64,000 nucleotides of DNA from Patescibacteria group bacterium. Lineage in GTDB: Bacteria; Patescibacteriota; Minisyncoccia; Minisyncoccales; Staskawiczbacteraceae. The stretch covers positions 49,558 to 113,557 of the forward strand of contig JAHJTG010000005.1 of assembly GCA_018829965.1 (NCBI GenBank), in the 5' to 3' direction. Below the pieces are notes generated by a model. That model did no database searches. It had not been told where the DNA came from and saw nothing but the letters and a program-made list of their open reading frames with translations. A program made the translations under genes and the position numbers. The stretch's first letter is position 1. Each line of letters starts with the position of its first letter. Of the stretch, positions 1 through 64,000 are shown in pieces.

Positions 1-154
1 TTTTAATCGAAGACATTCCGGCAATATTTCTATACAACTCCGGATATACTTATTTAATTTCCAATAAAATTAAAGGGACAGACACAAAAAGAATAGTTGA
101 CCCATCAAAAAGATTCTCTAACATTGAAGATTGGCACATTAAAACAAAAAGAGC

Positions 155-742
155 ATGGAAATAGATTTAAAAAACTTAAAACCAGACGTTCGCCATTTAA
201 GAGACATGAAAAAGGTTTTATATGATAAAGAATGGCTGAAAACAGCTCAGAATTTAGAATTATATTATATGTATAGGGGATTGAAAAAAGAAAAAGGGTT
301 AAGATATGATATTACTGTTATCCCTTCTAAAATGTTGGGGGAAGAATTTGTAAAGACAAAAGGCAACCGCAACTCAGATAATTATTTAGAAATTTATACT
401 ATCCTTGAGGGAAAGGCAATATTCTTACTCCAAAAAATGGAGAATGAGAAAGTTAAAGATGTTTTCGCCATAAAAGCGAAAAAAGGAGAGTCTGTAATGA
501 ATCCGGCAGAATACTATATTGTTTCAATAAATCCATTTAAAAAACTTTTAAAATTAGGGAATTGGGTCCCAGAAAGAAATAAAAATATTTATCAAGATTT
601 AGAAAATAAACAAGGCGCTTGTTATTACTATACTAAAAACGGCTGGATCAAAAACAAGAACTATAAAAACATCCCTAAACTACGTTTTGAAAAGTCTCTA
701 AAATCTTTGCCAAAAAACTTAAACCTTCTCAAAGGTTGCTAA
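155..742 (+). CDS. cupin-fold protein resembling archaeal-type glucose-6-phosphate isomerase; the metal-binding His positions appear substituted
   Basis: 195-aa ORF. Segments RHLRDMKKV and TKGNRNSDNYLEIY align to the cupin PGI core, which I recall as TKGHFH...E; only the Glu appears retained. The recollection of the reference sequence is from memory. Confidence 0.35.
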   Translation: MEIDLKNLKPDVRHLRDMKKVLYDKEWLKTAQNLELYYMYRGLKKEKGLRYDITVIPSKMLGEEFVKTKGNRNSDNYLEIYTILEGKAIFLLQKMENEKVKDVFAIKAKKGESVMNPAEYYIVSINPFKKLLKLGNWVPERNKNIYQDLENKQGACYYYTKNGWIKNKNYKNIPKLRFEKSLKSLPKNLNLLKGC

Positions 743-746
743 AACT

Positions 747-831
747 TGCCGCGGTGGCGGAATTGGAATACGCGCAGGGCTCAGAACTCTGTCCTCGCAA
801 GAGGTTGTGGGTTCAAATCCCACCCGCGGCA
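747..831 (+). tRNA. tRNA-Leu(CAG), type II with a long variable arm
   Basis: Acceptor GCCGCGG pairs with CCGCGGC. Anticodon stem CAGGG/CTCTG with loop CTCAGAA. Variable arm CCTCgcaaGAGG. T arm GTGGG-TTCAAAT-CCCAC. Discriminator A; CCA is not encoded. Confidence 0.85.
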
Positions 832-1066
832 CAACAATAAATAAATCCTAAATCCGAAATCCTAAATCCTAAATAAATCCAAATATAAAATGTTAAAAAT
901 CCAAAACGTTTTAATTGTTTGAATTTAGAGTTTTGAAATTATTTAGAGTTTAGATATAGAGACTATAAATAATCTATATAATTGGTTCGCTCGCTCGGAA
1001 TAAACAAGCAAGCTTCTTTATTCCTTGCTCGTTGCCAATTATTAGAATTTAGAGTTTAAAAATATT

Positions 1067-2803
1067 ATGCAAAAAACAAGAAATACACTACCAATTAACG
1101 AGCCCGTCCGCAACGCTTCGCGTAGCGATGCGGGCGGACAAAATCTGCGCATCATCCCTCTAGGTGGTTGCGAAGAAGTCGGCAGAAATATGACTGTTTT
1201 TGAATATGGAAACGATATCGTAATATTAGACATGGGCATTCAGTTTCCGGAAGAAGATATGCCGGGCGTTGATTATGTAATCCCCAATACCGAATATTTA
1301 AAAGGGAAAGAAAAAAACATACGAGCAGTTATCTTTTCTCACGGACATTTAGATCATATTGGAGCCGCCCATATACTTTTAGGGAAATTAGGAAACCCTT
1401 TAATTATCGGCCGTCCTCTTACTATAGAAATGATAAAACGACGCCAAGAAGAGGTTAAAAGAGGAAGTTCAAAAAAATTAAAAATCGCTTATGTAAAAGA
1501 TATTAACGATAAAATGAATCTCGGAGCTTTTACGCTAAGTTTTTTCCCGATAGACCACGCTATTATGGATGCAATGGGCACAATATTAAAAACTCCGATA
1601 ACAACGATAGTTCATCCGGGCGATTGGACCATTGAACGTAAACCAATTGGAAGAAAAGAGATAAGATATGATTATTTATCTAAATTACAAAGACCAACAA
1701 TTTTAATGTTGGAAAGTTTGGGCGCAGTTAAAAAAGACCTTCCCATAACTGAAGAAGAAATGTTAAAAAATTTACATGGATTAATTAGTAACGCAAAAGG
1801 TAGAATTATCATTGCCACATTTTCCTCTCAATTACAAAGAATAAAACAAATTCTTGAATATGCCTCCAAAATAAACAAGAAAGTTGCCTTTGATGGTTAT
1901 TCAATGAAATTAAACGTAGAAATAGCAAAGGAACTTGGCTATATTAAAATGACAAAAGAGATGATAATTCCGATTGATAAAATAAACAACTATCCGGAAA
2001 ATAAGATAATCGTAGTGTGTACCGGAGGACAAGGAGAAGAAATGTCTGTTCTGCCAAGAATCGCTACCGGCAATCATAGATTTATTAAAGTTAAAAAAAG
2101 CGATACTATTATTTTCTCATCTTCAATAATTCCCGGGAATGAAAGAGCTATCCAACGACTGAAAGATAACCTCTATCGCCTTTCCGATAACGTTGTCCAC
2201 GGCGAAATAATGGATGTTCATATATCAGGACATAGCAATATGCATGATATTGAAAATATAATTAAACAAATTAAACCGAATTATTTTATACCTGTTTACG
2301 CAAACCACTTTATGCTGAAAGAAGCCGCTAAAATAGCTTATAACATCGGCTTCCCTAGAGATAAAGTATTTGTTCCTGACAATGGCTCAATTATAGAAGC
2401 TACAAGAAATGGTATAAAAATACTTAAAGAAAAAGTCCCGACTAATTATATTTACGTTGATGGCCTGGGGGTTGGAGATGTCGGAGAAATTGTATTAAGA
2501 GACCGCCAAATGTTGGCAAACGATGGAATGTTTGTTATTGTAGCAATAGTAGACAGGCAAACAGGGAGAATTAAAGGCTCTCCGGATATTATTTCCAGAG
2601 GATTTGTTTATTTAAGAGAATCGAAAGATTTGCTCGCCCAGACAAGAAGAAAAGTTATTGATATTGTTGACAAGGCAGCTGGATCTGGAGGAGCGATTAA
2701 TTGGGTCTATATTAAAGATGAAATTAGAAATAAAATTGGTGACTTTTTACACTCAAAAACCGAAAGAAGACCGATGGTTCTTCCGGTGGTAATTGAGGTA
2801 TAA
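1067..2803 (+). CDS. rnj: ribonuclease J (metallo-beta-lactamase / beta-CASP)
   Basis: 578 aa with the HGHLDHIG motif and the expected length and domain order. The first ~30 aa are GC-rich, so the true start may lie downstream near LRIIPLGG. Confidence 0.9.
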   Translation: MQKTRNTLPINEPVRNASRSDAGGQNLRIIPLGGCEEVGRNMTVFEYGNDIVILDMGIQFPEEDMPGVDYVIPNTEYLKGKEKNIRAVIFSHGHLDHIGAAHILLGKLGNPLIIGRPLTIEMIKRRQEEVKRGSSKKLKIAYVKDINDKMNLGAFTLSFFPIDHAIMDAMGTILKTPITTIVHPGDWTIERKPIGRKEIRYDYLSKLQRPTILMLESLGAVKKDLPITEEEMLKNLHGLISNAKGRIIIATFSSQLQRIKQILEYASKINKKVAFDGYSMKLNVEIAKELGYIKMTKEMIIPIDKINNYPENKIIVVCTGGQGEEMSVLPRIATGNHRFIKVKKSDTIIFSSSIIPGNERAIQRLKDNLYRLSDNVVHGEIMDVHISGHSNMHDIENIIKQIKPNYFIPVYANHFMLKEAAKIAYNIGFPRDKVFVPDNGSIIEATRNGIKILKEKVPTNYIYVDGLGVGDVGEIVLRDRQMLANDGMFVIVAIVDRQTGRIKGSPDIISRGFVYLRESKDLLAQTRRKVIDIVDKAAGSGGAINWVYIKDEIRNKIGDFLHSKTERRPMVLPVVIEV

Positions 2804-3785
2804 AACTATGAGAATTTTAAGTGGCATCCAGCCAACAGGCGACATTCATATTGGAAATTATTTAGGAGCATTACGCCAATGGATATCTTTACAAGATAAG
2901 AACGAGTGTATTTTTTTTGTAGCCGATTTACATTCTTTAACTGTCCCCTACGACCCAAAAACCCTCCAAAAATCAATAATAGAAAAGATTATTTCTTATG
3001 TTGCCGCTGGCTTAGACCCGGAAAAAAGCGCTATCTTTGTACAATCGCAAATTAAAGAACATACAGAGCTCTGCTGGTTATTAAATACTGTTTGTCCGGT
3101 TGGCGAGCTTGAAAGAATGACTCAATACAAAGAAAAAGCGAAAAAGTTCAAAAACAATATTAATGCAGGACTTTTAGACTACCCCGTCCTAATGGCAGCC
3201 GACATATTGCTTTATAAGGCAGATGCAGTGCCGGTTGGTAAGGACCAAACCCAACACGTAGAATTAGCAAGAACTTTAGCCAGAAAATTTAATCAAAAGT
3301 TCGGAAAAACTTTTATAGAACCGGCGGACGTCCTTCCTAAAATGGGGGCTAAAATAATGAGTTTAATTGACCCTAAGAAAAAAATGTCAAAGACAGACGC
3401 TCCGCAAAGCTACATTTCTCTGTTTGAAGAACCAGAATCAATTCAAAAAAAAATAATGTCTGCGACAACTGATTCTGGCAAGAATATAAAATATGACCTT
3501 GTTAAAAAAGCAGGGATTACTAATCTTTTAACTATTTATAGTTTATTGGAAAACAAACCAATCAAAGAAATAGAGAAAAAATTTAAAAACAAAGGCTATT
3601 CCGAATTCAAAAAATCGTTGATAAAAGTCGTTATAGATTTCTTGAAGCCTTTCCGAAAAAAACAAAAGGAGCTCGCTACAAGAGAGGTTTACATAAAAGA
3701 AATTCTTAGCCGAGGAAAAAATAAAGCCCAAAGCATTGCCCAGACAACAATACAGGAGGTGAAAGAAAAAATGGGACTCATTTAA
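2793..3785 (+). CDS. trpS: tryptophanyl-tRNA synthetase
   Basis: 330 aa with GIQPTGDIHIGNYLGA (HIGH-type) and KMSKT (KMSKS-type) motifs. Confidence 0.9.
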   Translation: MRYKTMRILSGIQPTGDIHIGNYLGALRQWISLQDKNECIFFVADLHSLTVPYDPKTLQKSIIEKIISYVAAGLDPEKSAIFVQSQIKEHTELCWLLNTVCPVGELERMTQYKEKAKKFKNNINAGLLDYPVLMAADILLYKADAVPVGKDQTQHVELARTLARKFNQKFGKTFIEPADVLPKMGAKIMSLIDPKKKMSKTDAPQSYISLFEEPESIQKKIMSATTDSGKNIKYDLVKKAGITNLLTIYSLLENKPIKEIEKKFKNKGYSEFKKSLIKVVIDFLKPFRKKQKELATREVYIKEILSRGKNKAQSIAQTTIQEVKEKMGLI

Positions 3786-3804
3786 TTGTTATAAAGTATC
3801 AAAA

Positions 3805-3826
3805 AACAGCTCAACGGCTGTTTTTT
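3805..3826. terminator. bidirectional rho-independent terminator between convergent trpS and pgm
   Basis: Hairpin AACAGC-tcaacg-GCTGTT with an A-run on one side and a T-run on the other. Confidence 0.5.
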
Positions 3827-3925
3827 GATAAATTACGAATAATTAATTATTTAAAATGAATTCATTTAATTCCTCTTCCTTTTCTTCGAGCAAATCTTTT
3901 GTCCCGATAAATTTAAAAAATAAAT

Positions 3926-5272
3926 TTATCGAGGATCCTCGAGAGATAAAAAATCTTTTATCTCTCGGGATTTTTGCTTTAATAAATCTTGCGTGTCGGC
4001 TTCAATGGTTAAACGTAATAACAGTTCTGTGTTTGAGGGGCGGATATTAAACCACCAATCTTTATATTCCACTGTTACGCCATCTAAATAATCCTGCTTG
4101 CCATCAGAATATTTTTCTTTGATTTTGCTTATTGTTTCTTCTTTGTTCTCAATTTTAAAATTAATCTCAGAGTCTGTTGCATAGGGAGATAATTCTTTAG
4201 TAATGTCAGAAACTTTTTTGCTTGATTCTGAAATTATTTGCAATAGAATCAAAAAGGAAATAAAGCCGGAATCCGCGTAAAAATTATCTTTAAAGCAATA
4301 ATGCCCCGATATCTCTCCCCCCATTATTCCATTATTCTCTAATAAACCCTTTTGGACATTTAAAAACCCGGCTGGTGTCCTGATAGGATTACCTCCCCAT
4401 TTTTTTATAAATTCGGGGACTGCTTTTGAGCAAATTAAATTATAAGCAATTCCTTTGCCGAGATTCTTTTCCAAAAAGTATTTAGCCAAAAGCAAAAGAG
4501 TGGTGTCTCCTTTTTTAAAATCACCTTTTTCGTCTATCAAAAAAATCCTATCAGCGTCGCCATCAAAAATAAAACCAAAGTCAGCTTTCTCTTCTTTCAC
4601 CTCTTTACTTATTTGCTCGGCTGATCCTTCAAATAAAGGGTTTGAGGGATGGGCTGGAAAATTGCCATCTAAATCAAAATTTAGAGAGATAATTTTAATC
4701 GGAAGTTTCTGAGAGATTTTAGGAATAACCTTTCCCGCCATACCATTGCCGGCATCAATTACCACTTTAAATGGTTTTATTTTATTAATATCAACAAAAG
4801 AAAAAAGATGCTCTATATAATCTTGCCAAATATCTAATTTTTTTGTTTCTCCAAATTTTTTAGCTTTTATACCCGTTTCTTTGCCGATTGCTCCAATCAT
4901 TTCTTTGCCACTGACAAATTGAATTCTTTTTCCTTCCTTTTTAACCAACTTAAAGCCATTGTATTCTTTAGGATTATGACTGGCAGTAATCATAATTCCT
5001 GCATCATAATTATAATTGCCTACGGTAAAATATATCATTTCTGTTGATACCTCTCCTAAATCATAAATATCACAACCTGTTTCTATAATTCCGCGGCTTA
5101 AAGAATCAAAAATAGTCGGAGAAGAAAGCCGCATATCGCGACCAACTACTATTTTTTTAGCACCCGTATATTTAACGAAAGCCTGACCGATTAAATAAGC
5201 GGCTTCTTCATTTAACTCCGCAGGATATATCCCGCGGATATCATAAGACCTAAAAATATTAGATGGAATCAT
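3926..5272 (-). CDS. phosphomannomutase/phosphoglucomutase (phosphohexomutase family)
   Basis: 448 aa with the TASHNP phosphoserine loop, GFIFDGDADR metal loop and an N-terminal FRSYDIRGI. Confidence 0.85.
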   Translation of the reverse strand: MIPSNIFRSYDIRGIYPAELNEEAAYLIGQAFVKYTGAKKIVVGRDMRLSSPTIFDSLSRGIIETGCDIYDLGEVSTEMIYFTVGNYNYDAGIMITASHNPKEYNGFKLVKKEGKRIQFVSGKEMIGAIGKETGIKAKKFGETKKLDIWQDYIEHLFSFVDINKIKPFKVVIDAGNGMAGKVIPKISQKLPIKIISLNFDLDGNFPAHPSNPLFEGSAEQISKEVKEEKADFGFIFDGDADRIFLIDEKGDFKKGDTTLLLLAKYFLEKNLGKGIAYNLICSKAVPEFIKKWGGNPIRTPAGFLNVQKGLLENNGIMGGEISGHYCFKDNFYADSGFISFLILLQIISESSKKVSDITKELSPYATDSEINFKIENKEETISKIKEKYSDGKQDYLDGVTVEYKDWWFNIRPSNTELLLRLTIEADTQDLLKQKSREIKDFLSLEDPR

Positions 5273-5290
5273 AGAATTATTATATTACAA

Positions 5291-5422
5291 GTGAGGAGAA
5301 AGTAAATAAGCCAAATGAGGAGAAATAAAAATTTATTTTTATTTCGGAGAATGTAGGCTTATTTACTTTTGACGAACGCAGGAATATATGTATGACTAAA
5401 GTCATACATATATCATTCCTCC
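5291..5422. promoter_or_regulatory. conserved upstream element, copy 1, in the divergent pgm/rpsF promoter region
   Basis: GTGAGGAGAAAGTAAATAAG, hairpin AAGTAAATAAGCC/GGCTTATTTACTT, TTGACGAACG, then an ~18-bp palindrome GGAATATATGTATGACT/AGTCATACATATAT. A second copy lies at 26068-26156. Confidence 0.35.
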
Positions 5423-5511
5423 ATCAATTCCGCTATATTTCTGCGATTAAAGCCTTGATTTTTTAAATACCGCCTGATACAATGATTCTACATCTAAAAA
5501 TATAGGAACAC

Positions 5512-5955
5512 ATGAAAAATTACGAACTAAGCTACCTTATTTCTCCGGAATTAAACACTGAAGAATCAGAAAAATTAGCTTCGGAAATAATCGCTTTTAT
5601 CCAAACCTCATCGGGGTTAATAATAAAATCAGGAAATCCTATTCCTAAAACTCTTGGCTACCGGATAAAAAAACAGACATCTGCCTTATGGGTTAATCTG
5701 GAATTTTCTTTAGAGCCAGAAAAATTAAACGCTATTGAAGAAAAAATCAAAAAAGAATCTAAAATTCTCCGTCATATAATCGTTGTTAAAAATCCGCCAA
5801 GAAGAGAAAAAGAGAAAAGAGGAAGAAAGACAGAGCCTGTCCTTACTGAAGCTTCTGCAGAAAATAATGATGCGACAAAAGAAAAAATAAAATCAGAAAA
5901 AAAGGTCGAGTTAAAAGATATTGACGAAAAATTAGAAGAAATACTTAAAGAATAA
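5512..5955 (+). CDS. rpsF: 30S ribosomal protein S6 with a charged C-terminal extension
   Basis: N-terminus MKNYELSYLISPEL is typical of S6, and the S6-SSB-S18 gene order is conserved. Confidence 0.85.
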   Translation: MKNYELSYLISPELNTEESEKLASEIIAFIQTSSGLIIKSGNPIPKTLGYRIKKQTSALWVNLEFSLEPEKLNAIEEKIKKESKILRHIIVVKNPPRREKEKRGRKTEPVLTEASAENNDATKEKIKSEKKVELKDIDEKLEEILKE

Positions 5956-6050
5956 CCTGATACCAATATACTAATGGGATACCAATGATACTAATAATTT
6001 TTTCGCAATTCGTATAATTGGTATGTGATTCGTATATTAGTATCGCATTT

Positions 6051-6551
6051 GTGAATCTAAATAAAGCTTTTATTTTAGGAAATGTAACCCGCACCCCAGA
6101 GGCAAAAGCTTTGCCAAGCGGATTATCAGTAGTAAATTTTGGTGTAGCTACAAATAGATTTTATACAGATAAAACTGGCACAAAAAAACAGGATGCCGAG
6201 TTTCATAATGTTGTTGCTTTCGGGAAATTAGCCGACATCTGCTCTAGTTATTTAAATAAAGGTTCTCTGGTACTAATTGAAGGAAGAATCCAAACAAGGA
6301 ATTGGCTTAATTCTTCTGGTGTTAAGCAATATAGAACAGAAATTGTTGCTAGCAATATACAGCTAGCTCCGAAATCAATGTCAGGCCCTACTTCTGGGTC
6401 AATGCCAGCATCAGGTATCGGAGAAAAAAACGAGGAAATTCCAATTATTGAAGAAAATTATATACCGCCGTCTGTAGATAATTTAAATCAGCCACAATCA
6501 GCGGAATTACCAGATGAGCAGGAAATAGATGTTAAGGATATCCCGTTCTAA
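6051..6551 (+). CDS. ssb: single-stranded DNA-binding protein
   Basis: OB-fold N-terminus (NKAFILGNVTRTPE) and the acidic C-terminal tail ending DIPF. The tracked ORF begins at a TTG at 6018; a GTG at 6051 is the more likely start. Confidence 0.85.
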   Translation: MNLNKAFILGNVTRTPEAKALPSGLSVVNFGVATNRFYTDKTGTKKQDAEFHNVVAFGKLADICSSYLNKGSLVLIEGRIQTRNWLNSSGVKQYRTEIVASNIQLAPKSMSGPTSGSMPASGIGEKNEEIPIIEENYIPPSVDNLNQPQSAELPDEQEIDVKDIPF

Positions 6552-6669
6552 AATACTAAATCCGAAATTCTAAATCCTAAACAAACCCCAAATTCTAAAT
6601 CACAAAATCAAAACGTGTTTAGAATTTAGATATTAGAATTTAGAATTTCTTTTATTAAATAAAAGTGTT

Positions 6670-6867
6670 ATGACTTGTTATTTTTGCCAAAAAAATATTG
6701 AAGATATTGATTTTAAGAACACGGAAGTGCTCTCTAAATTTGTTTCTGGTTCTTACAAAATAAAGGGTAGAAAGAAATCCGGTCTTTGCGCTCGCCATCA
6801 AAGAGGAATAGCTAAAGCCATTAAAAGAGCAAGACAATTGGGAATAATGCCATATACGCCGAGATAA
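6670..6867 (+). CDS. rpsR: 30S ribosomal protein S18
   Basis: 65 aa with RKKSGLCARHQRGIAKAIKRARQLGIMPY. Confidence 0.9.
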   Translation: MTCYFCQKNIEDIDFKNTEVLSKFVSGSYKIKGRKKSGLCARHQRGIAKAIKRARQLGIMPYTPR

Positions 6868-6886
6868 TTATTTGACGTTAAATTCA

Positions 6887-6913
6887 AAACAGCCCTACTC
6901 GGGCTGTTTTTTG
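6887..6913. terminator. bidirectional terminator between convergent rpsR and recA
   Basis: AACAGCCC-tact-CGGGCTGTT followed by TTTTT, with an A-run on the 5' side. Confidence 0.6.
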
Positions 6914-6929
6914 GTTATTTTAAATAGAA

Positions 6930-7937
6930 TTATTCTCTCTCTGGTTTTAGCACTTCTTTTTTAATTTCTTTCATTAATTCTTTATCTCCTCTTAAGGAAT
7001 TTTTGGCTGTCTCTAAGCCAACGCCGAGTTTTTTAGCACCGAACATAAAAGTATTGCCTGTTTGCTTGATAACACCTTTTGCCAAACCTGCCCGAAGAAC
7101 ATCTGCTGACACAGATATGCCCTCGTTATAATAAATATCAAACTCGGCAATTCTAAAAGGAGCGGCTACTTTATTTTTCACCACTTTTGCCCGAACTCTA
7201 TTACCAATAATCTCATCTCCACTTTTTATCTGGGCAGTTCTTGTTAAATTAATTCTGACTGAAGCATAAAACTTCAAAGCCAATCCGCCGGACGTAGTTT
7301 CCGGATTGCCGAAAAACATCCCTATTTTCATTCTTGTCTGATTTATAAATATAACTATGGTTTTTGTCTTTGCAACAATGCTTGCCAATTTTCTACAACA
7401 CTGGCTCATCAAACGCGCCTGCAAACCGATGTGCTGGTCGCCTATTTCTCCTTCTATTTCAACTTTTGGCGTTAGAGCCGCCACAGAGTCAATAACAATC
7501 ACGTCAATTTTTTCTGAACGGACAAGTGCCTCAACTATCTGTAATGCCTGTTCGCCGGAGTCTGGTTGAGAAATTAATAAATCATCCACGTTAACACCAA
7601 TCTTTCTTGCGTAATCCGGATCCATAGCATGTTCGGCATCAATAAATGCACACACGCCACCCTTCTTTTGAGCTTCGGCGACAATATGCAAAGACAGAGT
7701 TGTTTTACCGGAGCTCTCTGCTCCAAAAATTTCAATTACTCTACCACGAGGGACACCTCCAACGCCTAAAGCTAAATCCATTGCCATAGACCCTGTCGGA
7801 ATAACATCAACATCAACTGATTTTACTTCGTTCAGTTTCATAATCGCGCCTTCTCCAAAGCGCTCTTTAATTTCATCTAATGCTTCCCGCAAACCTCTTG
7901 AGTCTGACTTTTTTTCTTCTATTATTTTTTTTGCCAT
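6930..7937 (-). CDS. recA: recombinase RecA
   Basis: 335 aa with Walker [10 protein letters not shown] and full-length RecA-like sequence. Confidence 0.95.
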
Positions 7938-7956
7938 GTTTTTAATAGATTTTAAC

Positions 7957-7990
7957 CCCAGTAGAAGTCGCCTGAGGCGACTCTACGGGG
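7957..7990. repeat. hairpin member of the CCCC(A/G)(G/T)TAGAAGTC palindromic repeat family
   Basis: CCCCAGTAGAAGTCGCC-tga-GGCGACTCTACGGGG, about 20 nt upstream of the recA ATG. Confidence 0.5.
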
Positions 7991-8039
7991 CTACGGCCCT
8001 TTGGCCTTGTTTTTAATAATTTTTAATTATCTAATTTTT

Positions 8040-8282
8040 AACTGCGGTGGTGGCAACACCGGGTGTTGCCGCAACACCCGGTGTTGCGAAGCCTAAAGTG
8101 CCTCTCGCAGGCGATTTTACATAGTTTCCGCCCGCAGGCGGAAAAAATCGCCGAGAGTGGAGATGACCAAACCTCGTCCCGATTTCTGAAAGAATTCGAG
8201 GATGCTCGATTGCCGCTCAATCGGCACAGGGGTTTAGATTATCGCCACTTTTATGGCTACTACCGAGCGTTAATATCGAGTA
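8040..8282. ncRNA. GC-rich, highly structured intergenic region between ftsK and recA; candidate ncRNA of unknown class
   Basis: Tandem near-identical palindromes GGCAACACCgGGTGTTGCC and GCAACACCcGGTGTTGC, a long stem CTCTCGcaGGCGATTTT...CCGCC-cgca-GGCGG...AAAATCGCCGAGAG, and hairpins CCTCG...CGAGG and CGATTG...CAATCG. GC content is well above the local background and there is no ORF. Confidence 0.3.
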
Positions 8283-10487
8283 CTACACTTTTTCCCATTC
8301 ATCGCTCTCATCATTTCCCTCCATATCACCAGTCCCCTCTGGCGGCTGCTCAATCGTAATATCAGTTTTTTCACCAAAAACTTCTCTTGACTTTGCTCCA
8401 TCTGCGGGCCCCACTATTCCTCTTTCTTCCAACGTATCAATAAGTCGGGCTGCCCTAGCGTATCCGATTTTTAGTCTTCTTTGTAAAAATGATGCGGAGG
8501 CTTTTTTGGTTTCTAAAATTATACGCTTACTCTCTTCAAACAAAGGGTCATTCTGGTCAAAAACCATTTTACCAGCTTCTCTTTCTTCCGAAGCCTCTAA
8601 TTGATCCTGTAAACTCTGCGCAAGAAATGATGCCGTAGAATTATCTGTTTTCCCATTTTGTTTCCCAATAAATTCAGCAACTTTTCTAACATCTTCCTCT
8701 GGGACATAAGGTCCCTGAAGCCTTCTTGGCCTTATGGATTTAGCAGAAACAAAAAGCATATCTCCCGAACCCAATAATTTTTCTGCGCCACCCATATCTA
8801 AAACAGTTCTTGAATCAATTTGCGAAGCAACTTGGAAAGTTGCTCTTGAAGAAACATTAGCCTTAATTAAACCCGTTATAACCTCTACTGAAGGCCTTTG
8901 AGTGGCTAAAACTAAGTGTATGCCCGTAGCTCTTGCCATTTGGGCTAATCTTACAACTCCTGCCTCTATTTCCCTACCCTTTGATGCCATTAAATCTGCC
9001 AGCTCGTCAATAATTAAAACTATATATGGTAAAGTACGGCCTTCGGCGATTACTATTTTGTTTTTATTATAGGTATCAAGATTACGAGTTGGCACTTCAG
9101 AGAATACCTCAAATCTTCTTTCCATTTCTTTAACCAACCAGTTTAAGGCGTTTATGGTTTTATTGGCATCATATATAACCGGACATAGAAGGTGCGGCAG
9201 ATGATTATAGTGTTGGAATTCAACTCGTTTAGGGTCAACCATAATTATCCTCAAGTCTTTCGGAGAATTTTTGTATAATAAACTAAGAATTAAACTATTC
9301 AAGAATATTGTTTTTCCTGTGCCAGTGGACCCTGCCACCAAAAGATGGGGCATTTCTGCCATATCAGCATATGTTGCGATGCCAGATACATTACGGCCTA
9401 AAACAAATAAAAGCGGAGATATTGAATTTTGAAAAGAGGGGTCGGCGATTAAATTTCTTAAAGAAACAATTGACCTTACTTTGTTAGGCACCTCAATGCC
9501 AACCAATGATTTCCCAGGTATCGGAGCTTCAATCCTGATTGGATGAGCAGCCAAAGCAAGAGACAAATTATTAGTTAAAGTAGTAATTTTAGAAAGCTTT
9601 ACCCCTTCTGCCGGCTTGAAAGCATATTGGGTAACGGTAGGGCCCACATTAGCTTCTACCATTTCAACTGAAATACCGAAATTTTCTAAAGTTTTTTGGA
9701 TTATTATTGAATTTTGCTTTATGTTTCCGCTGGTTGGACTTCCCTCATTTTTAGAAAGCAAATCAATCGGCGGCAAAATATACTGCTCTTTATTTTTTGA
9801 TAATTTTTTATTATTTGTTTTTAGTTCTTCGTTTTTAGCGTTTTTAAATAAAGATATCTTCGGTTGAGCATCTGGGCTTACTTTATTTTCTTCTTCAATC
9901 TCTTTTATTTTAAGCGATGTTAGTTTTTTGAATTTCGTAATTCTTGAAAGCAGAGATGGTTTCTCTTCTTTCTCTTCTTCTGATATTTTTTTAAGATGCC
10001 AAAGAGATTGAAAAAATATTACAAGGCCAATAACAATTACTGCGCCAAAAACTATATTAGCTACTAATAAACCGAACGAACTAACTATTATTTGCGCCAT
10101 CAAATACCCCAACCAACCGCCCTCTTTTAGGTTTAGATTTTGAGAACCTAAAACTCCTGCTATTCCAAAAATTAAAACAAAAATACCCAAAAATGTAGGT
10201 ATTAATTTTCCTCTATGCTTTGGTTTCAAAAATATTAGACCGCTTAAAAGAAAAAGAAAGGGTATAGTAAATACTGTCTGGCCGATTAGAAATTTAGCTC
10301 CTTTTAAAAATAACTCACCACCCCTGCCTGCCTTATCTAAAAAGCTCAGACTGACAATTACTGCCACTAAAAACATTATAGTGGCTTTAATCCACCTTTT
10401 GGTCCGAGAATTTAAAAGAGGAGCTTTTATTTTTTCCTCTTTTTTCTGTAATTTTTGGTTGTTTTTATTCTTTTTATCCTTAGCCAT
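8283..10487 (-). CDS. ftsK: DNA translocase FtsK/SpoIIIE
   Basis: 734 aa with N-terminal TM segments and a motor domain carrying Walker A GSTGTGKT. Confidence 0.9.
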   Translation of the reverse strand: MAKDKKNKNNQKLQKKEEKIKAPLLNSRTKRWIKATIMFLVAVIVSLSFLDKAGRGGELFLKGAKFLIGQTVFTIPFLFLLSGLIFLKPKHRGKLIPTFLGIFVLIFGIAGVLGSQNLNLKEGGWLGYLMAQIIVSSFGLLVANIVFGAVIVIGLVIFFQSLWHLKKISEEEKEEKPSLLSRITKFKKLTSLKIKEIEEENKVSPDAQPKISLFKNAKNEELKTNNKKLSKNKEQYILPPIDLLSKNEGSPTSGNIKQNSIIIQKTLENFGISVEMVEANVGPTVTQYAFKPAEGVKLSKITTLTNNLSLALAAHPIRIEAPIPGKSLVGIEVPNKVRSIVSLRNLIADPSFQNSISPLLFVLGRNVSGIATYADMAEMPHLLVAGSTGTGKTIFLNSLILSLLYKNSPKDLRIIMVDPKRVEFQHYNHLPHLLCPVIYDANKTINALNWLVKEMERRFEVFSEVPTRNLDTYNKNKIVIAEGRTLPYIVLIIDELADLMASKGREIEAGVVRLAQMARATGIHLVLATQRPSVEVITGLIKANVSSRATFQVASQIDSRTVLDMGGAEKLLGSGDMLFVSAKSIRPRRLQGPYVPEEDVRKVAEFIGKQNGKTDNSTASFLAQSLQDQLEASEEREAGKMVFDQNDPLFEESKRIILETKKASASFLQRRLKIGYARAARLIDTLEERGIVGPADGAKSREVFGEKTDITIEQPPEGTGDMEGNDESDEWEKV

Positions 10488-10568
10488 TTTTTATATAATT
10501 ATACCATATTCTTATCCCGTTGAAAGCTCTAACATCAGAACCTTACTTCATAAATCCGTAAACAAATT

Positions 10569-10898
10569 TTAGGCAAACTTCCCCAATAATATTAAAGACG
10601 CTATGGCTCCTATAATCCCAATCATCTCGTAAATATTTATTGGTTCCTTAAAATAGAATGTTCCAATAATAACTAAAAATAGTATTGTTGAAACTGCGTA
10701 AAAAACACCAAGCGTTGCTAATTTTATATTTTTCATCACAAAAAACCAACCGAAGGCTGTTGATGCATAAATCAAAAAGCCAACAATAAACCACCTTAAC
10801 TCAATAAATCTCTTTCCCTCTCCAGCAAGATTTATAAAAAAATCTCCTACTACTCCTATTAACGCTAAAACTATTGCGCCTATTAAATAAATTAATTT
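10569..10898 (-). CDS. small multidrug-resistance (SMR/EmrE-like) four-TM membrane protein; start codon uncertain
   Basis: The tracked 68-aa ORF extends upstream in frame (…IGAIVLALIGVVGDFFINLAGEGKRFIELRWFIVGFLIYASTAFGW…) to about 110 aa with four hydrophobic helices. No ATG is present, so a non-ATG start is likely. Confidence 0.4.
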   Translation of the reverse strand, partial: KLIYLIGAIVLALIGVVGDFFINLAGEGKRFIELRWFIVGFLIYASTAFGWFFVMKNIKLATLGVFYAVSTILFLVIIGTFYFKEPINIYEMIGIIGAIASLILLGKFA

Positions 10899-11087
10899 CG
10901 CAATAAATATTACTTTATTCTATCAAAAAATCGCTCGGCACGGAAGCACATATAATTTAATACCCCATCCTTTTGGGATGAGGCATTATTCTACTTTCTA
11001 TTTTCCCTGCCCGCATTGCTACGCCAGCCCGCAGTAGATACAGCGTTTCTGGCGGGCAAAGCGTTGCAGGCGAGTACTTTCTATTTT

Positions 11088-14000
11088 CTACTTCTTTAAA
11101 ATAAACCCTGTTCCAACCGGAATAAGCTTGCCGATAATTACATTCTCTTTTAACCCGCGGAGCTTGTCTTCTTTCCCTTCCAAAGCCGCCTTGATTAAGA
11201 CACGTGAAGTTTGTTGAAAAGAAGCAGCTGATAAGAAGCTCTCTGACGCCAAAGCCACCTCGGAAATACCGAGCAACATTTGTCGGCCGATAAGAGCTTT
11301 CTTGTTATGTTTCTTTAAATAATCGTTTTCTTCTGCAAAAGTTGCTCCGTCAATAATTTCACCTTTCATCCATTCGCTATCTCCTTCTTCTTTTACTTTC
11401 ATACGAGAAAACATTTTTTGAATAATCATTTCAATATGCTTATCGTGGATATCTACTCCTTGAGAAGAATATATTTTTTGAACTTCTTTTATAATATAAC
11501 GCTGCGCCTCTTCTGCTCCGACTGACTTGTATAATTTTTTGAGATCCAAACTCCCTCCACATAAAGGCTGACTCTCGTAAACCATATCTCCTTGCCTGAC
11601 TAAAATAGCGACTCTGCCAGGAATTTTATACTCCACCACATCTTTCTTTCCGGCAGATTTCTTGCCGCTTGATTCAATTTTAACAATCCTATTCTCTTCA
11701 TCAACTTTCGAAACTTTGCCTTCGGTTAAAGACATTACTGCCTCGCCTTTTGGAACTCTAGCTTCAAAGATTTCTTCTACTCTAGGCAAACCTTGAGTAA
11801 TATCACCTGCTCCAGCAACACCGCCTAAATGATGGGTTCTTAAAGTTAATTGCGTTCCAGGTTCACCAATTGCTTGAGCTGCAACTACTCCCACTGCTTC
11901 TCCTAAATTCACTAATTTATTCCTGCCAAGGTCCCAACCATAGCAATGCCGACAAAATCCTCTTAGAGTTTTACAGGTTAAGGGAGTACGAACTGCTACT
12001 TTTTCAATTTTCTCTTTGTCTATTATATCTGCCTTTTTCCAATCAATAATTTCTCCTTTTTTAACTATAATAGTATTGCCTTTTTTGATATCTTCTACGA
12101 CAACGCGCCCTACTATTTTAAAAGTGAATTTTTGTTCTATGTCATCGGCATCTTTTCTTAAAATAACTGTGCCCTTTTTATCTTTACAATCTTCCTCAGT
12201 AATTATCATATCGTGAGCAACATCAACTAAACGACGAGTCAAATATCCTGCTGAAGAAGTTCTTAAAGCAGTATCTGCCGTACCTTTTCTAGCGCCATGA
12301 GTTGAAATAAAATATTCCAAAACATTAAACCCTTCCGTAAAAGAAGACTTTACCGGCAATTCAATAATATCGCCTGCCGGATTATTAACCAAACCTTTCA
12401 TACCAGCCATTTGAACCGGTTGAGCCCAAGTACCGCGAGCCCCTGCGCTGATTATGGACATAACCGAACCGTCTTGAGGCAATGTTTCTTTTAACAAAAC
12501 CTCTAATCTTGATTTAACTGTCTGCCAGATAAGAATAATTTGAGCTGTTTTTTCTTCCTTTGAAAGAAGGCCTTTTTTATAATAACTATTAATTTTTTCT
12601 ACTTCTTTTTCAGCACCGTCCATTAATTTTCCTTTTTGAGGCGGAACTATTAAATCATCCATTCCCCAACTAAAGCTTGCCAAAGTTGAATATTCAAATC
12701 CCAAATTTTTTATTTTATCTAAAATATTTACGCATTCTTCGTTTGAGTAATTGTTAACAAACTCACGAACAAGATTTTTTAATCCCTTGTTATCAATTAA
12801 TTTATTTACATATTCATGGTCTGCCGGCAAGCTCATATTTAAAATAAGCCTTCCAACACTTGTTTCAATCATTTCCTTATTTTTAGACTTAGGGTTAGGA
12901 ACTTTTATTTTTTCTTGTAGTTTTATAAAACCAGAGTCATAAGCAATAATAGCTTCTGAAACGCTGGACAATACTCTAATTTGTTTTTCATCTATTTTTA
13001 TTTTATCCGCTTCTTTCATCGTATCCTCTTTCATTTTTGTAAGAGAATAACATCCCAAGGCAATATCACGAAACGGCCCCATTATAGGTAAACCAGTAGC
13101 TGGTCTTAAAAGATTGGACTGCGAGAACATAATTTCCCTTGCTTCTTTTTGCGCTTCATCTGACAATGGCAAATAAACCGCCATTTGATCTCCATCAAAA
13201 TCAGCATTAAATGCCTCACAAACCAAAGGATTAATCCTTATAGTTTCTCCTTCAATTAAAACTGGCTGGAACGCCTGAATACCTAATCTATGAAGGGTTG
13301 GCGCGCGGTTTAATAAAACTAATTTATTCTGAATCACTTCTTCTAAAATAGCCCAAACTTCGGATGTTTTATCTTCAATTAATCTGGTTGCGCCTCTGAT
13401 ATTATAGGCTAATTCTTTGTCTAAAATTCTTTTAATAACAAAGGGTTTAAAAATTTCTAAAGCCATATTTTTTGGTAAACCGCATTGATAGAACTTAAGA
13501 TTTGGCCCAACAGTAATAACTGATCTTCCTGAATAATCCACGCGTTTGCCCAAAAGATTTTGGCGGAATCTACCTTGTTTTCCAGCCAACATCGCCGCTA
13601 AAGACTTTAAAAGCCTTTTTCCTCCTGTTGTTGCGGTAGTAGTTACGCCTTTTCTCATTTCATTATCAATCAAAGCATCTACTGCTTCCTGTAACATTCT
13701 TTTCTCATTTCTGACAATAACGCTTGGAGCTAAAATTTCTAAAAGATATTTTAAACGATTGTTTCTATTAATTACTCTGCGGTATAAATCATTAAGGTCT
13801 GAAGAGGCATATCTGCCACCATCTAATTGAACCATTGGCCTTAAATCAGGAGGCAAAACCGGCAAGACTGTTAAAAACATCCACGCTGGTTTAATATCAG
13901 CTTTTATCATTCCTTGAAAAAGTTTTAATCTTCTTAAAATTCGTTTTCTGTTAGCTGGCTCTAAGGTTTTGCTTTCTTTTATAAGTTCTTCTGTCGCTTT

Positions 14001-14672
14001 CTTTAAATCAATCCCTTCAAAAATTGCTCGGATGGTTTCAGCGCCGGTTCCTGCTTCAAAAATTTCTCCGTATTTTAAAGATAATTCATGATAAACAACT
14101 TCTGATAAAATTCTTAAAAGCTTGATCTCCATAACTTCCTCTCTTGCCTTATCCATGGCCTGTTTTAATTCTTGTTTTACGGCAGCAGAAGCTCCTTTAG
14201 CTTTTCTTTTATATTCTTGTTCTACATCTTCTAAAATTTTCTTTCTCGCATCTTCGTTGACCTTAGTAATAATATATGAAGAAAAATAAATAACTTTTTC
14301 TAATTGTTGGGAAGATTTATTTAAAACTAACCCCATTCTTGAAGGAACCCCCCTTAAGAACCAGATGTGGGAAACCGGAGCAGCTAATTTAATATGCCCC
14401 ATTCTTTCCCTTCTGACTTGAGATTTAGTGACCTCAACCCCACAACGATCACAAACCACACCTTTATAACGAATGCGTTTATATTTTCCGCAAGCGCATT
14501 CATAATCTTTTTCAGGACCGAAAATCTGCTCTCCAAAGAGACCATCTTTTTCCGGCTTTTGCGTTCTATAATTAATCGTTTCCGGCCTTATTACTTCTCC
14601 GTGACTCCATGATAGAATTTCTTCCGGAGAAGCGATTTTTATTCTGATTGCTTCAAGGTCTAATACACGCAT
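11088..14672 (-). CDS. rpoC: DNA-directed RNA polymerase subunit beta'
   Basis: 1194 aa with the NADFDGDQMAV catalytic motif and an N-terminal zinc-binding cysteine cluster. Confidence 0.97.
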   Translation of the reverse strand: MRVLDLEAIRIKIASPEEILSWSHGEVIRPETINYRTQKPEKDGLFGEQIFGPEKDYECACGKYKRIRYKGVVCDRCGVEVTKSQVRRERMGHIKLAAPVSHIWFLRGVPSRMGLVLNKSSQQLEKVIYFSSYIITKVNEDARKKILEDVEQEYKRKAKGASAAVKQELKQAMDKAREEVMEIKLLRILSEVVYHELSLKYGEIFEAGTGAETIRAIFEGIDLKKATEELIKESKTLEPANRKRILRRLKLFQGMIKADIKPAWMFLTVLPVLPPDLRPMVQLDGGRYASSDLNDLYRRVINRNNRLKYLLEILAPSVIVRNEKRMLQEAVDALIDNEMRKGVTTTATTGGKRLLKSLAAMLAGKQGRFRQNLLGKRVDYSGRSVITVGPNLKFYQCGLPKNMALEIFKPFVIKRILDKELAYNIRGATRLIEDKTSEVWAILEEVIQNKLVLLNRAPTLHRLGIQAFQPVLIEGETIRINPLVCEAFNADFDGDQMAVYLPLSDEAQKEAREIMFSQSNLLRPATGLPIMGPFRDIALGCYSLTKMKEDTMKEADKIKIDEKQIRVLSSVSEAIIAYDSGFIKLQEKIKVPNPKSKNKEMIETSVGRLILNMSLPADHEYVNKLIDNKGLKNLVREFVNNYSNEECVNILDKIKNLGFEYSTLASFSWGMDDLIVPPQKGKLMDGAEKEVEKINSYYKKGLLSKEEKTAQIILIWQTVKSRLEVLLKETLPQDGSVMSIISAGARGTWAQPVQMAGMKGLVNNPAGDIIELPVKSSFTEGFNVLEYFISTHGARKGTADTALRTSSAGYLTRRLVDVAHDMIITEEDCKDKKGTVILRKDADDIEQKFTFKIVGRVVVEDIKKGNTIIVKKGEIIDWKKADIIDKEKIEKVAVRTPLTCKTLRGFCRHCYGWDLGRNKLVNLGEAVGVVAAQAIGEPGTQLTLRTHHLGGVAGAGDITQGLPRVEEIFEARVPKGEAVMSLTEGKVSKVDEENRIVKIESSGKKSAGKKDVVEYKIPGRVAILVRQGDMVYESQPLCGGSLDLKKLYKSVGAEEAQRYIIKEVQKIYSSQGVDIHDKHIEMIIQKMFSRMKVKEEGDSEWMKGEIIDGATFAEENDYLKKHNKKALIGRQMLLGISEVALASESFLSAASFQQTSRVLIKAALEGKEDKLRGLKENVIIGKLIPVGTGFILKK

Positions 14673-14718
14673 GGGATTATTATTTATTATTTAGGGTTTA
14701 GTATTTAGGGTTTAGGGT

Positions 14719-17700
14719 TTAGGGTTTATGGTCTCTACGAATTTTTTCTTTAACTTCAACGCTTAAACCTATTGATTTTAATTCAGCCAACAAAAGGTTA
14801 AAAGATGCGGGAATATTTGGGTTCTTGATTGGTTCTCCTCTTAGAATTGATTCATAGGCTGATGCCCTTCCAATGACATCATCTGATTTAATAGTAAGCA
14901 TTTCTTGCAAAATATGAGCTGCACCATATCCTTCTATTGCCCAAACTTCCATTTCTCCAAATCTCTGACCGCCAAATTGAGCTTTACCCCCTAAAGGTTG
15001 TTGTGTAATCAAAGAATAAGGACCAATAGAACGGGCGTGGATTTTGTCGTCAACCATATGGATAAGTTTCATTACATACATATATCCAACAGTAATTAAT
15101 CTTGGAAAAGGCAGACCAGTTCTTCCATCGTATAAAATTGTTTGTCCTGATTCAGGGAGACCCGCTCTTTTAAGTTCTCCTTTAATATCAGCTTCGTTAG
15201 CGCCAAGCAAAGCTGGCGAAATTGCAAGATAATTTAATTTATGGGCTGCCCAGCCTAAATGGGTTTCAAGAATTTGACCCAAATTCATTCTCGATGGTAC
15301 CGAAAGAGGGCTTAAAACTATTTCAACTGGAGTACCATCGGCCAAAAATGGCATCTCTTCTTGGGGAAGAACTCTTGAAATAACTCCTTTATTGCCGTGA
15401 CGGCCGACTAATTTATCACCAACCTTAACTTTTCTTATTTCAGCAACTTCAACTTGGATTCTTTTTATTACTCCCGGCTCTAGTTTATGGCCTAAATCTC
15501 TTGAAAAGATTTTAACATTAATCACTTTACCTTTTTTGCCATGCTCCATTCTCAAAGAAGCATCTTTAACGTCTTTAGCTTTGTCCCCAAAAATTGCCCT
15601 GAGTAATCTTTCTTCTGGAGTTAATTCTGCCTCCCCTTTTGGTGAAATTTTACCGACTAAAATATCGTTTGGCCCAACTTCTGCCCCAATTCTAATTACT
15701 CCTTCTTCATCTAAGTCTTTTAATTTATCTTCGCCGACATTAGGAATATCACAAGTAGTAACTTCGGGCCCTAATTTTGTTTCTCTTACATCGCAAGTAA
15801 ATTCCTCAATATGAATAGAGGTAAAAAAATCCTCTTTAACCAATTTTTCAGAAATAATAATTGAATCTTCAAATCCTCCACCGCGCCAGCACATAAAAGC
15901 GACTAAAACATTTCTTCCCAAAGCTAGTCTTCCATTTGAGATAGAAGCCCCATCGTTTAAAACATCTCCCTTTTTAAATTGAGCTCCCTTTTTTACTGCT
16001 GGTTTTTGATGGAAGCAAGTATATTGATTCGTTCTAACAAAAGTTTGAAAATCATATTCTTCAGTTTTCTTCTGCCCGCCTATTTCTAATTCTATTTTAA
16101 TAGAATTGGCATCTACTTCTTTAACTTTTCCTGCCCCCTTTGCCACTATTGCTTGACCAGAATCTCGAGCTATATTCCTTTCAACTCCAGTGCCGATTAA
16201 AGGCGGCTCTGGAAATATCAAGGGCACTGCTTGACGCTGCATATTTGAACCCATAAGGGCCCTTGAAGCATCGTCGTTTTGCAAAAACGGAATTAAAGAA
16301 GTGGCAATACTAATGAATTGCTTTGAAGAAACATCTATATAATTTACTTTTGAAATTTCGACTTCAGCTGGTTCTCCCTTTACCCTTGCCTCAACTTTAT
16401 TTGGCAGAATTTCTGGGAGTATTTTCCCTTTTTCATCAATAGGAACCGAAGCTGGAGCAATTATATATTTTTCTTCTTCTTGGGCAGTAAGATAACAAGC
16501 TTCATCAGTCACTCTCCCATCTTTAACTTTGAAATAAGGAGTTTCAATAAAACCATATGGATTTACTCTGGCAAAAGAAGCTAAGTGCCCAACTAAACCT
16601 ACGTTAGGGCCTTCTGGCGTTTGTATCGGGCAAATTCTTCCATAATGAGATGGCTGTACGTCTCTAACCTCAAAACCCGCTCTTTCTCTTGTTAAGCCAC
16701 CAGGACCAGTTGTTGTTAATCTTCTTTTATGTTCCAACTCGGCCAATGGATTTTCATTATCCATAAATTGGGAAAACTGGGAAGAAGTATAAAATTCTTT
16801 AATAACAGCCATAAATGGTCTTGGATTTATGACTTGATTGGGCGTAATAGTCGATGGATCTAAGGTAGACATTTTATCTTTAATAATCCTTTCCATACGC
16901 ATTAAACCAACCCTTAGCCTATTTTGTAAAAGTTCGGCCATTGTCCTTACTCTTCTATTTCCCAAATGGTCTACCTGGTCAGGAGTTGCATTCGGGTCAT
17001 TATTCAATCTGATAATTTCTTTTATGACTTCGGACAAATCTTCGATTTTTAAAGTCCTATCTTCTTTAGTGACTTCTTTGTCTACATTTGCATCAGTTAT
17101 GCGGGCAGGTTTTTTTGCCGGCGCAATATCCGGGAGCCTTTGCCATGTTTTCCAACGGCCTACTTTAGACAAATCATATCTGTCAAAATTAAAAAACATA
17201 TTAAAAATCAAATCTTGAGCAGTGTCGGGAGTAACTAAATCTCCAGGCCTCAATCTTCTATAAATTTCTACCAATGCTTCTTTTTGGTCAGCGCAAGTTT
17301 CCCTTTTTAAAGTTTCTTGAATGTATTTAATTTCTCCGTTATCTATTTTTTCAAATTCTTTTTTAATTTTTTCTATATTTTCTAAACCCAAAGCCATCAA
17401 TAAAGTTGTTGCCGGAACTTTTCTTTTGCGGTTAATTTTAACTCCGATAAATCCCGATTCTTCTGTTTCAAATTCTAACCAAGCTCCGCGATTAGGAATT
17501 ATTTTTGCTCCAAAATGTTTTTTACCGCGAATACTTTTCGCAGTAAAAAACGCTCCGGGAGAACGAATAAGTTGAGAAATAACCACCCTTTCTACTCCGT
17601 TTAAAACAAAAGTGCCCCTTTCGGTCATAAGAGGAAAATCAGCGAGAAATACTTCTTGTTCTTTTATTTCTTTGGTTTTAAGATTAACTAATTTAATTTT

Positions 17701-17970
17701 AACTCTTAATGGAGCCTCTAAAGAATCGTTATTCTTTTTAGCCTCTAGGCCGTTCTTATAATTTTGTTTATCTAATTTATAGTCCGAAAACCAAAGCTGA
17801 AATTCCTTTCCAGTATAATCTGTGATTGGAGATATTTCTTCAAAAAGCTCTTTTATTCTTACGTCCCAAAAATCGTTCCAGACTTGTTTTTGTAAATTTA
17901 ACAAATTAGGAAGCGAAAAAACAAGCTTAGATTTAGAGAAATTTTTTATTTGGATAGAATCTTTCTCCAT
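14719..17970 (-). CDS. rpoB: DNA-directed RNA polymerase subunit beta
   Basis: 1083 aa, full-length beta-subunit-like sequence, in the conserved rpoB-rpoC order. Confidence 0.97.
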   Translation of the reverse strand: MEKDSIQIKNFSKSKLVFSLPNLLNLQKQVWNDFWDVRIKELFEEISPITDYTGKEFQLWFSDYKLDKQNYKNGLEAKKNNDSLEAPLRVKIKLVNLKTKEIKEQEVFLADFPLMTERGTFVLNGVERVVISQLIRSPGAFFTAKSIRGKKHFGAKIIPNRGAWLEFETEESGFIGVKINRKRKVPATTLLMALGLENIEKIKKEFEKIDNGEIKYIQETLKRETCADQKEALVEIYRRLRPGDLVTPDTAQDLIFNMFFNFDRYDLSKVGRWKTWQRLPDIAPAKKPARITDANVDKEVTKEDRTLKIEDLSEVIKEIIRLNNDPNATPDQVDHLGNRRVRTMAELLQNRLRVGLMRMERIIKDKMSTLDPSTITPNQVINPRPFMAVIKEFYTSSQFSQFMDNENPLAELEHKRRLTTTGPGGLTRERAGFEVRDVQPSHYGRICPIQTPEGPNVGLVGHLASFARVNPYGFIETPYFKVKDGRVTDEACYLTAQEEEKYIIAPASVPIDEKGKILPEILPNKVEARVKGEPAEVEISKVNYIDVSSKQFISIATSLIPFLQNDDASRALMGSNMQRQAVPLIFPEPPLIGTGVERNIARDSGQAIVAKGAGKVKEVDANSIKIELEIGGQKKTEEYDFQTFVRTNQYTCFHQKPAVKKGAQFKKGDVLNDGASISNGRLALGRNVLVAFMCWRGGGFEDSIIISEKLVKEDFFTSIHIEEFTCDVRETKLGPEVTTCDIPNVGEDKLKDLDEEGVIRIGAEVGPNDILVGKISPKGEAELTPEERLLRAIFGDKAKDVKDASLRMEHGKKGKVINVKIFSRDLGHKLEPGVIKRIQVEVAEIRKVKVGDKLVGRHGNKGVISRVLPQEEMPFLADGTPVEIVLSPLSVPSRMNLGQILETHLGWAAHKLNYLAISPALLGANEADIKGELKRAGLPESGQTILYDGRTGLPFPRLITVGYMYVMKLIHMVDDKIHARSIGPYSLITQQPLGGKAQFGGQRFGEMEVWAIEGYGAAHILQEMLTIKSDDVIGRASAYESILRGEPIKNPNIPASFNLLLAELKSIGLSVEVKEKIRRDHKP

Positions 17971-17971
17971 A

Positions 17972-18104
17972 CTCCGTTAGAAGTCCTCTACGAAAAAATT
18001 TTATTTTAAAATTTTTTCTAATCTTCGGGACAAGTTATTATTTAATATCTTCTTCTTTACCTCGATAAAAAATCTTGATTGCAATTGTCAGACTTCTAAC
18101 GGGG
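17972..18104. repeat. inverted pair of the 14-nt motif (CCGTTAGAAGTC … GACTTCTAACGGGG) flanking ~105 bp of AT-rich sequence upstream of rpoB
   Basis: Left copy at 17974-17985, right copy at 18091-18104. The interior is not conserved with the other loci. Confidence 0.5.
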
Positions 18105-18310
18105 CATATAAAACCACAAAAACCCTAAATACTTAGGGTATCTCCCGGCTCTACTTTTTAAAAAATTTGGAAGTTTTAAAAAGAGAACTATTTTTAGATA
18201 AGCAGGGTCGGGTATTTAATTTTAATTTATAATACTAACAAAAGATAAAGCACCTTTTTTTTGATACTATTCTATTATATTTATTTAAAGATTCTTGTCA
18301 ACCCCAAAGG

Positions 18311-19627
18311 TCATTCTGTTCTCTCGCCTAGGGTAACTTCCACTGTTTTTTCTTCTTTATCCCTTAGAATTTTTAAACTAACTTTATCATTGGGGCTATA
18401 CTTCATAATAATTTTAACCAAAGAATTGTCTTGAGTAATCTTCTCTCCATTTAATTCTAAAATTACATCTCCTTCTTTTATTCCTGCCTTATCAGCGGCA
18501 GAATCTTTTGTGATAGCGACTTCACCCTTCGTACCCTTAATAATCCATGCGCCACAATCAACTGGCAAGTTGTTCTTTGTTTTTATTTCCTCGTTAATCA
18601 ACACATAACGAATTCCTAAAAACGGGTAGGTAATCTTGTTTCCTTCTGCTACTTGCTCAATATCTCTTTTTGCCTTATTTATCGGTATTGTAAAACTGAT
18701 ATTTTGCGCTGACTCGGCTATAGCAGTATTAATTCCAATTACCTCGCCTTTTAAATTCAAAAGCGGTCCGCCAGAATTTCCGAGATTAATTGCTGCATCT
18801 GTTTGAATAATATCTTCTAATGTTTCTGAAAAATTAGAATTGGCGCCGCTAGAAGCATTAATTGTTCTTCCTAACCCAGATATTACACCAACTGAAACTG
18901 TATTTCTAAATTCACCCAAAGCATTCCCGATTGCAATTACCGTCTGTCCGATTTGTAAATTATCAGAGTCGCCTAATTTAACAATCGGAAACGGTTTTGT
19001 GTCTTTGCCAATATTAATCTTAATTATGGCTAAATCTTGAACTGGGTCTTTTGCCAAAACCTTTGCCGGATATTTCTTGCCATCGGTGGTAAAAATCGTG
19101 TATTCTGCGGCATCATCTAAAACCACGTGCTTATTTGTTAAAATCATACCATCTTCAGAAATAATAAAACCAGAACCACCGCCTATTTCTTTTTTCTCCG
19201 TCCCCTTTTGGCGATATTGTGGAATCTGAATTTGGAAATCAGGACCTAATCCATCAAAGGGGTTATAATAATATTCCTCCATAATCGGAACATCTTTTGA
19301 GATAACAATACTAACCACTGCTGGAGAATACTGCTTTACAGTGTTTATAATCGCCTGTTCTTGTGATGCTTGAGGAATATACTCTTTAATTTCTTGATTA
19401 TTTTTTTCAATAATAGAAGGTATGGTTAAACCTAATTTTTCTAAACTATCCTTAAAGTGGATATAAAAATAACCGCTAGAGATAGTACCGAAGATAAAAC
19501 CTAGAAAAGACGACAAAATCACCACCCATAAAATTAACCAAGCAAAACGATTTTTGGGAAGCCTTTTTAAATAATTTTTGATTTTTGAAAAATCTATTTT
19601 GAAGTTGAACTGCGGTATTTCGTACAT
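18311..19627 (-). CDS. HtrA/DegP-family serine protease with a C-terminal PDZ domain
   Basis: 438 aa with an N-terminal TM anchor, the GNSGGPLLN active-site motif and a PDZ-like C-terminus. Confidence 0.85.
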   Translation of the reverse strand: MYEIPQFNFKIDFSKIKNYLKRLPKNRFAWLILWVVILSSFLGFIFGTISSGYFYIHFKDSLEKLGLTIPSIIEKNNQEIKEYIPQASQEQAIINTVKQYSPAVVSIVISKDVPIMEEYYYNPFDGLGPDFQIQIPQYRQKGTEKKEIGGGSGFIISEDGMILTNKHVVLDDAAEYTIFTTDGKKYPAKVLAKDPVQDLAIIKINIGKDTKPFPIVKLGDSDNLQIGQTVIAIGNALGEFRNTVSVGVISGLGRTINASSGANSNFSETLEDIIQTDAAINLGNSGGPLLNLKGEVIGINTAIAESAQNISFTIPINKAKRDIEQVAEGNKITYPFLGIRYVLINEEIKTKNNLPVDCGAWIIKGTKGEVAITKDSAADKAGIKEGDVILELNGEKITQDNSLVKIIMKYSPNDKVSLKILRDKEEKTVEVTLGERTE

Positions 19628-19651
19628 AATTTTTAAAATGAAATCGTAATT

Positions 19652-20875
19652 CTAAAAACGACCGAATCTATACGGAAGCAATTTTTTATGTATCTCGCCT
19701 ATATTTTGCCTATACCATTCAAAAAAAAGATATTTAAAAACAAGGATTAATCTATTCTCTTTTTTAAATCTTCTCCATGAAATTAATAATGGTTGACTAT
19801 CCAATATCCTAAATTTACCAAAATTAGATGCCCTTTTAATATAATCAAAATCTTCTGCCATAATAATGCTCTCATCAAATAAAACCTTATTGTGAAGTTC
19901 TTTTAAAGCAAATAGGCAGAATCCGGGGCCCCTTGGATTATAATATTGGACAATTCTCAACCAGTTTTTATAAAATGCCGTGATAAATTTATCCGCTATT
20001 TTTTCGGTTGAAAAAATAAAATCTGCCACTGCGATAGAAAGCTTCTGCCGGACAAATAACTCCAAATTTTTATTGATAAAATTATTATCCGGCAAAACCA
20101 CATCTGCATCAAGAAACAAAATTATTTCACCCTTGGCTAAAGAAGCGCCATAATTTCTTGATTTAGAAATGCCCCTGACCTCCTTTTGCACTATTTTTAA
20201 CGGGAGCTGTGATTCAAAACCTTTTGCCACCTCTATTGTTTTGTCTTCGCTATGGTCATCAACAATTATAACTTCGAAATTCTTGTAGTCCTGTTTTTTT
20301 ATTGATTCCAGTAGTTTGCCGATATATTTTTCCTCGTTAAGGGCGGGTATTATTATTGAAATAAAGGGATTAGGGGATATAGAAATATTTGGATAATGCA
20401 TTTTATATAATTTCTTTTTGCAAAAAATAAAAAAATTCAAACGAAGAATGAGACACAGAGTAATTATTGATAATAAAATCGTTTGCGATGGGAAAAAACC
20501 CAACATAAGCAATCCTAAAAATCCGAGCATAATACTGTATATTTCAATATATATTTTATAATTACAGAACTCTTGCAGATAAACATCGCTGAGATATTTT
20601 TTATAAAACAGGTGAAGTGGCATTGCAAAGAAAAATACTGCTTGGAGCGAAATAATCCAAAGAAATGGTTTTGGCGTATTGATTATCAGAAAAACCAGAC
20701 AAAGTCCTATTATTGCGCAAAAAAATAGGACTGGAAGATTTATTCTTCTTTCTTTTTTAAAAAGATAATATCCTCCGTATAAAATATGAGCACAAAGCAA
20801 AAAGGTGCTTATTTTGAAAAATAGCAAATCCATTCCCGACATTTTAATTTTTATAATTTCTGCGAATATAAACAT
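19652..20875 (-). CDS. membrane-anchored family 2 glycosyltransferase
   Basis: 407 aa with N-terminal TM helices followed by IIIPALNEE…VIIVDDHSED…DAD (GT-A fold, DxD motif). Confidence 0.7.
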   Translation of the reverse strand: MFIFAEIIKIKMSGMDLLFFKISTFLLCAHILYGGYYLFKKERRINLPVLFFCAIIGLCLVFLIINTPKPFLWIISLQAVFFFAMPLHLFYKKYLSDVYLQEFCNYKIYIEIYSIMLGFLGLLMLGFFPSQTILLSIITLCLILRLNFFIFCKKKLYKMHYPNISISPNPFISIIIPALNEEKYIGKLLESIKKQDYKNFEVIIVDDHSEDKTIEVAKGFESQLPLKIVQKEVRGISKSRNYGASLAKGEIILFLDADVVLPDNNFINKNLELFVRQKLSIAVADFIFSTEKIADKFITAFYKNWLRIVQYYNPRGPGFCLFALKELHNKVLFDESIIMAEDFDYIKRASNFGKFRILDSQPLLISWRRFKKENRLILVFKYLFFEWYRQNIGEIHKKLLPYRFGRF

Positions 20876-20924
20876 TTTTTAAAAAGATTTTTATTTTCTC
20901 TCTTTTCTAATTTTAAATCCATTT

Positions 20925-21641
20925 TTAAATTTCGGAGTTGAAAAACTTTTTTATTTCTTTTTTTATTCTAAGCTTTATTATTGGGTCTCTTATTGACTCT
21001 AAAAAAAGCTTTGATACTTTAAACCACATTTTCGGATTTGTGCCGAATTTACTTTTGCCGCATCTTTTTAAGTTTGGGATTGTTACTTCTTTTATTTTAA
21101 ACTCCGCTTTTATTGCCTTGATATTCATCTCTGTTTCTATCTCAAAAGCATTGCTTTTCAAATCTAACTTATCCCAATCTTTCTTCTTTATTGCTCGAAA
21201 ACCAGCTAAGGGGTCAGAAACTTTAAAATTGACTAAGTAAAAATGATAAGTAAAAATTTTATAAAATTTAAAAAATCCTCTCATCATCGAGTAATCTTCT
21301 TTCATTTTTTTTTCAGAACGGCAGCCTAAAATAAGATTAGCGGTTTTAATTTTTTTTAATAATTTAGGAATATATTCTCCGGGGTCAGTGCCATCGCCAT
21401 CCATAAATATTAGAATATCTCCCTTACTTTCTTTGACGCCTTTTCTCATCTGCCATCCCTTACCCTTCCTTTTTACTCTTATCACTTTTGCCCCTAATTT
21501 TTCTGCGATAATCGGAGTATAATCATTAGAGACATCTACCACTATCACTTCTGACTTTTTTCTGATTTCTTTTGGGATAGAACAAATCGTTTTTGCAATT
21601 CCCTCCTCTTCATTTAATGTTGGGATAATAATAGATAACAT
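20925..21641 (-). CDS. family 2 glycosyltransferase (dolichyl/polyprenyl-phosphate sugar transferase-like)
   Basis: 238 aa with MLSIIIPTLNEEEGI…VIVVDVSND…FMDGDG. Confidence 0.75.
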   Translation of the reverse strand: MLSIIIPTLNEEEGIAKTICSIPKEIRKKSEVIVVDVSNDYTPIIAEKLGAKVIRVKRKGKGWQMRKGVKESKGDILIFMDGDGTDPGEYIPKLLKKIKTANLILGCRSEKKMKEDYSMMRGFFKFYKIFTYHFYLVNFKVSDPLAGFRAIKKKDWDKLDLKSNAFEIETEMNIKAIKAEFKIKEVTIPNLKRCGKSKFGTNPKMWFKVSKLFLESIRDPIIKLRIKKEIKKFFNSEI

Positions 21642-21681
21642 AGAAATAATTTTTAACTAATTTATAATAGAGAGAGTAGCC

Positions 21682-22587
21682 TTAATAAATACCCAATATC
21701 GCTAATCCAAGGACTATAAGTAATATTGAGATTATTTTTTTGATAATTAAACCTTTTGATATCCCCTCTTTTAAAATTTTAGGATAAAAATATGAAAAGA
21801 ATAAAGTTATCAAAAAAAGAAAAACGTATTGAATTCCTCTTAAAGAATTTACAATTGGCAAAAAAGATATTGGAGCCAAAAATATAGAGAAGCTTTGAAG
21901 AAAGTTCGCTATTCCACCAGATGCTTGTCCGCAGAAAAACATAATTCTTGTTTTCCCTATTAATAAATTTTGTTTTCTAAATATTTCTTTTCTAAAATTA
22001 GAATTGAGGACAAAAAATAAAACGAACATAAAGCTAAATATCCTCATCCAGATGAACCCTTGCAGAAACGGCTGATTCAAAAAGACAAATTTAGAAAAAA
22101 TATATTCTAAAGAAAACATTAAGGCTGCAAAAAGGGTGATTTTTAAATAATTCCTTGATATTTTAATGTTCTTTTCAAATGATATAATACTACTCCCTAT
22201 CAATAATATAATGAAGGCTAAAAGATCTGTACCTTTTAATGATTGATTGCTCCAGAATATAAATGTCAAAATAAAAATAAATATCGGCTGGACAGCTCCA
22301 ATAGTTGGTATAACCCTAGAAACATCAAATCTTTCCAGGGCGACAAACATAGAATATAAGCCAACTATAAAAACAATGGCCTCCATAATTATCCAAGGCA
22401 AAGATGCGATATTAGGTAGACCGAAATTAGCAAATGGTATCAATAAAACTACTAATATATTCAAAACTCCTATATAAAAAACATAAGATTTCGGCTGCGG
22501 CGGTCCGCTTAAAACTAACTTATCTGCTAAAGAAGCTATACTAAAAAACAAACAAGCTAAAATTATTATCGGAATCCAGTATGCCAT
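21682..22587 (-). CDS. polytopic membrane protein, EamA/DMT-like transporter
   Basis: 301 aa with about 10 predicted TM helices arranged as two repeated halves. It lies in the glycosyltransferase cluster. Confidence 0.45.
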   Translation of the reverse strand: MAYWIPIIILACLFFSIASLADKLVLSGPPQPKSYVFYIGVLNILVVLLIPFANFGLPNIASLPWIIMEAIVFIVGLYSMFVALERFDVSRVIPTIGAVQPIFIFILTFIFWSNQSLKGTDLLAFIILLIGSSIISFEKNIKISRNYLKITLFAALMFSLEYIFSKFVFLNQPFLQGFIWMRIFSFMFVLFFVLNSNFRKEIFRKQNLLIGKTRIMFFCGQASGGIANFLQSFSIFLAPISFLPIVNSLRGIQYVFLFLITLFFSYFYPKILKEGISKGLIIKKIISILLIVLGLAILGIY

Positions 22588-22609
22588 AATTTTTATATCT
22601 ATTTAAAGC

Positions 22610-23476
22610 CTAATTATCAATTAAAGAATTAACAATTAAACTTGAGATATCAACATTAACACCATTGCACTTTATAGTGTTTGTCAAAAACAACTCGTCG
22701 TAAATGTTATTTATTTTATCTACGCCACTCTGGAGTACTCCGTGGGTAATCATAGCGATTGTCTTCAAAGCGCCAAAATCTTTACATTTTTTGTGGACAC
22801 AAACCATTGTGCCACCGGTCTCAACCATATCATCAATTACGCCAACTATCTTTCCCTTAATGTCTTTTTCGAAATTTTTATCGCAAGATATTTCTATATC
22901 ATATGAATTTTTTCGCTTTTTTATAAATCCAGGTAAATTATTTCTTCTAGCCGACCCAGCATCAGGAGCAATAAAAAATACCTCTGGATATTTGTCAGAA
23001 ACGGCTTTCTTAAGAATACCGACACCAGATATGTGCTCTATAGGATATTTACTAACCCAATCTTTGCCTTTAAAATGAGTGTCAACGATGTATATTTTTT
23101 TCACTCCATAGATATTAATCCATTTTTTAATTAAAACTTCGGCAGCGTTTATTTCACCGTTTTTGAATACTGAATCTTGCCTTCCATATGGAAAATAGGT
23201 GATAAAAAGCTCAACTGGATTCATCCGCCTATCTTTTAATAAATTTAGTACAAACTCTAACTCTACAAGACCATCGTTTGGATTAGGAGCACCGGAATGC
23301 AGAACGACTATCTTTCTTTTACAAAGTTTTCCAAGATTTACATATACCTCTCCATCTGGAAAATATCTTTGGCTATTTTTATTCTTTCCTATGTAATGGA
23401 TATGAAAATCCGGATTTTTTGATAAAATCCTAGCGATATGCTCTGAATTTAAGGTTGGGATAAGGTCTATCTTCAT
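22610..23476 (-). CDS. prs: ribose-phosphate pyrophosphokinase (PRPP synthetase)-like
   Basis: 288 aa with N-terminal FPDGEVYVNL and the PRPP-binding loop GKIVGVIDDMVETGGTM. Confidence 0.7.
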   Translation of the reverse strand: MKIDLIPTLNSEHIARILSKNPDFHIHYIGKNKNSQRYFPDGEVYVNLGKLCKRKIVVLHSGAPNPNDGLVELEFVLNLLKDRRMNPVELFITYFPYGRQDSVFKNGEINAAEVLIKKWINIYGVKKIYIVDTHFKGKDWVSKYPIEHISGVGILKKAVSDKYPEVFFIAPDAGSARRNNLPGFIKKRKNSYDIEISCDKNFEKDIKGKIVGVIDDMVETGGTMVCVHKKCKDFGALKTIAMITHGVLQSGVDKINNIYDELFLTNTIKCNGVNVDISSLIVNSLIDN

Positions 23477-24471
23477 TATTTTAAAAACAACTTTTTTGCT
23501 TCATTCCATATTTCTGGCTGATTTTGTTTATCTTTTAACCAATACCACCACTCTGCTCCCCAAAGATAAAAAGTATCTAAACCAGTCTTTTTAGCAAATT
23601 CAATATTATATTTAAACTTTTCCAGGTCCATTGTTTTTGTTTGTTCTTTTAATGACAAACTATATAAAAGCACTGGTCCCCACGGTTCGGCTTGCAACTC
23701 TACACATTGTACTTCTTTCCCGAATAACATATTTATTAATTTTGCCCTCCACCAATAATATAGAGGAGGGAACGGCGCATGAAAATAAATACCCAATTCT
23801 TTCGACCAAACATTTTTATACATGGTTGTTCCGACTATATCCCCTATTTTTGCCGGTTTTAGCCAAAAAGAAAATTCTCCTGTGTCTGAAATTATAATTG
23901 GTTTTTTGCTGTCAAGCGATTTTACTAAAACAACTTCTTTTTTTAGAAAATTTATATCAACCTTAGGGCATTCGCCAAAGGGAAAAAATGGTTCGTTCTC
24001 AACCTGCCATGAAATAACTGATAGAGAATTTTTATACCTTTGGACTATTTTTTCAAGATATTTTAATATCTCTTGCTCTCTTTCTTCTTTTGATAAAGAA
24101 CTTGCCCAATCGGGGATATGACATTCGGGCCAACGACCAGTTTTCATGCCAATTACCATTATAATTTTTACATTATGTTTTTCTGCCTCTTTTATTTGCC
24201 AATCAACATCATCAAAGTAGTAGTCTTCTTTCTTACCATTAATCCAATCCCAGGAAATAACCAATTTAAGGTTTTTTACACCAAGGTCTTCAATGAGCGC
24301 TGAATAAGCCTTTTTCCAATCAAGTTTTAAATTTTCTGTATGCATCTGGGAAAAATTCACTCCCCAAAGAATTTCTTTCTGTTGTGGTCCACGACCCAAG
24401 AAAAAATAAACGACAAAAACTATAAATAAAAAAATTGAAATTGAAACAATCATTTTTGTTCTTTTTTTCAT
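23476..24471 (-). CDS. membrane-anchored glycoside hydrolase, clan GH-A (GH5-like TIM barrel)
   Basis: 331 aa with an N-terminal TM helix and a WQVENEP motif (NEP catalytic acid/base). Its stop overlaps the prs start. Confidence 0.5.
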   Translation of the reverse strand: MKKRTKMIVSISIFLFIVFVVYFFLGRGPQQKEILWGVNFSQMHTENLKLDWKKAYSALIEDLGVKNLKLVISWDWINGKKEDYYFDDVDWQIKEAEKHNVKIIMVIGMKTGRWPECHIPDWASSLSKEEREQEILKYLEKIVQRYKNSLSVISWQVENEPFFPFGECPKVDINFLKKEVVLVKSLDSKKPIIISDTGEFSFWLKPAKIGDIVGTTMYKNVWSKELGIYFHAPFPPLYYWWRAKLINMLFGKEVQCVELQAEPWGPVLLYSLSLKEQTKTMDLEKFKYNIEFAKKTGLDTFYLWGAEWWYWLKDKQNQPEIWNEAKKLFLK

Positions 24472-24494
24472 TATTTATTAGAAATAATTTTTTC

Positions 24495-24645
24495 TACCTT
24501 CGCACTAATTTTGCGACAAAAATTTATTATCATTTTAAGAATCTTTAAATATTAATTTTCGTGGTGGCGTGCTTCGCCCAACAAAGGATGTGCTATCCGC
24601 ACACGCACGCCACAAAAAATTCTACGGCAAAATTAGTGCGGAGTT
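24495..24645. repeat. GC-rich nested-hairpin element sharing the motif TTGTTGGGCGAAGCA (reverse-complemented here) with loci 49376 and 10960
   Basis: Outer stem CGCACTAATTTTGC/GCAAAATTAGTGCG and inner stem GTGGCGTGC/GCACGCCAC; the core contains CTTCGCCCAACAAAGGATG. Confidence 0.4.
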
Positions 24646-25970
24646 TCAATCGCTATCGCTCGCTCAATATTATAAGTTCCCATTTTTTCTATTTCTACAA
24701 ATCCCTGCATAGCCATTTCAGCTAATGTCCCTCCTTCTAACAAATCAGTGAGCCATTCGTCAGTATGATTCGGATTTTCCTGGATAAACCCTGCACCTAC
24801 GTGTAAAAGCCATTTTTTATTAAAATCCTCTTGAGAGCCAATTGATGGAGCAATAATAATTGGGATGCCTAACCCTGCATAAAATGAAAGTTCCGACGGT
24901 TTTGTCCAAAGAATATCTGTTTTTCTTAATTTTTGATTAAATTCTGTAAAATAATTATTTATGTTATCTTTAAAAATTATTTCGATATTTCTATTAATCT
25001 CTTCTTTTAATCCAATAGTTTCAAGATTTTCTAAAAGATAATTTTTAACATTCTCTTTAATACCGGCAGAAAATATTAGCTTTATTTTGCCTGTCTGTAT
25101 CTTTTGTTTTAAACTTTTTGCTATTTTCACACCCATCTCTTTCTGTGCCCCCGCTCCGCCTATCGAAAACATTATAGTCAAAGGATGGTTTGATTTCTCC
25201 GGCAATTTACCGATATAGTCTTCTATCACGGGGTGGTACATTTTATAATATTCTCCTTTTGGGTCAAGATTTAGAAGTCGATGCGCTAAATCTTCTTTTA
25301 CAATTTCCATTTCTTCAGTACCAATATTTTCCTTAGGCATAGGATAGCCGGTTAAAAATATGTTTTCTTTTCTTATGCCGTAAAGCTTCAACCTTTCAAA
25401 TGTCCAAGAGTTAGGAGTAAAATATTTTATTCTACTCTCGAATGGTTTTAAAGAAGCCCAAGGACGAGCAATATCAGCATCACAAATAACGCAATAAATA
25501 TCATTCGGATATTTAAATTCCTCTGCCATAAAAGCAGGGGCAAAGAATGTACTAATAATAGGTAAAGGATTGCCAGCTAACGTTTTAATCAAGTTTTCTC
25601 CCCATCCTTTTCTAATTAGAGAAAATACAACCTTAAGACTAGCATTGGGTCTAGATAAATCTCTTTTAGGATAATAGTTAAAGATTTTCTGGAATTTATT
25701 GAAAATAGCAAAAGCCCAATTACCAATTATTGGGATTCGTTTGATATTTGAAATAAATTCATAAAAACCTCTACTATATTCCCAAATCTTCTTATCTTTT
25801 TCCGGAATACCATCGTAAGTATTAGCATTAATAATACTATTGGCACTTAAATCTTTTAATGGATACGCAGTCCTCTGGTGTCCGTAACCCATATTAACTG
25901 AAATTATCCAAGCCCTCCCAATTTTTCCTTCGGAAAATTTAGGTGGGTAAACTTTGTTTGTTTGATTCAT
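24633..25970 (-). CDS. GT28-family glycosyltransferase (MGDG synthase / UgtP / MurG-like)
   Basis: 445 aa with an N-terminal ISVNMGYGHQRTAYPL motif resembling the GGGH loop of the MGDG-synthase N-terminal domain. Confidence 0.5.
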   Translation of the reverse strand: MNQTNKVYPPKFSEGKIGRAWIISVNMGYGHQRTAYPLKDLSANSIINANTYDGIPEKDKKIWEYSRGFYEFISNIKRIPIIGNWAFAIFNKFQKIFNYYPKRDLSRPNASLKVVFSLIRKGWGENLIKTLAGNPLPIISTFFAPAFMAEEFKYPNDIYCVICDADIARPWASLKPFESRIKYFTPNSWTFERLKLYGIRKENIFLTGYPMPKENIGTEEMEIVKEDLAHRLLNLDPKGEYYKMYHPVIEDYIGKLPEKSNHPLTIMFSIGGAGAQKEMGVKIAKSLKQKIQTGKIKLIFSAGIKENVKNYLLENLETIGLKEEINRNIEIIFKDNINNYFTEFNQKLRKTDILWTKPSELSFYAGLGIPIIIAPSIGSQEDFNKKWLLHVGAGFIQENPNHTDEWLTDLLEGGTLAEMAMQGFVEIEKMGTYNIERAIAIETPH

Positions 25971-26067
25971 AGGATATTTTTATTTAGAATTTAGAGTATA
26001 GAATTAAGGAGCTAAGCTCCTTTTAGGATTTTGGAATTAGAAATTAGTCATTTATTCTATTATAATT

Positions 26068-26156
26068 GTGAATGAGGAAAAAGTAAAAGAATAAATTCTT
26101 TTACTTTGACCGAACGAGACAATTATATGAATATGTGAATATTTCACATATTCATA
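26068..26156. promoter_or_regulatory. conserved upstream element, copy 2, upstream of the GT28-like gene
   Basis: GTGAATGAGGAAAAAGTAAAAG, hairpin AAGTAAAAGAAT/ATTCTTTTACTT, TTGACCGAACG, then palindrome ATGAATATGTGAA/TTCACATATTCAT. Same order as copy 1. Confidence 0.35.
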
Positions 26157-26160
26157 TACA

Positions 26161-26406
26161 TCAATAATCCAAAAACTTTAATCTTTCTCTTTTCTTAAGC
26201 CAAACTACAAAGATGCTTAATAGAAGATATAAAATTATTAGCCAGCTCCAATGAACGTTTTCAACTGATTTTATCGCCCACGGCTGGGAAAAAATATCTA
26301 TCACTTTTAATATATAAACAATTAAAAACCAACAAGGCCAAATAAAAATCCAACCCAAAGCACCCCAAATTGTGCTTAAAATTCCAAATATGAAACCAAG
26401 AATCAT
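26161..26406 (-). CDS. hypothetical small membrane protein
   Basis: 81 aa with two hydrophobic helices. Confidence 0.35.
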   Translation of the reverse strand: MILGFIFGILSTIWGALGWIFIWPCWFLIVYILKVIDIFSQPWAIKSVENVHWSWLIILYLLLSIFVVWLKKRERLKFLDY

Positions 26407-26409
26407 TAC

Positions 26410-27669
26410 TCAGTCAACAATCGGCACAACTAAGATATTAGTTATGGGAGCAATTAAAGAAATCTGGCCAAAGTTATAAATTAAAATCGGCAAAGTAAAA
26501 ATTTGCGCAGACAAAGTAGCAGAAATAATACTCCTTAAATTTATAAATTTTTCTTGCGGGATAAATTTTAAAAAACTTTCAATCGGTTTTGACAATAAAA
26601 CAATACCCAATATTGCTAAAAAAGAGAGCTGGAAGCCAATATTCCACCTTAAAAGCATTGGATTTAATAAAAGCATAATCGTAGCGGTAATTACTATCGC
26701 GCGAGTGCTTGTTGATAATCTGCCAAACTTTTGAGCTAAAAGCATAATTGCGCCCATAATTCCGGCTCTTACAACCGAAGGTTGAAATCCAATCATTGCG
26801 ACAAAAAGAAATATGAAAATTACTGTCAAATAAAAGGCTTGGTTTCTCCAAAGGCCAATACCTAAAAATAAACTCATTAATACGCTACATATAATTGCAA
26901 CGTTCATTCCCGATATAGCGGTTATATGGCGAAGACCAGTGGTATTTAATTTCTCTTTAAATTCTTCCGAAAAACTAGCTTGGTCCCCTAAAAGTATTCC
27001 TGAAAGCAACTTGCTTTCTGTAAAAGAGAAGTTTTGATTAATATTTTCCCTGATTTTATTCTTAAATTTCAAAATTTGGCCGTAGCTAAATTGCCAGAAG
27101 TTTGAATAGTCTTCTTTTGCAAATAACTCTATTTCTGGCCAATCTATTAAAGAAAAAATTCCTTTTTTAGCTAAATAATCCTTATAATCAAAGCCTTCAA
27201 ATTGTTGCGGTGTTTTTAATAACCCTTTAATTAATATAACATCAGCATAATTATATCCCGGATATTTATTCGTCTTTATCAAAACCTTGCCAGAAACTGG
27301 AAAAACTTCATTCTTAATCAATATTTTCTCAGTACTAATAACCAATTGAACGGTGTTTTCCCTTACATCTGGTTCGGTTAAAATCTTGCCTGCTAAAATA
27401 ATTTCTTTGTCATTGTACTGCCTTAATCCGCTATCTTTAAGACGAATATTTGCTATTTGATAACGCCAAACACCGAATAATACAAAAATCAGACAGAAAC
27501 TAATTACTATAATTATTTTGTTTCCCTTTAAAAAAGAAACTGAAATCGCAAACACTCCTAGAAATAAAAGCCCCGACAAATAAAGTTGGGGTATAAAAAT
27601 TAGAGAACCAACAAAAATTCCTGCGATTAAACTTAAACAAAAATAGAAAAGTATTTTTGACGGAGTCAT
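26410..27669 (-). CDS. comEC: ComEC/Rec2-family DNA internalization channel (membrane core only)
   Basis: 419 aa, polytopic, with TAISGMNVAIICSV matching the ComEC competence-domain motif (HxxAISGxH). Confidence 0.6.
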   Translation of the reverse strand: MTPSKILFYFCLSLIAGIFVGSLIFIPQLYLSGLLFLGVFAISVSFLKGNKIIIVISFCLIFVLFGVWRYQIANIRLKDSGLRQYNDKEIILAGKILTEPDVRENTVQLVISTEKILIKNEVFPVSGKVLIKTNKYPGYNYADVILIKGLLKTPQQFEGFDYKDYLAKKGIFSLIDWPEIELFAKEDYSNFWQFSYGQILKFKNKIRENINQNFSFTESKLLSGILLGDQASFSEEFKEKLNTTGLRHITAISGMNVAIICSVLMSLFLGIGLWRNQAFYLTVIFIFLFVAMIGFQPSVVRAGIMGAIMLLAQKFGRLSTSTRAIVITATIMLLLNPMLLRWNIGFQLSFLAILGIVLLSKPIESFLKFIPQEKFINLRSIISATLSAQIFTLPILIYNFGQISLIAPITNILVVPIVD

Positions 27670-27717
27670 TTCATTCTTTTATACTTGATAAGACTGCCAT
27701 GGCATTGATACCGAGTA

Positions 27718-28446
27718 TTAACGAATTTCACAGATTTTAAAAAACGGGGATATTTCTTTTTTGACAGAAATTAACCATTCTTCGGGGTATGGCTTTATTT
27801 TTTCAAAACTGGAATCAATTGTTTTTTCCGGACGAAAGTTTTGTAAATAATATTTAACATTTGTTCCTCCTATCCATTTTGCAATTTCTAAGAAATCTTC
27901 TTTTTTATTAACAGTCGGCACCGCCGTCGTCCTGAATTCAAAGTCAATTTTCCCTTTTCTTAATATCTCAACACTTTTTTTAATCTCCTTTTCGTATTTT
28001 TGGATTTGGGATTTGGGGGTTTTTTGGGATTTAGGATTTAGGATTTGGGATTTAAACACCAAAGGGGTTTTGATATCCATCGCCACATAATCTATCAACT
28101 TCTTGTCTATTAATTTTTCTAACATTTCTGGATTTGAACCATTAGTATCTAATTTCACTAAAAAACCCATTTTTTTTATTTTCTTTATAAGCTCTGGTAA
28201 ATCTTTATTCATACTCGGCTCTCCTCCGCAGATCACAACTCCTTCTAACAATCCCTTTCTGCTTTCTAAAAAATCAAAAACTTCCTTCTCTGTTATTCTT
28301 GGTTGTTTTTTTATTTTTTCCGGTAAAACCAATTCTGGGGAATAGCACCATGGGCAAAAAAAATTGCAACCGGAAATAAAAACCGTGCAAGCTAACTTGC
28401 CCGGAAAATCAATGAGAGTATTTTTTTGTAACCCTCCAATTATCAT
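27718..28446 (-). CDS. nrdG: anaerobic ribonucleotide reductase activating protein (radical SAM)
   Basis: 242 aa with CNFFCPWC (CxxxCxxC), directly downstream of nrdD. It carries an in-frame heptamer-repeat insert (…FKSQILNPKSQKTPKSQIQK…). Confidence 0.8.
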   Translation of the reverse strand: MIIGGLQKNTLIDFPGKLACTVFISGCNFFCPWCYSPELVLPEKIKKQPRITEKEVFDFLESRKGLLEGVVICGGEPSMNKDLPELIKKIKKMGFLVKLDTNGSNPEMLEKLIDKKLIDYVAMDIKTPLVFKSQILNPKSQKTPKSQIQKYEKEIKKSVEILRKGKIDFEFRTTAVPTVNKKEDFLEIAKWIGGTNVKYYLQNFRPEKTIDSSFEKIKPYPEEWLISVKKEISPFFKICEIR

Positions 28447-28456
28447 ATTAAGTTAT

Positions 28457-31400
28457 TTAAATGAATTGCCCCGGTGTTATTTTATATTCCTTCCTCTCTT
28501 TATACTCCTGCTTTTTCCCTTTATGCCATTGTTGTATGGGACGGTAATATCCGACCACCCTAGAATAAACTTCGCAAGGTTGCTTAACCAGACATTTCGG
28601 ACACTCAAAATGTTCTCCATCTAAATATCCGTGAGAGGGACAAATTGAAAAAGTCGGAGTTAAAGTAACATATGGTAAATGAAATTTTTCAAAAACTTTT
28701 TTAATTAATTTTTTTGCCATTTCAGGGTCAGAAATTCTTTCTCCTAAAAATAAGTGCAAAACCGTTCCGCCTGTATATTTAGTCTGTAAATCATCTTGAA
28801 GCTTTAATGCTTCAAAAATGTCATCGGTATAATTAACGGGAAGATGAGTTGAATTAGTATAATAAGGAAGTTCTTTTGTACCAGCAGTGACAATGTCTGG
28901 ATATTTTTCTTTGTCAGTTTTTGCTTGCCTATAAGATGTTCCTTCGCCGGGAGTAGCCTCCAGATTATACATATTTCCAGTTTCTTCCTGAATTTGTACT
29001 AATTTATCTCGCATAAAATCTAAAACTTCTAAAGCAAACTTCTTACCGCGCTTTGACCCGATATCTTCTCCGAGAAAGTTTAACAAAGCCTCATTCATTC
29101 CAATCAAACCAATTGTAGAAAAATGGTTTCCGAAATATGAATCCCTCATCTTCTTAACCGAGGATAAATAATGTTTAGAATAGGGATAAAGTCCTTTTTC
29201 TATAAAGTTTTCTAAAGCTTTTCTTTTTATTTCTAAACTTTCTTTGGCTAGCTCCATAAGACGATCCAATCTGCTAAAAAAATCTTTTTTAGTTTTTGAC
29301 AAATATCCGATGCGAGGTAAATTTATTGTCACCACACCAACAGATCCGGTTAAAGGGTTAGCTCCAAAAAGCCCGCCTCCTCTCTTGTAAAGCTCCCTGT
29401 TGTCCAATCTTAATCGGCAACAATTATGCGTAATAATTCCATTTGCTAATTGAAAAATATGGCCTTTACTGCCTAACTCAAAATCATAAACATAGCCCGT
29501 ATATTTTTGTCTTTCAATTTTAACGATTTTAATACCATAAAAATCTTTATATAATTTGTATTTTAAACTTTTGCCTCTTTTAAGTTTAAAATAAGACATA
29601 AGCCAATCGGGATAATCATTCGTTAATCTTAAAGAATAGCCAATTTTTTCTATATCTCCAGTTTTATTTTTAGATTCAAAATAAGTTGCATTAACCCCTA
29701 AACTTCTCGCTAATGTCATTGTGTCTATAACAAGATTTTTATTGCCTATATGTAAAACAACTACATTTTTAACAAAACCGTCGCTTTCAATTATCCCAAC
29801 AAAAACTCCTCTTCTAAACTCAATAGAACGAGCAAATATTTTAGAATTTAACCTTTTAACTAATGAGCCGTCTCCACGTACATATTCTTTTGTTAGTTCA
29901 ACTACTGATTTGCTCGCAACCGATACTTTCACATAAGAATGATCGTCGTTCAAAAAAATTGTAGCTTTTACACCGAATCTTTTCTCAACGATAGATTTAA
30001 TAAATTTTGCAAAATGAACCTCATTTTTGTTAAAAACAAAATTTGCAGTTGCGCCATTATGAGATACCCAACCATCTCCAATATAAAGACCAATTAATCT
30101 CCCTAAATCAAAATCTCCAAGTTCTCCATTATAAGGATATTTAGCAATAGGAAATTCGTCACCAATTTTTATATCCCTACTTTCTTTAATAACAATTTTG
30201 CCACCTTTAATAACAGCTGAAGGGTGATCTAAAGTCATTTTATCAATTAATCCATTATCTAATGTTAATTTCAAAATTTCTTCATTTTCCAATTTTATCT
30301 TTATAACATCCTTTACTGGTTCAAATTTCCCATTTATAAGCACATCAATTGGGTTATCTCTTTTTATAAAATCATCTACTATCCTTCTAATTTCTGTCTT
30401 AGCAATTATACCATTTGCATTTCTATAAATAATTTGCGTAGATGGTAATTTGCACATCGAACGCGCGTCTTCCGGGTTCATATCTGATTGAATAAAATTG
30501 GAGAAGTAATTTACTCCATATTTTGCAGTTGCCTCCCACAATGGTTTTAAAACAGGGTTGTCCCAATCAAAATCTTTTGTTATAGAAACTGTTGGAATTG
30601 GGAACGTAAAAGGCTTGCCAGTAGCATCCCCTTCCATTAAGCCTTCGTAGAAAGCCCTTATAAGCATATTCATTTCTTCTTGAAATTCTCCGTATATTTC
30701 TTTTTGGGGCTTCCCGCCTACAATTACGGGCTGTTTGGCTAAAAATGACGGCGCTTTAATGTCTAAAGTTACGTTTAAAAATGGCGTTTGAAATCCAACT
30801 CGGGTCGGCACCATGCAACTGTACAAAAACTCTTGCATTGCCTGTTTTACTTGAGGATATGTTAAGCCATCATAACGAATAAAAGGAGCCAGGAGCGTAT
30901 CAAAATTAGAAACAGCGTTAGCACCTGCAGTTTCACCCTGTACGGTATAAAGGAAGTTAACTAATTGACCTAAAGCAGTTCTTAAATGTTTTGCTGGTCT
31001 ACACTCTATCTTTCCTACCACGCCTCCAAAACCTCTCATCAGTAAGTCATAAAGATCCCATCCCATACAATACGGCGCTAAAATCTCTAAATTATGAATA
31101 TGGAAATCTTCTTCAGCCGCCGCCTCTCTTATTTCCTTTGGATAGATTTTATTAAGCCAATACTTTTTTGAAATATAAGAACCGACATATTGGTTCAATC
31201 CTTGTAAAGAAAAGGTCATATTGGCATTCTCATTGACTTGCCAATCAACTTCTTGTAAGTAACTATCTATCTTTTCGCTTGATTCATCAACAGCTTTTGT
31301 CGCTTCTCTTATTTTTCTTCTTTGTTCCCTGTAAAGAATGTAAGCTTTTGCGGTTTCTACATATCCTTCCAAAATCAAAACCTCTTCAACCACATCTTGA

Positions 31401-31612
31401 ATTTGTTCTACTTGAGGAATTTCGTCTTTTTTAAAACGGCGGTTTAAAATTTGGAGAACCCTATTAGAAATCCGCCGAGATTTCGGGCCGTTACCCTCTC
31501 CGGTGGCGGTTAAAGCTTTATGGATAGCATCAGTAATCTTTATTTGGTCAAAATCCATAATCATTCCGTCCCTTTTTCTAATTTTTATAATTCGGTTTTT
31601 TATTTTCGGCAT
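28457..31612 (-). CDS. nrdD: anaerobic ribonucleoside-triphosphate reductase (class III) interrupted by an intein
   Basis: 1051 aa with an N-terminal ATP-cone, a C-terminal glycyl-radical region (RVVGYY) and a Zn ribbon (CPKCLVKQPC). A 344-aa insertion is bounded by Cys387 and …THN730/Cys731. Confidence 0.9.
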   Translation of the reverse strand: MPKIKNRIIKIRKRDGMIMDFDQIKITDAIHKALTATGEGNGPKSRRISNRVLQILNRRFKKDEIPQVEQIQDVVEEVLILEGYVETAKAYILYREQRRKIREATKAVDESSEKIDSYLQEVDWQVNENANMTFSLQGLNQYVGSYISKKYWLNKIYPKEIREAAAEEDFHIHNLEILAPYCMGWDLYDLLMRGFGGVVGKIECRPAKHLRTALGQLVNFLYTVQGETAGANAVSNFDTLLAPFIRYDGLTYPQVKQAMQEFLYSCMVPTRVGFQTPFLNVTLDIKAPSFLAKQPVIVGGKPQKEIYGEFQEEMNMLIRAFYEGLMEGDATGKPFTFPIPTVSITKDFDWDNPVLKPLWEATAKYGVNYFSNFIQSDMNPEDARSMCKLPSTQIIYRNANGIIAKTEIRRIVDDFIKRDNPIDVLINGKFEPVKDVIKIKLENEEILKLTLDNGLIDKMTLDHPSAVIKGGKIVIKESRDIKIGDEFPIAKYPYNGELGDFDLGRLIGLYIGDGWVSHNGATANFVFNKNEVHFAKFIKSIVEKRFGVKATIFLNDDHSYVKVSVASKSVVELTKEYVRGDGSLVKRLNSKIFARSIEFRRGVFVGIIESDGFVKNVVVLHIGNKNLVIDTMTLARSLGVNATYFESKNKTGDIEKIGYSLRLTNDYPDWLMSYFKLKRGKSLKYKLYKDFYGIKIVKIERQKYTGYVYDFELGSKGHIFQLANGIITHNCCRLRLDNRELYKRGGGLFGANPLTGSVGVVTINLPRIGYLSKTKKDFFSRLDRLMELAKESLEIKRKALENFIEKGLYPYSKHYLSSVKKMRDSYFGNHFSTIGLIGMNEALLNFLGEDIGSKRGKKFALEVLDFMRDKLVQIQEETGNMYNLEATPGEGTSYRQAKTDKEKYPDIVTAGTKELPYYTNSTHLPVNYTDDIFEALKLQDDLQTKYTGGTVLHLFLGERISDPEMAKKLIKKVFEKFHLPYVTLTPTFSICPSHGYLDGEHFECPKCLVKQPCEVYSRVVGYYRPIQQWHKGKKQEYKERKEYKITPGQFI
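29423..30454 (-). mobile_element. intein with a LAGLIDADG homing-endonuclease domain inside nrdD
   Basis: Starts at Cys387 (checked: codon TGC, preceded by an ATG Met) and ends with His-Asn followed by Cys (CAT-AAT-TGT). Two LAGLIDADG-like motifs: LIGLYIGDGWVS and FVGIIESDGFV. Confidence 0.8.
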
Positions 31613-31692
31613 ATTTTTTAAAAATTTTTATAAAATTTTGACAAAAAAATAACTGATTTAGAAATTACTCCATTTTAACTTATAACGACGGC

Positions 31693-31813
31693 GGGTCAAG
31701 TTTTCACCAATTTTTACAACAGAAATTGAATACTAATAATGACAATCGCAGGCGCTTCGCATATTATACAAACTATTATGTCTATTCTCTGCTGAAATTG
31801 GTGAAGGGTCAAG
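31693..31813. repeat. MITE-like ~121-bp element, copy 1 (terminal inverted repeats TCACCAATTT…AAATTGGTGA, flanked by GGGTCAAG)
   Basis: About 85% identical over ~120 bp to 40836-40956. Lies between the nrdD start and the ftsZ stop. Confidence 0.5.
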
Positions 31814-31828
31814 CCACACACTATTTTT

Positions 31829-32755
31829 TTAAAATCCAGTGGCAATAACCGTTATTTTTATTTCTCCTTTTTTTAATTTTGCGTCTTCAATTGCTCCAAA
31901 AATTATCTGAGCTTTTTTGTCGGCGCTTTTTGTAATAATTTTTGCAATTTCAGAAACTTCAGTAAGCGCTAAATCCCGACCGGAGACATTAAACAAAACT
32001 TTTTTAGCTCCTGAAATTGAGGAATCAAGCAATGGCGAATTAATAGCCATATTTGCGGCTTCAATGGCTCTGTTTTCTCCTTTTGCTTTTCCTACTCCAA
32101 ATAAAGCATGACCTGCATTTTTCATAATCGCTAAAACCGAAGCCATATCTACGCTAACTATTCCCGGCAATAAAATTAAATCAGTAATTCCCTGCACCGC
32201 TTCTTTTAAAATTTCGTCGCAAATCCAAAAAGCATCAAAAACTGTGGTTTTTTGGTCAGAAATTTGAAGAAGTTTATCGTTTGAAATTACTAAAAGCGCA
32301 TCCACATTATCTTTCAGTTGTTCTAAAGCCGAATTAGCAATCCTACTCCTTTGCGCTCCTTCAAAAGAAAATGGTTTTGTAACCACGGCTATAGTTAGAA
32401 TACCTAATTTCTTTGAAATATCAGCAATAACAGGACCTGCTCCTGAACCAGTCCCGCCACCACACCCGCAAGTGATAAAAACCATATCTGCCTCCTTTAT
32501 AGCTTCTTTTATTTTTTCCCTGCTTTCCTCTGCCGCTTTCTTCCCCAAGACAATATCCATCCCAGCGCCTAAACCTCGTGTAACATTTTCTCCGATTAAA
32601 ATTTTTCTCTCTGACTTACAAGTATTTAAAGCTTGGGCATCGGTATTCACAGCGATCAAATCAATACCTTGAATTTGGCATTTTACCATTCTAGAAATCG
32701 TGTTGGAACCAGAGCCACCAACCCCGACAACTTTAATTTTTGTGTTTATTTTCAT
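31829..32755 (-). CDS. ftsZ: cell division protein FtsZ (core domain only)
   Basis: 308 aa with the tubulin signature GGGTGSG. Confidence 0.95.
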   Translation of the reverse strand: MKINTKIKVVGVGGSGSNTISRMVKCQIQGIDLIAVNTDAQALNTCKSERKILIGENVTRGLGAGMDIVLGKKAAEESREKIKEAIKEADMVFITCGCGGGTGSGAGPVIADISKKLGILTIAVVTKPFSFEGAQRSRIANSALEQLKDNVDALLVISNDKLLQISDQKTTVFDAFWICDEILKEAVQGITDLILLPGIVSVDMASVLAIMKNAGHALFGVGKAKGENRAIEAANMAINSPLLDSSISGAKKVLFNVSGRDLALTEVSEIAKIITKSADKKAQIIFGAIEDAKLKKGEIKITVIATGF

Positions 32756-32875
32756 TAGATATTAGAGCTTTCCCGAGGCAAGGCCTCGGGAAAGCTCGTA
32801 TTCATTGGTATGCCATTCACCCGCCTACCTTGCTATGTAATGCATTGAGGGCAGGTAGATTAGTATCGCATTTAT

Positions 32876-34075
32876 TTAGGGAATAAAAACTCTAAAAACT
32901 TTTTTTAACCATAATTTGGTTTTTTTAAAAATACTAGGACTCCTATCATATTCAGTAGTATCAGACCCATCTATGACAAGACCGCAAACAGTGGCCAATG
33001 AAGGATCTTCCTCTATCCCAATAATCCCGATAGGAGTTCCTATGTCGCAGGGCAGTTTTAATTCTTGCTTAGCAATCTCTTTTATTTTTTGAAGTTTAGC
33101 TCCACCTCCTGTTAAAACAACACCACCAGGCAATAATTGTTGCCGGCCAATTTTTTTGAGTTCTTTATTAATTAAATCGAAAATCTCAGAAACCCTTGGA
33201 TTGATAATGTCTACTAAAAGCTTTTTAGAAAAAGAAAGAGGCGAAGATTTATCTGTAATTTCTATTTTTTTCTTGGACTGGCCCAAAAGACAAGTTCCGT
33301 GTTCTTTCTTTATATTCTCCGCCGTATTTATTTCTATCTTCAAACCAATAGCAATATCATTGGTGATGTTTGCCGAGCCAATTGGAAAAATTACAAAATG
33401 GATTAAATCTCCTTCTTCAAACACTGCCAAGCTTGTGGTAGCAGAACCGATATCTATTAAAGCCACTCCCAGTTCTTTTTGTTGTGGAGTTAAAACCGCA
33501 GAAGCCGCAGCTAATGGAGAAGGAACAATATCATCAATCTGAAGCTTTGAGTTTAGAACCGCTTGAGTGAGTTTTATAAAATAAGGGGAGAAGACGCAGA
33601 GTAAGATAACCTTTGCTTCCAATCTTATGCCGGTTAGACCCAAAGGTTCTTTTATTCCTCGCTGATCGTCAACAATAAATTCTTTCGGGAAAACATCTAA
33701 TATCTCTTCGTTTGAAGGAATATTAATCGCTCGAGCTGCCTGTAAAACTCTTTCAATATCTTCTTGAGAAATCTTTTGATCTGCTCTTGAAACAGAAATT
33801 ATGCTGTCGGAAGGAGTGATATATAGATGACTGCCTCCGATATTTACGAAAACTGACTTAATCCTTTTGCTAGAAAGCTTTTCGGCTTCTGATATTAATG
33901 ATTCAATATTCTTTGCCACTTCATCAACATTAACCACTGCCCCTTTTCTCATTCCAAAAGAAGGAATTTGAGTTTGAGCTAATACCTCTAACTCTTTTCC
34001 CTTTTTTTGAGCAACTAAAACTTTTATAGTATTTGTCCCGATATCCAATCCTGTAATAATTTGGCTCTTTGACAT
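32876..34075 (-). CDS. ftsA: cell division protein FtsA
   Basis: 399 aa with actin/Hsp70-fold N-terminus GLDIGTNTIKVLV, directly upstream of ftsZ. Confidence 0.85.
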   Translation of the reverse strand: MSKSQIITGLDIGTNTIKVLVAQKKGKELEVLAQTQIPSFGMRKGAVVNVDEVAKNIESLISEAEKLSSKRIKSVFVNIGGSHLYITPSDSIISVSRADQKISQEDIERVLQAARAINIPSNEEILDVFPKEFIVDDQRGIKEPLGLTGIRLEAKVILLCVFSPYFIKLTQAVLNSKLQIDDIVPSPLAAASAVLTPQQKELGVALIDIGSATTSLAVFEEGDLIHFVIFPIGSANITNDIAIGLKIEINTAENIKKEHGTCLLGQSKKKIEITDKSSPLSFSKKLLVDIINPRVSEIFDLINKELKKIGRQQLLPGGVVLTGGGAKLQKIKEIAKQELKLPCDIGTPIGIIGIEEDPSLATVCGLVIDGSDTTEYDRSPSIFKKTKLWLKKVFRVFIP

Positions 34076-34249
34076 ACCCAGTATATCAACTTCCAGATAG
34101 CCAAACGCAATTGTTCTTGGAATGGCTAAAACGGAATTGTTTAATAATTATTTACCCAGTACTTATTCCATGTTCTATCATTTGGCATATTTGTTCTAAG
34201 AACACTGGAAGTTGTATTACTGGGCATAAATATATAAATTCTAAATATT

Positions 34250-34642
34250 TTAGATTTTAGAAAGATAATAATCCTGCCTCTTTTCCATCTTTCTTGCTTC
34301 TACTTCTTTGTCTTCGTGCTCATAACCCAACAAATGCAGAATGCCGTGGATTAAAATCAACGATAACTCTTTTTTAAAACTTAATCCAAACCTTTTTGCA
34401 TTCTTCTTCACCTCCGCAGGACAGATTATTATTTCATTCAATTCTCCAAAAGACAGAACATCAGTCGCTTTATTTTTCCCCCTATACTTTCTGTTTATCT
34501 CTTTAATCTTACTGCTATCAACAAAAACAATAGAAAAATCCTTTCCTTTACTTATATTCTCGCCTTTTAAAACAATTTTTGCAACTCTCTCTAAAAACTT
34601 TTTATCAACAATATTTTTTGTTAGATTTTTTATAGTAATCAT
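34250..34642 (-). CDS. ybeY: rRNA maturation endoribonuclease YbeY
   Basis: 130 aa with the HGILHLLGYEHED zinc-binding motif (HxxxHxxGxxH). Confidence 0.85.
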   Translation of the reverse strand: MITIKNLTKNIVDKKFLERVAKIVLKGENISKGKDFSIVFVDSSKIKEINRKYRGKNKATDVLSFGELNEIIICPAEVKKNAKRFGLSFKKELSLILIHGILHLLGYEHEDKEVEARKMEKRQDYYLSKI

Positions 34643-34716
34643 TGGTTGATTTTATCATAAATATTGTTTTCCCGCCAAAAAATCACTTCATAATTAAAGC
34701 TTTTTATTTTAATTTC

Positions 34717-35719
34717 TTATTTACTGTCTTTAATATATAATTTTAAAATCTTATTTTTAATTTTATAAGTATTGCCGTGTTTTATTAGTCCTAAATAAGA
34801 AGCGAGGGTTTTAATGTTTAAATCTTTATTTATATTTTTAAATATTCTTCTCTTTGTAGCCGTACGAAGCACCCGATGGTCTGGAAAATTGATCCATCCC
34901 AAAAAATCAACTCCCGAAAATAAAATTTTAATGAATATTTTATCGGAATGCATAATAAGTTTTAATCTGTTTTTTAAAAAATTGTTAATTATTTCAATTA
35001 AACTTTCTATATGTTTTTTGTCTTTTGATAAAATAATAAAGTCGTCAGCATATCTAATATAGTGTTTCTCTTTTAATTTATGTTTTGCAAAATTATCAAA
35101 TTCATTCATATAAACATTAGCGAAAAGCTGCGAAGTTAAGTTTCCAAGAGGCAAACCAGTCCCTATTTTTCCTGAATTAAAACTGAATATTATCTCCTTT
35201 AAAACATTTATAACATTTTCATCTGATATGTATTTTTGTAAAATCTCCAACAATATTTGCTGATTAATACTTGCAAAAAAACTTTTTAATATCGCATTTT
35301 AAAACCCAGCAGGTTTTTGTGTTATTTTTTGAAACAATGTAGGCAAACTCTCTGAACCTATTTATTGCCCTATGCGTTCCTTTATTGTCTCTACAAGAAA
35401 AAGAATCTGGAATAAATGTCCCATTAAAAAATGGGCGCAATATGCGATATACGGCACGGTGTAAAAGACGGTCGCGGACGCTGGCTTTGTGGATTGTTCT
35501 TGTTTTTGGGTCGCTTATTTTGAAACATTGGTAGTTGCCGTGTTCGTATATATGATTTTTTAAATCATGGTGCAATGATAAAATATTATCCATTAAATAA
35601 AATGAAAACATTAGAACATCTTTTCTGTTCCTCTTTCCCCTAACAAAGGCTCTCCATGCATTTAATAAATTATCAACACTAATTATATCTTCAAATTTAT
35701 GTCTCAATTTAATCCTCAT
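34717..35719 (-). pseudogene. DGR-type reverse transcriptase (DGR-1) split by a +1 frameshift in a T7 homopolymer
   Basis: Two ORFs (35264-35719, 151 aa; 34717-35253, 178 aa) together align along the full length of the intact RT at 53541-54533. The break is at …CDIKKFF where this copy has AAAAAGTTTTTTT (7 T) and the intact copy has 6 T. Deleting one T restores FFASI…. Carries the IGNLTSQ and YIRYADDF motifs. Confidence 0.75.
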
Positions 35720-36085
35720 AATAATTTTTTAAACCTCGCCAACAACCAATTTAGTTTGAGTATAATTCAAAAATTAACTAATACCTATAAAGTATGGTAT
35801 GAATATTTACCTGACTTTCCTAAAGATTCAAAATATACCCTTGGCGCTAAGGTTGATTCTTTATTTTTAGAAGTAATTGAAGAAATAATAAAAGCGAGCA
35901 GTTCAGACAAGACAGAGAAACTAATTTTTCTTAAAACCGGTTCTGCTAAGTTAGATTTACTTAAATTTTTTTTGCAAATTGTTTGGGAGATAAAATCTTT
36001 AGATAATAAAAAATATATAAACCTTTCTGAAAAACTGAACGAAATTGGGAAAATGCTGGGGGGATGGCTTAAGTCGTTAAAATAA
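35699..36085 (+). CDS. avd: Avd-like four-helix-bundle accessory protein of DGR-1
   Basis: 128 aa with LPDFPKDSKYTLGAKVDSLFLEVIEEIIKA, matching the FPK-E-Y-L…NI-EG pattern of the four-helix-bundle family to which DGR Avd belongs. Nearly identical over the C-terminal 100 aa to the ORF at 54513-54896. Encoded divergently, with its 5' end overlapping the RT start. Confidence 0.55.
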   Translation: MSQFNPHNNFLNLANNQFSLSIIQKLTNTYKVWYEYLPDFPKDSKYTLGAKVDSLFLEVIEEIIKASSSDKTEKLIFLKTGSAKLDLLKFFLQIVWEIKSLDNKKYINLSEKLNEIGKMLGGWLKSLK

Positions 36086-36119
36086 AAACCACCCAAAGGG
36101 GTGGAAAAAACAAAGAGAT

Positions 36120-36256
36120 TTGCGGGGGAGGACGAAGACGAAATGATTGTTGCTATTCCAAACGTTGTCAGAATTGTCATAGTAGCTGTTGAGCCACAGA
36201 CTATTGTCATTATGCTCCACATTGAACAGCTTGAGATCGCCATCCGAGTCAGTAAT
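36120..36256 (-). repeat. DGR-1 template repeat (TR1), 137 bp
   Basis: Aligns without gaps to VR1 (36636-36772) with 10 mismatches, 9 of them at TR adenines in the minus-strand coding sense. The 3' end in coding sense is GC-rich and identical (…CGTCTTCGTCCTCCCCCGCAA). Confidence 0.8.
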
Positions 36257-36631
36257 ATATAAAGCGTCATCTATGCCACTGCCCATTGAATGCTCTCCGG
36301 GCTGAATCTTATTCGGTATCTTAATATACCTTAACACCTTATACCAAGTATCTTCATTTTTTAAAAATCAGAGATGACTCTTTTGAAAGGCGTACCCGTC
36401 AAAATTCTGCATACATCTGAAATATAGAATTCGGCCACCTGAAGCCGTAACCGCAGATTTATTAGCCTACTATCCGATTTCAATTTTAGCATATCGGGAG
36501 AAAAAAAAGAACCCCTCTTTGCATTTTTAAATTGCATGAGGGGTCTTTGTCTTTTGCGTCTCTTGAAGTTTTAAGGAACCAAGCGTTCAAAGAAGAACAA
36601 AGGTTCCAAGCTACCAAGAGTATTTTGAAGA

Positions 36632-37258
36632 TTACTTGCGGGGGAGGACGAAGACGAAAGGATAGTTGCCATTCCAAACGCTGCCAGAATGGGCATAGTA
36701 GCTGTTGAGCCACAGACTATTGTCATTATGGTCCACATGGAACAGCTCGAGATCGCCATCCGAGTCAGTAATTGGCTCCATGGCGATAATAAGTACTTCG
36801 CCTTTGGGCTGGTCTTTGTACTGTAAGCGCAGTTGGGGGCCGACTTCATTCGGGCAGAGTTCTAAACCGAGCTCTTTTGCTCTGGCGTAAATCTTCTCAC
36901 GAGTCTCTCCATTCTTGAAACCGAGATCGGCAACACTGATGTTGACTAAATCCAATTCTGTTTCCTTGACGGTAACCGTGAACTGAGACTTGCCAAGAAT
37001 GTCGTTAGCGTATTTGCCGATTTCCATTCCGTTATCCTTTATGGCTTTACGGAAGTCGTCGGCGGTTGTGATGCCAGTGCCGAGGGTGATGGTTTGGAAA
37101 ATTTTAAAACTTGGCATCGTTTCTGGCGGACATAAGGCATTTTTGAGAACTTTTTGAAGACCCTTAGGATTCTCAATCCAGCTTTGCATCAGATCATCTG
37201 GCATTTCGGGTAAATTTTGTGCTACTACTCCAACAAATTTTGCAGTTTGTTTGTGCAT
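36632..37258 (-). CDS. DGR-1 target (variable) protein with a C-terminal VR
   Basis: 208 aa with SD AAAGGAG 8 nt upstream. C-terminus …DSDGDLELFHVDHNDNSLWLNSYYAHSGSVWNGNYPFVFVLPRK is encoded by VR1; the TR encodes …FNVEHNDNSLWLNSYYDNSDNVWNSNNHFVFVLPRK, Asn-rich as AAY codons. Confidence 0.75.
   Translation of the reverse strand: MHKQTAKFVGVVAQNLPEMPDDLMQSWIENPKGLQKVLKNALCPPETMPSFKIFQTITLGTGITTADDFRKAIKDNGMEIGKYANDILGKSQFTVTVKETELDLVNISVADLGFKNGETREKIYARAKELGLELCPNEVGPQLRLQYKDQPKGEVLIIAMEPITDSDGDLELFHVDHNDNSLWLNSYYAHSGSVWNGNYPFVFVLPRK
36636..36772 (-). repeat. DGR-1 variable repeat (VR1)
   Basis: See TR1. Ends at the stop codon of the target gene. Confidence 0.8.
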
Positions 37259-37512
37259 GGCGTTTTCTCCTTTCTGAGGTTTTCGCCTATTCTATTTATA
37301 CTAGAGGACCACCACAATGATAGTCATAGCCAGAAAACACCGAAAACTTTTATCAGTATCTTTTGGCTATGACTATAAATTGCAAGTAATTTTGAGTGTA
37401 AAAGAGCTTATTCACTATGTTTTAACTATAGCACTACCGAGAACTGTTGTCAAGCCCGAAAACAAAAAAACCGCCCTAGGCTTCCCAAAGACGGTTTCGA
37501 AAACTTATTACT

Positions 37513-38013
37513 CTATTTCTTCTCCAATAACTCTTTTACGATTTTACTTACCAAACTGTTATCTGCTCTACCTTTAATTTTTAAATTTAAATCTTTCATA
37601 ACCCGCCCCATATCTTTTATTTCTTTTGCGCCAATCTTAGCAACCGCTTCTGTAACAATCTTTCTTACTTCATCCTCTGAAATTTGCTTCGGTAAATACT
37701 TTTGTAAAATTTCAATTTCTTTTTTCTCTTTATCTACTAACTCCTGCCTATTGCCTTCTTCATAGGCTGTTACTGAATCTTTTCTTTTTTTAATTTCAGA
37801 AGAGACAACTTCGATTATATCTTCGTCTTGTAACTGAGACTCTCTAATCAAGCCCTCTTCGCTTAAGTCAGGTTTTAATTTAGATATTTTAAATCTTTTT
37901 TCTTTTTCTTTAAAAACAATGGAAGCAGATAACATCCTTAAAGTACTGCAAACCAAATTATTGCCATCTTTCATCGCTTGAGTAATCTCATTTTGAATTT
38001 CTTCTTTTAACAT
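37513..38013 (-). CDS. GatB/YqeY-domain protein
   Basis: 166 aa, YqeY-like, in the usual rpsU-yqeY arrangement. Confidence 0.7.
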   Translation of the reverse strand: MLKEEIQNEITQAMKDGNNLVCSTLRMLSASIVFKEKEKRFKISKLKPDLSEEGLIRESQLQDEDIIEVVSSEIKKRKDSVTAYEEGNRQELVDKEKKEIEILQKYLPKQISEDEVRKIVTEAVAKIGAKEIKDMGRVMKDLNLKIKGRADNSLVSKIVKELLEKK

Positions 38014-38023
38014 TTTGTTAAAA

Positions 38024-38269
38024 TTAAAATCTCTTAGAAAACCTTTCCTTTTGTTGAGGTTTGCTCATTTTATACTCTTGAGCTTTCTCTATTTTAACTT
38101 CTTCGCGCCTTAAAGCCGACCTCTTTTTAGCAAGGCCGCTTTTAGCCCGTTTATGAAATTGTCTTTTCCTTTTCTCAAGCAAAACTCCGCTTTGACGAAC
38201 TACTTTTATAAAGCGGTGAACTAAATTTTGAGAATTTTCTCTTTCTTTTTTTCTTACTTCTAATACCAT
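38024..38269 (-). CDS. rpsU: 30S ribosomal protein S21
   Basis: 81 aa, basic, with VHRFIKVVRQSGVLLEKRKRQFHKR resembling S21. Confidence 0.6.
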   Translation of the reverse strand: MVLEVRKKERENSQNLVHRFIKVVRQSGVLLEKRKRQFHKRAKSGLAKKRSALRREEVKIEKAQEYKMSKPQQKERFSKRF

Positions 38270-38364
38270 TTATCTGTGGCAATCAGCTATTAATCAGCGG
38301 CAATCTTTTCTACGTGTCAAAATATCTTTTCTGATTTACGCTGATGATGGCGGATTACCGCTAA

Positions 38365-39651
38365 TTATTTCTTTATTTTCTTCTTCATTTCCTTAACTAT
38401 ATCGCTCAACTTAAAAGTTTCTTGGGTGCCATTATCCATATCCCTTAAGACAATCTCTCTATCTAGCGCTTCTTTCTGCCCAAAAATTAATACGTATTTA
38501 ATCCCTAGCTTATTTGCCATTCCAAGCTGAGACTTAAGAGAATCTTTAGATAAAACCTCCATAATTTGAATTTTAGCCCTTCTAAATTCTTCCAGTAATT
38601 TCAAGCTCTTCTTTTTCGCTAAATCTCCAAGTTGAGCTAAAAATATTTTAGCATCATCTGATTTTAAAGGTTTTAATTCTTTGGTCTTTAGTACATTAGC
38701 AATTCTTTCCACTCCTCCTGCTACTCCGCAAGCTGGCGTATCTCTGCCACCTAAGGTCTTTACCAAGTTATCATATCTTCCCCCGCCGAGCAAGGCCCCC
38801 TGTAATCTTCCCTCTGGAGTATTCTCAAAAATTTCAAATACGGTCTTTGTATAATAGTCCAAACCTCTTACTAAATAAGGGTTTAAGCTGTAAGGTATTT
38901 CCGTCTCGTCTAAAAATTCTAAAACCTTTTTAAAATGGTTGTGGCAACCTTCGCAAAGATGATTAATTATTTGCGGAGCATCAGTTTTAACTTTTTGGCA
39001 CTTTTCTTCTTTGCAATCTAGAATCCTTAAAGGATTTTGTTTTAATCTCCTCTGACAATCAGGACATAAAGAAGACCTGCGTGATTTGAAATAATTCATC
39101 AAGTTCTTTTTAAAATATGGCCTGCATTCCGAATCTCCAATACTGTTTATTTCTACCATTAAGTTTTTAAGACGGGCTTCTTTCAAAACATCATAAGACA
39201 TCTGAATAATCTGGCTATCCATTGATGGACTTTTATCACCCATGATTTCAAACCCGAATTGATGGAACTGCCTGTATCTACCTGCTTGAGGACGCTCATA
39301 ACGGAAACAAGGGCCGTAATACCATAACTTTACGGGCTGGGGCATTGTTTGCATGCCGTGTTCAATATATGCCCTAACTATAGAAGGAGTCCACTCTGGC
39401 CTTAAAACAACAGCGTCTCCTCCTTTGGTGCGGAATGTATACATTTGTTTTTCAACAATCTCAGTATCTGCTCCGGTGCCTTTATAGAAAAGCTCTGCAT
39501 CTTCAAGAATTGGCGTTTCAATCCTGCCAAAATTATAAAAATGGGCAATACCTTCTACTGCCTTAAAAACTCTTTGGAAATATTTCTGGTCAATTGGCAA
39601 AATATCGTGCATCCCGGATAGAGATTGAATTTTTGCTTTTTTTGTGGACAT
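38365..39651 (-). CDS. hisS: histidyl-tRNA synthetase
   Basis: 428 aa with N-terminal GMHDILP and class II motifs. Confidence 0.9.
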   Translation of the reverse strand: MSTKKAKIQSLSGMHDILPIDQKYFQRVFKAVEGIAHFYNFGRIETPILEDAELFYKGTGADTEIVEKQMYTFRTKGGDAVVLRPEWTPSIVRAYIEHGMQTMPQPVKLWYYGPCFRYERPQAGRYRQFHQFGFEIMGDKSPSMDSQIIQMSYDVLKEARLKNLMVEINSIGDSECRPYFKKNLMNYFKSRRSSLCPDCQRRLKQNPLRILDCKEEKCQKVKTDAPQIINHLCEGCHNHFKKVLEFLDETEIPYSLNPYLVRGLDYYTKTVFEIFENTPEGRLQGALLGGGRYDNLVKTLGGRDTPACGVAGGVERIANVLKTKELKPLKSDDAKIFLAQLGDLAKKKSLKLLEEFRRAKIQIMEVLSKDSLKSQLGMANKLGIKYVLIFGQKEALDREIVLRDMDNGTQETFKLSDIVKEMKKKIKK

Positions 39652-39654
39652 ATT

Positions 39655-40203
39655 TTAATAGGCGGGGTTTGGTATCTTGCTTAATGAAGCAAGAGGGAAT
39701 ACCCTTATAAAAACTTTACCGATAATATTTTGTCTTGGTACAGCTCCCCAAGCTCGGGAATCCGAAGAATAGGGTCTGTTATCTCCCAAAACAAAATACT
39801 CATTCTCCCCTAAAACAATCTGTAAATTTCCATAGGTTGATTTTGGGTCAGAAATATATGATATTTCGTTTATGGTCTGCTTTTGACCGTTTTTATCATA
39901 AATTGCTGGCTGGCCGTCTTTAATTTCAACTGTTTCTCCCGGCAAGCCAATAATTCTTTTTATAAATTTGTGAATGGGATTTTTAGGATATTTAAAAACT
40001 ATAACATCTCCCCTTTCTGGGTTTCCGAATCTATAAGATATCTCGTCAATAATTAAATAATCTCCGGAATTAAAATTGGGAAGCATAGAGTCGCCTTTAA
40101 CAATAAACGGCTGAAATAAAAAATAGCGGATAGGAACTACTATCACTAAGGCAATAACAAATATTTTTGAAATTTCCCAAATAAAAGAAAATAATTTTTT
40201 CAT
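39655..40203 (-). CDS. lepB: signal peptidase I
   Basis: GDSMLPNF (Ser-box) and a GDNRPYSSDSR region. Start chosen at the ATG at 40203 (MKKLFSF…); the tracked ORF extends to 40287. Confidence 0.85.
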   Translation of the reverse strand: MKKLFSFIWEISKIFVIALVIVVPIRYFLFQPFIVKGDSMLPNFNSGDYLIIDEISYRFGNPERGDVIVFKYPKNPIHKFIKRIIGLPGETVEIKDGQPAIYDKNGQKQTINEISYISDPKSTYGNLQIVLGENEYFVLGDNRPYSSDSRAWGAVPRQNIIGKVFIRVFPLASLSKIPNPAY

Positions 40204-40369
40204 ATAGCAAGTATTTAAAAATTGTATCAGATTTTTTAAATTTAAACAAGCGTTTATTATTTTAAAAACAAAAAGGGTTGCATACACAACCCTTTATTAT
40301 TTTTTGTATTCCTCCAATAGGTATAGTTTAATTATATCTTTGATTTCTGGCTTTAATCTCTTTGCGGAT

Positions 40370-40675
40370 TTACGCATATGCGAATTTCAGATTAGTTTTC
40401 GACGTTAACTCTCTTCCTTTTCTACTAAAAGAAGGGGCTCTTCCTTTCTTTCCCCGCCTCTTTTTTATATGATACACTTTTTCTAAAATCGCCTGCATAT
40501 TTCTAGATGTAATGCTACCCCCAAACTCCTCTGTGAAAAACAAAGTAAAACTATTAACACTTCCCATATCGCCGGGGTGCGGTCCGTTCAAAAATATAAA
40601 TTTCCGCTGGGCATCACTAAAGTCTTTGAGAGAAGTGCCGGAAATTACTAATGTCGGTGCTATCACTGGTTCCAT
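40370..40675 (-). CDS. hypothetical protein
   Basis: 101 aa with SD AAAGGAG 5 nt upstream of the ATG. No recognisable family. Confidence 0.4.
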   Translation of the reverse strand: MEPVIAPTLVISGTSLKDFSDAQRKFIFLNGPHPGDMGSVNSFTLFFTEEFGGSITSRNMQAILEKVYHIKKRRGKKGRAPSFSRKGRELTSKTNLKFAYA

Positions 40676-40835
40676 AAAAACTCCTTTTTCTATCTTAATT
40701 TATGGTTGTTTCGTCGCGACGCTTTTTTTAATTTTCTTAATATTTACTCCTTTCTACACATATTTGTATGGCTATAGTAAGTCAAAGAACGATTTAAATT
40801 AACTGAATTTTATTATTTTACCCTCCTGATACCTT

Positions 40836-40956
40836 TTGTCAACCCTTCACCAATTTTTTACAACAGAAAATGAACACTAACAATGACAGCCGCAGGCGCT
40901 TCGCATATTGTACAAACTATTACAATGATTCTCTGCTGAAATTGGTGAAGGGTCAA
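40836..40956. repeat. MITE-like ~121-bp element, copy 2
   Basis: Terminal inverted repeats CCCTTCACCAATTT / AAATTGGTGAAGGG. Followed by a hairpin plus T-run at 40973-41035. Confidence 0.5.
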
Positions 40957-41531
40957 GAATAGAATAAAAAAACCGAGACAGCTCATCAACTTCCAGTTTG
41001 GAAGGGAGCATCTCGGTTTAATTTTTTTACAACCCAGTTCTATTTTATATTAAAGTTTTTGTTATCCATCAACCCTTCCATATTTTGGAGTTTTTGGGTT
41101 AATTTGGTTATCCTTAACCTAATTAAATAGAATTTTTGGGCTAGGTTCGTTATTGAACCTCTTTTTGTAACTTTTTTTGGAAATAAAATTAAGTAAATCC
41201 GCTGAACTTACGCATAATTCTATACGTAATCCTCCTTTCGTTTCTTTATCACGAAGTTAATAACTAACTGTTAGAACGGCCTCCTTACCTGTACTAAGGG
41301 GGTTTTCCAGACTTGATTCCTGTTTCCATAGGAATTCTCCAAATAAAAGTTAAAGCAAAAGTTTCAAAAAACACTTTCTGCGCTTCTGTAATTGAAACGC
41401 AGTTGTAGTTAATAAACTAATACCTCGTAAAGAACTATCTTATATAGTAATCTTCTCTATAAAATTGTCAAGACAATTTTTCCACAGATTAAAAAAATGA
41501 TACAATAAGATATAAAATATTTCTTAAAATT

Positions 41532-42092
41532 ATGATAATCATTGCAGGGCTGGGAAATCCCGGCAAAAAATACGAAAACACTAGACACAATATCGGCTTT
41601 AAAATTGTTGATGAATTTAAAAAGAAAAGCAATTTCTCTGAATCTTGGCTTTCCCAAAAGAAGGCGGGGGCTTTGATCGCCTACAACGATGAATTAATTT
41701 TAGCAAAACCGCAATCCTTTATGAACCTTTCGGGTGACGTGATACACAACTTATCTAATTATTACAAAGTTAAAACGCCAGACATCATAATCATCCATGA
41801 TGATATGGATTTACCGATAGGCAAGATTAAAATTTCCATAGGCAAGGGCTCTGCCGGGCATAAAGGCGTGGAATCAATTATAAAACGCCTTAGAACCGCA
41901 GATTTCATAAGAATAAGAATCGGCATTTTACCAACTAAAGGGAAACCGAAGACTCCGGAAAAATTCGTCTTACAAAAATTTTCTAAAAAAGAAAAAGAAA
42001 TTTTAAATAAAGCCATAAAAAACGCACTTTCCGCGATAGGGTTGATTATAAAAGAGGGCGTTGAAAAAACAATGAACGAGTATAACAAATAA
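41532..42092 (+). CDS. pth: peptidyl-tRNA hydrolase
   Basis: 186 aa with MIIIAGLGNPGKKYENTRHNIGF. Confidence 0.9.
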   Translation: MIIIAGLGNPGKKYENTRHNIGFKIVDEFKKKSNFSESWLSQKKAGALIAYNDELILAKPQSFMNLSGDVIHNLSNYYKVKTPDIIIIHDDMDLPIGKIKISIGKGSAGHKGVESIIKRLRTADFIRIRIGILPTKGKPKTPEKFVLQKFSKKEKEILNKAIKNALSAIGLIIKEGVEKTMNEYNK

Positions 42093-42109
42093 CAAATGGA
42101 AGAAATTAA

Positions 42110-42240
42110 CCCCGTTAGAAGTCTGTTTTAACCTTTTATATTTTTTATTTTAATAAACATGGAATTAGAGTATGATCAATTTCAAGAAGCACAAAAAAAT
42201 TTTGAAAACAAAAATTTTTTGTCAAAAACTTCTAACGGGG
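42110..42240. repeat. inverted pair of the 14-nt motif (CCCCGTTAGAAGTC … ACTTCTAACGGGG) flanking ~104 bp between pth and dprA
   Basis: Left copy at 42110-42123, right copy at 42228-42240. The interior overlaps the tracked N-terminus of the dprA ORF. Confidence 0.5.
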
Positions 42241-43121
42241 TGAAAGAAATTAAAATTGAGGACAATGATTATCCTGAAATTTTAAGGAAAATTGCTAAAC
42301 CGCCAAAAATTCTTTATTATCGAGGAAAATTTGAAAAAGATGAACTATGCTTCGGGGTTGTTGGCACAAGAAAATGTTCTCTTTACGGCAAACAGGTTGC
42401 TTTGGATATTGTTGGTAAATTAGCTGATTTAGGGATTACTATTGTAAGCGGTTTGGCTCCTGGAATTGACACCTTTGCTCATCAAGCCTGTGTTGAAAAA
42501 AATAAAAGAACTATTGCTATTTTGGGAACTGGGTTAGACGAGAAAAGTATTTATCCTCAATCAAACATTGCTTTATCACGAAAAATATTAGAGACTGGCG
42601 GATGTTTAATATCAGAACTCCCTCCGGGAACTTCTGGCTCAAAATTTACCTTTCCAAATAGAAATAGAATTATTTCAGGCCTGTCTCAAGGAGTTTTAGT
42701 TATAGAAGCAAAAATCAAATCAGGGTCTCTAATTACTGCTAATTATGCCTTTAAACAAAATAGGAAAGTTTTTGCAATACCAGGACCGATTTATTCTTCT
42801 AACTCAACTGGCACTAATAGATTAATTAAGCAGGGAGCTAAATTAGTTGACAATGTCAGTGATATTTTGCAAGAATTAAATTCGCCCGTATTGCTACAGA
42901 CAGGTTTACCTCTTGAAAAACATAAACAAAACTATAACGGAAATTTGACTCCGGAGGAAAAATTAATTATAAAGGCCCTTACCGAAGAATCTTTACATAT
43001 TGATAAAATAATAGAAAAAACAAAGTTAATCGCTACTACTGTAGCTAGTACCCTTGCGGTTTTGGAAATAGAAGGAATTATCCAAAATTTAGGAGGAAAT
43101 GTATACGCGCTCACGCGATAG
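42159..43121 (+). CDS. dprA: DNA processing protein DprA
   Basis: Rossmann-fold region YPEILRKIAKPPKILYYRGK … GLAPGIDTFAHQACVE. The first ~27 aa of the tracked ORF lie inside the repeat element, so a GTG start at 42239 is plausible. Confidence 0.85.
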   Translation: MELEYDQFQEAQKNFENKNFLSKTSNGVKEIKIEDNDYPEILRKIAKPPKILYYRGKFEKDELCFGVVGTRKCSLYGKQVALDIVGKLADLGITIVSGLAPGIDTFAHQACVEKNKRTIAILGTGLDEKSIYPQSNIALSRKILETGGCLISELPPGTSGSKFTFPNRNRIISGLSQGVLVIEAKIKSGSLITANYAFKQNRKVFAIPGPIYSSNSTGTNRLIKQGAKLVDNVSDILQELNSPVLLQTGLPLEKHKQNYNGNLTPEEKLIIKALTEESLHIDKIIEKTKLIATTVASTLAVLEIEGIIQNLGGNVYALTR

Positions 43122-43313
43122 CCTTACGAATTACGAATTAAACCGAATTACGAATATACCGAAACCGATTTACGAATATACTAATCTGCGGTTTCGGATA
43201 CGAATAAATCTATTCGTAGCCGATTGCCCAAATTCGTAAATTCGTATCTGGTAATCGGTAAATTCGTACAACACTTTCTGTATATTCGTAATTCGAAAAT
43301 ATTCGTAATTCGT
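43122..43313. promoter_or_regulatory. palindromic array of TACGAAT / ATTCGTA heptamers upstream of topA
   Basis: About 5 TACGAAT in the left half and about 7 ATTCGTA in the right half, centred near 43207, plus inverted repeat CCGAAACCG/CGGTTTCGG. An ATTCGTAT x2 block also lies upstream of ssb (6005-6040). Confidence 0.4.
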
Positions 43314-45374
43314 ATGATACTTATGAATTTAATTATCGTTGAGAGTCCGGTGAAGGCAAAGACGATTGGGAGGTTTTTAGGGAGTAAATATAAAGTACTC
43401 TCTTCTTTTGGTCACGTAAGAGATCTTCCTAAAAGAAAACTAGGAGTTGATGTTGAAAACGATTTTAAGCCAGAGTATATTGTCCCTGTAAAAGCGAAAA
43501 AAACCGTTTCCGCTTTAAAAAAAGCTATTAAAAAAGACACAAAGACTATACTGGCAACGGACGAGGACCGAGAAGGAGAAGCAATCGCCTGGCATTTGAA
43601 AGAAGTTTTGGGGTTAGAAAATCCGGAAAGAATTGTTTTTCACGAAATAACAAAGTCTGCAATTGAAGAAGCTTTAAAAAATCCGAGAATAATTGATATG
43701 AATTTAGTTGATGCTCAACAAGCAAGAAGAATTTTGGACAGAATTGTAGGATATAAACTTTCTCCTTTCTTATGGAAGAAAATCACTAAAGGCCTATCTG
43801 CTGGCAGAGTGCAATCAGTTGCTGTACGATTGGTTGTTGAAAAAGAAAAAGAAATTGAAAAGTTTATCGTACAAGAATATTGGACTATTGAAGCATTGCT
43901 AAAAAAATACGGAAAAGAATTCAACGCTGTATTAATCAAAAAAGACAACGAACCAATAGAAAAACTGGATATTAACTCAAAAGCTGACGCAGAGAAAATC
44001 GTTAAAGATTTAGAGAATGCTGAATATAAGGTAATTGATGTTGAGAAAAAAGAAGTTAAGAAAAACCCCCTTCCTCCATTTACCACCAGCACCCTACAAC
44101 AAGAAGCTTGGAAACGGCTCCATTATCCAGCAAGATTTACTATGAGGATAGCTCAAGAACTTTACGAGAAAGGAAATATCACTTATCACAGAACCGATTC
44201 TGTAAAGCTTTCACAGATTTCTTTAACAGAAGCTAAAAGCTTTATTGAAGAAAAATATGGTAAAAATTATTGGGCGGGATATTTCAGACAATATGTATCA
44301 AAAGGAAAAACACAGGAAGCCCACGAAGCAATAAGACCAACTTTTGCCAAAAATACTCCAGAGAAATTAGGGTTAGAAGAAAGACATTTTAAACTTTACA
44401 ATTTAATTTGGCAAAGATTTGTTTCTTGCCAAATGGCCACTGCTATTTTTGACGCGACTAACATAGACATTGATGCAAATAATTATACATTCCACGCCAC
44501 AGGACAAACTTTAAAGTTTGATGGGTTTCTAAAAGTATATCCTATGAAATTTGAAGAAAACGAATTGCCACCCTTAAAAAAAGAAGATATTTTAGAGCTT
44601 ATAAAACTTGCTCCCCTACAACACTTTACAGAACCGCCGGCAAGATATAATGAAGCCAGTTTGATTAAGGCGCTGGAAAAGCATGGCATTGGCCGTCCAT
44701 CTACCTATGCCCCAACACTGGCTACAATCCAAGACAGAAATTATGTTGAAAAAAACGAGCAAAAAAGATTTAAACCAACTGAAGTTGGAACAATAGTTAA
44801 TAATCTTTTAGTAGAACACTTTCCTCAAATTATTGATATTGAATTCACTGCAAAATTAGAAAAAGAACTAGATCAAGTAGCTGATGGCAAAGACACGTTA
44901 ATTAAAACCTGCCGTGACTTCTATGTTCCTTTTGCAAAAAATCTTAAAGAAAAATACGAAGAAGTTTTAAAGTCAGATATAACGGATAAGCCGACTGGAA
45001 AGAAGTGTCCGAAATGCGGAACCCCCTTAGTTGAACGCCTCGGCAGATTCGGAAGATTTTATGCCTGCCCTAAATTTCCTAAATGTAAATATGCCGAATC
45101 CCTAGAAAAAGATAATTTAAATATAAAATGTCCCAAGTGTAATAAAGGGAAAATTACAGCTAAAAGAACTAAAAAGGGAAAGATATTTTACGGCTGCAAT
45201 AACTTTCCAGAGTGCGATTTTGCCCTATGGGACAAACCTATTCTTAATGATAAAAATGAACCGGAAAAATGCCCCGAATGCGGTTCTTTATTGGTCCAAA
45301 AAGGCAAAACCATAAAGTGCTCTAATAAGGAGTGCTTGTATAAAACAAAAGGGGGAGAAGATACTCCCTCCTAA
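43314..45374 (+). CDS. topA: DNA topoisomerase I with C-terminal zinc ribbons
   Basis: Toprim N-terminus MNLIIVESPVKAKTI and DEDREGEAIAWH, plus three CxxC…CxxC ribbons. Start set at the ATG at 43314 or 43323; the tracked ORF start at 43224 lies inside the repeat array. Confidence 0.9.
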   Translation: MILMNLIIVESPVKAKTIGRFLGSKYKVLSSFGHVRDLPKRKLGVDVENDFKPEYIVPVKAKKTVSALKKAIKKDTKTILATDEDREGEAIAWHLKEVLGLENPERIVFHEITKSAIEEALKNPRIIDMNLVDAQQARRILDRIVGYKLSPFLWKKITKGLSAGRVQSVAVRLVVEKEKEIEKFIVQEYWTIEALLKKYGKEFNAVLIKKDNEPIEKLDINSKADAEKIVKDLENAEYKVIDVEKKEVKKNPLPPFTTSTLQQEAWKRLHYPARFTMRIAQELYEKGNITYHRTDSVKLSQISLTEAKSFIEEKYGKNYWAGYFRQYVSKGKTQEAHEAIRPTFAKNTPEKLGLEERHFKLYNLIWQRFVSCQMATAIFDATNIDIDANNYTFHATGQTLKFDGFLKVYPMKFEENELPPLKKEDILELIKLAPLQHFTEPPARYNEASLIKALEKHGIGRPSTYAPTLATIQDRNYVEKNEQKRFKPTEVGTIVNNLLVEHFPQIIDIEFTAKLEKELDQVADGKDTLIKTCRDFYVPFAKNLKEKYEEVLKSDITDKPTGKKCPKCGTPLVERLGRFGRFYACPKFPKCKYAESLEKDNLNIKCPKCNKGKITAKRTKKGKIFYGCNNFPECDFALWDKPILNDKNEPEKCPECGSLLVQKGKTIKCSNKECLYKTKGGEDTPS

Positions 45375-45379
45375 AGTTA

Positions 45380-47113
45380 ATGCCAAAAGATATAACAAAT
45401 TTTGTTAAAAATTTTGGAAATCCTGAATTAATCCAGGAGGCTTTTGAATTTGCCGAAAACGCTTATAAAGACAGAAAAATGGTATCTGGGGAAGATTATA
45501 TTAATCACGCCATAAGAGTTGCATCAATTTTAAATGAAATAGGACTTGATATAAAAACAGTGATTGCCGGCCTACTCCATGATGTTTTTGAAGATATCCT
45601 CCCTTCTACTCAAAAAATCCAATTAAATGAAATCGAAAGAAAATTTGGCAAAGAAGTGGCTTTTTTGATAGAAAAAACTTCGGAGCTAAACAAGATACGC
45701 TATCCCTTAATAATCAATCCGAAAGAAAGAAACAGGCTTAGCAGAGAAAAACTAGAAAGCTTACAGAATATGTTTCTTGCCATTTCCGGCGATATCCGCG
45801 TAATTTTAATAAAACTTGCTTCCCGCTTGGATAATTTGGACCATTTTAGAAAAATGCCGTTAGAACAACAAAAAATATATGCCTTGGAAACCTTAAGAAT
45901 TTTTGCACCTATCGCTGATAAGCTTGGGGTATGGGGAATAAAATATAAATTGGAAGATTTAGCGTTTTTTTACCTCTTTCCAGAAAAACTAGACTGGCTT
46001 CATTCCCAAATTAAAGAGAAATATAAGGAAAGAAAAAACTACTTAAAGATATTTACTAAGCATATTAAGAAATTATTAAAAAGGAATGAAATAAATGCCA
46101 TTAGTATAGATTTCAGACCGAAAGCTTACTGGAGCACCTACCAAAAATTATTAAAATATAACAATGATGTTGAAAGAATCCACGACCTTTTAGCTTTAAG
46201 GATAATCGTAAGCACGGTTGAAGGCTGCTATAAAACACTAGGTATTATCCATAAGCAATGGAAGCCTCTTTACGAAGAAATAGACGATTATATAGCAAAG
46301 CCGAAGCTAACCGGATATCGTTCTTTACATACCACTGTTTTTTCTGAAGACGGCCATATCACCGAAATACAAATAAGAACACCGGAAATGCACAAAGAGG
46401 CAGAATATGGTCATTATGCGCACTATGCCTATAAAAAAGGAATTGATTTATCAAAAGATAAAGAAAGTCTAAAAATAATTCAAAAAATTCCCGAGGTTTG
46501 GAAGAATTTTAAAATTGATTTTTATGAAAACAAAATTTTTGTTTTTACGCCTAAAGGAGATGTAATTTCTTTAATTAAAGGTTCGACACCAATTGATTTT
46601 GCTTATGCTGTGCATAGTGAAATAGGAAATCATTGTGAGTCGGCAAAAATAAATAGCAAACTTGTATCTCTCTTTAAAACCTTAAAAAACGGCGATATTA
46701 TTGAGATTATTGTAAGTAAAAAGAGGGGGCCATCAATGGATTGGTTGAAGTTTGTAAAAACTAATCTAGCTATATCCCAAATTAAAAAAGAACTAGCAAA
46801 AAAGGGTTTTATCACTAAAATAACTAGTCTAAGTAAAATTCCTCGTTTATTAAGGAGAAAAGTCTTTGAAATTTCAGAAAGAATCAGCAAAAAAGGAAAG
46901 CCGAAAAAGAAGAGAACGCAAGAGATTTATCTTGCTGGCCAAAAAGGCATTTCAACAACTTTGGCAAAATGTTGTAATCCTAAATCAGGCGATAAAGTCC
47001 AAGCATATCTTTCAAGATATAGAGCAGCTGTCTTACATAAAGTTTCTTGTAAAGACTTCCAAAAGTTAGCAAAAAAATTCCCAGATAAAGTTATTGATGC
47101 GGAGTGGAAATAA
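45380..47113 (+). CDS. small RelA/SpoT-homologue (p)ppGpp synthetase/hydrolase
   Basis: 577 aa with HD domain (HDVFED), a nucleotidyltransferase synthetase domain (RIIVSTVEGCY…) and a TGS-like region. Confidence 0.85.
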   Translation: MPKDITNFVKNFGNPELIQEAFEFAENAYKDRKMVSGEDYINHAIRVASILNEIGLDIKTVIAGLLHDVFEDILPSTQKIQLNEIERKFGKEVAFLIEKTSELNKIRYPLIINPKERNRLSREKLESLQNMFLAISGDIRVILIKLASRLDNLDHFRKMPLEQQKIYALETLRIFAPIADKLGVWGIKYKLEDLAFFYLFPEKLDWLHSQIKEKYKERKNYLKIFTKHIKKLLKRNEINAISIDFRPKAYWSTYQKLLKYNNDVERIHDLLALRIIVSTVEGCYKTLGIIHKQWKPLYEEIDDYIAKPKLTGYRSLHTTVFSEDGHITEIQIRTPEMHKEAEYGHYAHYAYKKGIDLSKDKESLKIIQKIPEVWKNFKIDFYENKIFVFTPKGDVISLIKGSTPIDFAYAVHSEIGNHCESAKINSKLVSLFKTLKNGDIIEIIVSKKRGPSMDWLKFVKTNLAISQIKKELAKKGFITKITSLSKIPRLLRRKVFEISERISKKGKPKKKRTQEIYLAGQKGISTTLAKCCNPKSGDKVQAYLSRYRAAVLHKVSCKDFQKLAKKFPDKVIDAEWK

Positions 47114-47188
47114 CCCCAGTAGTAGAAATTTGACAGCCACCGAACATAAAAAATCGGCGTTGTGGCGAAGTCAAATTTCACTACGGGG
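47114..47188. repeat. hairpin member of the CCCC…GGGG palindromic family immediately after the rel stop
   Basis: CCCCAGTAGTAGAAATTTGAC … GTCAAATTTCACTACGGGG. Confidence 0.5.
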
Positions 47189-47233
47189 CAAGATTGAAAA
47201 TTGTCTTAAACCTGCTAATATAATAAGAGTCGA

Positions 47234-47320
47234 GCCGGGGTGATGAAACTGGAAAACATGCGGCACTCAAAATGCCGTGGGCGTAAGCCCTTGAGGGTTC
47301 AACTCCCTCCCTCGGCACCA
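47234..47320 (+). tRNA. tRNA-Leu(CAA), type II, with 3' CCA encoded
   Basis: Acceptor GCCGGGG/CCTCGGC (one G-U pair). Anticodon stem CGGCA/TGCCG with loop CTCAAAA. Variable arm GGGC-gtaa-GCCC. T arm GAGGG-TTCAACT-CCCTC. Discriminator A followed by CCA. Confidence 0.8.
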
Positions 47321-47403
47321 CGTAAAAAATTTCGAAAGAAATTTTAACGTGGTAGGCACGTTAATTTTCGAATAAAATTTTACGTGCCACCACAACAATA
47401 AAA

Positions 47404-47426
47404 AACACTGAGGCGAGTGTTTTTTA
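47404..47426 (+). terminator. rho-independent terminator after tRNA-Leu(CAA)
   Basis: ACACT-gaggcg-AGTGT followed by TTTTTT. It is preceded by two further palindromes at 47318-47390. Confidence 0.6.
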
Positions 47427-47437
47427 TTTAGAATATT

Positions 47438-47974
47438 TTAAATTATTCTTTTAAGAGACTTATTTATCACCCAACTGGTAAATATGCCGATTAATGCTCC
47501 GGATAAAATATCCAACGGCCAATGGAGGCCGACGAAAACCCTGCCCAAACAAATCATAAAACTTATTACATAAAATAAAATCCCGATTTTTTTGTTATAG
47601 AAAAAGATAAAAGTAGATAAAGCAAAATAGAAAGTTGCATGGCCAGACGGAAAAGACAATTCATTGCTCTTATTTACCAATAGATTAGTCATCGGATCTA
47701 CGGCAAATGGCCTTAATCTTGGAAAAATCCAGCGGATTATATCAACAATGACAAGCTTCGCTACTAATGCCGAAGCAACTGCTCCTAAAAAAACTTTGAT
47801 TCTATCTTTAAACTTTAATATCAAGAACAAGATTAGAATAGCCCATAATACATACTCTAGATATTTAGCGCAAAAAATACCGAATATATCCAACCCAACC
47901 CAACGAAATCCAAATTGGTTTATTTGATGGAATAAGAATTTATCTATATTTTGAATGGTTTCTATGATCATCAT
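47438..47974 (-). CDS. PAP2-family membrane phosphatase (undecaprenyl-diphosphatase-like)
   Basis: 178 aa with the SFPSGHATF and LGRVFVGLHWPLD PAP2 motifs. Confidence 0.75.
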   Translation of the reverse strand: MMIIETIQNIDKFLFHQINQFGFRWVGLDIFGIFCAKYLEYVLWAILILFLILKFKDRIKVFLGAVASALVAKLVIVDIIRWIFPRLRPFAVDPMTNLLVNKSNELSFPSGHATFYFALSTFIFFYNKKIGILFYVISFMICLGRVFVGLHWPLDILSGALIGIFTSWVINKSLKRII

Positions 47975-47982
47975 TTTGGCAA

Positions 47983-48111
47983 CCCCGTTAGAAGTCTGGA
48001 TAATTTGGCGAAACTTTTTAGCGGGTTAAAATTACAAATAATAAAAAACATTGAAATGAGAATGCAAAAATATTTTCAAAAAAATATTTTTACTCAAGAC
48101 TTCTAGCGGGG
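47983..48111. repeat. inverted pair of the 14-nt motif (CCCCGTTAGAAGTC … GACTTCTAGCGGGG) flanking ~101 bp between PAP2 and glyA
   Basis: Left copy at 47983-47996, right copy at 48098-48111. The right copy overlaps the glyA stop codon. Confidence 0.5.
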
Positions 48112-49344
48112 CAAAGGAAAATTTTCACAGAATTTTTTAATTTCCTGTCTAACCTTTTTTACTGATTTCGGATTTGAAATAACCTCATTAATCCAACCAG
48201 CTATTTTCTTCATATCTTTTTCCTTCATCCCTCTTGTCGTAATCGCTGGAGTCCCCATTCTAATTCCTGATGGCTTAAAAGGCGGAGCTGGGTCATAAGG
48301 AATGCTGTTTTTGTTTATTGTAATTCCCGCTTCTTCTAGTAAGTTCTGGGCTTCGGGGCCCCCAATGTTTTTATTCCTTAAATCAATTAAAATTAAATGG
48401 TTATCAGTGCCTCCGCTAACTAAATTAAATCCGTATTCTTTTAACCCCTTTGCAAGAGCTTTTGCGTTTTTTACTATCTGCTTCGCATATTTCTTAAAAG
48501 CTGGCGTTGATGCTTCCTTTAAACATACGGCTATTGCAGCAATCTGATGCATATGAGGTCCGCCTTGAAATCCTGGGAAAATTGCCCTGTCAACTTTCTT
48601 TGCTAGCTCAGAATCTTTATCTAACCCTTTTTGAGTGACCATAATTATTCCTCCTCTCGGACCTCGTAAGGTTTTATGAGTTGTTGTTGTAACAATATGA
48701 ACGAAAGGAACTGGGCTTGGATGAGCTCCACCAGCAACTAATCCTGCGATATGAGCGATATCAGCTACCAAATATGCGCCCACAGAATCTGCTATCTTCC
48801 CTAATCTTTTCCAATCAAAAATTCTTGGGTAAGCAGTAGCTCCCACAAAAATTAGTTTTGGTTTATTATCTTTTGCTAATTTTTCCACTTCTTCATAATT
48901 TAAAAGTCCTGTTTTTTCATAAACACCGTATTGAACTGATTTAAAAAACTTAGCAGAAAAATTGACCTTCCAGCCATGAGTTAAATGGCCCCCCATAGGT
49001 AAAGCCATGCCCATTATAGTGTCTCCTGGCTCACAAACAGCCATATAGACTGCTGCATTCGCTGGAGAGCCAGAATATGGCTGGACATTAACATGTAGGA
49101 CTTTAAACAACTTTTTAGCCCGATCTCTACATAAGTCTTCTAAGATATCGTAATACTTTAATCCAGCATAATATCTTTTCCCAGGATAACCTTCAGCATA
49201 TTTATCAGTAAGCAAAGACCCAAGGGCTTCTCGCACAGCCAGAGAAGAATGATTTTCCGAAGGAATCATTTCAAGAGATGTTTTTTGCCTCTCTGCTTCT
49301 AAATCAATTAATTTTGCAATTTGATGATCTTGCTTTTTGAGCAT
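48103..49344 (-). CDS. glyA: serine hydroxymethyltransferase
   Basis: 413 aa with the PLP-lysine region TTTTHKTLRGPRGG. Confidence 0.95.
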   Translation of the reverse strand: MLKKQDHQIAKLIDLEAERQKTSLEMIPSENHSSLAVREALGSLLTDKYAEGYPGKRYYAGLKYYDILEDLCRDRAKKLFKVLHVNVQPYSGSPANAAVYMAVCEPGDTIMGMALPMGGHLTHGWKVNFSAKFFKSVQYGVYEKTGLLNYEEVEKLAKDNKPKLIFVGATAYPRIFDWKRLGKIADSVGAYLVADIAHIAGLVAGGAHPSPVPFVHIVTTTTHKTLRGPRGGIIMVTQKGLDKDSELAKKVDRAIFPGFQGGPHMHQIAAIAVCLKEASTPAFKKYAKQIVKNAKALAKGLKEYGFNLVSGGTDNHLILIDLRNKNIGGPEAQNLLEEAGITINKNSIPYDPAPPFKPSGIRMGTPAITTRGMKEKDMKKIAGWINEVISNPKSVKKVRQEIKKFCENFPLPR

Positions 49345-49375
49345 TTTCCTTTAAATAAAAACTTAGACAAAAAAT

Positions 49376-49540
49376 GCGAAACCCCGCTCAAATTTTGCCA
49401 TAGCGAATACTCTTTTAAATTTATTTTTAACAAACAATTAAATCTCCATCAATCTGCGTGGGGCGAATAGCCCCATCCCTTGTTGGGCGAAGCAGATTGA
49501 CACCCAGCTGTTTCCAAAATTTGAGCTGGGGTTTAGTTTC
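49376..49540. repeat. GC-rich structured element in the glyA 5' region, member of the TTGTTGGGCGAAGCA family
   Basis: Outer inverted repeat AAACCCCGCTCAAATTTTG / CAAAATTTGAGCTGGGGTTT, with inner hairpins CAATCTGC/GCAGATTG and TGGGGCGAATAGCCCCA. Confidence 0.4.
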
Positions 49541-49895
49541 ATAAGTTTATTTATGTTTTTTGATTATATCACTTTTCTCTTTTCTCGAGAAATAAAAAAG
49601 TCCCTACCGATAAGCGATAGGGACTTTATATAATCTATAAGATAATCAGCCGACAAATAATAATTTTTTGGATACTTATGTGAAAACGCACCTCCTTTCA
49701 TTTCTGCCATATAGTTTGGGTTAATCAAATTGATTAACCCAGGCCGACGCCGTCGAATCAGTCAATACTAAATAAGAAATGGACTTTTCTCGTCCTTCGC
49801 ATAGATATCACCTCCTTTATTTTGGCTCTTTTCGGTGGTTATTAAAGTTAATGAACTATACAACATAAATATAATACAGTATGCTAAAAGGCTTG

Positions 49896-50489
49896 TCAAT
49901 AGCGGATAATCTTTTCCCTCTCTTCCGTTAGGTCAACTACTTTTGACGGTCTACTTTTAGATAAATCTCCAGCGTCTATTATTAAACTGGGTTTTATTTT
50001 ATCTCTCGTAAATTGTTCTAAAATCTCCCTAATCTTTACTGTCGCAGGATTTCCTGAAATATTAGCTGAAGTCTGGGCAATAGGAAAATTTATTTTTTCA
50101 AATAAATCTCTTATTAAATTATAATCCGGGATTCTCATACCAATTGTTTTATTTTTCGCAATAACGCCTTTCGGTAAATTATTTTTTGCCTGCAAAATAA
50201 CTGTTATTTTCCCGGGCCAAGCTTTTCTCAAAAATTTTTCCTGCTCTTTGTTAATAAAAGCATACTTTCTCGCCATTTTTATATCTTTAACAAAAACAGC
50301 CAAAGGTTTTACCTTCGCCCGTTTCTTTATCTTAAAAATTTTCTCAACTGTTTTCTTATTTCTAGCATCTGCTAAAATACCGTAAACCGTATCTGTAGGA
50401 AGAACCAATATCTTACCGTTCTTAAATAGCCTTACAGCTTTTTTTATTATATCCTTAGAATTATTTTCTTCTAGCTTTACAATCTCCAT
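49896..50489 (-). CDS. tsaC: L-threonylcarbamoyladenylate synthase (YrdC/TsaC family)
   Basis: 197 aa with ILVLPTDTVYGILADA. Confidence 0.8.
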   Translation of the reverse strand: MEIVKLEENNSKDIIKKAVRLFKNGKILVLPTDTVYGILADARNKKTVEKIFKIKKRAKVKPLAVFVKDIKMARKYAFINKEQEKFLRKAWPGKITVILQAKNNLPKGVIAKNKTIGMRIPDYNLIRDLFEKINFPIAQTSANISGNPATVKIREILEQFTRDKIKPSLIIDAGDLSKSRPSKVVDLTEEREKIIRY

Positions 50490-50557
50490 AATTATGAAGT
50501 AGGGAGGAGTAAAAATTTATTTTTGTTCCGACCGAATGATTAATTATATAAATTGCC

Positions 50558-51298
50558 TCAACGGTTTCTATTTTCTTTTAAGAATTTAGATAATTTTACA
50601 ACATCTCCAGGGTTACCGAAATCTTTCCAATAATCTTTAATCTTTTTAACTTTTACCTTTTTCTCTTTAGCTAAAAGAGAAACTGCATCAGTAATTTCAA
50701 ATTCCCCACGAGGAGATTTTTTTATCTTAGATAACTTACTAAAAACTTCTGGAGTAAATTTATACATCCCAGCATTGATTAAATCTCCCATATATTTTTT
50801 GGGCTTTTCTACAATCTTTTGCAAAAACTCGCCACCATTGACAAGAACACCGTATTTCTCAGGATTTTCGTGACGAAGGCCAGCAACATAATTATATTTA
50901 TCATTAATATTCATCGCCTTTAAATCTTCTACAGAATAGAGATTATCTCCGCAAATAAATAAAAACTGCTCTTTAATAATATCCTTCACGCACATTAGAG
51001 GACAGGCAGTGCCATATATCTTTTCTTTAGGACCCAATTTATCAAACTGGCTCACAAAGACTATTTTAGATTTACCGCTACAAGGCGAAGTATAACTTTT
51101 AATAAAATCCCGAATCATTTCTTCTTTATGTCCAACAACCAAAATTATTTCGCTATAACCAGCCCTGAAGAGATTATCTAAAACATAAGATAAAAAGGGT
51201 CTTTTTTGGACCTTAATTAAATGCTTGCACTTGTTTTTTGTTAGATGAAGCATGCGGGTTCCCTGCCCCGCAGCAGCTACCACAACTTTTTTAATCAT
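50558..51298 (-). CDS. sugar-phosphate nucleotidyltransferase
   Basis: 246 aa with N-terminal VVAAAGQGTRM (GxGTR). Substrate cannot be called. Confidence 0.6.
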   Translation of the reverse strand: MIKKVVVAAAGQGTRMLHLTKNKCKHLIKVQKRPFLSYVLDNLFRAGYSEIILVVGHKEEMIRDFIKSYTSPCSGKSKIVFVSQFDKLGPKEKIYGTACPLMCVKDIIKEQFLFICGDNLYSVEDLKAMNINDKYNYVAGLRHENPEKYGVLVNGGEFLQKIVEKPKKYMGDLINAGMYKFTPEVFSKLSKIKKSPRGEFEITDAVSLLAKEKKVKVKKIKDYWKDFGNPGDVVKLSKFLKENRNR

Positions 51299-51860
51299 GC
51301 GCTAATCCAAATGCCTTTTTATTTAATTCTAAATATTTCTCAGGAATAACTTTCTTAATAGCCCCTAAAATAGAGGTGGTTTTTAAAGGAATTAATTTCT
51401 TGTTAACCGCATAACCCAAAAGGTAAATTCCACTAACGACTTCGTTATTCAATTCTTTTTTACAAATTTCAGAAGCAGAGATTAGATATAAGTTGCTTTT
51501 TGAAATCATTTTTAACTTTCCTAAAATTTCTTCTTTCTTTAAGGATCCTGAAAACGGCAGATAATAATTATTTATTAAAAACTTAGTTTTGCTATTGGCT
51601 TGAGAAAAACCCCTTAATCCTTCCAACACCTCTAACCCAATTATTAAATCAGCCTGGCCTCTTGAAACCAGCGGAGAATAAACTTTCTCGCCGAACCTTA
51701 TATGCGTTTCAACGCTTCCACCTCTCTGTGAAAGCCCATGCAGTTCAGATGACTTTACGTCATAACCTTCAATGAAAGCAGCTTCATTAATAATTGAAAG
51801 CAAGGTAATTATTCCCTGACCACCAACCCCTCTTAGTATAAGATTAAAAGTTTTATCCAT
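51291..51860 (-). CDS. iorB: indolepyruvate/2-oxoacid:ferredoxin oxidoreductase beta (gamma-type) subunit
   Basis: 189 aa with LRGVGGQGI. Confidence 0.6.
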   Translation of the reverse strand: MDKTFNLILRGVGGQGIITLLSIINEAAFIEGYDVKSSELHGLSQRGGSVETHIRFGEKVYSPLVSRGQADLIIGLEVLEGLRGFSQANSKTKFLINNYYLPFSGSLKKEEILGKLKMISKSNLYLISASEICKKELNNEVVSGIYLLGYAVNKKLIPLKTTSILGAIKKVIPEKYLELNKKAFGLAHD

Positions 51861-53505
51861 TTTGTTTCTTTAATAGAAGAGCGCAAATTCTTCGACAAAC
51901 TATTAGCGATACTTCTTTTTTTATTAAGAATTCTTTAACTGCTTCTTCTAATTCTTTTATATTAATAGGGTCTAAAACTTTAATATGCTTTACCCCGCAA
52001 GCCTTAGCAATTTCTTCTATCTTCAATTCCTCTGTATTTTCACCCATCAATGTCTTCCCCATACCAGGATTTACTTGATGACCAGTCATAGCTGTTATTC
52101 TATTGTCTAAAACAACAATCAAAGGACTTGATTTATTATAGACAGTATTTATAAGTGCTGGAATTCCTGAATGGAAAAATGTTCCATCCCCCATAATGGA
52201 TATGACCTTTTGGTCCGTAGCCTTCCCTACGCCATGCGATATCCCCAAGCCAGCTCCCATCGAAAAAAGATAATCCTGCATATTATGAGGAGAAAGACCT
52301 GCAATCATATTACAACCGATGTCGCCACCAAAAATTGTTCCCTCAGTAGCCACTTTTTTTATTATAGGTAAAATATACCAATAAGGACAACCTTCACAAA
52401 GCCTAGCACTTCTTTTGGGTAAGTCTAAGATTTTAGACTTCTCGATTACAAATTTCTTGCCCGTTATTTTCGATAAAGCGATACAGACCTTATCTGTATC
52501 TAATTCTCCAACCGTTGGTAAAACATCTTTGCCATAAATAGTTAATTTATCTTTTGCTAAACGCACTATTTCATTTTCTAAATAAGGATCTAATTCTTCA
52601 ACAACTAGTATTTTCTTTTTGCCTTTTATAAAATCGGTAATCATTTTTTCTGGCAAAGGATAAAAAAATCCTAATTTTAAAACAGGTAGTTGTATTCCTA
52701 ATGTTTTAAGAGCTTCTAAAATATGCAGATAAGAAATACTAGAGGCGATAATGCCAATTTTATTCTTTTTGCCAATAACCTTATTAATTTTAGATTTTTC
52801 TGCAAATTGCCTGATCTTCTCAATTTTTTGCAAAAGCTCTTTTTTCATTTCTAAAACTCTCGGCGGCATTGTACAGAACTGATGCGGATTTTTTATAAAT
52901 ACGCCTTTTGGAATTTTGGATTTGGGATTTGAGATTTGTTTAGGGTTTAGGATTTGGGATTTAGAATTTATCGTAACTGGCATTTTTTGGTGAGAAACTC
53001 TCGTAGTTGTCCTTAAAATTACAGGGATATTAAATTTTTCTGATATTTCAAAGCCTAATTTTGTGAAATCACAGCATTCCTGCGGGTCTGAAGGATCTAA
53101 AATTGGTATACGGCTTAAATAAGCATATCCTCTTGAATCTTGCTCTGATTGGGCAGAACTATGACAAGAAGGATCATCTCCAATAAAAATTACCATCGGA
53201 CCTTTAGTGCCAGTATAGGCTAAAGGCAATAAGCTATCAGAGCAAACATTCACCCCAAAGCTTTTCATATTAACTAAAGTCTTTAAGCCAGAAAAACTAG
53301 CTCCGATTGCAACCTCTAGTGCAACTTTTTCGTTTGTTGACCATTCTGCATAAATACCTTTTTCCTTAGCAATATCTTTGAACCCATCTCCCACTTCAGC
53401 AGAAGGACATCCAGGATAACCGGAAACGAAATCAACGCCTGCTTCTAAGGCGCCCTGAACTATTGCTTCGTTGCCTAATAGAATCTTTTTCATATATATA
53501 AACAA
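51853..53505 (-). CDS. iorA: indolepyruvate:ferredoxin oxidoreductase alpha subunit (TPP-binding)
   Basis: 550 aa with N-terminal LLGNEAIVQGALEAGVDFVSGYPGCPSAEV and TPP motif MGDGTFFHSG. Carries an in-frame heptamer-repeat insert (…INSKSQILNPKQISNPKSKIPKG…). Confidence 0.7.
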   Translation of the reverse strand: MFIYMKKILLGNEAIVQGALEAGVDFVSGYPGCPSAEVGDGFKDIAKEKGIYAEWSTNEKVALEVAIGASFSGLKTLVNMKSFGVNVCSDSLLPLAYTGTKGPMVIFIGDDPSCHSSAQSEQDSRGYAYLSRIPILDPSDPQECCDFTKLGFEISEKFNIPVILRTTTRVSHQKMPVTINSKSQILNPKQISNPKSKIPKGVFIKNPHQFCTMPPRVLEMKKELLQKIEKIRQFAEKSKINKVIGKKNKIGIIASSISYLHILEALKTLGIQLPVLKLGFFYPLPEKMITDFIKGKKKILVVEELDPYLENEIVRLAKDKLTIYGKDVLPTVGELDTDKVCIALSKITGKKFVIEKSKILDLPKRSARLCEGCPYWYILPIIKKVATEGTIFGGDIGCNMIAGLSPHNMQDYLFSMGAGLGISHGVGKATDQKVISIMGDGTFFHSGIPALINTVYNKSSPLIVVLDNRITAMTGHQVNPGMGKTLMGENTEELKIEEIAKACGVKHIKVLDPINIKELEEAVKEFLIKKEVSLIVCRRICALLLKKQNG

Positions 53506-53540
53506 TTCTTATAATAACACAATTTTGTTGTTTTTTTAAA

Positions 53541-54533
53541 CTAAACAACAAAACTCTTAATAATCGCTTCTTTTGTTTTATAAGTATTGCCGTGTTTTAT
53601 CAGTCCAAAATAAGAATTAAGGGGTTCAATATTCAGATTTCTTTTTATCTTCTTAAACATTCTTCTCTTTGTAGCAGTGCGAAGTACCCGATGACTTGGA
53701 AAATTAACCCAACCCAAAAAATCAACCCCAGAGGATAGAGTTTTAATGAATATTTTGTCGGGATGCATGACAAGCCTTAATCTGTTTTGTAAAAAATTGC
53801 TAATTATTTGGATTAAATTTTCTATATGTTTTTTATCTTCAGACAAAACAATAAAATCATCGGCATATCTGATGTAGTATTTTCCTTTTAATTCATGCTT
53901 CATAAACTGGTCAAACTCATTCATATATACGTTGGCAAAAAGCTGAGAAGTTAAGTTGCCAAGAGGCAAACCGGTTTCTTGTTTTCCTGAATTAAAACTG
54001 AATATTATTTCTTTTAAAAGGTAAACAATATTTTTATCCAGTATGTATTGCTCTAAAATATTGACCAAAATATTTTGATCAATTGAGGCAAAAAACTTTT
54101 TAATATCGCATTGTAAAACCCAGCAGGTTTTTGTGTTGTTTTTTGAAACAATATAGATAAACTCTCTGAACCTATTTATGGCCTTATGCGTTCCTTTATA
54201 ATTTCTGCAGGAAAACGAATCTGAAATAAAGGTTTTATCGAAAAACGGGTATAATATACGATATACGGCGCGATGTAATAGGCGATCGCGAACGCTAGCT
54301 TTGTGGATTATTCTTGGTTTTGGATCGCTTACTTTAAAACATTTGTATCCGCCGTGTTTGTAATTATTATTAATCAGGTCGTAATACAATGATAAAATAT
54401 TATCCATCAGACTAAATTGGAATTCTTGTACATCTTTTTTGTTTTTCTTTCCCCTGATAAATTCTTTCCATGTATCTAATAAATTATCAATACTAATAAT
54501 ATCTTCAAATTTATGATTCAATCTTATTTTCAT
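53541..54533 (-). CDS. DGR reverse transcriptase (DGR-2), intact
   Basis: 331 aa from MKIRLNHKFEDI. N-terminal …W..F..GK..K…F…NIL.L..L…Y.HG.Y..F.V.DPK.R.I.KA.V.DR.LHRA pattern, the DGR-specific motif-4 signature LGNLTSQ, and catalytic YIRYADDF. No maturase or endonuclease domains. Confidence 0.85.
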   Translation of the reverse strand: MKIRLNHKFEDIISIDNLLDTWKEFIRGKKNKKDVQEFQFSLMDNILSLYYDLINNNYKHGGYKCFKVSDPKPRIIHKASVRDRLLHRAVYRILYPFFDKTFISDSFSCRNYKGTHKAINRFREFIYIVSKNNTKTCWVLQCDIKKFFASIDQNILVNILEQYILDKNIVYLLKEIIFSFNSGKQETGLPLGNLTSQLFANVYMNEFDQFMKHELKGKYYIRYADDFIVLSEDKKHIENLIQIISNFLQNRLRLVMHPDKIFIKTLSSGVDFLGWVNFPSHRVLRTATKRRMFKKIKRNLNIEPLNSYFGLIKHGNTYKTKEAIIKSFVV

Positions 54534-54896
54534 AATAATAATTTTACTTCTAACCCCCCATTTAGCTTGAGTATAATTCAAAAACTGACGCGGGTTTACA
54601 AACTATGGCAAGAATATTTGCCTGATTTTCCAAAAGATTCAAAATATACTCTTGGCGCAAAAGTTGATTCTTTGTTTTTAGAAGTAATTGAAGAAATAAT
54701 AAAAGCAAGCAGTTCAGATAAAACAGAAAAACTAATTTTTCTTAAAACCGCTTCTGCTAAATTAGACCTGCTTAAATTTTTCTTGCAGATTGTTTGGGAG
54801 ATAAAATCTTTAGATAATAAGAAATACATCTTACTTTCTGAAAAACTGAATGAAATAGGCAAAATGCTTGGAGGATGGATCAAATCGTTAAAGTAA
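54513..54896 (+). CDS. avd: Avd-like four-helix-bundle accessory protein of DGR-2
   Basis: 127 aa, same family pattern as avd of DGR-1 and >90% identical to it over the C-terminal ~100 aa. Divergent to the RT and overlapping its start by ~21 nt. Followed by hairpin GGCGATAAAAATA/TATTTTTATCGCC. Confidence 0.55.
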   Translation: MIQSYFHNNNFTSNPPFSLSIIQKLTRVYKLWQEYLPDFPKDSKYTLGAKVDSLFLEVIEEIIKASSSDKTEKLIFLKTASAKLDLLKFFLQIVWEIKSLDNKKYILLSEKLNEIGKMLGGWIKSLK

Positions 54897-55005
54897 GCAA
54901 AGCATATTTTCGTCATTCATTCGGCGATAAAAATATTAATATTTTTATCGCCCTCATTTATTAGAGAATAAAAACCGCCTAAAAAGGCGGAAAAAACGAA
55001 GAGAT

Positions 55006-55136
55006 TTGCGACGACCGAGGAAGCGATCGTCCTCATACCAAGCATACCCGAAAGAGCGCAGGTTCAAGCGCCGATCATCAGCATGGCTGCACAAACACGG
55101 CACGAGGAGATAGCCACCGGGAATCCGCCAGGACGA
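55006..55136 (-). repeat. DGR-2 template repeat (TR2), 131 bp
   Basis: Aligns without gaps to VR2 with 8 mismatches, 6 at TR adenines in coding sense. Encodes Asn/Tyr-containing SSWRIPGGYLLVPCLCSHADDRRLNLRSFGYAWYEDDRFLGRR. The bidirectional hairpin CCGCCtaaaaaGGCGG lies just outside at 54975-54997. Confidence 0.75.
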
Positions 55137-55503
55137 TATATATAAAACATCATCTATGCCACTGCCCTTCGAAGCTATAAAACGATCTCAGGGCTGTATC
55201 TAATTCGGTATCTAAAATACCTTAATGCTTTATACCAAGTAATCTTCGTTTTTTACTAAATCAGGAACGACTCTTCCAGAAGCCGTAACCGCTGGAATCC
55301 TGCGTTATCCTGAAATATAGAATTCGGCCGCCTGAAGCCTTGACCGCAAACATATTAGCCTACTATCCGAATTAATAATATCATTATTTGTAAAATGTGA
55401 AAACCCCGAAACGAACATTCGTTTCGGGGTTTTATTGCCAAGGGTTCAAGAGACTAAGATTCAATGAAGAATCAAGGTTCCAAGTTCCCAAGGATTTTGA
55501 AGA

Positions 55504-56103
55504 TTACTTGCGACGACCGAGGAAGCGATCGTCCTCATACCAAGCAGACCCGAAAGAGCGCAGCGGCACGCGCCGATCATCAGCAAGGCTGCACAAACAC
55601 GGCACGAGGAGACAGCCACCGGGAACCCGCCAGGACGACTTTAGAGCAACTATCGGAAATTGTCGTTGAAGCTCCGGCTGATCTGATCCTAACGCGAGCA
55701 GGTCTGCGATATCTCCAGGCTCACATCCAGCTTGGGACATTTCAGCAATCGCATCATCACTCGAGATATTACGTTTGAAGTCGAAAAGGATGAATTCTTT
55801 CTCTTCTTTACCACTACCCACGACCGGAAAATGCTCTTGAGTGATATCACTATTTACACAATCATATTTACCAGCTTTAATCATTTCCGCTAAGGTCTTG
55901 GTGCGGTCCACTGTGAGGTTATAGATTGGACGGACAACACCAACAATGAATTTAGCAATTTGTTTTACCAAATCCTCACCCTCAGGTGTCGCGAGCTTAC
56001 GAATGCTCTCGTCATCTCCGCCTAGCTTATAAACTTCTTTTACTAATGCCTGAATTATAGACATTAACACTCCCATCCACGATACAAGATTTGACTTCGC
56101 CAT
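55504..56103 (-). CDS. DGR-2 target (variable) protein with a C-terminal VR
   Basis: 199 aa with SD AAAGGAG upstream. C-terminal 44 aa are encoded by VR2. The middle region is weakly similar to the DGR-1 target. Confidence 0.7.
   Translation of the reverse strand: MAKSNLVSWMGVLMSIIQALVKEVYKLGGDDESIRKLATPEGEDLVKQIAKFIVGVVRPIYNLTVDRTKTLAEMIKAGKYDCVNSDITQEHFPVVGSGKEEKEFILFDFKRNISSDDAIAEMSQAGCEPGDIADLLALGSDQPELQRQFPIVALKSSWRVPGGCLLVPCLCSLADDRRVPLRSFGSAWYEDDRFLGRRK
55508..55638 (-). repeat. DGR-2 variable repeat (VR2)
   Basis: See TR2. Ends at the target stop codon. Confidence 0.75.
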
Positions 56104-56284
56104 TTTTATCTCCTTTTAACTTTTTCGGCAAATCTCCCGTTCCAGAACAACTGAAATCTCAGACTCGCCTTTGGTTGAAACCATTAAACTGCTTTTTTGT
56201 AATCTAATGGTTTCAACCAAATTTATCGCAAGTAATTTTAGATATAAAAGAGCTTACTTACTATTTATAATATAACACGCCTCC

Positions 56285-58753
56285 TTACCTCTTGTCAATA
56301 GCAACAAGGTTTATTAACTTACCTAATATAAATATTATTTTCTTAACTTCTTTACCTTCAATCCATTTCTTGATCTTCTCGCTGTTTAAAGCAAGCTTCT
56401 CCGCCTCTTTTTGGGTAATATCAGAATCAACCTCTATTTTATCGCGCACACTGCCATTAATCTGAATAATTAATAACACTCTTTCCCTCTTAATTAATTC
56501 AGAATCATATTTAGGCCACTCTTGTTCACAACAAAACCCTTTAAATCCCGCCTGCTTCCAGAGCTCTTCAGATATATGAGGAGCAAATGGTGAGAATAAG
56601 ATTAATAGCTTTTCAATTGTATCTTTACCAACTTCGTTTTGATGACTGCTAATAAAATTCAGAAATTCCATAAAAGCAGCCACTGATGTATTAAACTTCG
56701 CTGCTTCCAAGTAGCTACCTATTTTTTTAATCAAACGATTTAAAGCTGATTCTACTTCTTTACTGCTTTTTTTACTATTGCAACCTAAAATCAAATCCCA
56801 GAATCTCTCTAAAAATCTCCTACATCCCTTTATTCCTTGAGTATTCCATGCAATCGCTTGATCAAACGGCCCCATAAACATTTCGTAAAGCCTTAAAGTA
56901 TCTGCGCCGTATTCTTTCACAATATTGTCAGGATTTACCACATTGCCCCATGACTTTGACATTTTCCTGCTGTCCTCAGCTAAAACCATCCCGTGAGATG
57001 TTCTTTTAGCATAAGGCTCTGATTGCGGAGCGACTTTAATATCATATAAAAATTTGTACCAAAAACGAGAGTACAATAAATGGAGAGTCGTATGTTCCAT
57101 CCCCCCGTTATACCAATCAACCGGCATCCAATATTTCAATTTTGCGGAATCAGTCAATTCCTTATTATTCTTCGGGTCAATGTATCGCATGAAATACCAA
57201 GAAGAACCTGCCCAATTCGGCATAGTGTCTGTTTCTCTCTTAGCCGATCCTTTGCATTTCGGACATTTTACGTTTACCCATTTTGAAATAGCTGATAAAG
57301 GAGATTCGCCAGTTCCTGTCGGCTGATAATTCTTAACAAAAGGTAGTTTCACCGGCAAATCTTTTTCTGGAACTGGCCACATTCCTTGCCCGCCGTAGCC
57401 TTGGCGAAGGTGGGCGCACTTCTCGCAATGAACAATAGGTATTGGCTCGCCCCAATAATGCTGTCTTGAAAATACCCAATCGCGAAGCTTGTATTGAATT
57501 GTTTTTTTGCCTAAACTATTTAGCTCCAGCCATTTTGTAATCTTTTCAATTGCTTCTTCAGATTTTAGCCCATTGAATTCTCCTGAATTAATCAAAACTC
57601 CATATTCTTCGTAAGCCATTTCGCATCCGTGTAAATCCGTTTTCTTATCTGTGTCAATCTGTGGCGCTATAACTTCCCGCATGGGAAGATTATAGCGCTT
57701 AGCAAACTTGTAATCCCTGCTATCATGAGCCGGAACCATCATTACTGCTCCTCCGCCATAAGTTGCCACGACATAATCTCCTATCCAAATCGGCACTTTT
57801 CCTCCGTTTAAAGGATTAATGCAATAAGAGCCAGTGAAAACTCCTGTCTTCTCTTTTTCCAATTCTATTCTTTCAAATTCGCTTTTAAGCTTAGACTGTT
57901 TAATATATTCTTTGACCTTAGCTTCGTTTTCTTTTGTAATAATTTCTAAGGCCAATGGATTTTCCGGAGCTAAAACAACAGCAGTTACTCCGAAGATAGT
58001 ATCTACCCTTGTTGTAAAAACAGTTATTTTCTTTTCCGAGTTTTCTATTTTGAAATCAACTTCTGCTCCAAAGCTTTTCCCTATCCAGTTTATCTGCTGA
58101 GTTTTTATCTTTTCTAAATAATTAACATTATCTAAGTCTTTTATCAGACGATCTGCGTATTTAGTAATCTTTAGCATCCATTGTTCTTTTTCTTTCTGCT
58201 CTCCTTGAGTTCCGCATCTTTCACATTTGCCATTAACTACTTCTTCATTCGCTAATCCGGTTTTGCAAGAAGGACACCAATTAATCGGCATTCTCTTTTT
58301 ATACGTCAATCCATTCTCAAAAAGCTTTAAGAATATCCACTGAGTCCATTTATAGTATTTAGGGTCGGTTGTATTAATCTCTCTTTGCCAATCAAAAGAA
58401 AGACCTAAGCTTTTTAATTGGCGCTTGAAGGTAGCAATATTTTTCTTTACCGTAACTGAAGGATGAATACCTGTTTTAATGGCATAATTCTCTGCCGGCA
58501 AACCAAAAGCATCCCAACCGATTGGAAACAAGACATTGAATCCTTCCATTCTCTTTTTCCGAGCAACTGCATCTAAAGCCGTGTAGCTTCTTACATGCCC
58601 TACGTGCAAACCCTCGCCAGAAGGATAAGGGAATTCGATTAAAACATAAAACTTCGGCCTCTTTGACTTATCCTTTGCCTGAAAAACCTTTCCTTTTTCC
58701 CAGATTTTCTGCCATTTCGATTCAATTTTACCAGGATTATATTTTAAAACCAT
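56285..58753 (-). CDS. leuS: leucyl-tRNA synthetase
   Basis: HVGHVRSY (HIGH), KMSKSWGN (KMSKS), an editing domain and zinc motifs. Start chosen at the ATG at 58753 (MVLKYNP); the tracked ORF begins at an upstream TTG. Confidence 0.9.
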   Translation of the reverse strand: MVLKYNPGKIESKWQKIWEKGKVFQAKDKSKRPKFYVLIEFPYPSGEGLHVGHVRSYTALDAVARKKRMEGFNVLFPIGWDAFGLPAENYAIKTGIHPSVTVKKNIATFKRQLKSLGLSFDWQREINTTDPKYYKWTQWIFLKLFENGLTYKKRMPINWCPSCKTGLANEEVVNGKCERCGTQGEQKEKEQWMLKITKYADRLIKDLDNVNYLEKIKTQQINWIGKSFGAEVDFKIENSEKKITVFTTRVDTIFGVTAVVLAPENPLALEIITKENEAKVKEYIKQSKLKSEFERIELEKEKTGVFTGSYCINPLNGGKVPIWIGDYVVATYGGGAVMMVPAHDSRDYKFAKRYNLPMREVIAPQIDTDKKTDLHGCEMAYEEYGVLINSGEFNGLKSEEAIEKITKWLELNSLGKKTIQYKLRDWVFSRQHYWGEPIPIVHCEKCAHLRQGYGGQGMWPVPEKDLPVKLPFVKNYQPTGTGESPLSAISKWVNVKCPKCKGSAKRETDTMPNWAGSSWYFMRYIDPKNNKELTDSAKLKYWMPVDWYNGGMEHTTLHLLYSRFWYKFLYDIKVAPQSEPYAKRTSHGMVLAEDSRKMSKSWGNVVNPDNIVKEYGADTLRLYEMFMGPFDQAIAWNTQGIKGCRRFLERFWDLILGCNSKKSSKEVESALNRLIKKIGSYLEAAKFNTSVAAFMEFLNFISSHQNEVGKDTIEKLLILFSPFAPHISEELWKQAGFKGFCCEQEWPKYDSELIKRERVLLIIQINGSVRDKIEVDSDITQKEAEKLALNSEKIKKWIEGKEVKKIIFILGKLINLVAIDKR

Positions 58754-58894
58754 ATTATTAAATATAATAACACGAACAATATTCTTTAAAAAGGTTCCTT
58801 TTGACAAAATTATACTTTTGCGGTATTGTTTACATAAATAGCGTTAATAAACTAGAATTTTGTTCTTTTACTTTTTTAAGAAGGGATATAAATA

Positions 58895-59863
58895 ATGAAA
58901 TCGAATGGAGAATATCTTGATTTTGAAGAAACTATTAAGGCGATAGACGAAAGAATAGCAGAACTATTAAAAGAAAGCTCTCAACACGGAATTGATTACT
59001 CAGCTGAAATCCGCAAACTTCAACAACTGCAAATAATAGAGCTCCAGCAAATCTATTCAAACCTCACCGCCTGGCAAACAGTTCAAGTCGCAAGACATCC
59101 TCAAAGACCTATCTTAGGAGACTATTTAAATTTAATGGTAAAGGATTTCCGCCAGCTTCACGGCGACAGATGTTTCGGCGATGACCCAGCAATAATCTGC
59201 GGCACCGGTCATATCGGCAGAGAAAAGTTTTTAGTTATAGGCCAAAACAAGGGTCGCGATACAAAAGAAAAGATAAAATGTAATTTTGGATGTCCCAATC
59301 CTGAAGGCTATCGCAAGGCTCTTGCCAAGATGAAATTCGCTGAGAAATTCAACATCCCAGTGGTGACCCTGATTGACACACCAGGCGCTTATCCAGGTAT
59401 CGGTGCCGAAGAACGAGGCCAAGCTCGAGCTATTGCCGTAAATCTTATGGAAATGTCGAGACTGCGAGTACCGATCATATGTATAGTTATCGGTGAAGGC
59501 GGTTCAGGTGGCGCATTAGGTATTGGCGTAGGTGATCGAATGGCTATGCTTGAATTTGCTTATTGCTCTGTTATCTCTCCCGAAGGTTGTGCGGCAATTT
59601 TATGGAGAAACGGCTCAGAGGCACAAAAAGCTGCAGAGGCTTTAAAGCTCACGAGTAAAGACTTATTTAAGCTCAAATTAATGGATAAGATTATTTCTGA
59701 ACCTCTTGGTGGTGCCCATAGAAATATATATGAAACCATCTTTAATGTTAAAAAATACATTATTAAAACCATTAAAGAGCTCAAATCTTTATCGGCTGAA
59801 ACTCTAGTTAAAAACCGCTACCAAAAACTGCGCTTGATTGGCACAAAAGCAGTTCTTTATTAA
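58895..59863 (+). CDS. accA: acetyl-CoA carboxylase carboxyltransferase alpha subunit
   Basis: 322 aa, full-length AccA-like with a GGAHRN-type C-terminal region. GC content is visibly higher than the flanks. No accB/C/D in the window. Confidence 0.75.
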   Translation: MKSNGEYLDFEETIKAIDERIAELLKESSQHGIDYSAEIRKLQQLQIIELQQIYSNLTAWQTVQVARHPQRPILGDYLNLMVKDFRQLHGDRCFGDDPAIICGTGHIGREKFLVIGQNKGRDTKEKIKCNFGCPNPEGYRKALAKMKFAEKFNIPVVTLIDTPGAYPGIGAEERGQARAIAVNLMEMSRLRVPIICIVIGEGGSGGALGIGVGDRMAMLEFAYCSVISPEGCAAILWRNGSEAQKAAEALKLTSKDLFKLKLMDKIISEPLGGAHRNIYETIFNVKKYIIKTIKELKSLSAETLVKNRYQKLRLIGTKAVLY

Positions 59864-59865
59864 AA

Positions 59866-59898
59866 ACCTGTTCGTTTTCTGAGCAGGTTTTTTTATTG
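59866..59898 (+). terminator. rho-independent terminator after accA
   Basis: CCTGTTCG-ttttctga-GCAGG followed by TTTTTTT. Confidence 0.5.
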
Positions 59899-59916
59899 CA
59901 AAAATAGCGGATATTA

Positions 59917-60750
59917 TTAAATATTAAATAGAGCTTTTGCGTTTTGAGTTGTTGCTTCTGCTACTTCTTCAAAGTTGATATTTTTAATCTTTGCGATTTC
60001 TTCGGCAATATATTTAACAAAAATGGGTTCGTTTCTTTCCATCTCTACTCCTATTGGTGTTAAATAAGGACAATCAGTCTCAATCAAAATTCTATTTAAA
60101 GGAGTTTTTTCTATAACTTCTTTTAAATCCAACTTGTAAATTATTCCGTTTATGCCGAGGTAAAATCCCATATCCAAATATCTTTTCGCTTGTTCCCAAC
60201 TTCCGGTGAAACAATGGACAACTCCTTTTAATTGAAAATTGAAAATTGAAAATTGAAAATTTAAGACCTCTAAAAGGTCCTCGTGCGCCATTCGGCAATG
60301 TAAAATTACCGGTAAATTTAACTCTTTAGCCAACTCTAATTGTTTCAAAAAAACTTCTTTTTGTTTTTCTTTAAATAATTCCAATTTCTTTTTTGTTTTT
60401 GGTCTGTAATAATAATCCAGGCCTATCTCTCCTATTGCCACCACCTTTTTACTTAAAGCAAGCTCTTTATATTTTTCTTTATCAAACTCCTCGCTTTTAG
60501 CCAAAAAATCCCCTTCTTCGGGATCTGTTTTTATTTTAACTAAATTAGAAGCGTAAATCGGATGCAAGCCAATTGCCGCATATACTCCTTCTTTGTATTC
60601 TTCTGCAATTTCCACCGCCCTTTTGCTCGTCTCATATTTTGACCCGACATTTATCATCCAGATATTTTCATCTAACGTTCTTTTAATAACTTCATCTAAA
60701 TCTCTTTTAAAGGCATTGAAATTAAGATGGCTGTGGGTATCTATTAACAT
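59917..60750 (-). CDS. tatD: TatD-family metal-dependent hydrolase/DNase
   Basis: 277 aa with MLIDTHSHLNF. Contains an in-frame (TGAAAAT)x4 tract at 60231-60262 encoding …FQFSIFNFQ…. Confidence 0.85.
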   Translation of the reverse strand: MLIDTHSHLNFNAFKRDLDEVIKRTLDENIWMINVGSKYETSKRAVEIAEEYKEGVYAAIGLHPIYASNLVKIKTDPEEGDFLAKSEEFDKEKYKELALSKKVVAIGEIGLDYYYRPKTKKKLELFKEKQKEVFLKQLELAKELNLPVILHCRMAHEDLLEVLNFQFSIFNFQLKGVVHCFTGSWEQAKRYLDMGFYLGINGIIYKLDLKEVIEKTPLNRILIETDCPYLTPIGVEMERNEPIFVKYIAEEIAKIKNINFEEVAEATTQNAKALFNI

Positions 60751-60842
60751 ATAGCTATTATAGAATAATTTTCAGAAATTAAAAAAGCGCGGTGGTTTGC
60801 CATCGCGCTTAACTGTTTCAAAATATTTCTAATTACATCTGG

Positions 60843-61553
60843 TTAATACACCTTTTTTTCTTCGTCCAGAAGATTGCAGAAGACCTTATATGCCTGTTCC
60901 AGTATCTCCGAAGGGTCTGTTGAACAAACTATTCGTTCATAGCGCCATTTCCCATTGTCAACGGATTTACTTCTGCTACCGAGTGTCCATGTCCTGAAGT
61001 CCAACGTAATCTTAATGGGGTTATCATCAGATGGTTTCTTTCCCCTTTTTGTCATGCTTTTATCGCTCTCCCTGAAAAGCATGGAAAACATCTCGACGAA
61101 ACATGAGGATAATATGAAATTGCTTCCCGACAGAAATCGCTCGCCAAATATAGGCAGAACATCCCTTTTTAGATTTTCGGAAGCTTTCTTAATAATCCCT
61201 ACAGCAAATATCCCCCATCTCTCTTTGGCTGTAGGCCCGGAGCAGTAGCGGATAGTCACTTTTTTCGTGCCAGAAAATCTTTTCTGGGAATCATCGTCAA
61301 GTTCTATCGTGACTGCAGACCAACGCTGACCTTTTTCTGCCCAAGCCGGTGTCCAGTAACGATGCCACTCGGACATGTTGACCAAGCTTATGACGCGTCC
61401 TCTCATGTCAGGCCCGCCGGCAACAGGGAAAGTTATGCTATCCAGCTCTTTCGCCCAGCACAAAGCCAGCCTGGTCGCGGTAGGCCCGCAACATCTGTCT
61501 CTGGTGTCGCCATGAACAATAAACAATCTGTCTTGTGGTTTTGAATCAGCCAT
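60843..61553 (-). CDS. hypothetical protein in a GC-anomalous segment (likely acquired)
   Basis: 236 aa with SD GAAAGGAG. The gene and its ~130-nt upstream leader (60843-61680) are far more GC-rich than the surrounding DNA. No recognisable family (…IVHGDTRDRCCGPTATRL…). Confidence 0.5.
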   Translation of the reverse strand: MADSKPQDRLFIVHGDTRDRCCGPTATRLALCWAKELDSITFPVAGGPDMRGRVISLVNMSEWHRYWTPAWAEKGQRWSAVTIELDDDSQKRFSGTKKVTIRYCSGPTAKERWGIFAVGIIKKASENLKRDVLPIFGERFLSGSNFILSSCFVEMFSMLFRESDKSMTKRGKKPSDDNPIKITLDFRTWTLGSRSKSVDNGKWRYERIVCSTDPSEILEQAYKVFCNLLDEEKKVY

Positions 61554-61900
61554 TCGGCTTCTCCTTTCACTGCCCGCTTTCCGCCCCGCTTCAACGAGAG
61601 GCTGGCCTTCGGAATTCTCCTAGGGCCGGGCGACCGCGCGCACGCAGGCTCTGTGCCGCGCAGATTTAACAAGATGTATTATCAAAGAACTATTTAAAAA
61701 GTTAACAGGTCCAAACTTTCTTCACAGCGGTTTCAAATATTTCAAACATCACTTCGCCCCTGCCTGTTTTTATAAGCACAAATTCTTTCCCTTTCTTAAA
61801 AAACCATATCTTTTTTTAATCCACTTTTTCATTTTCAAGAATACAATTAAATAAAATTCTTTCTTAATTTATCCTCCTTTCTGGATTTCTATCCATATAA

Positions 61901-61965
61901 AATTGTTAAAAAACTTGATTTAATACTTAATTTAATAATCTAACAGGTTTAAAAATCTTTGTCAA
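61901..61965 (-). promoter_or_regulatory. promoter-containing 65-bp direct repeat, copy 1, driving a long leader of the GC-rich gene
   Basis: About 90% identical to 62489-62553. On the minus strand it reads TTGACAAAG-…-TAAATT (-35/-10-like, 17-bp spacer). Confidence 0.4.
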
Positions 61966-62043
61966 ATGGTTTTAAAAAGGTTTTAAAAAGGTGGTTTTAA
62001 AAAGGGCTACATAAATGCAGCCCTTTTTTCCTCAAATCTTCCC

Positions 62044-62487
62044 TTACTTATACTTAGGGTCGGGAACATAATTAAACCTAAGATGACCATCTTGTTGTAT
62101 TAATTCACATGTTGTTGGTATCAAGTTAGGGTTCTTCCATGTAATCATGAATTCTAATGGATTTACAGAAGTCATTTTAATTGAAAATATATCATCTTGC
62201 GTAAAAAAGTTTCCATCTGGAACGCCATGCTGAAAACCCAGACAGCATGATTCATCAACCCATAAACCACCTGGTACCACAAAATTAGGATTCGCTATAA
62301 TGCGATGATACTCACGTATAGCGTTTGCAATTCTCATCATCTTTGCTTCTCTTTTTAACCATCTGGCTTTGTTTACCTTTCCCCGTATCACGGGTATTGT
62401 CACCATTGCAATTATAGCCAGAATCACAACAATCAGAATCATCTTTCTCGTTTTCATAATGTTCCTTTCTAAAATTCCGGTATTCAT
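62044..62487 (-). CDS. hypothetical N-terminally membrane-anchored protein
   Basis: 147 aa with a single N-terminal TM helix (MILIVVILAIIAMVTIPVI) followed by a helical region. It lacks the GFTLIE prepilin motif. Confidence 0.4.
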   Translation of the reverse strand: MNTGILERNIMKTRKMILIVVILAIIAMVTIPVIRGKVNKARWLKREAKMMRIANAIREYHRIIANPNFVVPGGLWVDESCCLGFQHGVPDGNFFTQDDIFSIKMTSVNPLEFMITWKNPNLIPTTCELIQQDGHLRFNYVPDPKYK

Positions 62488-62488
62488 T

Positions 62489-62553
62489 TGTTAAAAAACT
62501 TAGTTTAATGCTTAATTTGATAATTTAACAGGTTTAAAAACCTTTGTCAAATT
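62489..62553 (-). promoter_or_regulatory. promoter-containing 65-bp direct repeat, copy 2, immediately upstream of ORF 62044-62487
   Basis: On the minus strand: TTGACA-aaggtttttaaacctgt-TAAATT. Confidence 0.4.
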
Positions 62554-62609
62554 TTTGTGTAAAAAACGCGGTTTGCATCGCGTTTTGATTATTGAGTTAA
62601 CTTTAAAAA

Positions 62610-64000
62610 TTAAATTCGCGGGAATAATAATCCCCCTCTTTCGTTTTTGAATTTTCCTGTTTTTTTATTTGTTTCTATCTCTTTCTCTATTTTTTCAGAA
62701 GTTTCAGGTAAAAACGGAGGCAATAACTCCGAACCTATACAAAATAATGCCTCAAGTAAATTTCTTAAGACTTGCTCATAACCTTTGTTTTTCTCCCACG
62801 GTTCTGTTTCATTTATATATGAATCGCAATAATGAACTATATCCCAAACACAAACTAATGCCTCATTAAATTTAAAATCTTCTATACTGTTTCTATATTT
62901 AATCTTAATCTCTGTTAAATAATCAATTATTTTTTTATCTGGGAAAATTTTCGTAAAATCAACCACTTCTGCCATTACTTTTACTCTCGCAATAAGATTA
63001 CCTATACCTCCTGCTAAATCAGCATTATACCTTCTCTCAAATTTTTCATAAGTAAAGTCGCCATCTTCGGTTGAGGAAATTTCTCGCAAAAGATAATATC
63101 TTAAAGCGTCAGCGCCGTGTTTTTCAATAAGCTCAAAAGGATCAACTACATTCCCTAAAGATTTTGACATTTTTTGTCCGTTGGAGGTTATAAATCCGTG
63201 GACGAATATTGTTTTTGGCAAATCTAAACCTAAAGACAAGAGCATCGCCGGCCAAAAAATAGTATGGAATCTCATTATATCTTTGCCCAAGCAATGAACA
63301 TCTACGGGCCAATATTTTTTGAATTTTTTATCTTCTTTGTAATAACCTATGGCAGATATATAATTCGGCAGTGCGTCACACCAGACATACAGGTACTGCG
63401 AAGGATCCCCAGGCACTTCAAACCCCCAATATTTGTCTTTTGTCCTCGAAAAACTTACATCTTCCAACCCTTGATTTATAAAAGAGAGCGTTTCATTTTT
63501 TCTTGTTTCCGGGACAATTTTTAATTCGCCTGATTCAATCGCTTTCTTTATTCTATCTGCATATTTTGAAAGTCGGAAAAAATAGTTTTCTTCTTCTATT
63601 AATTCTGGCTTTTTATTATGAATCGGACATTTACCATCAACCAAATCTTTTTCTGTGACAAAGGCTTCGCAACCAGCACAGTAAAACCCCCTATATTTCT
63701 TTTTATAAATATCGTCGTTTTCCTCTAGCTTCCTCCAAACTTTTTCTACTGCTGGTTTATGTATTTTTTCATCAGTGGTTCTAATAAAGTCATCATTAGA
63801 AATATTCAAAGCTTTATTTAATTCTCTAAATTTTTCTGATATTTCATCGGCAAATTCTTTTGGCTCTTCCCCTGCATCCCTTGCTGCTCTTAAAGTTTTA
63901 ATGCCATGCTCATCTGTTCCTGTTAAAAAAAACACGTCTTTACCTAAAAGACGATTATAGCGAGCTAAAACATCCGCCTGAACCGCCTCTAAAGCAAACC
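62610..64000 (-). CDS. metG: methionyl-tRNA synthetase (5' end beyond the window edge)
   Basis: KMSKSLGN motif. The frame stays open upstream of the tracked start (…RLLGKDVFFLTGTDEHG…), so the HIGH region and true start lie past position 64000. Confidence 0.85.
   Translation of the reverse strand, partial: FALEAVQADVLARYNRLLGKDVFFLTGTDEHGIKTLRAARDAGEEPKEFADEISEKFRELNKALNISNDDFIRTTDEKIHKPAVEKVWRKLEENDDIYKKKYRGFYCAGCEAFVTEKDLVDGKCPIHNKKPELIEEENYFFRLSKYADRIKKAIESGELKIVPETRKNETLSFINQGLEDVSFSRTKDKYWGFEVPGDPSQYLYVWCDALPNYISAIGYYKEDKKFKKYWPVDVHCLGKDIMRFHTIFWPAMLLSLGLDLPKTIFVHGFITSNGQKMSKSLGNVVDPFELIEKHGADALRYYLLREISSTEDGDFTYEKFERRYNADLAGGIGNLIARVKVMAEVVDFTKIFPDKKIIDYLTEIKIKYRNSIEDFKFNEALVCVWDIVHYCDSYINETEPWEKNKGYEQVLRNLLEALFCIGSELLPPFLPETSEKIEKEIETNKKTGKFKNERGGLLFPRI

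Follow-up and report, generated by a model that had tools for sequence, protein, structure and literature searches.

Within the window, by which we mean the whole 64-kb stretch of DNA analysed, we found a reverse transcriptase gene (RT2), an accessory gene (avd2), a structured RNA containing a template repeat (TR2) and a target gene that ends in a variable repeat (VR2). All of these lie on the − strand except avd2 (Table 1), and together they make up the locus referred to here as DGR-2, for diversity-generating retroelement (DGR). A paralogue, DGR-1, lies 18.8 kb away, with its variable repeat VR1 at 36636-36772 and an RT that carries a T7 frameshift.

Table 1. Features of the DGR-2 locus, in window positions.
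Feature	Position	Strand	Description
RT2, DGR reverse transcriptase	53541..54533	−	330 aa if started at ATG, 346 aa from a TTG farther upstream (54581)
avd2, four-helix-bundle accessory	54513..54896	+	head to head with RT, convergent with TR
Perfect 13-bp palindrome, terminator-like for avd	54923..54952	+	follows avd2; terminator scan
GC hairpin CCGCC/GGCGG, then T run	54965..54990	−	16 nt 3′ of TR; terminator scan, fold z-score −4.3
Long-range helix, 3′ strand (UCUUCGUUUUUU)	54991..55002	−	3 nt past last TR/VR-shared base; RNAalifold
TR2, template repeat	55006..55136	− (sense)	15 adenines; 59% GC vs 35% GC in the genome
P3, multi-helix leader domain	55140..55235	−	helices 6–10, 88–99% paired, most pairs covary
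UACUUGG motif, near-invariant	55235..55241	−	between long-range helix and P3a
Long-range helix, 5′ strand (AAAAAACGAAGA), candidate primer strand	55243..55254	−	RNAalifold
Leader hairpins P1 (55360-55326) and P2 (55305-55267)	55267..55360	−	helices 1–4, 96–98% paired
Promoter-like site of the TR RNA	55375..55403	−	TTTTCA, 17 nt, TG-n-TATTAT (extended −10)
Target-gene terminator hairpin, strong	55400..55433	−	fold −17.3 kcal/mol, z-score −7.1
Target gene	55504..56103	−	199 aa; predicted helical N-terminal part and compact C-type lectin fold, VR at C-terminus
VR2, variable repeat	55508..55638	−	last 43 codons of the target
Promoter-like site upstream of target	56269..56298	−	TTGACA, 18 nt, TG-n-TATATT; 11/12 matches

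RT2 belongs to the Pfam family RVT_1 (6e-26) and has the conserved motifs PKPRxI, DxxKFFxSID, GxPxGxLTSQLFANVY and RYxDD. Its best relative of solved structure is 8ub7_A (E 1e-42, residues 8-297), which we take to be the bRT of the Bordetella phage DGR, the depositors calling it only 'Reverse transcriptase'; the next matches, group II-type RTs, follow at 1e-20. Within GLPLGNLTSQ of RT2, LGNLTSQ aligns with IGSLTSQ of 8ub7_A, and the (I/L)GxxxSQ motif is present. An earlier note on this DNA had read LGNLTSQ as a DGR-type signature in an RT devoid of maturase and endonuclease domains. This is confirmed by the 8ub7_A alignment and by the length of the protein, since no maturase or endonuclease part was found in its 330 aa, and the profile comparison places RT2 nearer to the phage DGR RT than to group II or retron RTs.

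The product of avd2 passes the NCBIfam model NF033474 DivGenRetAVD (83.8 bits, cutoff 80), bearing out the divergent Avd-like four-helix ORF proposed earlier, and it matches Pfam PF22296 bAvd at 2e-18; in NCBI it already carries the name DGR protein Avd. The palindrome behind avd2 lies in sequence without a DGR-1 counterpart, at a gap in the DGR-1/DGR-2 alignment. Relatives of DGR-2 yielded 70 TR/VR pairs with the same gene order, target-VR, TR, inverted avd, RT, which is common to 66 of 67 relatives, as is the inversion of avd between TR and RT. DGR-2 is a member of a Patescibacteria DGR clade that is large and has been described before. Going by the descriptions in the two papers, in whose trees RT2 itself is not placed, this clade is the "CPR set" of Wu et al. 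2018 (PMC5758913), whose architecture is "B3", and probably the DGR clade 2 of Roux et al. 2021 (PMC8144416). DGR-2 shares with these CPR DGRs the host phylum, the chromosomal location, the inverted avd, the gene order, and a small target that has no known domains or transmembrane segment and carries the VR in a C-Lec fold. There is no categorical difference between them; peculiar to DGR-2 are the adenine-poor TR, the frameshifted paralogue 18.8 kb off and a VR change between two assemblies. The DGR call alone adds little that is new: DGRs are known to abound in CPR genomes, and this Avd is already labelled by NCBI.

TR2 and VR2 form one ungapped direct repeat of 131 nt (94% identity, eight mismatches), recovered by a repeat search and by a separate alignment. 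The copies are spaced 502 nt apart, and no third one was found within the 64-kb window. Identity drops at once outside both repeat ends, showing that TR and VR are not part of a larger segmental duplication, an outcome that the earlier note had wanted checked. Six of the eight mismatches are a + strand T in the TR copy, that is, an A on the − (coding) strand, and the remaining two are C>G and T>G. Since the TR sense strand has only 15 A in 131 nt, these six mismatches sit on 11% of the positions; the gap-free repeat and its adenine-biased mismatches, as first described, were thereby reproduced by alignment. All 15 adenines occupy codon positions 1 or 2 (chance about (2/3)^15 = 0.002 by our own arithmetic), and no adenine variant creates a stop codon, the boundary AAG excepted. 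TR and VR share the same GC-rich sequence over their final ~20 nt. No IMH/IMH* pair could be defined at DGR-2; the DNA hairpin after VR2 was not significant (fold z-score 0.85 vs shuffles; −2.5 for its DGR-1 counterpart), and a cruciform 3′ of VR2 found no support in the same score. Periodic CTTGG-like motifs occur 3′ of VR in the relatives.

VR2 makes up the last 131 nt of the 199-aa target ORF, which AAGGAG precedes, in agreement with the first description of VR2 as the 3′ end of a small gene with a strong SD. Fold prediction, proposed earlier as a check, models the target as a C-type lectin fold carrying the VR, and the closest known systems include structurally solved variable proteins of DGRs, among them T. 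denticola TvpA (2y3c) and FGE-type CLec folds. The target C-terminus is hypervariable across 25 homologues. No clear signal peptide or transmembrane segment was found in the target, as is general for CPR DGR targets (PMC8144416), and the idea of a hypervariable surface protein found no evidence for cell-surface placement. Homology of the DGR-2 target to that of DGR-1 was rejected (BLASTP E 47; 0.3% probability when target 1 was compared with the family profile by hhalign), and because both comparisons were blank we treat the two as different families, although their C-termini look alike by eye. Near the target promoter, 56225-56264 matches DGR-1 37379-37418 at 83%.

A second public assembly of the same genome covers the locus in ENA contig ERZ928008 k127_122669, giving two assemblies in all, perhaps from one sample. 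Over 8,600 bp it differs from the window at 11 positions, all inside VR2 (55528-55613), and eight of these fall at TR adenines. The rest of the 8.6-kb locus (8.47 kb), including TR2, is identical between the assemblies, and the DGR-1 locus (8,627 bp) shows no difference. The population check proposed in the earlier note thus speaks for a DGR, the second assembly departing from the window only within VR2 and chiefly at TR-adenine positions. When both VRs are pooled, variation is seen at 9 of the 15 adenine positions of TR and at 5 of the 116 others (Fisher 3e-7). The claim of adenine-directed variation holds for nine of the 14 variable VR positions and fails for the other five, all of which changed to G (T>G four times and C>G once over both alleles). 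This share exceeds textbook DGR behaviour; across the clade, pyrimidine-to-G is the most frequent non-adenine VR change. As only two assemblies are compared, "active" means here that VR2 has changed since their common ancestor or is polymorphic in the population, and does not denote a rate.

The earlier note had also described the TR codons as rich in Asn and Tyr, which was not borne out, TR2 having one AAC, three TAT and unusually few adenines (15 vs 25–38 in relatives). TR2 keeps 12 of 31 family-consensus adenines, compared with 24–29 of 31 in 14 TRs of the same target family, and is normal at non-adenine consensus columns (51/67). The lost adenines are replaced by G (nine), T (five) and C (five), which is similar to the VR spectrum of the clade (A>G 57%, A>T 24%, A>C 19%). 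Thirteen mutable adenines are left, in 12 codons, giving ~6.7e7 DNA variants. The most likely source of the loss is an already mutagenized copy written back into the template. TR2 may have been overwritten by the adenine mutagenesis of the DGR itself or by VR-to-TR conversion, which would have fixed most of the formerly variable codons, or the loss could be ordinary drift under relaxed selection.

Immediately 5′ of TR lies a conserved RNA of ~230 nt that covaries strongly. In the alignment, 95.3% of the cells of 54 pairs are paired, compared with 72.5% in shuffles and 42–47% with the partners slid; both sides change in 48 pairs, and the observed values were reached by 0 of 500 shuffles. Relatives align an extended −10 (TGTGATAAAAT-like) at the place of the TR RNA promoter. 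The long-range helix (helix 5), which joins the leader to the TR tail, is 90% paired with changes on both sides in 8/8 pairs; it was set from the alignment, RNAduplex of leader against tail having given untidy output. P3a, the outer P3 helix (55235-55228 with 55147-55140), ends 3 nt before TR. The adjacent ACUUGG is invariant in 34/34 aligned sequences, which were themselves chosen for having it. Among 34 DGRs, TR/VR homology begins 0–4 nt past P3a in 27, and in 33 it stops no more than 3 nt from the long-range helix. The GC hairpin downstream is a candidate for either the TR RNA terminator or an Avd-binding stem-loop; nearly all relatives have a hairpin and a T run at the same site with differing sequences (CCACCC/GGGTGG in DGR-1). 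Rfam gave no gathering-score match in the window or in 20 relatives, and a match to RT-9 (RF03080) was dismissed as chance level (22.8 bits vs 46.1, E 0.33).

We conclude that the locus is very probably a complete, recently active DGR of a Patescibacteria-specific clade; the DGR interpretation given at the outset is upheld by the RT class, the sharp-ended repeat, the VR-only assembly difference and the CLec target model. An ordinary tandem duplication beside a non-DGR RT (group II intron, retron or defence RT) would agree with the NCBI label of RT2, 'reverse transcriptase/maturase family', and with the best NCBIfam model for RT2, the group II model TIGR04416 (group_II_RT_mat). The score of this model, 140.9 bits, is however far under its 300-bit cutoff, the retron model NF038233 gives 65.6 bits against a cutoff of 235, the short protein has no maturase or endonuclease part, and Rfam found no group II or retron RNA. 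With 8ub7_A, as taken above, ahead by 22 orders of magnitude as the best solved relative, a DGR Avd alongside, adenine-specific mismatches and sharp repeat ends, the probability of such a duplication is next to negligible.

The VR2 difference could in principle have been produced by assemblers that mixed TR and VR reads or reads of paralogous cassettes, as TR and VR are 94% identical only 502 nt apart and the Logan contigs that carry the exact RT, the only ones that a search for further VR2 alleles turned up, are indeed broken within the avd paralogue repeat, at 123 nt upstream of RT and short of VR. However, eight of the 11 differing bases of the second assembly match neither TR2 nor the VR2 of the window, so that the difference does not come from chimeric assembly; moreover, TR1/VR1 is unrelated in sequence to TR2/VR2 and TR2 is the same in both assemblies, making an artefact highly improbable. 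A decaying and now silent DGR, in which the VR difference would be old standing variation or recombination and the template eroded, is in line with the loss of ~60% of the family's consensus adenines from TR2, with the frameshifted RT of DGR-1 and with the loss of RT, avd and TR from close relatives, where all that is left is the frozen target and, of the leader, its first 17 nt. Against this, RT2, avd2 and every RNA helix are intact, and there are 11 differences in 131 nt compared with none in the other 8.5 kb or the 8.6 kb of DGR-1, although old variation should bring flanking SNPs. Since eight of the 11 also fall at remaining TR adenines, we regard silence as quite unlikely.

Another of the closest known systems is the DGR of Bordetella phage BPP-1 (bRT, Avd and an avd-TR-Sp RNA; cryo-EM entries 8ub7-8ube). 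It and DGR-2 have in common the RT family, the active-site motifs, an Avd, a CLec target and a transfer from TR to VR that is specific to adenines. The two RNAs are alike in that the copied segment has a duplex at either edge, 3′ and 5′, and in that the primer-side strand is contiguous with the stop-side one (bioRxiv 10.1101/2023.10.23.563531). They differ in layout. In BPP-1 the primer strand, the stop strand and the structured RNA (Sp, 140 nt) are all found 3′ of TR, with avd upstream and in the same orientation, whereas DGR-2 has ~230 nt of structured RNA and both candidate strands 5′ of TR, only ~45 nt after TR (3 nt, helix strand, hairpin, U run) and avd on the opposite strand. The BPP-1 order of avd segment, TR and 3′ spacer is thus not found in DGR-2, nor does a clear IMH hairpin follow VR2, in contrast to the GC-rich hairpin just 3′ of VR in BPP-1.

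Since two helices of the leader flank TR within ~3 nt, the RNA may correspond to that of the phage DGR in circularly permuted order. By analogy with the priming and stop roles in the phage RNP (bioRxiv 10.1101/2023.10.23.563531), the template:primer duplex may be formed by the long-range helix (55243-55254 with 54991-55002), and P3a may serve as the stop duplex. The protein-binding scaffold, the primer strand (AAAAAYGAAGA then UACUUGG) and the stop strand (P3a) may all lie 5′ of TR and clamp it via the long-range helix to its 3′ flank. Priming would then be retron-like in topology: in retron msr-msd RNA, too, a 5′ segment is base-paired to the sequence on the 3′ side of the template, so that the primer could be a 2′-OH beside the helix, on a nucleotide of the 5′ part. 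The likeness is one of topology only; unlike a retron, DGR-2 has the DGR features of RT clade, Avd, a TR/VR pair and retrohoming into a gene.

In the mechanism that we propose, an RNA of ~400 nt would be transcribed on the − strand, starting at the extended −10 promoter (about 55375-55403), and would comprise a structured leader of ~230 nt, the 131 nt of TR and a short tail that closes with the hairpin and U run. RT2 with Avd2 would turn TR into cDNA with misincorporation opposite adenines, and the cDNA would substitute for VR2 and with it for the final 43 codons of the 199-aa protein with the predicted C-type lectin fold.

That the DGR RNA of the Patescibacteria clade is a circular permutation of the phage one, and that TR2 is in addition a case of natural template erosion, is a combined proposal we put forward tentatively, as a possibility short of an even chance. 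Neither part was found described in the literature searched, whose scope did not include Paul et al. 2017, reportedly the first survey of CPR DGRs. Work on the mechanism has so far been based on the phage element with its opposite RNA arrangement, and the conserved 5′ leader offers a testable model for cDNA start and stop in the most abundant cellular DGR clade. Two genomes alike over 17 kb save 11 VR2 bases present a clean case of natural VR turnover, and the eroded template of DGR-2, the frameshifted RT of DGR-1 and the frozen-target relatives give a snapshot of DGR decay in one lineage.

Local and whole-window repeat searches recovered an ungapped direct repeat of 131 nt with 94% identity between 55006-55136 and VR2, the variable repeat of the diversity-generating retroelement DGR-2 (Table), and the similarity stops at once beyond both repeat ends. 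Read on the minus strand, the eight mismatches are A>C, C>G, A>C, A>C, T>G, A>T, A>G and A>G. Since six of them hit an adenine of the 55006-55136 copy, which has 15 adenines in all, this copy is the template repeat, TR2, and the search together with our own alignment confirmed the gapless, adenine-biased repeat described in the earlier note. The GC content of TR2 is 58.8%, compared to 34.7% for the window; a GC-rich TR inside an AT-rich genome is a trait of the whole clade. The window also has three repeats with no relation to the DGR. Two are direct, one of 103 nt (31711-31813/40855-40957, 89% identity) and an AT-rich one of 83 nt (61896-61978/62481-62563, 83%); the third is a 57-nt inverted repeat of TACGAAT-like units (43125-43314).

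Table. Coordinates of the features, in the window unless a fetched locus is named
Feature	Position	Strand	Remark
RT2	53541-54533	-	RVT_1 match
avd2	54513-54896	+, divergent	NF033474 83.8 bits (cutoff 80); Pfam bAvd match
VR2	55508-55638	-	final 43 codons of 199-aa target ORF
Target gene	55504-56103	-	199-aa ORF; AAGGAG ribosome-binding site
P1 (DGR-2)	55360-55326	-	RNAalifold helix, mapped
P2 (DGR-2)	55305-55267	-	RNAalifold helix, mapped
Long-range helix (DGR-2)	55250-55243 with 55002-54995	-	RNAalifold helix, mapped
P3 (DGR-2)	55235-55140	-	RNAalifold helix, mapped
DGR-1	~34717-37258		same layout and leader RNA as DGR-2
RT1	34717-35719		DGR-1
avd1	35699-36085		DGR-1
TR1	36120-36256		DGR-1
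VR1	36636-36772		DGR-1
target1	36632-37258		DGR-1
Lone-target regions	L003 6600-6950; L002 2520-2870; L001 6001-7600		RT, avd, TR absent

The nearest solved structure to RT2 is the 328-aa chain 8ub7_A (E 1e-42, versus 1e-20 for group II-type RTs). Its depositors name it simply 'Reverse transcriptase'; we regard it as bRT, the DGR RT of the Bordetella phage, from the cryo-EM study of Handa et al. The alignment keeps the fingertip PKPRxI, DxxKFFxSID, GxPxGxLTSQLFANVY and RYxDD motifs, and against the NCBIfam group II, retron and DRT models every RT2 score was far under the cutoff, in agreement with the proposal that this is a DGR-type RT. The Avd-like ORF noted beside it passed the curated DGR-Avd model, and its product already carries a DGR Avd annotation at NCBI, where the DGR-2 proteins are filed under a "Patescibacteria group bacterium" MAG with KJ786 locus tags. 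Pfam and NCBIfam searches with the target gave no match. With 26 word-indexed homologues and 7,612 clusters at 50% identity in a profile search, the target is, judged by homology, a member of a large family, whose C-terminus is hypervariable around an SVWRxPxGxRxVPxLxxxxxxRxLxLxWFxxxWxxxxRFLAVRK frame. An AlphaFold model built from the homologue alignment had a mean pLDDT of 89.6. Hydrophobicity peaks over the 19 residues 6-24 (Kyte-Doolittle mean 1.53), below the rough threshold of 1.6 for a transmembrane helix. After the VR stop codon (55436-55507, minus strand), and over 70 nt in most related loci, there are CTTGG/CTTTG/CCTTGG-like periodic motifs, which may have a role in target-site recognition; in DGR-2, this stretch folds no better than shuffles.

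We fetched 80 loci with RT relatives from metagenomes and 76 with target relatives from species-representative genomes. The informatively labelled loci are Patescibacteria lineages, and many of the rest bear automatic labels: 'uncultured Gammaproteobacteria', 'bacterium' or, once, 'Bacilli'. Our own script for TR/VR detection identified 70 different pairs with an adenine bias. The order VR > TR > avd (opposite strand) > RT occurs in 66 of the 67 loci having RT, Avd and TR, so that the divergent avd, rightly noted earlier, is standard for the clade. This order fits the B3 architecture, present in 90% of the CPR set of Wu et al. (PMC5758913), and it also fits clade 2 of Roux et al., which is restricted to Patescibacteria and has targets without transmembrane or known domains and VRs in C-Lec folds (PMC8144416).

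A second target sequence from the same 90% cluster (P0027) lies in ENA assembly ERZ928008, whose contig we compared with the window. Over 8,600 bp there were 11 differences, every one inside VR2 (55528-55613), and none in TR2, RT2, avd2 or the flanking genes. Chimeric TR/VR assembly does not account for them, since 8 of the 11 alternative bases differ from both TR2 and the VR2 of the window. With the two alleles combined, variation touches 9 of the 15 TR-adenine positions and 5 of the 116 others (Fisher 3e-7); hence, the heterogeneity at template adenines sought in the earlier note is present between these two assemblies, while a strict restriction to adenines does not hold, 5 of the 14 variable positions being non-adenine. 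G is the product of all five of these changes (four T>G and one C>G), and three of them sit immediately 3' of an adenine that is itself mutated. In the clade as a whole, adenines account for 1,263 of 1,369 TR-to-VR substitutions (A>G 57%, A>T 24%, A>C 19%), and half of the other 106 (70 pairs, L005-L158) are pyrimidine-to-G changes (T>G 28; C>G 25, of which 18 are immediately 3' of an adenine), which makes those in VR2 typical for the clade. The non-adenine pattern may be a signature of the RT clade, or it may reflect selection for AAG codons. In summary, the DGR observation at this locus is real, its interpretation as a DGR is supported, and the two alleles compared, whose samples may be related or independent, support a recent diversification of VR2. 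The DGR-1 locus, the paralogous cassette (8,627 bp including VR1), is the same in both assemblies. Two Logan contigs from independent short-read assemblies (L164 and L165, from SRR6514730 and ERR2191545) end inside avd, 123 nt upstream of RT2, likely because of long identical stretches common to avd1 and avd2; such breaks call for caution in automated DGR detection in short-read assemblies.

The template itself is unusual. Contrary to the expected Asn/Tyr-rich codons, TR2 encodes one Asn, compared to 8-14 in the relatives' TRs, and its 15 adenines (11% of positions) are the fewest of all, relatives having 25-38 (19-28%). When TR2 was set against 14 TRs from the same target family by consensus columns, it had kept A in 12 of 31 consensus-adenine columns (24-29 in the others), whereas its non-adenine columns were ordinary (51 of 67, versus 73-99% in the others; Fisher 6e-4 for the two retentions). 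Where adenine was lost, TR2 now has G at nine columns, T at five and C at five, similar to the clade VR spectrum, and the canonical AAY sites now read ATT, GGC, TAT, CTC, TGC, CAT, CGC and GAC, each an AAY altered at adenines only. This suggests that a mutagenised copy entered TR2, through gene conversion from VR to TR or through cDNA mis-homing. Because of the adenine loss, the computed repertoire is small for a DGR (4^13, ~6.7e7 DNA variants across 12 codons).

Immediately 5' of TR, ~230 nt are conserved clade-wide, with an extended -10 element directly upstream; the RNA region that includes this leader is 54965-55370 (minus strand) in the window, and the same region was aligned from 33 related loci (alignment A3). 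On these 34 DGRs, RNAalifold predicted hairpins P1 and P2, a multi-helix domain P3 and a long-range helix in which AAAAAYGAAGA, shortly before a near-invariant UACUUGG, pairs with the sequence directly 3' of TR. Among the 54 pairs, 95.3% of cells are paired (72.5% when shuffled, 42-47% with partners slid), 48 pairs changed on both sides, and the covariation score was 0.743 versus 0.272, with observed values reached in 0 of 500 shuffles; all eight pairs of the long-range helix covary. Covariation thus shows the predicted structure, and the abundant G-U pairs place the RNA on the strand of the TR sense and RT. TR/VR homology begins 0-4 nt past the 3' strand of P3a, the outer helix of P3, in 27 of 34 DGRs, and in 33 its end is no more than 3 nt from the long-range helix; nearly all relatives have a GC hairpin and T run 8-20 nt past TR. 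No Rfam 15 family covers the leader, and no description of it was found in the searchable literature, Paul et al. 2017 lying outside the search.

In the phage RNP, a template:primer duplex pairs Sp 53-56 with TR 118-121, the primer being Sp A56, and the adjacent Sp 59-70 forms a stop duplex with an avd segment upstream of TR (bioRxiv 10.1101/2023.10.23.563531). The DGR-2 RNA likewise has two TR-bracketing duplexes with contiguous non-TR strands, but these sit 5' of TR rather than 3'. As the same two duplexes recur with their strands moved, we read the clade's DGR RNA as a circularly permuted phage layout with retron-like topology, and infer priming and stop roles for the two helices. The phage study's survey, restricted to the 40 nt before TR and the 100 nt after it (bioRxiv 10.1101/2023.10.23.563531), would miss a 5' leader.

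DGR-1 is 81-88% identical to DGR-2 at the nucleotide level across RT, avd and leader; its TR1/VR1 (10 mismatches, 9 at adenines) and target1 are unrelated to the DGR-2 counterparts. A single surplus T splits RT1; it belongs to a T7 run at 35281, immediately past DIKKFF. Without this base, RT1 is 74% identical to RT2 with a dN/dS of 0.19 in each half, which implies that the lesion is recent or is tolerated via slippage. The T7 run may be a phase-variable switch or be bypassed by slippage, or RT2 may serve TR1 in trans.

In a syntenic relative (L002/L003), a 65% identical target lies between the LeuRS and pyruvate:ferredoxin oxidoreductase genes. The target, terminator, TR-RNA promoter and first ~17 nt of the leader are left, and where the remaining cassette would lie there is a duplicate of the LeuRS 3' end, 197 nt long, with an unrelated ORF; a related genome, L001, is a second case of a lone target. 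These relatives have lost the DGR core by deletion, and their target is frozen. Intergenic arrays of GGATTT/AAATCC-like short repeats occur in the window (842-944, 6551-6652, 27975-28054, 52891-52970) and in L001 (1514-1650, 3595-3650).

DGR-2 adds one member to a known, well-populated kind of element; its interest for specialists lies in the eroded template, the direct evidence of VR turnover and the leader RNA, read as permuted, that is shared clade-wide.
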